Virus record (IMG/VR): IMGVR_UViG_3300049844_000015
Coordinates: 1-39,727 of that record
Direction: 5' to 3' (one strand)
Length of the DNA stretch: 39,727 bases
Origin: a virus
Lineage: Duplodnaviria; Caudoviricetes
A program made the position numbers and the translations under genes. This document shows, piece after piece, positions 1 through 39,727 of this stretch. Positions within the stretch are counted from its first letter, which is position 1, and the number at the start of each line of letters is the position of its first letter. Under the pieces are notes generated by a model that saw nothing but the letters and a program-made list of their open reading frames with translations, searched no databases and was not told the origin of the DNA.

Positions 1-1263
1 TCGGGCTGCAAGGGATCGACCTGCAAGCACTCTATGACGCCAACGATGCTGTCATCGTGGACTCTGGCCGCGCTGGCCACGGTAAGCTGCTCTACAAGAT
101 GCCCTTGGGCATGGCGCTGCCGTCCAAAAAGATCATCGTCAACGGCGTCACAGCCTACGAGCTGCGCTGCGCCACGGCCAACGGCCTCACGGTGCAGGAC
201 GTGCTACCTCCCTCGATCCACCCTGACACCAAGCAGCCCTATCGATGGGCAGGCAAGGGTCACTGGATGCGCTTACCAGAGCTGCCCCAGCCCCTGTTAG
301 ACTTGTGGCATGGTCTTCTTGAGCAGGATAAGGTGCGCACGCTCGCCACGGGTGACGGCATCGATGCGTCATGGGACGAGATCCGAACAGCCATTGAGTC
401 CATCAGTCCCGACTGCTCCCGCGAAGAGTGGGTCAACGTGGGCATGGCGCTGCACTGGGCAGGCACGCACACCAACCAACTCGATCAGGCTCTGCACCTG
501 TGGGATGAGTGGTCCAAACCCTCGACTAAGTACCCCAACGAGAAAGAGATCATTAGCCAGTGGACCAGTTTCAAGTCTGACAAGGCTACTGCTGTCAAGC
601 TGGGCACGTTGTTCCACATCGCCAAGCAGCATGGCTGGGTGCGCCCTCAGCCCGATGTGCGCGAGTTCTTCAAGGCCGTGGAGTCGCCTGACGAACCCAC
701 GTCACCCATGGTTGACCTGCGCCCACGTCCCCCGCGCCTCGACATCAAGCTGTGCCCACCAGTGCTGGCACGCCGCGCAGAAGAGATCGGGCAAACGGTA
801 GGCTGTGACCCCTTGGTTCCCCTGTTCGCAGGTCTTGCTGCGGTCTGTGGTGTCGCTGACTCACGCTCCCGCCTTGAGCTGATCAAGGACTTCAAAGTGC
901 CACCGGTGCTGTGGCTCATGACCATCGGTGCGCCGGCCGACAAGAAGACACCAGGCTCTGCTCCCATGCTGGCGCCCCTGAAGCACTTGGAGACAGAGGA
1001 TCGTCCACGCTACGCCAAAGACTTCCTCGAATGGGAAGGCAAAGAGGCCATGCACGCATCGTCCAAGAAGGCATTCCTCGAGTTCTCAGCGTCACCCGAG
1101 GCCATGCTCGGCGGTGACCAAGCACCACAGGTGCACGACCTCCCACCGCAGCCAGTGCCCCTGCGCATCACGGTGGATGACGTGACCTCCCAGAAGCTCG
1201 TGCGCTTGGCTGCTGACCGTCCACGGGGTCTGCTGTGCGCTCTTGATGAGATGAACTCATGGG
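1..1263. repeat. Terminal overlap copy A (matches 38465-39727; offset 38,464 bp)
   Basis: tcgggctgcaagggatcgac... at 1 recurs at 38465, and both copies end ...gagatgaactcatggg. The copies are collinear, with roughly 45-50 substitutions by manual count, almost all at third codon positions. Confidence 0.97.
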
Positions 1264-2234
1264 TGCGCAAGATGACCGACAAGACCAGTGGCGAGGATCG
1301 CTCTGCATGGGTCAAGGCATACGAGTCGTCGTCCTATGAGATGGACCGTGTTGGCTCGGGTTCAATCTTTTGCGAAAACCTTGCTGTCAGCATCTACGGC
1401 AACATTCAGCCCCGTGTGTTCCGCGAGGCACTACACAACCTGAGCGCCGATGGTCTGGTCCAACGCTTCGTGCCCTGCATCTTGAATGGTGACATGACGC
1501 GCAGACCCACCGAAATCCCCGACTACCTGCTCAACAAGGATCAGTGGGAGCAGACACTGCGCATTGTGTACGCGCTGCCAGCGATGACGTACCAATTGAG
1601 TCCAGAGGCCAAGCGGGTCTATGAAGAGTTTCAAGAGTGGTACGACTTCAAACGCCGTGATGAGCGCATCTTGCAGTCCGACGACACCTACATGACAGCG
1701 TTCGGTAAGATCGAAGGCTTGGCCGGTCGCCTGATGCTCGTGTTCCACCTGATCGAGTCACCCTTTGCATTGCAGGTGTCTGGGGATCTCGCGCAGCGTG
1801 TGATCGAGTTGGTCAAGGGCTATGTGATTCCCGCCTTTCGTTATTCGCTGTGTGAATTGTCCGACTCGAACAACTTCGACATCTGGTTGAGGGATCACAT
1901 CATCCACCACTGCGATCTGCAAACGATCACGTTGTCCGAGATCAAGCGATCAGCTCGTCGTCAGATGGACAAGACCAACACCTGGCAACAAGATCAGATT
2001 GTCTATGGGGCCATGTACGCACTGGAGAAGGCACGATGGGTGATGCGCATGGATGATGGGTCCAAAGAGAACCAGCATCATGCTCAGTGGGCTATCAACC
2101 CTGCGATTGCTGAACAGTTCAAGGATCACCGTGCGGCTGTGATCAAGGCCAAACAGCGCCAGATGGACGAGATCTACAAACTCAGCACCAAAGAAAAACC
2201 CCGAGTCAAGGACTACGGGGTGTTAGGTGAATAA
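1..2234 (+). CDS. Bifunctional primase-polymerase / PriCT-2 / DUF3987-type helicase, C-terminal part (5' end at 38221; about 825 aa when circularised)
   Basis: The ORF is open from the window start. It has a PriCT-2-like stretch (SREEWVNVGMALH...LWDEWS...KY), a Walker-A-like GAPADKKT, a Walker-B-like LCALDEM and the DGLVQRF motif typical of DUF3987 proteins. Confidence 0.85.
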   Translation, partial: GLQGIDLQALYDANDAVIVDSGRAGHGKLLYKMPLGMALPSKKIIVNGVTAYELRCATANGLTVQDVLPPSIHPDTKQPYRWAGKGHWMRLPELPQPLLDLWHGLLEQDKVRTLATGDGIDASWDEIRTAIESISPDCSREEWVNVGMALHWAGTHTNQLDQALHLWDEWSKPSTKYPNEKEIISQWTSFKSDKATAVKLGTLFHIAKQHGWVRPQPDVREFFKAVESPDEPTSPMVDLRPRPPRLDIKLCPPVLARRAEEIGQTVGCDPLVPLFAGLAAVCGVADSRSRLELIKDFKVPPVLWLMTIGAPADKKTPGSAPMLAPLKHLETEDRPRYAKDFLEWEGKEAMHASSKKAFLEFSASPEAMLGGDQAPQVHDLPPQPVPLRITVDDVTSQKLVRLAADRPRGLLCALDEMNSWVRKMTDKTSGEDRSAWVKAYESSSYEMDRVGSGSIFCENLAVSIYGNIQPRVFREALHNLSADGLVQRFVPCILNGDMTRRPTEIPDYLLNKDQWEQTLRIVYALPAMTYQLSPEAKRVYEEFQEWYDFKRRDERILQSDDTYMTAFGKIEGLAGRLMLVFHLIESPFALQVSGDLAQRVIELVKGYVIPAFRYSLCELSDSNNFDIWLRDHIIHHCDLQTITLSEIKRSARRQMDKTNTWQQDQIVYGAMYALEKARWVMRMDDGSKENQHHAQWAINPAIAEQFKDHRAAVIKAKQRQMDEIYKLSTKEKPRVKDYGVLGE

Positions 2235-2254
2235 GGGGCTTCGGCCCCTTTTTT
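2233..2254. terminator. Rho-independent terminator between convergent genes
   Basis: AAGGGGC-TTCG-GCCCCTT followed by a T run. Confidence 0.85.
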
Positions 2255-2468
2255 ATCGGTCACCTCTTGCTCGGATTGATTCAGCTAGGTCTATGTTGTT
2301 TTTTGCATAAGCGTCAACCAAATCAAGAACAACCTCGCGCTCTTTAGCTGCTACCAGTTTGGCAAAGATTTCAATGTTTTTCCAATCTGCTTCTGCAATA
2401 AGTTCTGGATATATAAAAGCAGGTAAACCAGCTTCTACTGCTAGATTCGCAATTTCTTCTCTGTTCAT
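2253..2468 (-). CDS. Small hypothetical phage protein (FAKLVAAKERE family), 71 aa
   Basis: GAGGAG SD upstream; paralogous to 3882-4130. Confidence 0.75.
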   Translation of the reverse strand: MNREEIANLAVEAGLPAFIYPELIAEADWKNIEIFAKLVAAKEREVVLDLVDAYAKNNIDLAESIRARGDR

Positions 2469-2477
2469 GTCAACTCC

Positions 2478-2549
2478 TCATTTATAAAACATTGCCAAGA
2501 TCAGGCAAACCATTCCGAAACATAACAGGTCTTCAATGAACTCGGGCAT
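2478..2549 (-). CDS. 23-aa hydrophobic microprotein MPEFIEDLLCFGMVCLILAMFYK
   Basis: Translated by hand; GGAGG SD before the ATG; fills the gap between two neighbouring genes. Confidence 0.5.
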   Translation of the reverse strand: MPEFIEDLLCFGMVCLILAMFYK

Positions 2550-3066
2550 CGCGCACCTCCGTTGGCCAGGGTCCACGGATCTGGGTCATCTGTGGTGTGT
2601 AGTCAGTGCCTCCGGCTTTTTTGTAGCCGTTGTTCTTGCGCACATCGAGTTGGATTTGTTTCATCGCTGCCTTGGCTTCGGCTTTGCGCTGCTTCTCTTC
2701 TGCCTTGATTCGATCACGCTCGAGTTTGGCCTTCTTGCGCTCGAGTGCACGCTTTCGGCTCTCCTCGAGTCGCTTGGTCTTGGCCAGCTCACTCTTGCGC
2801 TGTTGAAGGGCTTCCTTCATGTCATAGCACTCTGAGTATTCCATGGGCTTGGGTGCACCTGCTGGCACTGTCACAACGCTCCACACTGCACGATACAGGC
2901 CGGTGGTGACCTTTTGCCAGTCGCTGATGTAGAACCCATAGTTGCGCCTGAGCGCACTGATCACGAGGTCCTGTGTTGCACCGTCAGCTTTGGAGATCTC
3001 GCGCACAGTCATGCCCTGTGGGTTGGCCAGCAGCAGCTCACGCAGTCTTATGCCGATTGGGTTCAT
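2533..3066 (-). CDS. Hypothetical protein with an N-terminal winged-HTH-like segment and a basic coiled coil, 177 aa
   Basis: LRELLLANPQGMTVREISKADG resembles an HTH; K/E-rich helix follows; ATGA overlap with the upstream gene. Confidence 0.6.
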   Translation of the reverse strand: MNPIGIRLRELLLANPQGMTVREISKADGATQDLVISALRRNYGFYISDWQKVTTGLYRAVWSVVTVPAGAPKPMEYSECYDMKEALQQRKSELAKTKRLEESRKRALERKKAKLERDRIKAEEKQRKAEAKAAMKQIQLDVRKNNGYKKAGGTDYTPQMTQIRGPWPTEVRDARVH

Positions 3067-3602
3067 GTGTTCTTCTCCGTAAGTTTGGCTTCTGCGGCTC
3101 TTACAACAGCGTATAAGTCATCGTAATAATATGCACCAGACAGATCCGTGACCTCTACCATGCTGTCAATTTCCTCATCCGTCAGCCCAACCCATGTGCG
3201 TTGTTGTGGTGTGGTGTAGAGGCGTTTGTCCGTTGGCTTTATGTCAGAGTCGCGCAATAGCGTTGGCAGACCTTCGCGCACTACAACACCAGCCACAGGC
3301 TCTTGCTTCTCTGCTTCTGCGATGTCGTCTTTATGACCGCTTCCACCGCAATATGGGCAAGCGTTCTGTGCGTGATATGCGGCTTGTTCATCAGCAGATA
3401 GCGCATCCCATTCTTCATTACGCTTTTCGCTTGATATGATGATTGCACCCAAAGCGGCTCTTTTGCTTTCTGCCTCTGCGATGGCTTTGCGTAGGGATGT
3501 GATGCAGTTATCAATTGATTCAAAAGATATGCCAACATCTTCAAAATGCAATTTTTGATCTTCAAACTCAGCAAGCGCCAGTTTCATTGCTTCAATGCTC
3601 AT
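3063..3602 (-). CDS. Hypothetical phage protein (MSIEAMKLAL...QEPVA...WVGLTDEEI family) with a CPYCGGSG zinc-finger-like insert
   Basis: Mosaic motifs typical of proteobacterial phage nin-like regions; coupled to its neighbours. Confidence 0.75.
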   Translation of the reverse strand: MSIEAMKLALAEFEDQKLHFEDVGISFESIDNCITSLRKAIAEAESKRAALGAIIISSEKRNEEWDALSADEQAAYHAQNACPYCGGSGHKDDIAEAEKQEPVAGVVVREGLPTLLRDSDIKPTDKRLYTTPQQRTWVGLTDEEIDSMVEVTDLSGAYYYDDLYAVVRAAEAKLTEKNT

Positions 3603-3694
3603 AGTGGACTCTCCTCGTAGTTGTCTGGGTTGAACCGTGGCACACGGTTGCCACGATCTTTGGGGTTGGGGTAGGGTGGGAAGGGCCAGCTCAC
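3599..3694 (-). CDS. 31-aa microprotein MSWPFPPYPNPKDRGNRVPRFNPDNYEESPL
   Basis: GTG start overlaps the upstream stop (GTGA) and its own stop overlaps the next ATG (ATGA); GAGGAG SD. Confidence 0.55.
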   Translation of the reverse strand: MSWPFPPYPNPKDRGNRVPRFNPDNYEESPL

Positions 3695-3885
3695 TTGTCT
3701 CTCCTCAACTTAGGCAGTGGTGCCCAATGGGTATAGAACTTGTCTTTGCCATTGAACGTGCCATACATGGCCACACCGCCCCCGCCAAGCAGTTGAACCT
3801 TGACACCCGTGGGGCAGGTGGCGATGGGTTGCCAAAAGTAGTTGTGGTCCACGGCTGCAACACCGGTGCTGTCGAGTTGTGTCAT
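3691..3885 (-). CDS. DUF551-like small protein, 64 aa
   Basis: WQPIATCP...THWAPLP motif pair. Confidence 0.7.
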   Translation of the reverse strand: MTQLDSTGVAAVDHNYFWQPIATCPTGVKVQLLGGGGVAMYGTFNGKDKFYTHWAPLPKLRRDK

Positions 3886-4130
3886 GCTTCACCTCTTGCT
3901 CGGATGTGGTAGGCGCACATTCCAGCTTCACCAGATGCAATTGATAGGTCTGGATGATCGCTGTATCTGTCTTCACAAACTTTTGCACACGCCTCACGCT
4001 CTTTAGCTGCGACCAGTTTGGCAAAGGCTTCAAGACAAACTTCAGACCGCAACTCTCCAAGCGTCACATTGACAAGGATTGGCCCAAGTCCAGCCTGTCT
4101 AGCCATCTCAATGATTTCATCTTGTGTCAT
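3882..4130 (-). CDS. Small hypothetical protein (MTQDEIIEMARQAG...AKEREACAKVCE), 82 aa
   Basis: GGAGG SD and ATGA coupling favour the start at 4130 over 4283. Confidence 0.75.
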   Translation of the reverse strand: MTQDEIIEMARQAGLGPILVNVTLGELRSEVCLEAFAKLVAAKEREACAKVCEDRYSDHPDLSIASGEAGMCAYHIRARGEA

Positions 4131-4363
4131 TGCATCCTCCGTTGAACGTCTTGTGGGTCCACATGCATCATCTGCTGGAACAGCACAGCAAAGCTGGCGC
4201 GGGTGTCGTTGCCCAAGGGCATTTCGCCTAATCGTTTCATGAGTTCCTCGAGGCAGCAGTTCCAACCGCCGATGAATACCCATTGGGCTGCATCTTTTGG
4301 GGATAGACCCAGATCACCGTATAAACGGTCGTAGTGGTCTAGTGCGTCTTTGTGTTTGCTCAT
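4127..4363 (-). CDS. Hypothetical protein, 78 aa
   Basis: ATGA-coupled on both sides; GGAGG SD. Confidence 0.7.
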   Translation of the reverse strand: MSKHKDALDHYDRLYGDLGLSPKDAAQWVFIGGWNCCLEELMKRLGEMPLGNDTRASFAVLFQQMMHVDPQDVQRRMQ

Positions 4364-4602
4364 TTGCGTGCCTCCAGCATTGCGTCTGCTACTTTGTAAG
4401 ATTCAACAGCAACCTTATTTAAGTTGTCTTTGTCCATAGGAATACAAAGCCAGTACGACATTGCCTTGGCTGCAAAGTAGTCGCGAATCGTGATGCCATT
4501 GAAGTCGCAACTGTCTTGAACCCACTTGCCTTCATGGTTCCAACCGCTAGGTGTTGGAAAAGCTGGTCCACCTGTTTTTGCATTTGTCATTTCATTCTCC
4601 AT
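4360..4602 (-). CDS. Conserved phage hypothetical protein (GGPAFP...GITIRDYFAAKAM...ADAMLEAR family)
   Basis: Recognisable motif; the start may be 4590 (GGAG SD). Confidence 0.8.
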   Translation of the reverse strand: MENEMTNAKTGGPAFPTPSGWNHEGKWVQDSCDFNGITIRDYFAAKAMSYWLCIPMDKDNLNKVAVESYKVADAMLEARK

Positions 4603-4705
4603 TCAATTTTCAATTTAGCTCCAGTTCGCTTATAAAGGCCCAAAAGCCAAAACGATTCCGGTGCATAGAAATAAATTCCGGTCCTTAAAAACCATTTTCC
4701 GTGCG

Positions 4706-5008
4706 TTAATTTGAAACCTGATTCTTTGACATAGCCGAATTCTGATGTGAACTTTTTCGCTTGACCACGGGCGCGGGTAGCAGCGCGGCATGTATCGCAG
4801 GCGCCACGGCTTCAAGGGTGCCCAGTACATCGAGCAGCTTCACGGCCACGGCCGACGGTGTACGGGTGCCCGCTATCCACTTTCGCACGGTGTAAACGGG
4901 GACGCCCAGATACTCGGCGAGCTGTAAATCATTGAGATTCAGGCGCTCGGCGGTATCTCGCAGGCGTGCATTAAATCCGGCGTTTTGGGGGGTTTTTTGT
5001 GTTGTCAT
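4706..5008 (-). CDS. XRE/Cro-type HTH DNA-binding protein, 100 aa
   Basis: LNLNDLQLAEYLGVPVYTVRKWIAGTRTP is a canonical HTH_XRE signature; no C-terminal peptidase domain. Confidence 0.85.
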   Translation of the reverse strand: MTTQKTPQNAGFNARLRDTAERLNLNDLQLAEYLGVPVYTVRKWIAGTRTPSAVAVKLLDVLGTLEAVAPAIHAALLPAPVVKRKSSHQNSAMSKNQVSN

Positions 5009-5030
5009 AGGGTAAGGCTTTCAAAGGGTC

Positions 5031-5061
5031 AAAAAAGCCCCGCAGGGTTCAATCTGCGGGG
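5031..5061 (-). terminator. Rho-independent terminator ending the first early transcript
   Basis: On the minus strand: CCCCGCAG, 8-nt loop, CTGCGGGG, then CTTTTTT. Confidence 0.75.
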
Positions 5062-5085
5062 TGCTGGGGTTACTGGGTGCTAGGG

Positions 5086-5145
5086 TTACATATCCCAAGC
5101 GGCGGAGATTAGGGCGACAATGCACGCGATAAATAAAACGCTCAT
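5086..5145 (-). CDS. 19-aa hydrophobic microprotein MSVLFIACIVALISAAWDM
   Basis: ATGA overlap with the upstream ORF; ends just before the terminator. Confidence 0.5.
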   Translation of the reverse strand: MSVLFIACIVALISAAWDM

Positions 5146-5321
5146 GCGCGGGCTTCCTTTCGTCCTTGTTCAATCAATCGGCGAGCTTCGGCGGTGTCCT
5201 TACCTTGCTCACTCGATAACATGGCGCGGAGCTTCTCGGCGGCGGCGCGTGCTTGGTCTACTGTTTGAGCGCGTTCATATTTGCGCCCCGCTTCAATGTA
5301 TGCGCTTTCGGTGTGGTTCAT
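5142..5321 (-). CDS. 59-aa helical hypothetical protein (MNHTESAYIEAGRKYERA...)
   Basis: Not in the ORF track; translated by hand; GAGGTG SD and ATGA coupling at both ends. Confidence 0.7.
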   Translation of the reverse strand: MNHTESAYIEAGRKYERAQTVDQARAAAEKLRAMLSSEQGKDTAEARRLIEQGRKEARA

Positions 5322-5557
5322 TCTGTCACCTCTTCCACGGATTCAATGCTCCAGTCGTCCCCGCCGTGCTTATCGGGTTCAAAGCTCCCGCCGTCTAGGT
5401 TTTCGGCTATGGCTTGCGCCTCTTCTAGGCTTTCGGCTTCAATCTCGGCGGTGCAATATGTAATGTAAGATGCGGTCACTTTATAGGTCTTCATGTTGTC
5501 GATTCTTTCTTGGTGTCGGTTTAATTGGGTTTCAAAATAGGCGTCTAGACCTTTCAT
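5318..5557 (-). CDS. Small acidic protein, DpnD/PcfM-like motif
   Basis: KTYKVTASYITYCTAEIEAESLEEAQAIAE pattern and an acidic C-terminus. Confidence 0.55.
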   Translation of the reverse strand: MKGLDAYFETQLNRHQERIDNMKTYKVTASYITYCTAEIEAESLEEAQAIAENLDGGSFEPDKHGGDDWSIESVEEVTE

Positions 5558-5985
5558 CAGACGGCCTCATTTAGTAAGCATTGGGCGCTGTCGATGTCAC
5601 CCGATGCAATTAGCTCAAGCGCGGCGCGGATTGTGGTTTTCAATCCGGCGGCAGTTTGCGCGGGTTTCTTTGTTTTAACCGTGGGCACGTAATCGGGGTT
5701 CACCTCTTCCACGCACTCAGGAAACGCAGCGTCCAGCATGGGCGCGGGTTTGTAATAGTTTTCGCAGCGGTGCACAATTTTGTGTTGGATGCCGTCGAAT
5801 TGACGCTGAAACAATGCGACATAGTCAAAGGTGCTCATGCCTGCATGAAAATCGGGGTACTCGCGGCGAATTGGTTTCAGGGCTTCGGGTTTGTGCTTTT
5901 TCGGCTTTTCCAATGCGGCGCGGTACTTTGCGACATTCTCAGGGGCAACGGTGTAACGGGTTGATTCATGTGTAAAGGTTTGCAT
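5557..5985 (-). CDS. Hypothetical early protein, 142 aa
   Basis: AAGGA SD; TGATG overlap with the next gene. Confidence 0.7.
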   Translation of the reverse strand: MQTFTHESTRYTVAPENVAKYRAALEKPKKHKPEALKPIRREYPDFHAGMSTFDYVALFQRQFDGIQHKIVHRCENYYKPAPMLDAAFPECVEEVNPDYVPTVKTKKPAQTAAGLKTTIRAALELIASGDIDSAQCLLNEAV

Positions 5986-5990
5986 TTTGT

Positions 5991-6212
5991 TTAATCCTTT
6001 GCAAAGTTTGCGACAAATTCAAAATTAGGGCTTTTTGTTTTCGCGGCGGCGATAGCTTCGCGGCATGTGCGATAAGCATTGCTTGAGTACATGTACATTA
6101 AGTGCCTTTTGTGTTCACTGTCGGGGACGTTTGAGTTTTGACGCATCCAAACGTGAATTTTGCGCTTATAAACTGGGCCGAAATGCGCGGTCCCGATGAC
6201 TGGGTTTCTCAT
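5991..6212 (-). CDS. Hypothetical early protein, about 73 aa
   Basis: AAAGGTG SD before the ATG at 6212. Confidence 0.6.
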   Translation of the reverse strand: MRNPVIGTAHFGPVYKRKIHVWMRQNSNVPDSEHKRHLMYMYSSNAYRTCREAIAAAKTKSPNFEFVANFAKD

Positions 6213-6223
6213 GGTGTCACCTT

Positions 6224-6673
6224 TCAAAGCCAAGAATGTTTAAGCACATAACCGCCGTCTCTATCGGGTGCACCGTTTCGCGTGCCGTGTGGTTTACGTG
6301 TGCCCTTTGGCCACAAATTGCGCCCCAGCGTGTAAACGGTGTGAAACCCCATATCCATGCCGCAGCCGCCAACAATCAGGCCGCCTTTGTCCGATTGACG
6401 CCAGCCCGTGATGACGGCGACGCGGCGGGTAATGTTCACAATCTCGTTTTTGTGGACAATGTAAAGGCTAATGCGGCGGGTCATGCCCGAAGCCGAAACA
6501 TGGTCACATGATGTGTAAACAGTTTGTCCGGCTTTCAAGATTTTGCGCAAATCGTCGCATTGTTGAGCGCGGTACATCTCCGCGCCTTTCGTTTTAGGCA
6601 ATTCGATAAAGTCGTCGCCCCAGTGGTTTGTCGTTTCGAAAATCTCGCCCGTTGTTTTGTGTTGCATATACAT
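6224..6673 (-). CDS. Conserved phage hypothetical protein (SASGMTRRI...GCGMDMGFH family), 149 aa
   Basis: Motif recurrent in environmental phages; AGGGGG SD. Confidence 0.75.
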   Translation of the reverse strand: MYMQHKTTGEIFETTNHWGDDFIELPKTKGAEMYRAQQCDDLRKILKAGQTVYTSCDHVSASGMTRRISLYIVHKNEIVNITRRVAVITGWRQSDKGGLIVGGCGMDMGFHTVYTLGRNLWPKGTRKPHGTRNGAPDRDGGYVLKHSWL

Positions 6674-6685
6674 GGTGCACCCCCT

Positions 6686-6838
6686 TTATTTAGTCAATAC
6701 ATCGAAATACGCCAAAGCGCAAACGGTCAAAAGAACGACAACGCACGCAGCGGCGAGATAGTCCCAAGCATCGGGGCGGCGGTGTGTTGGAATGGGTTTC
6801 GCGGGTGCCCAATGTTGGGCGTGGTTTGAGTGTTTCAT
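6686..6838 (-). CDS. 50-aa single-TM protein, first gene of the early operon
   Basis: MKHSNHAQHWAPAKPIPTHRRPDAWDYLAAACVVVLLTVCALAYFDVLTK; GGAGA SD; not in the ORF track. Confidence 0.7.
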   Translation of the reverse strand: MKHSNHAQHWAPAKPIPTHRRPDAWDYLAAACVVVLLTVCALAYFDVLTK

Positions 6839-6886
6839 AAAATCTCCAGGTTTACGGGTTATAGGTTACTAGGTGTCACGGGTGAA

Positions 6887-6914
6887 ATTATAACCCATTG
6901 GGTTATGGTGTCTA
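6887..6914 (-). promoter_or_regulatory. Sigma70-type early promoter with a palindromic operator in its spacer
   Basis: Minus strand reads TAGACA-N16-TATAAT; the spacer and -10 box overlap the perfect palindrome ATAACCCA-T-TGGGTTAT (6890-6906). Confidence 0.7.
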
Positions 6915-6952
6915 ATTGTATTTTTCAATCACCCAATGGGTTGTTAATAGTT

Positions 6953-7558
6953 TTACCCAATGGGTAAACCCATACTTAATTTGAATTTCGCATCACGCTT
7001 CGCGGCTTCTGCGGCTTCGGGTGTTGAGAAGTAACCCAAGTAATGAACTTGAGCACCAAAACGAACGGCGGCGCGAATCTTTGGGGTTTTCGTTCGTTTC
7101 TTTCGCTCAGGCCACACGCCGAACTGGAGCCAATGGATTAAATGATTCGTTCGATAAGTCACCGCGCCGTGAGTTACCCGCGCCGTGCGAATCTCGAACG
7201 GGTCAACCTGTCGCACGGGTTCAAAGTCTCCCGCGCTCACAATCCAAACCCGATACAGTTTGCCGTTTACCACTTCGAACGCCTCGCCCAATGCTTCGGG
7301 CTTTGTGCGTGTGGTTTGTGTTTTCACTGGTTCAACTCGCACGGGTTTATTTTCCACCACTAGTTTGGGCGGTTGTCGTGTCAGTGAATCGAGGATTGAT
7401 TGCAACTGCTCAGTGCTCATGCGTTCGAGTTCGAAAACCTCAAAGGCGTCAGATTGTGGGTGATTTAGGAAGCGGTCAACCAGCGCAAGATGCGCGAGTT
7501 GTTCGGGCGTTTTGTTTTCTAGTTCGTGCTCTGCGTAATGTGTGAAGCTGTGAGACAT
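6953..7558 (-). CDS. AP2-domain DNA-binding protein, apparently derived from an HNH-AP2 endonuclease lacking the HNH core, 201 aa
   Basis: YRTNHLIHWLQFGVWP is followed directly by IRAAVRFGAQVHYLGYFSTPEAAEAA (AP2-like); GGAGA SD at 7558. Confidence 0.65.
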   Translation of the reverse strand: MSHSFTHYAEHELENKTPEQLAHLALVDRFLNHPQSDAFEVFELERMSTEQLQSILDSLTRQPPKLVVENKPVRVEPVKTQTTRTKPEALGEAFEVVNGKLYRVWIVSAGDFEPVRQVDPFEIRTARVTHGAVTYRTNHLIHWLQFGVWPERKKRTKTPKIRAAVRFGAQVHYLGYFSTPEAAEAAKRDAKFKLSMGLPIG

Positions 7559-7572
7559 TGAGGTTCTCCGTT

Positions 7573-7845
7573 GTTGACATGTTGACATTATAGCATGTGT
7601 TGACATGTTGACAACTGAGCCTGTGACAAATGGTCTTACAGAGAGACAAGAGATTCTAGGATTCGTAAAAAAATGACCCAATGGAAAAAGGTGTAAATTA
7701 ATCGTCTCCTGCGCGGAGTCCATTTGTCGCAAACCCTTTTGTCAACATGTCAACAATCAAAGATTCATTGTCAACATGTCAACAGATTCACGTGATGCCG
7801 TCAACATATCAACAGATTCACGTGATGCTGTCAACATGGAAACAT
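7573..7845. repeat. Mirror-image arrays of GTTGACAT/ATGTCAAC; the right array has about 30-bp periodicity; candidate replication origin
   Basis: Four GTTGACA(T) units at 7573-7613; units starting GTCAACAT at 7741, 7770, 7800 and 7830; inner IR GTGACAAATGG (7623) / CCATTTGTCGC (7720). Confidence 0.8.
7587..7614 (-). promoter_or_regulatory. Sigma70-type promoter for the AP2 gene, embedded in GTTGACAT repeats
   Basis: Minus strand reads TTGTCA-N16-TATAAT with an extended -10 (TGc). Confidence 0.6.
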
Positions 7846-7866
7846 TGGCACAATGCCCCAATGGGT

Positions 7867-7941
7867 CACGGCATCACGGCACCCGCTGGGTGCATAGATG
7901 CGCGGATTCACGGGCAACCCATTGGGTGCCGTGATGCCGTG
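7867..7941. repeat. Perfect 18-bp inverted repeat with a 39-nt loop
   Basis: CACGGCATCACGGCACCC (7867-7884) / GGGTGCCGTGATGCCGTG (7924-7941). Confidence 0.9.
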
Positions 7942-8168
7942 GTGCTGGGGGTTCGGGATTCGCGGCGAGGGGAGGGGGTAGGTCCGAGCAGCTCGGGGTC
8001 ACGGTGACGGAGGGTCTACACGGAATTTTTTATTTTTTTGCAACCGAGAACCCAATGGGTCACATGACTCACAGATACAATGACCATCGCTGGTGAAAGC
8101 TGACAAAGGCATCATGTGCACAGGACAAGTAACCAGCACCCACCAACCTGTGATAGCATCAGTGCACT

Positions 8169-8807
8169 ATGGAAAATCAATCCACAGGCACAACTGTCAC
8201 AACAGGCCCACAACTCGAAGACCAAATTGCAGAGATCCCCGAGATCCCAGCATGGCTCAACTCGTCTGTACCAACTGTCACAGACATCCCCACGACCACA
8301 GACCCACAGCTCCCCACAATCCCCGACCCCAAAGACCTCCCACCTGCACGAGTCACAAATCGTCAGATCATGCACATGCAGTTCGAGAACATGTTTGACC
8401 GTGTACTCGAGGAGATGGCCGAGGGTAGACCGATTGCCCACATCCTTAGACGCGATGCCCGTGGATATGAATCGTCAACCTACATCGACTGGATCAAGAA
8501 GGACCCACAGCGCACGATTCGCTATGAGAATGCTCAACTGCTCTATGCGGAGAAGCTGGGGTCAGAGATCATTGAGATTGCCGATGCCGAGGACACAGCA
8601 GAAGACGTGCAGCGTTCAAAACTTCGCATCGACTCTCGTAAGTGGCTCATGGGCGTTTACAACAAGCGCAGATACGGTGACACCAAGACCATCGAGCTGG
8701 GTGGTTCCATCAGCATCACCGATGCGTTGGCACAGGCACGTAATCGAGTGATCGAGGGTGAAGTGATTGACGTGACACCTAAAGAGGATGACGATGCAGA
8801 AGCCTAA
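8169..8807 (+). CDS. terS: Terminase small subunit (Sf6-like)
   Basis: EIADAE...SKLRIDSRKW...RRYGD signature; directly upstream of terL; Pro/Thr-rich N-terminal extension. Confidence 0.85.
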   Translation: MENQSTGTTVTTGPQLEDQIAEIPEIPAWLNSSVPTVTDIPTTTDPQLPTIPDPKDLPPARVTNRQIMHMQFENMFDRVLEEMAEGRPIAHILRRDARGYESSTYIDWIKKDPQRTIRYENAQLLYAEKLGSEIIEIADAEDTAEDVQRSKLRIDSRKWLMGVYNKRRYGDTKTIELGGSISITDALAQARNRVIEGEVIDVTPKEDDDAEA

Positions 8808-10323
8808 GTATTCCCCCGACGAAGAGCAGCTCTTGATGAGTCAGCTCTGGAGCACCCAGATTGCCGACGACCCTGAAGCCTTCGTCTTGTTCTGTTTCCC
8901 ATGGGGTACAGAGAACACCCCGCTGGCCAAGTTCAAAGGACCCCGTGAGTGGCAGCGTAAAGTGCTGCGCGAGATCCGTGATCACATTCGCGCCAACAGG
9001 GGCGAGCTGGACATGGACGCACTGCGCCTCGCGGTCAGCTCTGGTCGCGGTATCGGTAAATCCGCGCTTGTGAGCTGGCTGATCCTTTGGATGCTGACTA
9101 CACGCATCGGCTCGTCAGTGATTGTGTCGGCCAACAGCGAGAACCAGTTGCGCACGGTCACATGGGGTGAACTGACCAAATGGGCCACCATGGCCATCAA
9201 CTCGCACTGGTGGGAGGTGTCCGCTACCAAGCTCGCACCTGCTCAGTGGATGACTGAACTCGTGGAGCGCGATCTCAAGAAGGGTACGCGCTACTGGGCT
9301 GCCGAAGGTAAGCTCTGGAGCGAGGAGAACCCCGACTCATACGCCGGTGTGCACAACCACGATGGTATGATGGTGATCTTTGATGAGGCATCGGGTATCC
9401 CTGATGGTATCTGGTCAGTGGCTGCTGGTTTCTTTACTGAGAAGATTCTCGATCGCTACTGGCTTGCGTTCTCCAACCCTCGTCGCAACACGGGGTACTT
9501 TTACGAGTCGATCGAAGGCAACAAGCGGGACTTTTGGAAAAGCCGCATCATCGACGCACGATCAGTCGAGGGCACAGACCAGGCCGTCTACAACCAGATC
9601 ATCGCTGAGTACGGTGAAGACTCGATCCAAGCCCGTGTCGAGGTCTATGGTGAGTTCCCCGCTGCCGGTGAAGACCAGTTCATCTCGCCCGTCACAGTCG
9701 AGGATGCGTTCAAGCGCGAGAAGTACAAGGACACCACAGCACCCGTGGTCATCGGGGTTGACCCCGCGCGCGGCGGCATGGACAGCACCGTGATCGTCGT
9801 GCGCCAAGGGCGTGACTTGGTCGCGGTCAAACGCTACAAGGGTGATGACACCATGACCACCGTGGGTAACGTCATCGACGCCATCGAGGAGTACAAGCCT
9901 GCACTCACCGTGATCGACGAGGGTGGTCTGGGCTACGGGATTCTTGACAGGTTGACAGAACAGCGTTACAAGGTGCGTGGTGTCAACTTTGGTTGGAAAG
10001 CCAAGAACCCCGTGATGTGGCAGAACAAGCGTTCGGAGATGTGGGGTGCGATGCGCGACTGGTTGAAGACCGCGGCGATTTCACGTGACCGACAACTCAA
10101 AGCCGACCTGATTGGCCCGATGCGTAAGTTCAACTCGTCTGGTGCGATCATGCTCGAGAGTAAGAAAGACATGAAGTCCCGAGGCTTGGCCTCACCTGAC
10201 GCAGCCGATGCGCTGGCCGTCACTTTTGCGTACCCTGTAGCGTCTCGTGGCTACAATGTTAAACAAACCACTCGCCGAGTCTACGAGGGCGGCGGGGCAT
10301 CATCATCTTGGATGGGAAGTTAA
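8788..10323 (+). CDS. terL: Terminase large subunit
   Basis: Walker A SGRGIGKS, Walker B IFDEASG, coupling motif FSNP, nuclease motifs GVDPARGG and SPDAADALA. Confidence 0.95.
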   Translation: MTMQKPKYSPDEEQLLMSQLWSTQIADDPEAFVLFCFPWGTENTPLAKFKGPREWQRKVLREIRDHIRANRGELDMDALRLAVSSGRGIGKSALVSWLILWMLTTRIGSSVIVSANSENQLRTVTWGELTKWATMAINSHWWEVSATKLAPAQWMTELVERDLKKGTRYWAAEGKLWSEENPDSYAGVHNHDGMMVIFDEASGIPDGIWSVAAGFFTEKILDRYWLAFSNPRRNTGYFYESIEGNKRDFWKSRIIDARSVEGTDQAVYNQIIAEYGEDSIQARVEVYGEFPAAGEDQFISPVTVEDAFKREKYKDTTAPVVIGVDPARGGMDSTVIVVRQGRDLVAVKRYKGDDTMTTVGNVIDAIEEYKPALTVIDEGGLGYGILDRLTEQRYKVRGVNFGWKAKNPVMWQNKRSEMWGAMRDWLKTAAISRDRQLKADLIGPMRKFNSSGAIMLESKKDMKSRGLASPDAADALAVTFAYPVASRGYNVKQTTRRVYEGGGASSSWMGS

Positions 10324-10568
10324 TGACAATCAAAGCAACACAGAACTGCGTAATCATCGAACCTGATGTCGAGAAGCACGAGCTGTTCATCATCCCGCCT
10401 GGCGACAAGAGCGAAACCGGCATCGTTGTTGCAACGGGTCCAGATTGCCGAGATGTCGTGGTCGGGGATCACGTATACTTTGGCGTAGGTCAAGAATTCA
10501 AGCACGGCGACAAAGATTACATCGTCATGCGCGAACCCCACATCTTAGGAGTCTTGGAACATGGCTGA
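10323..10568 (+). CDS. groES: GroES-like co-chaperonin, 81 aa
   Basis: IIPP...GIVVATGP...VVVGDHVYF...DYIVMREPHILGVL matches the Cpn10 pattern; TAATG coupling to terL. Confidence 0.85.
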   Translation: MTIKATQNCVIIEPDVEKHELFIIPPGDKSETGIVVATGPDCRDVVVGDHVYFGVGQEFKHGDKDYIVMREPHILGVLEHG

Positions 10569-12756
10569 TCCAACAGGAATGGTAGCCGCAGCCAACGTAT
10601 CGGCTGGCGGCGGCAAGAAGAATAGTCACCAAGACATTCTCTCAACAGCGCGTCACCGCATGGAGATCGCCATTGGTGCGCTCTCCGAGTCGCGTGAAGA
10701 CGAGTTGAACGACTTGAAGTTCTACGCTGGCTCCCCTGACAACCAGTGGCAGTGGCCTGCCGATGTGCTCGCTACCCGTGGTGCGGTGCAGGGTCAAACG
10801 ATCAACGCACGCCCCTGCTTGACCATCAACAAGCTGCCACAGCACGTACACCAAGTCACCAACGACATGCGCCAAAATCGTCCTGGCGCCAAGGTGATTC
10901 CAGTCAACGACAAGGCCGATGTCAAGGTTGCCGAGGTCTTCAACGGCATGATTCGCCACATCGAGTACATCTCCGATGCTGACGTGGTCTATGACACCGC
11001 TTGCGAGAACCAAGTGGCCTACGGTGAAGGCTACATTCGCATTCTGACCGACTACTGTGACCCCAACAGCTTCGATCAAGACATCAAAATTGGCCGTGTG
11101 CGCAACAGTTTCAGCGTCTACATGGACCCAACGATCCAAGACCCCACAGGCGCTGACGCCAAGTGGTGCTTTGTGACCGAAGATGTCCCCAAAGAAGACT
11201 ACCACCGCCTCTACCCCAACGCTGCACCCATCACAACTTTGCAATCGCTGGGCGTGGGTGACCAAAACCTGTCTCAGTGGGTTTATGAGGAAACAGTGCG
11301 CGTGGCCGACTACTATTACGTCGATTACGAGCAAAAACGCCTGAATTTGTACCCTGGAAACGTGACTGCGTTTGAAGGAACCCGCGAAGACAAGATGCTG
11401 CGCGAACAGTTCGGCGCTCCAAAACGCACCCGAATGGTCCAAAACCCCATCATTCGCTACTGCAAAATCAACGGTTACGAGATTTTGGAAGAAAACGTGT
11501 GGGCCGGCCAATGGATTCCCGTGATCCGTGTTGTCGGCAACGAATTCGAGGTTGAAGGCCGTTTGTATGTGTCGGGCCTTGTGCGCAACGCCAAAGATGC
11601 GCAGCGCATGTACAACTACTGGGTGTCCCAAGAAGCCGAAATGCTGGCTCTGGCACCCAAGGCTCCATTCATCGGCTACGGTGGTCAGTTCGAGGGCTAC
11701 GAAGACAAATGGAAGACCGCCAACACCAACAATTGGCCGTATTTGGAAGTCAACCCTGACGTCACAGACGGTCAAGGCGCCGTGCTGCCACTGCCTGCTC
11801 GCGCCCAGCCGCCCATGGCGTCTTCGGGTCTGTTGCAGGCCAAAGCAGGTGCGTCTGAGGACATCAAATCGACCACCGGTCAATACAACGCATCGCTCGG
11901 CATGGGTTCAAACGAGCGTTCTGGTAAAGCCATCTTGGCCCGTCAGAAAGAAGGCGATGTCGGCACTTACCATTATGGTGACAACTTGGCCCGTGCCGTG
12001 CGCCACGTGGCCCGTCAGCTCGTTGACTTGATCCCCAAGATCTATGACACCGAACGTATCGCCCGAATCATTGGTGAAGATGGCGAAACCAAGATGGTCA
12101 AGATCAATCCTGAGCAGCCAGAAGCCGTGAAAGAAATTATTGATCAAGACGGCATTGTGATAGAGAAAATCTATAACCCTGGCGTGGGCAAATACGATGT
12201 GGTTGCCAGCACTGGTCCAGGCTATGCTACCAAGCGTCAAGAAGCTCTGGAAGCCATGGCTCAGTTGCTCCAAGGCAACCCTGATCTGTGGAAAGTGGCC
12301 GGTGACTTGTTCGTCAAGAACATGGATTGGCCAGGCGCACAAGAGATGGCCAAGCGATTCGCCAAGACCATCGACCCACAAATCTTGGAAGACGGCGACA
12401 AGTCTCCCGCGCTGCAAGCTGCTGAACAGCAGATCCAAGCGATGGGTGCCGAGATGGAGCAAATGCACCAGATGATCATCGATGCAGGCAAGTCGATTGA
12501 AATGCAAGAACAGCGCCGCAAGGACTTTGAAGCGCAGGTCAAGGCGTTTGACGCTGAAACCAAGCGTTTGGCGGCAATCCAAGCCAGCATGTCGCCCGAA
12601 CAGGTCCAAGACATCGTGTTGGGCACTGTGCACGGCATGATTAGCTCAGGTGATCTGTTGGCCGAGATGCCTGGTCAAGACCTTGATGTTGGTCCGGAGA
12701 TGATGCCTGAGCAAATGGAACAGCAACCCATGCCACCTGAAGGAGCAATGCAATGA
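10561..12756 (+). CDS. P22-like portal protein
   Basis: 731 aa; RPCLTINKL, GLVRNAKDAQRMYNY, SGKAILARQ, GKYDV..TGPGY motifs; gene position. Confidence 0.93.
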   Translation: MADPTGMVAAANVSAGGGKKNSHQDILSTARHRMEIAIGALSESREDELNDLKFYAGSPDNQWQWPADVLATRGAVQGQTINARPCLTINKLPQHVHQVTNDMRQNRPGAKVIPVNDKADVKVAEVFNGMIRHIEYISDADVVYDTACENQVAYGEGYIRILTDYCDPNSFDQDIKIGRVRNSFSVYMDPTIQDPTGADAKWCFVTEDVPKEDYHRLYPNAAPITTLQSLGVGDQNLSQWVYEETVRVADYYYVDYEQKRLNLYPGNVTAFEGTREDKMLREQFGAPKRTRMVQNPIIRYCKINGYEILEENVWAGQWIPVIRVVGNEFEVEGRLYVSGLVRNAKDAQRMYNYWVSQEAEMLALAPKAPFIGYGGQFEGYEDKWKTANTNNWPYLEVNPDVTDGQGAVLPLPARAQPPMASSGLLQAKAGASEDIKSTTGQYNASLGMGSNERSGKAILARQKEGDVGTYHYGDNLARAVRHVARQLVDLIPKIYDTERIARIIGEDGETKMVKINPEQPEAVKEIIDQDGIVIEKIYNPGVGKYDVVASTGPGYATKRQEALEAMAQLLQGNPDLWKVAGDLFVKNMDWPGAQEMAKRFAKTIDPQILEDGDKSPALQAAEQQIQAMGAEMEQMHQMIIDAGKSIEMQEQRRKDFEAQVKAFDAETKRLAAIQASMSPEQVQDIVLGTVHGMISSGDLLAEMPGQDLDVGPEMMPEQMEQQPMPPEGAMQ

Positions 12757-13115
12757 ACGCCGCCCAATTTGTAGGTTTGCTGTTCTTGGGCCGCAATGTG
12801 GCCCACTCAGTACACTTGAACACCCGCAGCTACAGCAAACACAAAGCACTTGGCCACTTCTACGAAGATGTGATCGAGTTGGCCGACAAGTTTGCCGAAG
12901 CCTATCAAGGTCGCCACGGGCTGGTCGGTGCAATCAGCATCCCTGCATCGAAAAAGACAACCAACGTGATCGAGTTCCTCCAAGGTCAACTTGAAGAAAT
13001 CGAAAAAGGTCGTTACGATGTGTGTGAAAAGTCGGACACCCCGATTCAAAACATCATTGATGAGATCGTCGGGTTGTACCTCTCCACCATCTACAAACTG
13101 AAATTCTTAGCATAA
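12753..13115 (+). CDS. Ferritin/Dps-like four-helix protein (DUF5856-like)
   Basis: HSVHLNTRSYSKHKALGHFYE...DKFAEAYQG...NIIDEI...YKL pattern. Confidence 0.7.
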   Translation: MNAAQFVGLLFLGRNVAHSVHLNTRSYSKHKALGHFYEDVIELADKFAEAYQGRHGLVGAISIPASKKTTNVIEFLQGQLEEIEKGRYDVCEKSDTPIQNIIDEIVGLYLSTIYKLKFLA

Positions 13116-13124
13116 GGAGCCATC

Positions 13125-13391
13125 ATGGCAATGTACAAACAAGGTAGTGCTGACTCGCAAGTCAAAATCGGCGGCGGTAAGTTCTACGGCATCTTCGTTT
13201 CTAGCACTTCAAGCGGCACTTTTGCTCTGTATGACAGCGCAACTGCCAGCACCAGCGACCCCAAGATTGTGGCCACGGTGACTGTTGCTGCTGGTACTCA
13301 ATATGTCAGCTTCCCACAAGGTTTGTGGTTCAGCCGAGGGCTGTACATCGATGTTGGAAACACAATCGAGTACACCATCTGTTACGAGTAA
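13125..13391 (+). CDS. Small virion-associated hypothetical protein, 88 aa
   Basis: TAAGGAG SD; beta-rich sequence; lies in the head module. Confidence 0.7.
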   Translation: MAMYKQGSADSQVKIGGGKFYGIFVSSTSSGTFALYDSATASTSDPKIVATVTVAAGTQYVSFPQGLWFSRGLYIDVGNTIEYTICYE

Positions 13392-13442
13392 TTTTTGCTC
13401 ACAACCGTACTGGTGCGGCTCACCAGGGAATCTTAGGATTCA

Positions 13443-14234
13443 TTGAAAATGACTGACGAAGTCCAAAACGCAGTAGTAGCGGAACCTGCACCCGCGCCGG
13501 AACTGGAAGCCACGGCAGCTCCAGCACCCGAAGTTTCGACGCCGGAAGCGCCAGCAGAGGCTCCACGCACCTTCACACAAGAAGAGCTGGATGCAGCTAT
13601 TGGTAAGCGTCTTGCACGAGAACAACGTAAATGGGAACGAGAACAAGCTCTCAAACAGTCTGCGCAAGCAGCTCCTGTTGCGCCAACGGCTCTTCCACCT
13701 GTCGATCAATTCGAGTCACCCGAAGCCTATGCGGAAGCACTGGCTGAGCACAAGGCTCAAGAGTTGATTGCCAAGCGTGAGGAAGCCAAACAGCACGCAG
13801 CTATTCTTGAAAGCTATCACGACAAAGAAGAACAAGCTCGGGACAAGTATGACGACTTTGAACAAGTTGCCTACAACCCGAACCTGCGAATCACTGATGT
13901 GATGGCCCAAACGATTCGTGCTTCTGATGTTGGACCCGATGTGGCTTACTACCTCGGCGCCAATCCAAAAGAAGCTGATCGCATCTCCCGTTTGACACCT
14001 TTCTTGCAAGCAAAAGAAATTGGTGTGATTGAGGCCAAACTGGTTAATAATCCACCTGTCAAAAAGACAACGTCTGCTCCGGCACCTATTTCTCCTGTAA
14101 CTGCGCGAACCTCTGGTTCACCGTCATACGACACTACAGATCCTCGGTCTACCAAGACAATGAGTGATTCGGAGTGGATTGAAGCGGAACGCAAGCGACA
14201 GTTGAAAAAGTGGCAAGCGCAGACAAACCGCTAA
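13443..14234 (+). CDS. Capsid scaffolding protein
   Basis: A/P/E-rich N-terminus, FTQEELDAAIGKRL motif, coiled coil; immediately upstream of the coat gene. Confidence 0.8.
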   Translation: MKMTDEVQNAVVAEPAPAPELEATAAPAPEVSTPEAPAEAPRTFTQEELDAAIGKRLAREQRKWEREQALKQSAQAAPVAPTALPPVDQFESPEAYAEALAEHKAQELIAKREEAKQHAAILESYHDKEEQARDKYDDFEQVAYNPNLRITDVMAQTIRASDVGPDVAYYLGANPKEADRISRLTPFLQAKEIGVIEAKLVNNPPVKKTTSAPAPISPVTARTSGSPSYDTTDPRSTKTMSDSEWIEAERKRQLKKWQAQTNR

Positions 14235-14253
14235 CTTCTTCAAAGGACCTTAA

Positions 14254-15462
14254 ATGTCAAATAGCATCTTAACCATTGACATGATCACCCGCAAATCGCT
14301 GGAGATCTTGGAAAACAACCTCGTGTTGACTCGCAACGTGAACCGCCAGTACGACGACAGCTTCGCTGTTGAAGGTGCAAAGATCGGTACAACTCTGCGT
14401 ATTCGCTTGCCCGATCGCGCTTTGGTGACTGACGGCGCCGCCTTGCAAACTCAAGACGACAACGAACAGTACACAACCTTGACCGTGTCTAGCCAAAAGC
14501 ACATCGGCGTCAACTTCACATCTGCTGAATTGACCATGCAATTGGACGACTTCGCAGAGCGCGTGTTGAAGCCTCGTATCAGCCAATTGGCTTCCAGCAT
14601 CGACGCTGACGTTGCCAACGCATACAAGACCATCGGTAACTCTGTTGGTACTCCTGGCACCACTCCTGCAACTTCTTTGGTCTTGCTCCAAGCCCAACAA
14701 AAGTTGAACGAGAACGCTGCTGTGATGTCTCCACGTTACGCTACCGTCAACCCTGCTGCCAACGCTGGTTTGGTTGAAGGTTTGAAAGGCTTGTTCAACC
14801 CACAAGACACTATCAGCCGCCAATTCAAGAACGGCATGATGGGCACTGGTGTGTTGGGCTTCGACGAGATCAACATGTCTCAATCGATCAAGCAGTTCAC
14901 AACTGGTTCTCGTACAGCTACTGGCGGCACTTTGTCTGCTGCTGTGTCTTCTGAAGGCGCTACAACCATCGCTATCACTGGCGCTGGTAACGCTGGCACC
15001 GTGAAGGCTGGTGACGTGTTCACTGTGGCTGATTGCTACGCTGTGAACCCACAAACTCGCGAATCTACAGGTTCTTTGTTCCAGTTCGTGGCTCTGTCCG
15101 ACCTGACTTTGAACGGTAGCGGCGCTGGTTCTATCACCGTTGCACCTATCTACTCTTCAAGCCATGCTTTGGCTACTGTGGATAGCTTGCCAGCTTCTGG
15201 TAAGGCTGTGGTGTTCGTGGGTACTGCTTCAACTCAGTACGCTCAAAACTTGGTGTACCACAAAGACGCCATCACCTTCGCAACTGCTGACTTGTTGTTG
15301 CCACAAGGTGTTGACATGGCAAGCCGCGCTGTGCACAACGGCATCAGCTTGCGTGTTGTTCGTCAGTACGACATCAACAACGACCGTTTGCCTTGCCGTA
15401 TCGACGTGTTGTACGGCTACAGCACCATCCGTCCACAAATGGGTGTTCGCCTGTGGGGCTAA
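14254..15462 (+). CDS. Major capsid protein (P22 gp5-like)
   Basis: 402 aa; KIGTTLRIRLP, GVLGFDEINMSQ, RIDVLYG motifs; strong codon bias. Confidence 0.93.
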   Translation: MSNSILTIDMITRKSLEILENNLVLTRNVNRQYDDSFAVEGAKIGTTLRIRLPDRALVTDGAALQTQDDNEQYTTLTVSSQKHIGVNFTSAELTMQLDDFAERVLKPRISQLASSIDADVANAYKTIGNSVGTPGTTPATSLVLLQAQQKLNENAAVMSPRYATVNPAANAGLVEGLKGLFNPQDTISRQFKNGMMGTGVLGFDEINMSQSIKQFTTGSRTATGGTLSAAVSSEGATTIAITGAGNAGTVKAGDVFTVADCYAVNPQTRESTGSLFQFVALSDLTLNGSGAGSITVAPIYSSSHALATVDSLPASGKAVVFVGTASTQYAQNLVYHKDAITFATADLLLPQGVDMASRAVHNGISLRVVRQYDINNDRLPCRIDVLYGYSTIRPQMGVRLWG

Positions 15463-15470
15463 ACTGAAAC

Positions 15471-15493
15471 GGGGACCTCGGTCCCCTTTCTTC
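15471..15493 (+). terminator. Hairpin/terminator after the coat gene
   Basis: GGGGAC-CTCG-GTCCCC then TTTCTT. Confidence 0.65.
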
Positions 15494-15522
15494 TCAAATC
15501 TTCTCTTTAAAGGAAAAATATC

Positions 15523-15933
15523 ATGGCACTCCCTAACGGCGCAGGCGGTTACCAAGTTGGTGACGGCAACCTCAACGAAGTTCAAATGGGCGTTCAGGCA
15601 GCTCCTCCCACAGCTACCGCAACCGCAACTTTGACTACAGCTCAAATCACTGGCGGCATCTTGCTGGGTTCTCCTGGCTCTTCTGCTGCTGCTTACACTC
15701 TGCCCACAGGTACTCTGTTGGACGCAGCTGTGCCAAGCGCAAAAGTGAACAGCTCGTTCGACTTCACCGTGGTGAACGTGGACGGTTCTAGCTCTGGCGT
15801 CATCACAATGACTGCTGGTACTGGCTGGACCATCGTCGGCTTGGCTACCATCGCTGCTACTGCCGGCACAGCCGGTACATTCCGCGCTCGTCGTACTGGC
15901 GAAGCAACTTGGACCTTGTACCGCTTGGCCTAA
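15523..15933 (+). CDS. Putative capsid decoration/accessory protein, 136 aa
   Basis: G/A/T-rich; strong SD; codon bias like the coat gene. Confidence 0.6.
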   Translation: MALPNGAGGYQVGDGNLNEVQMGVQAAPPTATATATLTTAQITGGILLGSPGSSAAAYTLPTGTLLDAAVPSAKVNSSFDFTVVNVDGSSSGVITMTAGTGWTIVGLATIAATAGTAGTFRARRTGEATWTLYRLA

Positions 15934-15950
15934 TCGTCAGCTCGACAACT

Positions 15951-15975
15951 AGAGGGGCTTCGGCCCCTCTTTTTT
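15951..15975 (+). terminator. Rho-independent terminator
   Basis: AGAGGGGC-TTCG-GCCCCTCT then TTTTT. Confidence 0.85.
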
Positions 15976-15986
15976 AAGGAATTCCC

Positions 15987-16232
15987 ATGGCAGTTATTTA
16001 CATGAAACACCCCATCCACGGCGCCAAAGTAGCGACCATGGAACTCGAAGCGATTGCGGACGAGAAAAACGGTTGGGTGCGATATACTCTGGAAACGCCT
16101 TCTGTTGAAGAAGTTGCGGCTCCTGCTCAGGAAGTCAAAAAACGCAGCCGCAAGGCAGCTGAACCCGAACAACCCGCAGTCGAAGAAGTGCCCAATTTTC
16201 TAGCACCCGCTGCTGAATCTACAGGAGCCTGA
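15987..16232 (+). CDS. Hypothetical protein, 81 aa
   Basis: TAAGGA SD; lies between the head and tail-hub genes. Confidence 0.7.
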   Translation: MAVIYMKHPIHGAKVATMELEAIADEKNGWVRYTLETPSVEEVAAPAQEVKKRSRKAAEPEQPAVEEVPNFLAPAAESTGA

Positions 16233-16233
16233 C

Positions 16234-16950
16234 ATGGCCACATACACCGCAGGGGATCAAATCAATCGAGCATTGCGATTGCTTGGGGTGTTGGCCGAAG
16301 GCGAAACACCGACATCCGCGATGTCGGAAGATGCTCTAGTTGCTCTGAACCAGATGATCGATTCGTGGAACACCGAACGACTCTCGGTGTTCTGCACTCA
16401 AGACCAAGTGTTCACTTGGCCATCTGGTGAGTACATCAGAACCCTTGGACCAACAGGCGACTTTGTTGGTAATCGTCCAGTGTTGCTTGATGACGCCACG
16501 TACTACCGCGATGCAGGCACAAACGTGTCTTACGGTATCAAGTTCATCAACCAACAGCAGTATGACGGCATCGCTGTCAAGACTGTCACGTCCACATACC
16601 CACAAGTGATCTTCGTGAACATGGGCTTTCCCGATGTCACGATGAGCATTTACCCACGTCCTACTCGTGATCTCGAGTGGCACTTCATCTCTGTGCAAGA
16701 GTTAAGTCAACCTGCCACACTGGTCACCGAGCTGCACTTCCCACCAGGTTACATGCGTGCGTTCACGTACAACTTGGCCATGGAGATCGCGCCTGAGTTC
16801 GGCGTGGAACCATCACCACAGGTGCAGCGCATCGCGATGACATCGAAGCGCAACCTCAAGCGCATCAACAACCCAGATGACGTGATGGCACTGCCTTACG
16901 CAATCGTGGCCACACGCCAACGCTTCAACATTTACGCTGGTAACTATTGA
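16234..16950 (+). CDS. Head-tail adaptor / DNA stabilisation protein (P22 gp4-like)
   Basis: ALRLLGVLAEGETP...LNQMIDSW...YNLAMEIAPEFG pattern. Confidence 0.75.
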   Translation: MATYTAGDQINRALRLLGVLAEGETPTSAMSEDALVALNQMIDSWNTERLSVFCTQDQVFTWPSGEYIRTLGPTGDFVGNRPVLLDDATYYRDAGTNVSYGIKFINQQQYDGIAVKTVTSTYPQVIFVNMGFPDVTMSIYPRPTRDLEWHFISVQELSQPATLVTELHFPPGYMRAFTYNLAMEIAPEFGVEPSPQVQRIAMTSKRNLKRINNPDDVMALPYAIVATRQRFNIYAGNY

Positions 16951-18392
16951 TGAAAACCCCTATTCTCGGATCTAGCTATGTGGCACGCAGCGTCAACGCT
17001 GCTGACAGCCGCATGGTCAATCTTTACCCTGAGATGGTCCCAGAGGCGGGTAAAGAACCAGCATTTTTGAATCGTTGCCCAGGTCTGCGCCGCAAGGCAT
17101 CGATTGGTACTGGCCCCATTCGTGGCCTGTGGAAAGTGAACGACATTGCTTATGCGGTGTCGGGCACAGGCTTTTACAAGGTGGAAACCTATGGTCGCAC
17201 GCGCCTCAAGGGCACTTTGATCGGCACTGTTACTGGCACTGGTCCAGTGTCCATGTCGGACAACGGCACTCAAATCTTCATCGCGTGCAACCCTGACGGT
17301 TTCATCTACAACACCGACACCGAAGTGTTTGCTGAGATCACCGATCCTGATTTTCCAGGCGCTGTGACCGTTGGCTACATTGACGGTTACTTCGTGTTCA
17401 ACGAGCCAAACAGCTCACGCTTTTGGGTGACTTCGTTGCTCGATGGTCTGTCTGTTGACCCGCTGGACTTTGCCAGCGCCGAGGGCGACCCTGACAAGTT
17501 GGTGTCACTCATTGTGGATCACCGCGAAGTTTGGTTGTTTGGTACAAACTCGACTGAGGTCTGGTATGACGCAGGTCTGCCAGATTTCCCATTGCAGCGC
17601 ATTCAAGGCGCTTTCAACGAGATTGGCTGTGCTGCCCCTTACTCGGTTGCCAAAGTGGACAACAGCGTGTTTTGGCTGGGTTCTGACGCCCGTGGTCGCG
17701 GTATCGTTTACCGCGCCAACGGTTACACCGGCGTGCGCGTGTCAACCCATGCCGTGGAGTGGCAGATCCAGCAGTACAGCGACATCTCTGACGCGCTGGC
17801 TTACAGCTACCAGCAAGACGGTCACATCTTCTACGTGCTCATTTTCCCAACGGCCAACACCACATGGGTCTATGACGCATCGACTCAGGTCTGGCATGAA
17901 CGCGCAGGCTGGTCAAACGGTGAGTTCACTCGTCATCGCTCTAACTGTCAAGTGGTCTACAACAACGAGATCCTCGTTGGCGACTACGAGAACGGCAACA
18001 TCTACGCATTCGACCTTGACGACTACTCGGACAACGGCGACATCCAGAAATGGCTGCGCTCGTGGCGTGCTCTCAAGACTGGCGAGAACAACCTGAAACG
18101 CTCGGCCCATCACACCTTGCAGATCGACTGCGAGACAGGTGTGGGCTTGAACGTGGGTCAGGGTAGCGATCCGCAGATGATGCTGCGTTGGTCCGACGAT
18201 GGTGGTCACACTTGGTCAAATGAACATTGGGTGTCCATGGGTAAGGTGGGTGAGTATTACCGCCGCGCCATCTTCCGACGACTCGGCATGACCTTGAAAA
18301 TTCGCGACCGTGTTTACGAAATCTCAGGTACTGACCCCGTGAAGATTGCTATCATGGGTGCGGAACTGTACGCCACACCGACCAATGCCTGA
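16947..18392 (+). CDS. Packaged-DNA stabilisation / tail hub protein (P22 gp10-like)
   Basis: 481 aa beta-rich; FASAEGDPD, TWVYD...WHER, LRWSDDGG.TW motifs. Confidence 0.85.
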   Translation: MMKTPILGSSYVARSVNAADSRMVNLYPEMVPEAGKEPAFLNRCPGLRRKASIGTGPIRGLWKVNDIAYAVSGTGFYKVETYGRTRLKGTLIGTVTGTGPVSMSDNGTQIFIACNPDGFIYNTDTEVFAEITDPDFPGAVTVGYIDGYFVFNEPNSSRFWVTSLLDGLSVDPLDFASAEGDPDKLVSLIVDHREVWLFGTNSTEVWYDAGLPDFPLQRIQGAFNEIGCAAPYSVAKVDNSVFWLGSDARGRGIVYRANGYTGVRVSTHAVEWQIQQYSDISDALAYSYQQDGHIFYVLIFPTANTTWVYDASTQVWHERAGWSNGEFTRHRSNCQVVYNNEILVGDYENGNIYAFDLDDYSDNGDIQKWLRSWRALKTGENNLKRSAHHTLQIDCETGVGLNVGQGSDPQMMLRWSDDGGHTWSNEHWVSMGKVGEYYRRAIFRRLGMTLKIRDRVYEISGTDPVKIAIMGAELYATPTNA

Positions 18393-20400
18393 AGCTCAAC
18401 AAAACGTCACCAATATCCCGTCCAATCGAGTCGAGCTGATCGACTCGCGCACGGGCTTGATGTCGCGTGAGTGGTATCGCTTTTTCCTGAATTTGTTTGC
18501 CCTGACAGGTTCAGGCGGCAACCAAGTTTCCTTGGACGACCTACAAGTGGGTCCACCTCCTCAGCCCGTCACCGAAGGTGGTGGCGGTGGTGGCTCGGGC
18601 ACTGTGACATCGGTAAACGTGTCTGGCGGTACAACTGGTCTCACCACATCGGGAGGTCCAGTTACCACCAGCGGCACGATCACCATGGCCGGCACACTCA
18701 ACGTGGCCAACGGTGGCACTGGCGCTACAAACGCAACCGATGCCCGTACAAACTTGAGCGCAGCGCAATCCGGCGCCAACGCTGACATCACCAGTATGAC
18801 AGGCGTCACTGGTGGCATTTCTACCCCAGACTACATTGACTTTGACACCGCTGCCACAGTGACCCGTGCATCTGGGCGCTTGTGGTGGGACAACGCTGAC
18901 GGCATTCAAACCCTGAACCTTGGTATGGCTGGCTCAAACGCCACGATGCAGGTGGGTCAGGAAAGCTACTACCGCATCAAAGCATCCTCGGCCATCACCG
19001 AGGGTCAAGTCGTCATGTTCACGGGCACTGTGGGTGCATCTGGTGCTCTGCAAGGTGCTCCCGCAACCGGCTTGACCGCTGCCACTGCGCAATATGTGAT
19101 GGGTGTGGCTACTGAAAACATCGCCCTCAACGGCTGGGGTTACGTGACCGAGTTTGGCCTTGTGCGCGGCATCGACACCTCGGGCGGCGCTGAGGCTTGG
19201 GTTGACGGCCAGATCTTGTACTACGACCCATCAGTCACCGGTGGTCTGACCAAAACGCTGCCATCTGCACCCAACGCCAAGGTAGTCGTGGCTGCCGTGG
19301 TCTATGCCAGCGCCAGCAACGGTTCGCTGTTCATTCGCCCATCGTTCGGTGGTGAGTTGGGTCAGTACGAAGGCAACGTGGGCTTCAGCGCACTGTCCAA
19401 TGGCGACCTGATCCAATACAACTCAGGCTCAGGTAAGTGGACCAACGTGGCCACGATCCCCAACTCGAACCTGACTTACAGCTCCATTACGATCAACGGA
19501 ACCTCTGTCAGCTTGGGTGGCTCTGCAACCATCACCGCAGCAGCACCGAACGCGCTGACCATTGGCACAGGGTTGACCGGTACGAGCTACAACGGCTCAA
19601 CCCCTGTCACCATCACGATTGATAGCACGGTAGCCACGCTCACAGGTTCTCAGACGCTGACAAACAAGACGATCAGCGGGTCATCCAACACCCTGAGCAA
19701 CATTGCCAACTCGTCGTTGACTTACAGCTCTATCACCATCAACGGCACACCTGTGAGCCTCGGTGGTTCGATCAGCGTGGGCACAGTGACCTCCGTGGGT
19801 GGTACAGGCACAGTCAGTGGTCTGACTTTGACTGGAACCGTGACGAGTTCAGGCAACCTGACCCTTGGCGGCACGCTGGTCGTGACCCCATCGGATTTCG
19901 CATCCCAGACCGCCAACACCTTCTTGGCCGCACCCAATGGTTCTGCTGGTGTTCCATCATTCCGCGCAATCGTGGCGGCAGATGTGCCCACCTTGAATCA
20001 AAACACCACGGGTACGGCTGCTGGACTGTCGGCTACGCTGACCATTGCGTCCGGTGGTACAGGTCAAACAACTGCGACTGCGGCCTTTGACGCACTGGCT
20101 CCCACGACCACCAAGGGCGACCTGATCGTCAGCAACGGCACAGACAATGTGCGTCTGGGCGTGGGCACTGACGCCTATGTCCTGACCGCAGACTCTGCCT
20201 CGGCAACAGGTGTCAAGTGGGCCGCTGCTTCTGGTGGTAGTAGTAACATCACGGCACAGGGAATGTGGGAGAATGCACTCACAATCTCATCCAACTACAC
20301 GATCATGTCAGGCAATAGCGCGATGTCAGCAGGACCAATCACGATTGCCTCGGGCGTCACGGTGACAGTGCCATCGGGTTCACGTTGGGTTGTTGTCTAA
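18385..20400 (+). CDS. Tail fibre-like protein, about 671 aa
   Basis: G/T/S-rich; GTVTSV and NGGTGAT repeats; duplicated YSSITINGT.VSLGGS; likely start is the ATG at 18385. Confidence 0.8.
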   Translation: MPEAQQNVTNIPSNRVELIDSRTGLMSREWYRFFLNLFALTGSGGNQVSLDDLQVGPPPQPVTEGGGGGGSGTVTSVNVSGGTTGLTTSGGPVTTSGTITMAGTLNVANGGTGATNATDARTNLSAAQSGANADITSMTGVTGGISTPDYIDFDTAATVTRASGRLWWDNADGIQTLNLGMAGSNATMQVGQESYYRIKASSAITEGQVVMFTGTVGASGALQGAPATGLTAATAQYVMGVATENIALNGWGYVTEFGLVRGIDTSGGAEAWVDGQILYYDPSVTGGLTKTLPSAPNAKVVVAAVVYASASNGSLFIRPSFGGELGQYEGNVGFSALSNGDLIQYNSGSGKWTNVATIPNSNLTYSSITINGTSVSLGGSATITAAAPNALTIGTGLTGTSYNGSTPVTITIDSTVATLTGSQTLTNKTISGSSNTLSNIANSSLTYSSITINGTPVSLGGSISVGTVTSVGGTGTVSGLTLTGTVTSSGNLTLGGTLVVTPSDFASQTANTFLAAPNGSAGVPSFRAIVAADVPTLNQNTTGTAAGLSATLTIASGGTGQTTATAAFDALAPTTTKGDLIVSNGTDNVRLGVGTDAYVLTADSASATGVKWAAASGGSSNITAQGMWENALTISSNYTIMSGNSAMSAGPITIASGVTVTVPSGSRWVVV

Positions 20401-20409
20401 GGATTCATC

Positions 20410-20751
20410 ATGACCGTCACAGCCAAAAACCTCGTACCTGCCAAGTTTGTGGAAGACTCACAAACCACGCAGTACACCGTGTCCAGCAACATCACGGCCA
20501 CAATCATCGACAAGTTCACCTGCACCAACATCAGTGGCTCCACAGCCACCGTGAGCGTCAACATCGTCACGGGGTCTGATACTGCGGGTGACCGCAACCT
20601 GATTACCAAGGAAAAGTCCTTGGCTGCTGGTGAGGTCTACACTTTCCCTGAGCTGGTGGGACAGATCATGCAGAACCAGTCGTTCATTTCAGCCATTGCC
20701 AGTGCGGCAGATTCGATCAACATTCGGGTGTCTGGACGTGAAATTAGCTGA
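20410..20751 (+). CDS. Hypothetical tail-associated protein, 113 aa
   Basis: TAAGGA SD; beta-rich. Confidence 0.7.
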   Translation: MTVTAKNLVPAKFVEDSQTTQYTVSSNITATIIDKFTCTNISGSTATVSVNIVTGSDTAGDRNLITKEKSLAAGEVYTFPELVGQIMQNQSFISAIASAADSINIRVSGREIS

Positions 20752-21103
20752 TGATGTCTGGCAAGTCATCAAAGACTACATACGCGAGAGGCGTGGGGTC
20801 GAGGTGCCAGATGAGGCTCGGGAGTGGTCGGAACAGAATTTAGACATCACACCGTTTGACGGTGGCGCGTTCATAGCGCATGGCAACGAATTCGATTTGT
20901 TTGTCGTGCCTGAGAAACGTGGTAAGTGGCGAATCAGGAGCGAGATCACAAAATATCTCGACACTTTGGGAAAGGCTCACGGTACAATCATTGTCAAGAT
21001 TTATCAGGACAATCGTGCATCGTTGAGATTGGCGCATTTTTTTGGATTTGTTGAAGTCAGTCGTGACAACGACATAATTCGATTGGAGAAACGATATGGG
21101 TGA
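20738..21103 (+). CDS. GNAT-fold acetyltransferase-like protein
   Basis: VVPEKRGKW (motif A-like) and NRASLRLAHFFGF (motif B-like); GTG start inferred. Confidence 0.6.
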   Translation: MKLADDVWQVIKDYIRERRGVEVPDEAREWSEQNLDITPFDGGAFIAHGNEFDLFVVPEKRGKWRIRSEITKYLDTLGKAHGTIIVKIYQDNRASLRLAHFFGFVEVSRDNDIIRLEKRYG

Positions 21104-21800
21104 CGTAGTCAATTCAGTAGCAGACGTATTTGGATTTGGTCCTGCTAGTAAACAGGCAGATGCTGTCACGGAAGCGGCGCAAATTGGTGCTGGTGCTTCT
21201 GCTGCTGCCAGTGCGGCGCAGGAGCGCATGTTCAACCGACAAGTTGAACTGCAAGAACCATGGCGCAAGGCTGGTGAACAGGCACTCAACAAACTGATCC
21301 CGTTGACGGATTACACCAAATTCGGGATGAACCAATTTCAGGCTGATCCTGGCTACGCATTCCGATTGTCCGAAGGTCAAAAAGCACTTGAACGATCCGC
21401 TGCTGCTCGTGGTGGTTTGATCTCGGGATCAGCGCTCAAAGCTGCTACTCGATACGGTCAAGACATGGGTTCTCAGGAATACCAAAACGCATTCAACCGC
21501 TATCAAACTGAACGTGCTGCTCAACTGAACCCGTTGCAATCTCTTGCCGGTGTGGGTCAAACTGCAACAAACGCACTTACGAATGCAGCAGGAACCTACG
21601 GAACCAACATGGGTAACTTAGCTCTTGGTGCTGGTGCTACTGCGGGTAATGCAGCAATTGCTCAAGGTAACATCCGAGCCAGCCAATACGGCACGATGGG
21701 TAGCGCGGCTAATACGCTGTGGAACAATCGACAAGCCATCAGTGACTGGTGGAATACACCTAGTCAGAATTCTGGCGGCTATGAGAACTTGGAGTTTTAA
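21096..21800 (+). CDS. DNA ejection/internal virion protein (gp7-like position)
   Basis: A/G/Q-rich; DPGYAFRLSEGQKALERSAAARGGL motif. Confidence 0.75.
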   Translation: MGDVVNSVADVFGFGPASKQADAVTEAAQIGAGASAAASAAQERMFNRQVELQEPWRKAGEQALNKLIPLTDYTKFGMNQFQADPGYAFRLSEGQKALERSAAARGGLISGSALKAATRYGQDMGSQEYQNAFNRYQTERAAQLNPLQSLAGVGQTATNALTNAAGTYGTNMGNLALGAGATAGNAAIAQGNIRASQYGTMGSAANTLWNNRQAISDWWNTPSQNSGGYENLEF

Positions 21801-21802
21801 TC

Positions 21803-23035
21803 ATGGCTACATCTCTCATTGATTTCAACGCGCTGCGCCCCAACGCAGCCATGGAAGCCTACCAACAAGGCCAGCAGAACCAGCTCGCCCAGATGCAGTT
21901 GAGTCAACAGCAGCAAGCAATTCGTGATGCTGAGGCTGAACGTGAGGCTTGGAAAGGTGCGTCAAACTACGCACAAGTCCAGCAACGATTGATGGGTCAA
22001 GGTTTAGGTAAACAGGCTTTGGCTGTCGGCGCTGCGGAAGCTAAACAGCGTGCTGACAAGATTGCGCTGCTCAAGGACACAACAGCGTTGATGAAAGCCA
22101 CTGCAACTCGCATCATGGCGAACCCTGAAAACGCAGCACAGGAACTGGCAGCTTTTGGTCAGCAAACCGGCACCGATGTATCTCGTGAACTGGCCCAAGT
22201 TCAAGCGATGGGTGGCAACCTTGATGCGATCAAGCAGTTTGCAGCGGGTCATGCACTCGAGGCTGACAAACTGTTGCCCAAGTTCCAACACCTCGACACC
22301 GGTGGTGCTATTCAGATGGGCACTGTGAATCCTGTGACGGGTGCATTTATTCCTGGCCAAGCTGTCAGAAAGACAATGACCCCTGGTGAAGCTGGTGGTG
22401 CTTACAAATCAACAATCAGTGTCAACACACAGTTGCCTGCAAGCGAAGAAGCTCAACGTAAGTTCATGGATGAAACACGTCAAACTTACAGCAGCCTTAA
22501 GCACGCACCCGTGGCATTACAAAACATTGAGAAAGCCAAAGCATTGATTCCTGGAGCCAAAGGGTTTATGGGTCAAGGCGGCGAGCCTCTGCTTGCTACA
22601 GCAAGTTTCCTCAACAATCGTCTTGGTACAAATATCGACACGAAAGGTGTCACGGATGCTCAAGAACTGCGTTCACGATTGTTCATGGGTATTCTTGACA
22701 ACTTGAAGAAATTGGACTCTCAACCATCTGCTCAACAACAAGCAGCTTTGCAAGAAGCCTTGGGTAGCATTGGTACAGATCCAAAAGCTCTCCCTCGAGT
22801 GCTTGATGCGTTCGGTGAGTCGATTCGCACTAAGGTCGATTTACATAATCAGGAAGTCACAAGCGCCGAAGGTCGTGGCGTCAAATTCCCGTATGATGCG
22901 AAAATCAAGCTGCCAGAAGCTGCTAAACCTGCCGCATCTAAACCAAGTGCTGTAATGACTCCTGCTCCTGCCGGTGTAGACGCAGCTCTTTGGAATGTGA
23001 TGACACCCGAGGAGCGCAAATTATGGGTGAAATGA
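21803..23035 (+). CDS. DNA ejection/internal virion protein (gp20-like position)
   Basis: 410 aa, helical, A/Q-rich; synteny. Confidence 0.6.
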   Translation: MATSLIDFNALRPNAAMEAYQQGQQNQLAQMQLSQQQQAIRDAEAEREAWKGASNYAQVQQRLMGQGLGKQALAVGAAEAKQRADKIALLKDTTALMKATATRIMANPENAAQELAAFGQQTGTDVSRELAQVQAMGGNLDAIKQFAAGHALEADKLLPKFQHLDTGGAIQMGTVNPVTGAFIPGQAVRKTMTPGEAGGAYKSTISVNTQLPASEEAQRKFMDETRQTYSSLKHAPVALQNIEKAKALIPGAKGFMGQGGEPLLATASFLNNRLGTNIDTKGVTDAQELRSRLFMGILDNLKKLDSQPSAQQQAALQEALGSIGTDPKALPRVLDAFGESIRTKVDLHNQEVTSAEGRGVKFPYDAKIKLPEAAKPAASKPSAVMTPAPAGVDAALWNVMTPEERKLWVK

Positions 23036-25011
23036 CCCGTGAACAACAGCAAGCACTAGCTCTAGCTAGTGCCAGATTGCGACTACAGCAAGAATCCGCT
23101 GCGTCTACCAATGCTACTGGTCTTGAGCAGCCTGTTCAAGCACCAACTCGTAGCTGGGGTGATGTACCAGGTGAAGCACTTGGTAATGTAATCCCAAGCG
23201 CCAAGCGTTTCGCTGGCGGCGTAGTTGAGGCTGTCACAAGTCCTGTTCAAACTGCCAAGACATTATTCCAAACTGCTGGCGGTGCTGTTGTTGGAGCACT
23301 TCCTCAAAGCGCCCAAGATTGGCTAATCAGTGTTGCCAACAACCCTGAAACAGTCCGTCAATCAATCGAGATGGCCAATCAAGTCGGCGGCTTCTACAAG
23401 GACCGATACGGTAGTCTTGAGGGGTTGAAAAACACACTGGCTACGGATCCTGTGGGTGCGGCAGCAGATCTTTCCACGCTGCTCTCAGGCGGTGCTGCTG
23501 CCACATCTCGTGTTGCTCCCGCTGCATCAAATGCGCTGTCAACGGCCGCTCGTTTGACCAACCCAATGACGCCAATTGTTGCTGCTGCCGAGTTGCCCGT
23601 TAAGGCTCTTGCACGTACTGCACAAGCTGGTTACAACGCCATGTCGCCAAAATCAAAAGCGTACATGACTGCCGTTGAGGGTAAAGGTCAAGAGATTGTC
23701 AACGCACTGCGTTCACCGAATGTTGAGATCGTGCCTGGCTCACAACCAACGGCAGCACAAGCTGCTATGCCTGCTGGATCAACACGATTTGCGGCTCTTG
23801 GTCAACAAGCTGCTGAGAAATTGTCTACACCGCATCTTGCCCGTCAGACTGCTCAAAAAGAAGCCCAGTTGGATGCAATTCGTAGTGTCGGTAAAACCGC
23901 AGACGACATCAAACTTGCCGAAGCATCCCGTGCTGCGGAAACAAACCCCTTGTATCAAATCGCTGACAAGGCGGTGGTTGCCACAGACAAAACATTTGAC
24001 GCACTGACTCAGCGCCCATCCATGGACAAGGTGCTTGCACGTGCTGCTCAACTTGCTGAGGAAAAAGGCCAACCTTTCATGATTGGTGAGAATCGTGCTG
24101 CTCAGACAGTACCTTCCCCGATTCTTGACGCCAGTGGTAAGCCGATTGGGTTTACCACAACTCCGGCTGAGGTTGCACAGTTCCCTGGCACTAGCTTGCA
24201 CTACATGAAGCTGGCGTTCGATGACTTGGTTCACGACCCTGCTACCTTTGGCATCGGTAAAAACGAGGCCGGTGCAATTGCCAAAACTCGTGGTGACTTC
24301 CTCAACTGGGTAGACACCAAGATCCCTGAATACGGTCAAGCCCGTGAGCTGTTTGCTTCTGGTAGCAAGCCCATCAATCAAATGCAGGTGGGTCAATTCC
24401 TCGAAGGTAAACTGGTTCCTGCTCTTGGTGAAGAAACTGGCAAACTACGTGCTGCTGCGTTTGCCGGTGCTGTTGAAAACGCACCTGCAACTATCAAAAA
24501 AGCAGTTACAGGTGCGCCACGATATGACAGTCTTGCTCAAATCATGACACCTGAACAAATGGCTGTGATTGATGGAGTCAAGGCAGATTTGTCACGAATC
24601 GCAGAAACAGAATATGCCGCACGAATGGGTGCGAAATCTGGCCCCAATTTGCTGAAGTCTGCTACAGAAGCATGGTCAGGGGTGCAAGCTCCAAACCTCA
24701 TCAACCAAGTCACCACGGTCGCCAATGAGATCATCCGTCGATTGAAGGGTGGAGTTAACGAAAAAGTGGCGATTGAAATTGCAACTGAGATGCTGGATCC
24801 CAAAGCAGCGGCTGCTTCTATCGAAAAAGCAATGGCACGTCAAGCCCGAGGTGACAGAATGTTTGACCCATTCAAGAAACCAAGCATCAGCCCTGAGAAA
24901 ACCCGCAACATTGGGGTTGCGACCGAAGGGATCAACAATGCTTTGTCGCCTGAGCAACGAGAACGAAACTCACTGCGTATAGAATTACGTGGCATGGCCA
25001 ATAAGGAATAA
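23023..25011 (+). CDS. Large DNA ejection/internal virion protein (gp16-like position)
   Basis: Ala-rich, helical, about 662 aa; GGAG SD before the ATG at 23023. Confidence 0.6.
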   Translation: MGEMTREQQQALALASARLRLQQESAASTNATGLEQPVQAPTRSWGDVPGEALGNVIPSAKRFAGGVVEAVTSPVQTAKTLFQTAGGAVVGALPQSAQDWLISVANNPETVRQSIEMANQVGGFYKDRYGSLEGLKNTLATDPVGAAADLSTLLSGGAAATSRVAPAASNALSTAARLTNPMTPIVAAAELPVKALARTAQAGYNAMSPKSKAYMTAVEGKGQEIVNALRSPNVEIVPGSQPTAAQAAMPAGSTRFAALGQQAAEKLSTPHLARQTAQKEAQLDAIRSVGKTADDIKLAEASRAAETNPLYQIADKAVVATDKTFDALTQRPSMDKVLARAAQLAEEKGQPFMIGENRAAQTVPSPILDASGKPIGFTTTPAEVAQFPGTSLHYMKLAFDDLVHDPATFGIGKNEAGAIAKTRGDFLNWVDTKIPEYGQARELFASGSKPINQMQVGQFLEGKLVPALGEETGKLRAAAFAGAVENAPATIKKAVTGAPRYDSLAQIMTPEQMAVIDGVKADLSRIAETEYAARMGAKSGPNLLKSATEAWSGVQAPNLINQVTTVANEIIRRLKGGVNEKVAIEIATEMLDPKAAAASIEKAMARQARGDRMFDPFKKPSISPEKTRNIGVATEGINNALSPEQRERNSLRIELRGMANKE

Positions 25012-25013
25012 AG

Positions 25014-25766
25014 ATGGCATCACTATCACCCACCCCCAAGCTACAGTTCTTCGGGACTGATGGTTTGCCACTCGTCGGTGGCAAGCTGTACACCTATGCG
25101 GCAGGCACAACGACTCCGCTGGCCAGCTACACCGACCACACAGCGAACACGCAAAACACGAACCCTGTGATCTTGGACTCCAACGGTGAAGCCGATGTGT
25201 GGCTTCCCGAATCAACGAGCTACAAGTACATCCTGAAGGATGCAGACGATGTCACCCTGTACACGGTTGACTACGTCTCTGTGCCAGTGACTACAAACTC
25301 ATTTGCGAGTCCTCCAGCCATCGGCACAGGTACGCCAAACTCTGCCACGTTCACGACTTTGAACGTCACGGGTGCTGCGATCTTCGAGAGTACTGCTGAC
25401 TTCACCGAAGACACCACGTTTGATGCTGATGTTGAGATCGCTGGCCGATTGACCCTCACAGGTACAGGCGCTGCCAAGCTCAACGTGGGCACGACTGCCC
25501 AGCGCCCCGTGTCTCCTGTGGACGGCGACATTCGCTACAACAGCGATTTGTCTCGATACGAAGGCTACAGTGGTACTGAATGGGGTCAGTTGGGTGGTGG
25601 CGCCACTGGTGGTGGTGCTGATCAGATCTTCGTGTTGAACGGTCAAACGGTCACAACCGACTACACTATCCCCACAGGCTTCAACGCCAGCTCAGTCGGC
25701 CCGATCTCGATCGATGACGGTATCACGGTAACCATTCCTGACGGCAGCGTCTGGGCAATTCTCTAA
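25014..25766 (+). CDS. Tail spike/fibre protein with a head-binding-like N-terminal domain
   Basis: GLPLVGGKLYTYAAGTTTP...NTNPVILDSNGEA N-terminal motif; GTTAQRP..GDIRYN..EGY repeat. Confidence 0.75.
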   Translation: MASLSPTPKLQFFGTDGLPLVGGKLYTYAAGTTTPLASYTDHTANTQNTNPVILDSNGEADVWLPESTSYKYILKDADDVTLYTVDYVSVPVTTNSFASPPAIGTGTPNSATFTTLNVTGAAIFESTADFTEDTTFDADVEIAGRLTLTGTGAAKLNVGTTAQRPVSPVDGDIRYNSDLSRYEGYSGTEWGQLGGGATGGGADQIFVLNGQTVTTDYTIPTGFNASSVGPISIDDGITVTIPDGSVWAIL

Positions 25767-25775
25767 GGAAGCGAT

Positions 25776-26186
25776 ATGGCATACGGAACAACAAACGTAG
25801 ACACCATTCAGTCGAGTACGGCTAACACACCTGTTGTCTTCAAAGACGGTAACGGTACTCAAATTGGTACGCTGTGTCGTGCTTGGGTCAACTTCAACGG
25901 TACAGGTACTGTTGCTATTCGTGCATCGTTTAACGTGTCTAGCATCACAGATAACGGTACAGGTAATTACAACGTAAATTTCACAACTGCGATGCCCGAT
26001 GCGGATTACGCTGCATTTGTAACTTGTAAACCTGTTGACACAGGTGGTTCAATATCAATGGGAAACCTTGGTTATTATGGGTCAGCAACCAGTCCGATGA
26101 GTACAACAAGTGTTCGTGTAATGTCACAGGCCGCTAGTGCTGGTGTTGCAGACACTGCGTATATGTGTGTCTCAGTATTCCGTTAA
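25776..26186 (+). CDS. Small tail-fibre tip-like protein A
   Basis: RAWVNFNGTGTVAIRASFNVSSITDNGTG.Y..NF motif. Confidence 0.7.
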   Translation: MAYGTTNVDTIQSSTANTPVVFKDGNGTQIGTLCRAWVNFNGTGTVAIRASFNVSSITDNGTGNYNVNFTTAMPDADYAAFVTCKPVDTGGSISMGNLGYYGSATSPMSTTSVRVMSQAASAGVADTAYMCVSVFR

Positions 26187-26201
26187 TCAAGGGGAAATAA
26201 A

Positions 26202-26594
26202 TTGACAACCACAATCAACGCATCTCCTACAAACGGCATTGTCCAGACCGCTGATGGCTCTGGAGTGATGAAACTTCAATCTAACGGCGTGACCACCAAT
26301 GCTTTGGCTTGGGTGAACTTTAACGGCACAGGTACAGTAGCTATCCGTTCAAGCTACAACGTCAGCTCGATTACTGATAACGGTACTGGTGACTACACAA
26401 TTAACTTTGCTACTGCGCTCAGTGATGCTAATTATGCTCCTGCTTTTGCTGTGAGGACAAGTGGCACAGGTAACTGGATTCAACTGATAGCCAACAGCAC
26501 AGCTCCCACAACCACAGCATTACGGATTCTTGTTGGCAATGGAGTAGCTTTAGCAGATCCTGATTACTCCTGCGTAACAATCTTCGGAAACTAA
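26202..26594 (+). CDS. Small tail-fibre tip-like protein B (paralog of A)
   Basis: AWVNFNGTGTVAIRSSYNVSSITDNGTGDY; TTG start with AAGGGG SD. Confidence 0.7.
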   Translation: MTTTINASPTNGIVQTADGSGVMKLQSNGVTTNALAWVNFNGTGTVAIRSSYNVSSITDNGTGDYTINFATALSDANYAPAFAVRTSGTGNWIQLIANSTAPTTTALRILVGNGVALADPDYSCVTIFGN

Positions 26595-26615
26595 TTTTTA
26601 ATAGGAATCACAATC

Positions 26616-27020
26616 ATGGCACAAGTAATCATCTTTACTAACTCAAACGGTGGCGTTAGCGTCTGCATCCCTACTGGTGAACTCGACATCAACGCTGTTA
26701 AGGCTAAGGACACCCCTAGCCACTCAATCATCGTTCAAGACTCTGAGCTGCCTCAAGCAGACAATGACTTCTTCAACGCTTGGGAACTCGCTAACGGTGT
26801 TGTCACTGTCAACATCGACAAGGCTAAAGAGATCACCAAGGCTCGTCTGCGTCAAGAGCGTGAGCCTTTGTTGGCTGCTCAAGATGTGTTGTTCCAACGT
26901 GCTTTGGAATCAGGTTCAGACACCACAGCTATCGTGGCTGAGAAGCAGCGTCTGCGTGACGTAACAGGCTTGGTTGATGCTTGCACAACTACTGCACAAC
27001 TTCGTGCTTTGACTGTTTAA
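26616..27020 (+). CDS. Tail fibre assembly chaperone-like protein
   Basis: LRQEREPLLAAQD...KQRLRDVT C-terminal pattern. Confidence 0.65.
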   Translation: MAQVIIFTNSNGGVSVCIPTGELDINAVKAKDTPSHSIIVQDSELPQADNDFFNAWELANGVVTVNIDKAKEITKARLRQEREPLLAAQDVLFQRALESGSDTTAIVAEKQRLRDVTGLVDACTTTAQLRALTV

Positions 27021-27030
27021 GGGGCATCCC

Positions 27031-27549
27031 ATGAGCGTAGTAATCAACGGCTCCGCAGGGGTCACAACAAACTCAGGTGCTGTGTATAACGGTATCCAAG
27101 CTGGCACTGCTGTCGCAAGCACATCTGGCACTAGCATTGACTTTACAGGCATCCCTTCTTGGGTGAAGCGTATTACTGTGATGTTAAACGGTGTGTCTAC
27201 ATCTGGAACCAGCTTGCTTCAAGTTCAACTTGGTGATTCTGGTGGTATTGAAACAACAGGATATACAAGTGGTGGTTGGATAAACAACACAACAACCAAT
27301 ACAAGTACCACTGGGTTTTTAGCTAACGCATCCACTGCTGCTGCAAATATTCAATATGGAATTATGACAATTGCGTTAGTTAGCGGTAATGTTTGGATTG
27401 CGTCTTGTTCATCTGGTTTTTCTGGCGGTGGTGGTTCTGTCACAGGTGGAACAAAAACACTTTCCGACACCCTGACTCAAGTACGCATCACCACAGTAAA
27501 CGGCACAGACACCTTTGACGCTGGTTCAATCAACATCTTGTACGAGTGA
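27031..27549 (+). CDS. Small tail-fibre tip-like protein C
   Basis: STSGTSIDFTGIPSWVKRIT...TFDAGSINILYE, a motif recurrent in aquatic phages. Confidence 0.65.
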   Translation: MSVVINGSAGVTTNSGAVYNGIQAGTAVASTSGTSIDFTGIPSWVKRITVMLNGVSTSGTSLLQVQLGDSGGIETTGYTSGGWINNTTTNTSTTGFLANASTAAANIQYGIMTIALVSGNVWIASCSSGFSGGGGSVTGGTKTLSDTLTQVRITTVNGTDTFDAGSINILYE

Positions 27550-27553
27550 CCCT

Positions 27554-27760
27554 ATGAGCGATACGATTTCAGTAACAGCAGCTCGTCTGGACACACATGA
27601 AGCTGTGTGCGCACAGCGTTATGAGCACATCAGTGACCGACTTGATAAGGGTGCAGAGCGCATGGACAAGATGCAATATCTGATCTATGCGGTCTTGGCG
27701 GCTGTGCTCCTCGGGCCAGGTGCTGCTGCTGAGTTCTTCAAACGACTGATCGGCTTGTAA
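27554..27760 (+). CDS. XhlA/holin-like membrane protein, 68 aa
   Basis: HEAVCAQRY coiled coil followed by a hydrophobic TM segment. Confidence 0.6.
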   Translation: MSDTISVTAARLDTHEAVCAQRYEHISDRLDKGAERMDKMQYLIYAVLAAVLLGPGAAAEFFKRLIGL

Positions 27761-27761
27761 T

Positions 27762-28517
27762 GTGGGTCCAGAAATTATGCTCGCGCTGCAAGCAATGCGT
27801 GCGGCATATTCTGGAATTCAATACTGCTGTGACTGTCTTAGAGAAGGCAGTGTCGAGATACAGCGCGTCAAAAAGACAGTCGAAGGCGGAGTCGCTGACG
27901 CCAAGAAAATCTACGCCGAGGTCACTGGATTCTGGGGATGGCTCAAAGGTTTACTGGGTGCGCCTGCACAACCTGCTGCAAGCCCTCAGCCCCAACCAAC
28001 CACCATCGCCCCCACATCGGCGAAACCTGTGGCGAAAAAGAAAGACGAGTACGTCGATCACATCCCCACACAAGACGAAATCGTCCAGCAGTTCATCGGT
28101 CATGTTGGCGAGTGGTTTGACAACTACAACACCCTAAAAGCCTTCACTGAGAAACGCTACACCGAGGTCTTCAGCAAAGACGTGATTGACCAAAAAGAGG
28201 TGTTAGAGTTGACCCAGCTTCAAGTCGAGGTGGATGCAGCGTACCCAGCTTTACATTCCCTCATGACCAGCAAAGCACCCTGGCAGCTCGGACCCATCTG
28301 GTCACAGTTCCAAGAGATGCAGGACAAGGTGAAAGCGGGTCAGGCTGCACGTCAAATGAAGGCTAAACGGGAGAAGGCACGCAACGATGCAATAGCTGCA
28401 CAGAAGCGCAGTGACCAGATAGACCGTAACATGACGTGGTTTTGGTCAATCCTGACCGTGGTTTATTTTTGGATCCTGATGGGCGCAGTATGGGTAAGCA
28501 CGAACAGAACGCAATAA
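27762..28517 (+). CDS. Hypothetical protein with a C-terminal TM helix, 251 aa
   Basis: Long ORF with phage-like codon usage; WFWSILTVVYFWILMGAVWV TM segment. Confidence 0.7.
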   Translation: MGPEIMLALQAMRAAYSGIQYCCDCLREGSVEIQRVKKTVEGGVADAKKIYAEVTGFWGWLKGLLGAPAQPAASPQPQPTTIAPTSAKPVAKKKDEYVDHIPTQDEIVQQFIGHVGEWFDNYNTLKAFTEKRYTEVFSKDVIDQKEVLELTQLQVEVDAAYPALHSLMTSKAPWQLGPIWSQFQEMQDKVKAGQAARQMKAKREKARNDAIAAQKRSDQIDRNMTWFWSILTVVYFWILMGAVWVSTNRTQ

Positions 28518-28714
28518 TTTACCTGCTGTGTGTGGTAATCGGCATCTTGCTGGTGCTCTTGTTTTTCTTCCTACTCGAAGGGATGAAGATGGACGCTCGG
28601 CTAAACCACAGCCGCAAGGAGCACGACAAATCGGCACTTGTGTTGCGCGAACAACGTGAGAAAATGGAACGTCTTTTGAAACAACTCAAGGAGAAAGAAA
28701 ATGACGGAAGCTGA
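28490..28714 (+). CDS. Single-TM coiled-coil protein, about 74 aa
   Basis: AIIYLLCVVIGILLVLLFFFLL TM segment then a charged helix. Confidence 0.6.
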   Translation: MGKHEQNAIIYLLCVVIGILLVLLFFFLLEGMKMDARLNHSRKEHDKSALVLREQREKMERLLKQLKEKENDGS

Positions 28715-28955
28715 ACGCGACCTATTTCAAAAAATGATGGGTAAGATCTACGGCGCAATCTGTGTTGCCGATTTCATCGTGTTCCCAATCATGTTCACGA
28801 TTGTGCAATTCTGGGAAACCCAAGCAGCCAATGATGCGTTTCGCCAGTGGGTTCCATTGACTCTGCAAAACGGTGGATTTGTTCACATCGCGTTTGCCGC
28901 GATCCTTGGCATCTCTTCACTGCAACGCAAAGAAGAGCCTAAAAATGCTGCGTAA
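28701..28955 (+). CDS. Putative holin (2 TM), 84 aa
   Basis: IYGAICVADFIVFPI...WVPLTLQNGGFVHIAFAAILGI; AAGGAG SD; upstream of the spanin and endolysin. Confidence 0.6.
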   Translation: MTEAERDLFQKMMGKIYGAICVADFIVFPIMFTIVQFWETQAANDAFRQWVPLTLQNGGFVHIAFAAILGISSLQRKEEPKNAA

Positions 28956-29340
28956 CCTTGGCGTGTTCATCGCGTGCTTGGTGATGACCTTCTTTGCAGG
29001 TAAGTACCAAGCGCGTCAAGAGATTCAAGCAGAGGTTGATCGTATTGAATCCAAGATGCAAGACGAAGCAGCCACTGCCACCGCCAAACTTGAAAAGGAA
29101 AAACAGGATGCGTTATCCAAAGTCAACCAGCTTCGTGCTGATGTCGCTACTGGTGCTCTCAGGTTGTCAGTCCGTGCCAGTTGCTCTGCCACCACTGCCG
29201 CAGGGGATTCAGAAGCGAGAGCCGAACTTGACACAAAGACTGCTGACGACCTTATCGCCATCGCAGCAGACGGCGACCAAGCAATCATCGAATTGAATTC
29301 GTGCATTGATTTTTACAACAACCTCAGAGGTATCAAATGA
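28945..29340 (+). CDS. Rz: Rz-like inner-membrane spanin
   Basis: N-terminal TM, coiled coil, LRADVATGALRLSVRASC, GDQAIIELNSC. Confidence 0.8.
   Translation: MLRNLGVFIACLVMTFFAGKYQARQEIQAEVDRIESKMQDEAATATAKLEKEKQDALSKVNQLRADVATGALRLSVRASCSATTAAGDSEARAELDTKTADDLIAIAADGDQAIIELNSCIDFYNNLRGIK
29108..29296 (+). CDS. Rz1: Rz1-like outer-membrane lipoprotein spanin embedded in Rz (+1 frame)
   Basis: MRYPKSTSFVLMSLLVLSG-C lipobox followed by Pro-rich QSVPVALPPLP. Confidence 0.75.
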   Translation: MRYPKSTSFVLMSLLVLSGCQSVPVALPPLPQGIQKREPNLTQRLLTTLSPSQQTATKQSSN

Positions 29341-29807
29341 CAAACCTAACCCCACACTTCACCCTAGAAGAACTAACTCACACAGATCACCGCGCGCTCG
29401 ACAACACGCCAACCGAGCGCGAGAAGTGCATCATCAACGGCCAAGAGGTTTACGTCAACGCCGTTGCGAATCTGCCGCGCTTGGCTGACTTCTTGGAACA
29501 GCTAAAAGTCATTTTGGGCGGCAAGCCAATCATGGTAAACAGCGCGTTTCGTTCTGAAGCCGTGAACACTGCTGTGGGTTCCAAGAACACCAGCGACCAT
29601 CGCCGAGGGTGCGCCGCTGACATCCGTGTGCCAGGTATGACCCCTGACGAAGTGGTGCGTGCCATCATCGCCAGCGATCTACCCTATCAGCAGGTCATCC
29701 GTGAGTTTGACAGTTGGACACACATTGCCATCACAACCAATGATTCTGATGTGCCCAAGAAGTCCAAGCTGATCATTGACAAGCAGGGGACTCGACCTTT
29801 TGCTTAA
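29337..29807 (+). CDS. Endolysin, peptidase M15A family
   Basis: LTPHFTLEEL, SAFRS..VN..VG...SDH..GCAADI and WTHI zinc-ligand motifs. Confidence 0.9.
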   Translation: MTNLTPHFTLEELTHTDHRALDNTPTEREKCIINGQEVYVNAVANLPRLADFLEQLKVILGGKPIMVNSAFRSEAVNTAVGSKNTSDHRRGCAADIRVPGMTPDEVVRAIIASDLPYQQVIREFDSWTHIAITTNDSDVPKKSKLIIDKQGTRPFA

Positions 29808-30012
29808 TGTCTTGACCAGGTTGACCGTTCACATAAATGGTTAACCGCTTGATACGGTCACCGTGGTATGCGGCCATTCGGGCTGCATACTCGGTGGCAC
29901 TCTGAGCGTTGAGCAACTCGCGCTTGGCCTCTTCCAGCTCAATCTGAGCCAGCTCCAGTGCAGACGGGGTGCGGAACATGTTTTTCAATGTCTTGATCAA
30001 GTTGTCCATCAC
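29773..30012 (-). CDS. Hypothetical protein, 79 aa
   Basis: Coupled to the MazG-like gene; AAGGAG SD; its 3' end overlaps the endolysin 3' end. Confidence 0.65.
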   Translation of the reverse strand: MMDNLIKTLKNMFRTPSALELAQIELEEAKRELLNAQSATEYAARMAAYHGDRIKRLTIYVNGQPGQDIKQKVESPACQ

Positions 30013-30314
30013 TGCTCCTTGACGAAGATGCCTTCTTCGTTCATGTACCCACGGCGATCCTTGATCTGCTCATAGGCAGCTTTGAGACAGTTGACCAGAT
30101 CAACATCGAGCAACGCGCACACATTGATCAGGCACACCACGGTGTCACCGATGGCGTCAATGGCCTCAACCTTGTCATCCTTACCCAAAGCATCAACTAA
30201 CTCATTGATCTCCTCCACGGCCTTCATAGCCTGTGCACGAGGGGTGCTGTTGGGGATGATCTTTCGGGCTTCGGACCACTGGATCACTTTCATTTCGACT
30301 TCTGAGTAACTCAC
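30009..30314 (-). CDS. MazG-like NTP pyrophosphohydrolase, about 101 aa
   Basis: KAVEEINEL...DAIGDTVVCL...AYEQIKDRRG; AAGGAG SD before the GTG at 30314. Confidence 0.85.
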   Translation of the reverse strand: MSYSEVEMKVIQWSEARKIIPNSTPRAQAMKAVEEINELVDALGKDDKVEAIDAIGDTVVCLINVCALLDVDLVNCLKAAYEQIKDRRGYMNEEGIFVKEQ

Positions 30315-30315
30315 T

Positions 30316-31728
30316 TCAAACTCCTTTTGATTGACGATATTGCTTGACCGCATTACGCAGTCCCGCTTGGGTTGTGGCCTTCTCATCGAGGGCCATTGCT
30401 TGAGCCTGATCCAAAGTAGCTTGCATCAGGATTCGGTGACACATGACTGGTGCACCTTGACCTTGGCGGCGCACACGAGCGTTGAACTGCTCGTACAGAT
30501 CCAAGGACCAGTTCAGACCGTACCACACCAGAATGTGACCATTCTTTTGCAGACCATCGATCCCGTGACCCATGGACGCAGGGTGGCCGATCATCAGGGC
30601 GCAGTCGCCCGTCTTCCAGCGGTGCATGGCGTTGGTCAACGAGGCTTCAGACTTGCACTCGGTCAGGTTGATCGGGCGCAGATCTTTGAATCGCTCCATG
30701 ATCCGCGCTGCATCGCTGCGGTAAGCATAGGCGCACAGGATCGGTGAGCCTTGGGCTTCGTCGATGATCTCTTCCAGTGCGTCGAGCTTCAGGTCGTGAA
30801 TGGGTTCCCACAGCGGCATACCGGCCACGGGGTACATGGCTCCGTTGGAGAACTGGAGACATTTGTTGGTCAGGGATGCCTGGTTGAACACCTCAACCGA
30901 GCTGCCGCTGTCGAGCTGCAAGAAGAACTCGCGTTCCATGGTTTCGTACTTGGCACGCAGGGCATCGGGCATCTCGATCTCGATGTTGTTCACGATCAAG
31001 TCGGGCAGTGGGTTGTAGTCCTCAGCCGACATCTCAAGGGTGATGTCACCGATGAGTTTTTTGATCGTGTCTTCGGTGTCCTCATAGGGCACTTCTTTGT
31101 ACGGCCCCACCTTGCGGTAGAAACGGGTGCGGAAGGCCGTTTTAGACGTGCCAAGGCGCTCACCCTTGTCCACCACGAGAAACTGCCCGTGCAGGTCCTT
31201 GTAGCCGTTTGACGCCGGTGTACCCGTGAGGCCCGTGGTCCAGTCAAAATGATTGGCGATCTTGCGGAAAGCCTTCACTCGATTGGTGGCGCTGTTTTTC
31301 ATCTTACTGATCTCGTCCCAGATGATTCCGTTGAACGGCATCGGGCGCTCTTTCTTGATGAAGTAGGTTTGCAGCGTCTCAGCCAGCCAGCCAAGGTTTT
31401 CGTAGTTCACAAGATATACATCGGCAGGACGCAGTAGAGCGCGGGTGCGCTGATCCCGTGTGCCGGTGACCATGCTGAACTTGAGGTCCTTGGTGTGCTC
31501 CCACTTGACAGCCTCTTGGCGCCACACGAGTCGGATCACACGGATCGGGGCCACGATGACCACACCGCGCAGGAACCCTGTTTTGATCAAATGAACGATC
31601 GATGTCAGGGTCGTGATTGTCTTCCCTAATCCCATATCGGCCCACATCATCGTGTGGGGCTTGGTGCACTGAAAATTGACCATCTTTTTCTGATAGCCGT
31701 GCATTAAATCCGGTGTCAATAACGCCAT
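30316..31728 (-). CDS. SNF2-like superfamily 2 helicase
   Basis: DMGLGKT, WDEIS, LTGTP, HPASMGHGIDGLQ and QFNARVRRQGQ motifs. Confidence 0.92.
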   Translation of the reverse strand: MALLTPDLMHGYQKKMVNFQCTKPHTMMWADMGLGKTITTLTSIVHLIKTGFLRGVVIVAPIRVIRLVWRQEAVKWEHTKDLKFSMVTGTRDQRTRALLRPADVYLVNYENLGWLAETLQTYFIKKERPMPFNGIIWDEISKMKNSATNRVKAFRKIANHFDWTTGLTGTPASNGYKDLHGQFLVVDKGERLGTSKTAFRTRFYRKVGPYKEVPYEDTEDTIKKLIGDITLEMSAEDYNPLPDLIVNNIEIEMPDALRAKYETMEREFFLQLDSGSSVEVFNQASLTNKCLQFSNGAMYPVAGMPLWEPIHDLKLDALEEIIDEAQGSPILCAYAYRSDAARIMERFKDLRPINLTECKSEASLTNAMHRWKTGDCALMIGHPASMGHGIDGLQKNGHILVWYGLNWSLDLYEQFNARVRRQGQGAPVMCHRILMQATLDQAQAMALDEKATTQAGLRNAVKQYRQSKGV

Positions 31729-32192
31729 TACTTTACCTTGTTGAGATACGCGAATTCACCATAGTGCTGAATCGCTGCATTGTTGTACGCAATTGCTGCT
31801 TCTTCGATCGTGTCAAAACGACCAAGATGTCCGTTTAATTGCGCTCTCCATTTACTTGTTGCTTTACAAAAGGTGACACCTTTGTACTTGTGAACTCTTG
31901 CCCTTGCATTTCCCAAATTTTGGGAATGGGTGCAAGGACGCAAGTTTTCAATTCTGTTGTCATCTCGCTGTCGATTGATGTGATCCAACTCGTTTACAAA
32001 TTCACCATGAAAGTACATCCAAACCAAGTGATGCACTCGATAAGATTTCCCGTCAACCACGGCTACACGGTAACCTTTGGGCTTTACTGTACCAATGACT
32101 GTGAACATGGGCGACCCTTTTACAGCCTTGGCGCGTAACAATTTGCCGTTGTCGTAGATGAACAGTTCGTGAAGTCGTTTTTGAGTGATCAT
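31728..32192 (-). CDS. Free-standing HNH-AP2 homing endonuclease
   Basis: YRVHHLVW...LDHINRQRDDNRIENLR...KWRAQL..HLGRFDTIEEAAIAY; AT-rich. Confidence 0.9.
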   Translation of the reverse strand: MITQKRLHELFIYDNGKLLRAKAVKGSPMFTVIGTVKPKGYRVAVVDGKSYRVHHLVWMYFHGEFVNELDHINRQRDDNRIENLRPCTHSQNLGNARARVHKYKGVTFCKATSKWRAQLNGHLGRFDTIEEAAIAYNNAAIQHYGEFAYLNKVK

Positions 32193-32232
32193 GTTATTTA
32201 CCAGAGTTGCACTCTATCCATGATACACCAAG

Positions 32233-32517
32233 TCAGCATCCCATCACCATTAAGTCAATCATCGCTTTACCCTCATTTACGTTATCAATTACAAAGACGT
32301 TCACTTTTTGTTCACGGAGTCGTTGGTGCTCTCGCTCTTGGGCACCTGTTGGCTTTTGACCTTCACGTTTGAATTCACAGAACCACACACGGCCATCTGG
32401 CGCGATGAACAAACGATCTGGCACAGCAGCCCGTGCGGGGCTGGTGAATTTGTACGCAAGCACACCCTTCGATTTGGCGTAGTCACAGACCTTTGCCTCA
32501 ATTTGTTTTTCGAGCAT
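32233..32517 (-). CDS. VRR-NUC domain nuclease
   Basis: LEKQIE...VPDRL...FCEFKREG..PT..Q; GGAGG SD before the ATG at 32517. Confidence 0.9.
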   Translation of the reverse strand: MLEKQIEAKVCDYAKSKGVLAYKFTSPARAAVPDRLFIAPDGRVWFCEFKREGQKPTGAQEREHQRLREQKVNVFVIDNVNEGKAMIDLMVMGC

Positions 32518-32680
32518 CGACGACCTCCGGTGCAATCTCGACGTAGCGCATCACGGTTTCGTCGTAGATCATTGTTGGCATAACTGGATGACGCAGCATG
32601 ATCTCGTTGTCCTTGGTCAAGAAGATCAGGGTTTGTTCGTCATACCCGAGGGGTAGGTCCATTGGGAATTGCTGTTTCAT
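32498..32680 (-). CDS. Hypothetical protein, 60 aa
   Basis: AAGGAG SD; ATGA coupling. Confidence 0.65.
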   Translation of the reverse strand: MKQQFPMDLPLGYDEQTLIFLTKDNEIMLRHPVMPTMIYDETVMRYVEIAPEVVDARKTN

Positions 32681-32892
32681 TTTTGCTCCTTGTCAAGTTC
32701 GTGCATTGCTCGGCGCAAATAAATTGCGTGGTCCAGTGATTCTTCGTATGCGTGCTGTAACCATTCTCTGAGTGACAGCGGGTTGTCTTTCACCGACACA
32801 CCATACTTTTTCAAACCAACGCGCTGCCTCTCGAAAATGTCAGCAGCAACCTTGTATTCAATGTCATCAGTGTTCACGACAGTCCCAAACAT
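32677..32892 (-). CDS. Small all-alpha NTP-pyrophosphatase-like (MazG-fold) protein, 71 aa
   Basis: RQRVGLKKYG...WLQHAYEESLDHAIYL; GGAG SD before the ATG at 32892. Confidence 0.65.
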   Translation of the reverse strand: MFGTVVNTDDIEYKVAADIFERQRVGLKKYGVSVKDNPLSLREWLQHAYEESLDHAIYLRRAMHELDKEQK

Positions 32893-33314
32893 AGCTTCTC
32901 CACTTCTCTGATGTAGTAATCGAAATCGACAGGCAGCTTGCCTGCATCCCTGATGTCGTTGCATGGCTGGACACCCCAACCAGACTCAACGCCAATCTTG
33001 CGCCACACCTCGGGCTTTGTCTTGGTAGGTGGCATCCACTTGAACAGTCGTCCACCGCCTTGTGCGATGTAGTAGCGTGTGATGTTTTGAAGCTGTGAGG
33101 TCACACCATCGTGTTCGATGGCCAGGTAACTGGATCGTGGAACCTTGGTGCGCAACATGAAGTCCATGATCTCAGGCCACTGCTCCACAGTCTCACGAAT
33201 CGGTGCGCCCTCAACCAGAACCTTTTCCGCGACCTTGGGGATCACGAGGCCACCGTGGTTTTGATGCCAGTCAAGATCCCACTCATAAGCACCTTTACGT
33301 TTTATCCTCGCCAT
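32874..33314 (-). CDS. Family-B DNA polymerase, C-terminal (thumb) fragment, 146 aa
   Basis: Begins MARIKRKGAY and ends DFDYYIREVEKL (PolB C-terminal YY motif); has its own GGAG SD and ATG inside the HNH gene. Confidence 0.85.
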   Translation of the reverse strand: MARIKRKGAYEWDLDWHQNHGGLVIPKVAEKVLVEGAPIRETVEQWPEIMDFMLRTKVPRSSYLAIEHDGVTSQLQNITRYYIAQGGGRLFKWMPPTKTKPEVWRKIGVESGWGVQPCNDIRDAGKLPVDFDYYIREVEKLCLGLS

Positions 33315-33832
33315 GTTGGTCGTGCTCCATGATTAGGGTGATACCCGATTAACATCTCCGCACCTTTACGTGCTGCGATCGCTTCATCGATTGATGGGAA
33401 ATACCCCAATGACAATCGTTCAGATTTATGAACATGTATGTAAGCATGCCATTTGTCTTTACTCTTATCGTAAGATACACCTGGTACTCCTGACGTGTTA
33501 TCTTTACGAACACCCATGTTGCGCAAATTATCTTGACGATTGACTAATCTCAAATTTGACCATCGATTGTCGGTTCGTACACCATTTATGTGATCTACAT
33601 CACAATCGGGCATAAACCCTTCCATGTAAACAAACGCTAAACGATGGACAACATAAGGTCTGCTATCGACATTGATTTGAAGATACCCAGCGATCGTTTT
33701 AGACTTGGGGACACTATTACAAGGTAGCCAGTTTCCAGCAAAACTTCGCCTCATGATGCGCTTCATTAACCCTGTGTCGGGGTCATAGTGAAGAAATGAT
33801 CGAACGTACTCTTTGGTTAAATTACTCATCAT
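33302..33832 (-). CDS. HNH-AP2 homing endonuclease inserted in the DNA polymerase gene, about 176 aa
   Basis: YDPDTG, HRLAF, VDHINGVRTDNRWSNLR, NTSGVPGV, LGYFPSIDEAIAAR; GGAG SD before the ATG at 33832/33829; AT-rich. Confidence 0.92.
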   Translation of the reverse strand: MMSNLTKEYVRSFLHYDPDTGLMKRIMRRSFAGNWLPCNSVPKSKTIAGYLQINVDSRPYVVHRLAFVYMEGFMPDCDVDHINGVRTDNRWSNLRLVNRQDNLRNMGVRKDNTSGVPGVSYDKSKDKWHAYIHVHKSERLSLGYFPSIDEAIAARKGAEMLIGYHPNHGARPTWRG

Positions 33833-35240
33833 CGTACTCCGCAATGTAGTTGTTGCAATCACGAATGAACATCCTCTTATACAAAGCCTCTTCCAGCTCC
33901 AAGCCAGTCAGCTCTTCCCACCACTTGCGCATCGTGTCAACCTGATGCTTGTTGGCGCGTGGGATGCGCACGGTCAAGCCGTCAGTGTTGATCTGGATCA
34001 AACGCAACCCGTCAATCTTGAACAACTGCTCGGCCAAGACACACAGCAGCAGTTGACCGTTGAGCGTGATCTTCATGGTGTACAGCGGGTCGTAGAACAC
34101 GCTGAACTGGTTGTTGCTGTCGCCGTACACACCGTTGAGCGCGAGCTTGAGCATCGCGTTCTCAGGGCTTCCCTTGGGGTATGTTTTGCGTTGCTCGTAC
34201 AAGTGCTGGTAAATGTCGCAGAACGACTCGCCTAGATGAGCAGGATAGAAACGATTAGCGATAGCCAGATTAGGGTAGTAAGAGCTGACATCCAAGTCAA
34301 CGATAACGTGATCGGCATCCGACTCAACAATTTCCGACTCAATAGAGCCATGAATACCGCCCAACCCAAATACAAAATCAAAACCATTAACACGCGCAGT
34401 GACATCTTCAAACACTCCCTTGGTTTCAGTGATCGCTTGACCCTTGAGCCAGTTGAGCACACGGGTGAACTCAGGCTGTGAGAACTCGATCCATGGCAGG
34501 ATCGCTTCACCCAGATTGATCACGGGTCGGCGTGTCTGGCGTGGCGTGCGACCAGAGGAGCCGTAGTCATACAACGCGACACCAGCCTCTTCGAGCTTCA
34601 TGGCGAAGTAGTCTTTGCCGATCTTGGTGTCGTTGTGGTTCATGAAGTCGCGCTGATACAAGTGAGTCAGTTGCTCACGGAATTTGATCAGGTCCAACGA
34701 CTTGTGATAGAACGCCTTGGTCTGCGACACGTCATGTTGGTTGTATCTCTTGAGCGTGGGGATCTGCTCAATCGTTAAATTCGTGCCCACCTTGAATGGC
34801 AAGTCTTCGATGTTGTCGCTGCGCATGTTGAACTCCAACACCTTCAGACTGGTGGCGCGTGCCTTGTTGTCGAAGTGATGGATCTTGAACAGGTCAATCT
34901 GTTCGATGCAGCGATCAGCAGGCTTGACGTTGTGCATCCACTTCTCGTCACCGTCTTGACCATTGATGATCGCCATGGCCTTTTGATACAGCGTCTGTGC
35001 ATCGCTGTGACCCATGCGGATCAGCGTGTGCAAAATAGGATAGTCAAAACCGATGTTGTTGAATCCAACCATGCGCCCACCATCATTCCGCAGACGGTCA
35101 ATGAAATCGACAATAGCGCGGCTATCGTTACGATGGTCACTAATCTCAAAAAGGAAAGTAATCGGTGCATCGGCGTGCTCCACAGCCATGGTGAAGACAT
35201 TAGGGAATGTTTCCAAGTCATAAATCCAGTCGTTACTCAT
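33822..35240 (-). CDS. Family-B DNA polymerase, N-terminal fragment (3'-5' exonuclease plus palm/fingers), 472 aa
   Basis: ExoI YDLET, ExoII FNNIGFD, ExoIII YNQHD; motif A DVSSYYP, motif B KLALNGVYG, motif C NTDG. Confidence 0.92.
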   Translation of the reverse strand: MSNDWIYDLETFPNVFTMAVEHADAPITFLFEISDHRNDSRAIVDFIDRLRNDGGRMVGFNNIGFDYPILHTLIRMGHSDAQTLYQKAMAIINGQDGDEKWMHNVKPADRCIEQIDLFKIHHFDNKARATSLKVLEFNMRSDNIEDLPFKVGTNLTIEQIPTLKRYNQHDVSQTKAFYHKSLDLIKFREQLTHLYQRDFMNHNDTKIGKDYFAMKLEEAGVALYDYGSSGRTPRQTRRPVINLGEAILPWIEFSQPEFTRVLNWLKGQAITETKGVFEDVTARVNGFDFVFGLGGIHGSIESEIVESDADHVIVDLDVSSYYPNLAIANRFYPAHLGESFCDIYQHLYEQRKTYPKGSPENAMLKLALNGVYGDSNNQFSVFYDPLYTMKITLNGQLLLCVLAEQLFKIDGLRLIQINTDGLTVRIPRANKHQVDTMRKWWEELTGLELEEALYKRMFIRDCNNYIAEYDDE

Positions 35241-35315
35241 TACGGTTACTCGGTTAGGTGGGGGTCGTGCGAGACTGTAGCTCCAGAAAATGGATTCGCA
35301 CTTCCCCCGATTTCG

Positions 35316-35981
35316 TTACTGACCTGTCATGAAGGGTGGCAGACCCATGGGTGCAGGAGCTGCGGCAGCAGGTGCGAAGCCTGGAGCTGCTGCTGGCGCT
35401 GCAACAGCACCGAACATGCCAGATGCGTCCACGTTGCCTTCACCAAAGGGTGCGTCATCAGCGGCAAACTGGATGGCAATCAAGTCGCAACGGATGCCAC
35501 GGCCATGCTTGTTGTCTTGCGGCCATGGTTTGATGGCAGCGTTGACACGGCATCCACCGTAGAGCTTGCGTGCGAGTTGCTGGTATGCCATGGTGTTGGC
35601 AGGGTCAACAGGTGAGCCATCGAGTTGGATCATCTGCGGCGCTTGGTCACGGCCAGCAGTGATGAACACGTTACCGGCATAACCATCGTAGGGTTGGAAA
35701 GTCTTCTTGTTGACCTTCTCTTCACCGCGACCAAAGCAGCGGGTCTTGCGATCGTTTTGGATCATTTGCATCACGGCTTGCGCGTGCTCTTTCCACTTGT
35801 CCAAAGCTAACGCGCCGTAGCGTTGCATGAACTGAGCGAAGCCAGGGTGTGACTCGGGCATGATGAACTCACAGTTGTAGCTGATGCGCTCTTTACCTGT
35901 GGCCTCATTGATCTGACGCTGGGGTTCAGCGAGGTGGGGGAAAGACAAACGGACGTTTGACAAAAAGATGATTTCGGACAT
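35316..35981 (-). CDS. Single-stranded DNA-binding protein (DUF2815 / Enc34-like)
   Basis: NVRLSFPHL...YGGCRVNA...GIRCDLIAIQF..DD.PFG. Confidence 0.85.
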   Translation of the reverse strand: MSEIIFLSNVRLSFPHLAEPQRQINEATGKERISYNCEFIMPESHPGFAQFMQRYGALALDKWKEHAQAVMQMIQNDRKTRCFGRGEEKVNKKTFQPYDGYAGNVFITAGRDQAPQMIQLDGSPVDPANTMAYQQLARKLYGGCRVNAAIKPWPQDNKHGRGIRCDLIAIQFAADDAPFGEGNVDASGMFGAVAAPAAAPGFAPAAAAPAPMGLPPFMTGQ

Positions 35982-35996
35982 TACATTTACTCCAGT

Positions 35997-37298
35997 TTAA
36001 GAAAGCCACGAGGGCAGGGATTCGGCAGCGGGTGCTGCTTCTACTGCACTGAACATCGGTGCAGCATTCATGATGACAGCGGGACGGCTGTCAGATTCAG
36101 GGACCACTGTGAGCTTGCCAGCCATCTTGACGATGTACTCTTGCTCCAGTGTTTTGAGTTGACGCTCGGAGAGCTGCTTCGGTGTACCGTCTTTCTTGGT
36201 CCACGTGAGCTTCTCAGCCTTAGCAGGTGTGACGAGTTTGGTTTCCCAAACGCTGGCCTTGGGAATGCCCATCTTCGTCAGCTTCTCGGCAATCTGATCC
36301 TCGGGTAACGCCCATGCGCGGCTACCGCGACCATTGACGAGTTTGATACCAGGGATCGATGCACCTGATTGCAATCGACGCAGGGCTTCTGCTTCGACAG
36401 CTTCAAGGAGTTGACGCATCAGGGGTGCAGCTTCCATGATCTGACGGATCTGGTGATCGTCCATGGTGCTGGGGTCTTTGTCGGCAGCTTGCTGTGCGAC
36501 ATCGAGTGGCTGGGCTTGCGCCTGCACGGGTTGAAACATGACACCTACTTCCTTCATTACGTTACCTGCGAGTGCAGAGCAGTTGCCCTTGTGCTTGCAG
36601 AACTTACATTGACTATCACCGGCTTTCAGTGGTGCATCAGGTGCATCGGTCATGTGAGCCTCGTGCACCATTTGGCCAATCATAGCAAGGATTTCGATGG
36701 TATCGACTTCGTGCGATGAAATTGCTTGCATGCCGCGCAGAGCCAGCTTAGGCTGGATGATTGTCATGCGCACGCGCTTCCATGGATAGACTGCGTTGAC
36801 AGGCAGCTTCAACTCAGCCAGTGCGCCCATGGCGTACTGTTCAAGCTGTGGGTTGCCCTTGGCGTCAACGATGCCCATGCCGTCTTTGTAGTCGATGATC
36901 TCGAGTGTGTCAGTGCCACGGATCTGAACGTCCACAGTGCCCGACATATCGTTGCGACCAATCAGGTGAGCTGGGTCAACACGGGTTTCCGCGATGACTT
37001 CACACATACCGTTTTGTTCAGCAACTCGTGCCTTGACATAGTCCACGGCAACCTTGACTCGGGTGGCGCGGTCTTTGTCCACGGTGAACACGCCTTCATG
37101 GTCGCTCAGTGTTTCACCGATTGTGGTCAGAGGATCTTTGTCTTCCCCGAGGCAGTATTCCAGCAGCGTGTGGCTATGTGTGCCATCGGCTGCTGCTGGA
37201 CCACTGGTGTCAGGGTACTTAGCTTCCTCTCGAATAGACCCAGGGCACAGCATCCAACGATGCCGTTTGCTGGGTGAGAGTTGTGCGTGATCGCTCAT
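35997..37298 (-). CDS. Cas4-like PD-(D/E)XK exonuclease (DUF2800)
   Basis: HAQLSPS..RWMLCPGS, GT.SH, GTVD, IIDYKDG, QL..YA and CKFCKHKGNC cysteine cluster. Confidence 0.88.
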   Translation of the reverse strand: MSDHAQLSPSKRHRWMLCPGSIREEAKYPDTSGPAAADGTHSHTLLEYCLGEDKDPLTTIGETLSDHEGVFTVDKDRATRVKVAVDYVKARVAEQNGMCEVIAETRVDPAHLIGRNDMSGTVDVQIRGTDTLEIIDYKDGMGIVDAKGNPQLEQYAMGALAELKLPVNAVYPWKRVRMTIIQPKLALRGMQAISSHEVDTIEILAMIGQMVHEAHMTDAPDAPLKAGDSQCKFCKHKGNCSALAGNVMKEVGVMFQPVQAQAQPLDVAQQAADKDPSTMDDHQIRQIMEAAPLMRQLLEAVEAEALRRLQSGASIPGIKLVNGRGSRAWALPEDQIAEKLTKMGIPKASVWETKLVTPAKAEKLTWTKKDGTPKQLSERQLKTLEQEYIVKMAGKLTVVPESDSRPAVIMNAAPMFSAVEAAPAAESLPSWLS

Positions 37299-37300
37299 GC

Positions 37301-37741
37301 TTAGGCTTTCAGCGCCTCAACGCCAGCGTGCAATGCGCCATAGTGCTCAGGCTTGACATCGTTGATGTTCTGGTAGCCCAAACCAACCAAGACGTTTTGG
37401 ATCTGTGCGCCCTTGGCTGCGCCAAGTGCCTTGTAAGCGCCCATCACGTAGTCGATCAAGCCTTTGGGGTCGCTAAACGGTGCGCCAGATGCAGCGGGTG
37501 CAGGAGCAGCAGGAGCTACGAATGAAGGAGCAGCAGGCATCGCTGGAGCTGCGGCAACAGGAGCTGGTGCGGCCACTGGTTCAGGGGTGGTGACGGTCAC
37601 AGTAGCAGCCACGGGTGTAGGTGCTTGCACAACAGGGGCGGCAGGTGCTACATTGAGCGTTTCTTGTTTTGCACCATTCATCACACCAATCAGATCACGA
37701 ACAGCGGCGGTGAGGTTTTTGATTTCAATTTCCAGTGACAT
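37301..37741 (-). CDS. Hypothetical Ala/Pro-rich protein typical upstream of DUF2800
   Basis: AAGGAG SD; PA-rich linker; C-terminal INDVKPEHY. Confidence 0.75.
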   Translation of the reverse strand: MSLEIEIKNLTAAVRDLIGVMNGAKQETLNVAPAAPVVQAPTPVAATVTVTTPEPVAAPAPVAAAPAMPAAPSFVAPAAPAPAASGAPFSDPKGLIDYVMGAYKALGAAKGAQIQNVLVGLGYQNINDVKPEHYGALHAGVEALKA

Positions 37742-37925
37742 AGAGAGACTCCTTACGAGTTACAGGGGGTTGAATTACAAGACGGTCTTCGTTGAACGCC
37801 TCGACGATTTCACGAAGCACAGATGACGGTGTGCCATGCTTGAATGCTTTGCTGTGAAATTTGGTGCGCGTCTTGTCTGTCACTCGGACAACAAGGTATG
37901 CGGATTTGATCTTGGTAGTAGCCAT
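37725..37925 (-). CDS. Ribbon-helix-helix (Arc/CopG-like) DNA-binding protein, 66 aa
   Basis: AYLVVRVTDKTRTKF...TPSSVLREIVEAF strand-helix-helix pattern. Confidence 0.65.
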   Translation of the reverse strand: MATTKIKSAYLVVRVTDKTRTKFHSKAFKHGTPSSVLREIVEAFNEDRLVIQPPVTRKESLYVTGN

Positions 37926-37946
37926 AACAAAATAAATTTTGGTTTC

Positions 37947-37987
37947 GTTGCACAAAGTATAACATCATCTGATACACTTGTGTCAAC
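37947..37987. promoter_or_regulatory. Overlapping divergent promoters within an imperfect inverted repeat
   Basis: Minus: TTGACA-N19-TATACT with extended TG; plus: TTGCAC-N19-TACACT with extended TG; lies at the strand switch. Confidence 0.55.
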
Positions 37988-38018
37988 AAATTTCAAAAAT
38001 AATTTTGAGGACGTGAAA

Positions 38019-38159
38019 ATGGAATGCAAACACAGATGGGTTGAGATTGACTGGGGCAAGAAACACCGCACGCCTGGTCACTACTATTACGCTTGCACCC
38101 GCTGTTACCAGTGCCGCATCGCGCAACTCATCACCAAAGAAAAAGCCCCGACCTTGTGA
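38019..38159 (+). CDS. 46-aa Cys/His-rich (zinc-ribbon-like) protein
   Basis: CKHRW...CTRC; GAGGA SD. Confidence 0.6.
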   Translation: MECKHRWVEIDWGKKHRTPGHYYYACTRCYQCRIAQLITKEKAPTL

Positions 38160-38182
38160 ATCGGGGCTTAAAGGAGATTTTC

Positions 38183-38224
38183 ATGAAAAGAGCGACAACT
38201 GCATTGTCGGAATGGATTATATGA
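38183..38224 (+). CDS. 13-aa leader minigene MKRATTALSEWII coupled to the primase-polymerase
   Basis: AAGGAG SD before the ATG at 38183; its TGA overlaps the ATG at 38221. Confidence 0.45.
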   Translation: MKRATTALSEWII

Positions 38225-39727
38225 CCGCACTACCTATAGTACAAGCACACCCTGCATCCATCGATGCCTACATTCGTCACGGGTTCTCACTTGTGCCGAT
38301 CCCAGCGGGAACCAAGGGGCCGCGCACCGCAGGCTGGAACATCAAGGCCAACGCGATCAAGTCACAGGCTGACCTGCCCCAAGGCTGGGGCATCGGCTTG
38401 GCCCACGCCTACAGTGGCACGATGGCCTTTGACATCGATGAGTGGGACACCACCGCCATGGTGCTCGGGCTGCAAGGGATCGACCTGCAAGCACTCTATG
38501 ACGCCAACGATGCTGTCATCGTGGACTCTGGCCGCGCTGGCCACGGTAAGCTGCTCTACAAGATGCCCTTGGGCATGGCGCTGCCGTCCAAGAAGATCAT
38601 TGTCAACGGTGTCACTGCCTACGAGCTGCGCTGCGCCACGGCCAACGGCCTCACTGTGCAGGACGTGCTGCCACCCTCGATCCACCCTGACACCAAGCAG
38701 CCCTATCGATGGGCAGGTAAGGGTCACTGGATGCGCTTACCAGAGCTGCCCCAGCCCCTGTTAGACTTGTGGCATGGTCTTCTTGAGCAGGATAAGGTGC
38801 GCACGCTCGCCACGGGTGACGGCATCGATGCGTCATGGGACGAGATCCGAACAGCCATCGAGTCCATCAGCCCCGACTGCTCCCGCGAAGAGTGGGTCAA
38901 CGTGGGCATGGCGCTGCACTGGGCAGGCACGCACACCAACCAACTCGATCAAGCCCTGCACCTGTGGGACGAGTGGTCCAAACCTTCGACCAAATACCCC
39001 AACGAGAAAGAGATCATTAACCAGTGGACCAGCTTCAAGTCTGACAAGACCACCGCTGTCAAGCTGGGCACACTGTTCCACATCGCCAAGCAGCACGGAT
39101 GGGTGCGCCCTCAACCCGATGTGCGCGAGTTCTTCAAGGCCGTGGAGTCGCCTGACGAACCCACGTCACCCATGGTTGACCTGCGCCCACGACCACCACG
39201 CCTAGACATCAAACTGTGCCCACCAGTGCTGGCACGCCGCGCAGAAGAGATCGGGCAGACGGTAGGCTGTGACCCCTTGGTTCCCCTGTTCGCAGGGCTT
39301 GCTGCTGTCTGTGGTGTCGCTGACTCACGCTCTCGCCTTGAGCTGATCAAGGACTTCAAAGTGCCACCGGTGCTGTGGCTCATGACCATCGGTGCACCAG
39401 CCGACAAGAAGACACCAGGCTCCGCGCCCATGCTGGCACCCCTGAAGCACTTGGAGACAGAGGATCGTCCACGCTACGCCAAAGATTTCCTCGAATGGGA
39501 AGGCAAAGAGGCCATGCACGCATCGTCCAAGAAGGCATTCCTCGAGTTCTCAGCGTCACCCGAGGCCATGCTCGGCGGTGACCAAGCACCACAGGTGCAC
39601 GACCTCCCACCGCAGCCAGTGCCCCTGCGCATCACGGTGGATGACGTGACCTCCCAGAAGCTCGTTCGACTGGCTGCTGACCGTCCACGGGGTCTGCTGT
39701 GTGCCCTCGATGAGATGAACTCATGGG
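38221..39727 (+). CDS. Bifunctional primase-polymerase, N-terminal part (continues through the overlap into 1-2234)
   Basis: MTALPIVQAH...LVPIPAGTKGP...GW...IGLAH...AFDID...GHGKLLY Prim-Pol motifs; open to the window end. Confidence 0.85.
   Translation, partial: MTALPIVQAHPASIDAYIRHGFSLVPIPAGTKGPRTAGWNIKANAIKSQADLPQGWGIGLAHAYSGTMAFDIDEWDTTAMVLGLQGIDLQALYDANDAVIVDSGRAGHGKLLYKMPLGMALPSKKIIVNGVTAYELRCATANGLTVQDVLPPSIHPDTKQPYRWAGKGHWMRLPELPQPLLDLWHGLLEQDKVRTLATGDGIDASWDEIRTAIESISPDCSREEWVNVGMALHWAGTHTNQLDQALHLWDEWSKPSTKYPNEKEIINQWTSFKSDKTTAVKLGTLFHIAKQHGWVRPQPDVREFFKAVESPDEPTSPMVDLRPRPPRLDIKLCPPVLARRAEEIGQTVGCDPLVPLFAGLAAVCGVADSRSRLELIKDFKVPPVLWLMTIGAPADKKTPGSAPMLAPLKHLETEDRPRYAKDFLEWEGKEAMHASSKKAFLEFSASPEAMLGGDQAPQVHDLPPQPVPLRITVDDVTSQKLVRLAADRPRGLLCALDEMNSW
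38465..39727. repeat. Terminal overlap copy B
   Basis: Collinear with 1-1263. Confidence 0.97.

Follow-up and report, generated by a model that had tools for sequence, protein, structure and literature searches.

Family B DNA polymerases (PolB) that are made as two pieces are already known, as are phage genes split by endonuclease genes, including a GIY-YIG gene between PolB halves (PMC2988022). In phage 25, one of the T4-related Aeromonas phages, gene 43 is split into 43A and 43B with the GIY-YIG gene seg43(25) between the halves, and the two halves co-purify and are active (PMC2988022; PMC3061061). Natural two-chain PolBs are also present in Methanothermobacter thermautotrophicus and phage RM378, and the natural splits given in the available sections of PMC3061061 fall in the fingertip, in the palm, or between the N-terminal part and the palm. 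In Aeromonas phage Aeh1, described as a case of 'genes in pieces', a free-standing HNH gene, mobE, splits the ribonucleotide reductase gene into nrdA-a and nrdA-b without RNA or protein splicing, and the tails derived from the insertion are essential (PMC3045599; PMC2988022). In T4 the HNH gene mobA overlaps the upstream ORF and splits the conserved gene of the topoisomerase large subunit into two polypeptides; MobA and MobE nick DNA (PMC2988022). HNH-AP2 (IPA-HNH) and T5orf172 homing genes have been found enriched beside polymerase genes, and in the available sections of that study the interrupted genes that were tested were spliced and no intronless polB split is described (PMC10448857).

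The window, that is, the whole stretch of DNA analysed here, is an entire virus record of 39,727 nt with a completeness rating of 100%, and its polymerase gene is divided by an HNH gene (Table 1). Like 43A/43B it presents a family B polymerase as two genes with an endonuclease gene in between, but the cut in 43A/43B is in the fingertip while that of the window is at the base of the thumb, after motif C, and the two systems differ in phage group and in PolB clade. For 43A/43B it is unclear if the split was brought about by the endonuclease; here a homing footprint into intact alleles was found. As in Aeh1, a free-standing HNH gene splits a probably essential gene; the host gene is a different one, the tails are of two residues each, and the site is recurrent, whereas the available accounts describe Aeh1 as one case. 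The overlap of the HNH gene with the upstream ORF and the division of a conserved gene into two polypeptides are shared with T4 mobA, from which the window differs in the enzyme and in showing no sign of ribosomal bypass. Two-chain PolBs such as those of M. thermautotrophicus and RM378 resemble the window, whose site is not among the natural splits of the sections consulted, and the domain make-up and the position beside polymerase genes of the HNH-AP2 and T5orf172 families recur in the inserts described below. The system of the window would work like Aeh1 nrdA/mobE and gp43A/B yet is neither of them, since the site differs and docking tails are absent.

Table 1. Features of the split polymerase locus (positions in the window)
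Feature	Position	Strand	Remarks
PolB large piece, 472 aa	33822..35240	-	Exonuclease, palm and fingers; the last elements are the NNY strand, equivalent to KKRY, and a tail of two residues
Candidate co-conversion tract: the roughly 45 nt of polB that immediately precede the insert	33834..33878	-	Likely carried in with the HNH gene
HNH start signal, GGAG and ATGATG	33827..33840	-	Lies within the final codons of the large-piece gene
HNH endonuclease gene with weak AP2 domain, 175-176 aa	33302..33832	-	Overlaps both PolB halves
Small-piece start signal	33302..33328	-	Shares its bases with codons of the HNH tail; the HNH stop follows after another 10 nt
PolB small piece, 146 aa	32874..33314	-	KRKG strand and thumb; PHROG 1252 positions 512-647, stand-alone PHROG 15833

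Analysis of the gene content (37 ORFs scanned) revealed podovirus-type head genes, lysis genes, a primase/helicase and a single polymerase locus. The sequencing runs that match the window best are freshwater metagenomes, and the nearest cultured relative is the lake phage DSL-LC05, which has an identical gene order and a single polB of 617 codons. A gene of PHROG 858, 'starvation-inducible transcriptional regulator', lies immediately after the portal gene (12753-13115, plus strand). A second free-standing HNH-AP2 gene (31728-32192, minus strand) lies between a small nuclease gene and a SNF2 helicase gene; it belongs to a different HNH group and is missing at that place in DSL-LC05.

The large piece of the polymerase was assigned to PHROG 1252 DNA polymerase (E 5.9e-155) and carries the motifs DLETF, DLDVSSYYP, KLALNGVYG and NTDG; Exo I and motifs A, B and C of family B are present, the fold being seen through the model of an intact homologue, and a Pfam search gave no match of the window to the PolB family. 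Its C-terminal end reads RDCNNYIAEYDDE, followed by TAA. The HNH gene, which ends in HPNHGARPTWRG and a TAA at 33302, matched Pfam HNH_3 (E 2.7e-14; 53 bits, cut-off 24.8) with an intact DHING...DNRWSNL motif, and its AP2 domain scored under the cut-off (E 1e-5; 26 bits against 33.3). It is AT-rich (GC 0.42, GC3 0.37; polymerase halves 0.62-0.68). A search of IMG/VR with it returned no confirmed relative, and relatives were obtained via DNA patterns only; the closest, 81% identical, occupies the identical insertion site in locus L223, with a dN/dS of 0.056 between the two. The small piece and the C-terminal part of intact PolBs share 92% identity. At the junction intact relatives read NNYIAVYE-NG-KIKRKGAY, and both halves cover the two loop residues, so that none is lost and two residues are gained. 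A free-standing endonuclease gene here divides a conserved gene, leaving two ORFs. The preliminary description had placed the three genes at these coordinates, without non-coding bases at either junction, and had considered the halves contiguous; the positions and the overlap of the three genes with zero non-coding bases were verified on the sequence, and the alignment to intact PolBs is continuous, the two loop residues being covered twice.

The possibility of misassembled junctions had been raised in the same description. One contig of run X1 spans the whole stretch and run X2 bridges both junctions (either run may be the source of the record); contigs of the independent study X4, with 12-16 differences, bridge each junction, and those of another study, X5, bridge the C junction. 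An assembly artefact as the origin of the split is therefore extremely improbable: a chimeric look was seen in one relative, L015, against which stand the contigs of independent studies with strain differences and the identical layout in cultured phage genomes. The L015 contig, with a partial split allele beside an inverted intact allele, is itself probably a chimeric assembly.

An AlphaFold model of the intact homologue L002 (pLDDT 83.9) placed the cut in a β-turn of four residues that separates strands 464-469 and 474-477, and a Foldseek comparison matched this model to archaeal PolBs (E 5e-15). A weak profile alignment (E 0.015) put the cut at about residues 598-602 of KOD polymerase, between KKKY and TRGLE, and three intact alleles have seven extra residues in the same turn. 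On the modelled fold the cut lies after motif C, where a surface turn at the thumb base connects the NNY strand to the KRKG strand; motif order and the L002 model agree with the position after motif C and before KRKGAY that had been claimed from the letters. The separation of domains claimed with it held in so far as the thumb is on the small piece, but the cut is not a clean domain boundary, as the small piece begins with the KRKG β-strand. Whether this strand is counted to the palm or to the thumb is a matter of convention. It would have to pair anew with the NNY strand, which stays behind on the large piece.

Prediction of the two-chain complex, which had been suggested as a check, favoured assembly: the two window chains are predicted to bind with a complex score of 0.91 (best control 0.00), a score that shows fit and not binding, because the halves of split genes tend to pass such a test. 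The mark for this score is reached by 116 of 157 solved pairs and by 2 of 215 mismatched pairs. The runs agree in at least 97% of contacts with a partner pLDDT of 92, both alignments being built mostly from intact homologues, and the predicted interface rebuilds the hairpin, with residues 463-469 pairing with residues 2-10. The tails at the split are DE and MA only, with a few residues at most in relatives, and insertion-derived interaction tails of the Aeh1 nrdA type were not found on the window fragments or on relatives.

The split recurs at the site of the window and is not unique to this genome. Protein similarity retrieved 156 loci, scored as 146 intact, seven split and two (L028 and L094) truncated; L091 is also split. 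After collapsing, 114 distinct close alleles remained, 109 unbroken and five split at the window's site; these counts refer to a sample whose intact alleles are restricted to those near the window, and patterns demanding a start codon supplied most of the splits. Patterns with a start codon before KRKG gave 59 split loci among 75, some on contigs already seen, a search that is circular with respect to the start codon. The two viral C-side patterns contributed 44 loci (42 split, two in which no N end was found) and the metagenome pattern 31 (17 split, two truncated C-genes and 12 unrelated matches). An N-side stop pattern, blind to the C start, gave 16 loci, all of which have an in-frame ATG or GTG 2-3 codons before the KxKG strand, while ATG at that position was present in 0/109 intact alleles. 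No split without an intervening gene was found with these patterns, which are narrow. The GTDB genomes yielded 16 loci, of which the 11 with the motif all read continuous and five were unclassified.

In total, 51 distinct inserts of about 230 to 990 nt interrupt polB at this site, with zero non-coding bases in 31 and at most 60 in all 51. Clustering of the middle genes gave 37 groups at 90% identity and eight at 40%. Pfam searches on 18 of them gave HNH, GIY-YIG, T5orf172, DNA methylase and a weak radical SAM match, and the kinds of insert comprise HNH, two GIY-YIG groups, zinc-finger T5orf172, one DNA methylase, one radical-SAM-like gene and one 76-aa protein of unknown kind. The genes other than nucleases that fill the slot are the methylase and radical-SAM-like genes (L229 1775-2494 and L214 384-1370, minus strand) and the 76-aa ORF (L257/L258). 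The number of zinc-finger repeats varies among the T5orf172 inserts of L159, L160 and L165 (164, 233 and 296 aa). Of nine cultured phage records picked from match lists, two have an intact polB and seven, including JD001, KpV79 and JYSS3, are split here with an HNH or T5orf172 gene in between. GenBank labels some T5orf172 inserts type 2 secretion proteins, and the T5orf172 gene of JD001 is annotated as a short fragment although its ORF is intact. For JYSS3, a lytic phage, a burst of 230 has been reported (PMC12542494).

We then considered how a polymerase could be made from such a locus. If the insert were a cryptic self-splicing or trans-spliced intron, with its RNA core within the HNH coding sequence, one full-length polymerase would result. 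The tape measure and terminase genes of ICP1 are endonuclease-interrupted phage genes that proved to be spliced (PMC10448857); overlap between group I elements and nuclease ORFs also occurs (PMC11878797). Splice points following GAT GAT and ATG would formally fit the U/G rule and restore the length. In the scan of the inserts, however, a pair of P7 motifs, which we take to mark the group I core, was present in 0/51 inserts and in both control introns of the same polymerase family. These controls are inserts in the polB genes of phages Fpv20 (L161) and phi14:2 (L162), flanked by clearly non-coding sequence. The synonymous sites of the HNH gene are near saturation (dS 2.1 in the comparison with L223), without any frozen stretch, and shuffled sequences fold as well as the insert (z -0.45). 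Unrelated inserts, the methylase included, have no common sequence, and every split gains a start codon, which would be needless under splicing. Splicing is thus an unlikely explanation. The absence of a group I core, as first described, was borne out by the P7 scan, by the lack of non-coding bases to house a core and by the lack of synonymous constraint. The Rfam search proposed for the junction matched nothing relevant but was a weak test, as it missed both control introns as well. No group II intron was matched in Rfam, a search run without a positive control, and the insert is wholly coding. Four RNA-labelled runs (X19-X22) contained small shares of matching reads, from fragments of relatives only, which did not cover the HNH gene. 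The introns of Fpv20 (2056-3001) and phi14:2 (about 1930-2350), which lie at motif A, are group I-like and unannotated, and on visual comparison the GIY-YIG of the Fpv20 intron looks like that of L022, which occupies the thumb site without an intron.

An intein or split intein was rejected on account of the in-frame stops, the two added residues per fragment and the lack of any intein family in Pfam; in the earlier argument to this effect the in-frame stops, which are many, stood, but the frame changes were an error, N and C being in the same frame in the window. That shared frame speaks for a model in which ribosomes bypass the insert and make one chain, as they do in T4 gene 60, where the hop is 50 nt. 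The T4 mobA cassette is tied to such bypassing. A link of mobA with a split of this type in T4 has been described (PMC2988022). The gap in the window is about 510 nt as against the 50 nt of T4, no matching landing codon precedes the C start, and the relative frames of N and C differ among relatives with inserts of about 230 to 990 nt, all of which makes bypass a highly improbable explanation.

Translational restart, giving a two-chain polymerase, is the best reading, to which we assign a probability of about 0.8 on the basis of the sequence and the models. One unspliced message would carry N, HNH and C, and the halves would be translated separately: ribosomes finishing the large piece would start anew on the HNH gene and, after it, on the small piece. 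Analysis of the junctions agreed with the restart signals, each a Shine-Dalgarno (SD) sequence and an ATG, previously proposed for the HNH gene and the C-gene. The GGAG at 33840-33837 precedes the HNH ATGATG at 33832/33829, of which the second ATG is better spaced (7 nt). The ATG of the C-gene at 33314 stands 10 nt after a GGAG (33328-33325), and both are written into the HNH tail, the GGAG arising from Gly-Ala codons and the ATG from Thr-Trp codons. The SD of the window's small piece is modest, at the 11th percentile of strength among interior positions, and in only 22/39 cases is the C-gene SD in the top tenth. No significant hairpin was found over either start signal (z 1.5 and -0.2), and therefore no translational repression of the mobE type was seen. 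Scans for promoters and terminators in the window gave no more than in shuffled sequences. After translation the KRKG strand of the small piece would re-pair with the NNY strand of the large piece by strand complementation, and the thumb would pack back non-covalently, without extra docking tails, to give a working two-chain enzyme.

Most of the HNH proteins linked to the site group together (support 91), and in this group it is the NHGxRxxW tail that encodes the restart signal. The NHG/A-x-R-x-x-W tail was present in 17/25 HNHs scored at the site and in 0/15 of the 'elsewhere' bin, which includes two misfiled polB-site HNHs; selection by pattern favours the tail, and some site-linked HNHs are without it.

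Alignment of alleles L017 and L090 revealed near-identical HNH genes (2/519 nt differ) with identical flanks of 45 nt upstream and 23 nt downstream, although the preceding 300 nt of polB differ at 35 positions. Each compared with its intact neighbour, 16-17/45 and 11/23 flank bases differ, the difference being sharp only there; the N-piece proteins of these neighbours are 98-99% identical. Judged from the sequences, this pattern is the expected footprint of endonuclease-driven gene conversion; it belongs to a sister HNH, 52% identical to that of the window, and the window's own footprint is weaker. The last 45 nt of polB in the window have seven mismatches to the split alleles L167/L223 and 12 to the nearest intact allele, L060, which is the best match of the window for the next 180 nt upstream. 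In a tree of 100 large pieces, from which L015 was left out as likely chimeric, the split state changes at least 10 times, gains and losses not being told apart and sampling being uneven, and the window falls in a well-supported clade with seven intact alleles. The HNH enzyme likely nicks the unbroken polB of co-infecting relatives near the NNY/KRKG codons; repair would copy in the HNH gene with short divergent flanks, and the split itself would spread. In the L017/L090 flanks and in L159 conserved residues beside the insert are altered (MIRDVNNY to WILNVNNY, KGAY to KGCF/KGCY), possibly an escape of the carriers from their own nuclease.

The split enzyme might instead be crippled or dispensable, the large piece alone or the host polymerase being sufficient and the HNH gene spreading despite the cost. 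Splits are indeed a minority of the close relatives (5/114 distinct alleles), and cultured phages could in principle replicate with the host polymerase. The small piece, however, is intact, with a dN/dS of 0.09-0.10 even where all sampled clade members are split, cultured lytic phages retain it, and no other replicative polymerase was found among the 37 ORFs scanned, only the primase/helicase; this explanation is accordingly improbable. The dN/dS of the small piece is 0.04-0.16 in 11 split-split pairs and 0.05-0.13 in five intact pairs, values that speak for purifying selection and that partly reflect intact ancestors because some insertions are recent.

A wider reading, to which we give even odds, would join these observations: an old and widespread lineage of gene-splitting cassettes, with restart as a third route of tolerance beside introns and inteins. 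The conserved NHGxRxxW peptide would double as the ribosome-binding site and start codon of the thumb, so that thumb synthesis would depend on an open nuclease frame; each homing event would turn a one-chain polymerase into a two-chain one, and unrelated nucleases would have taken or retaken the slot many times.

A literature search, limited in coverage, found no account of the window's site, of absent docking tails or of the homing footprint. Term searches of papers on Jedunavirus-related phages found no discussion of a polB split at this site, and one such paper mentions HNH-split polymerases in Vequintavirinae. The known essential genes split by endonucleases amount to a few isolated cases; the intact and split alleles compared here, near-identical and with co-converted flanks of short length, point to a split that spreads by homing. 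The split also explains the doubled 'DNA polymerase' annotations in such phages. The base of the PolB thumb appears as a naturally tolerated split point, and since one genus has cultured phages in both states, the fission, its cost and the tail-free reassembly are directly testable.
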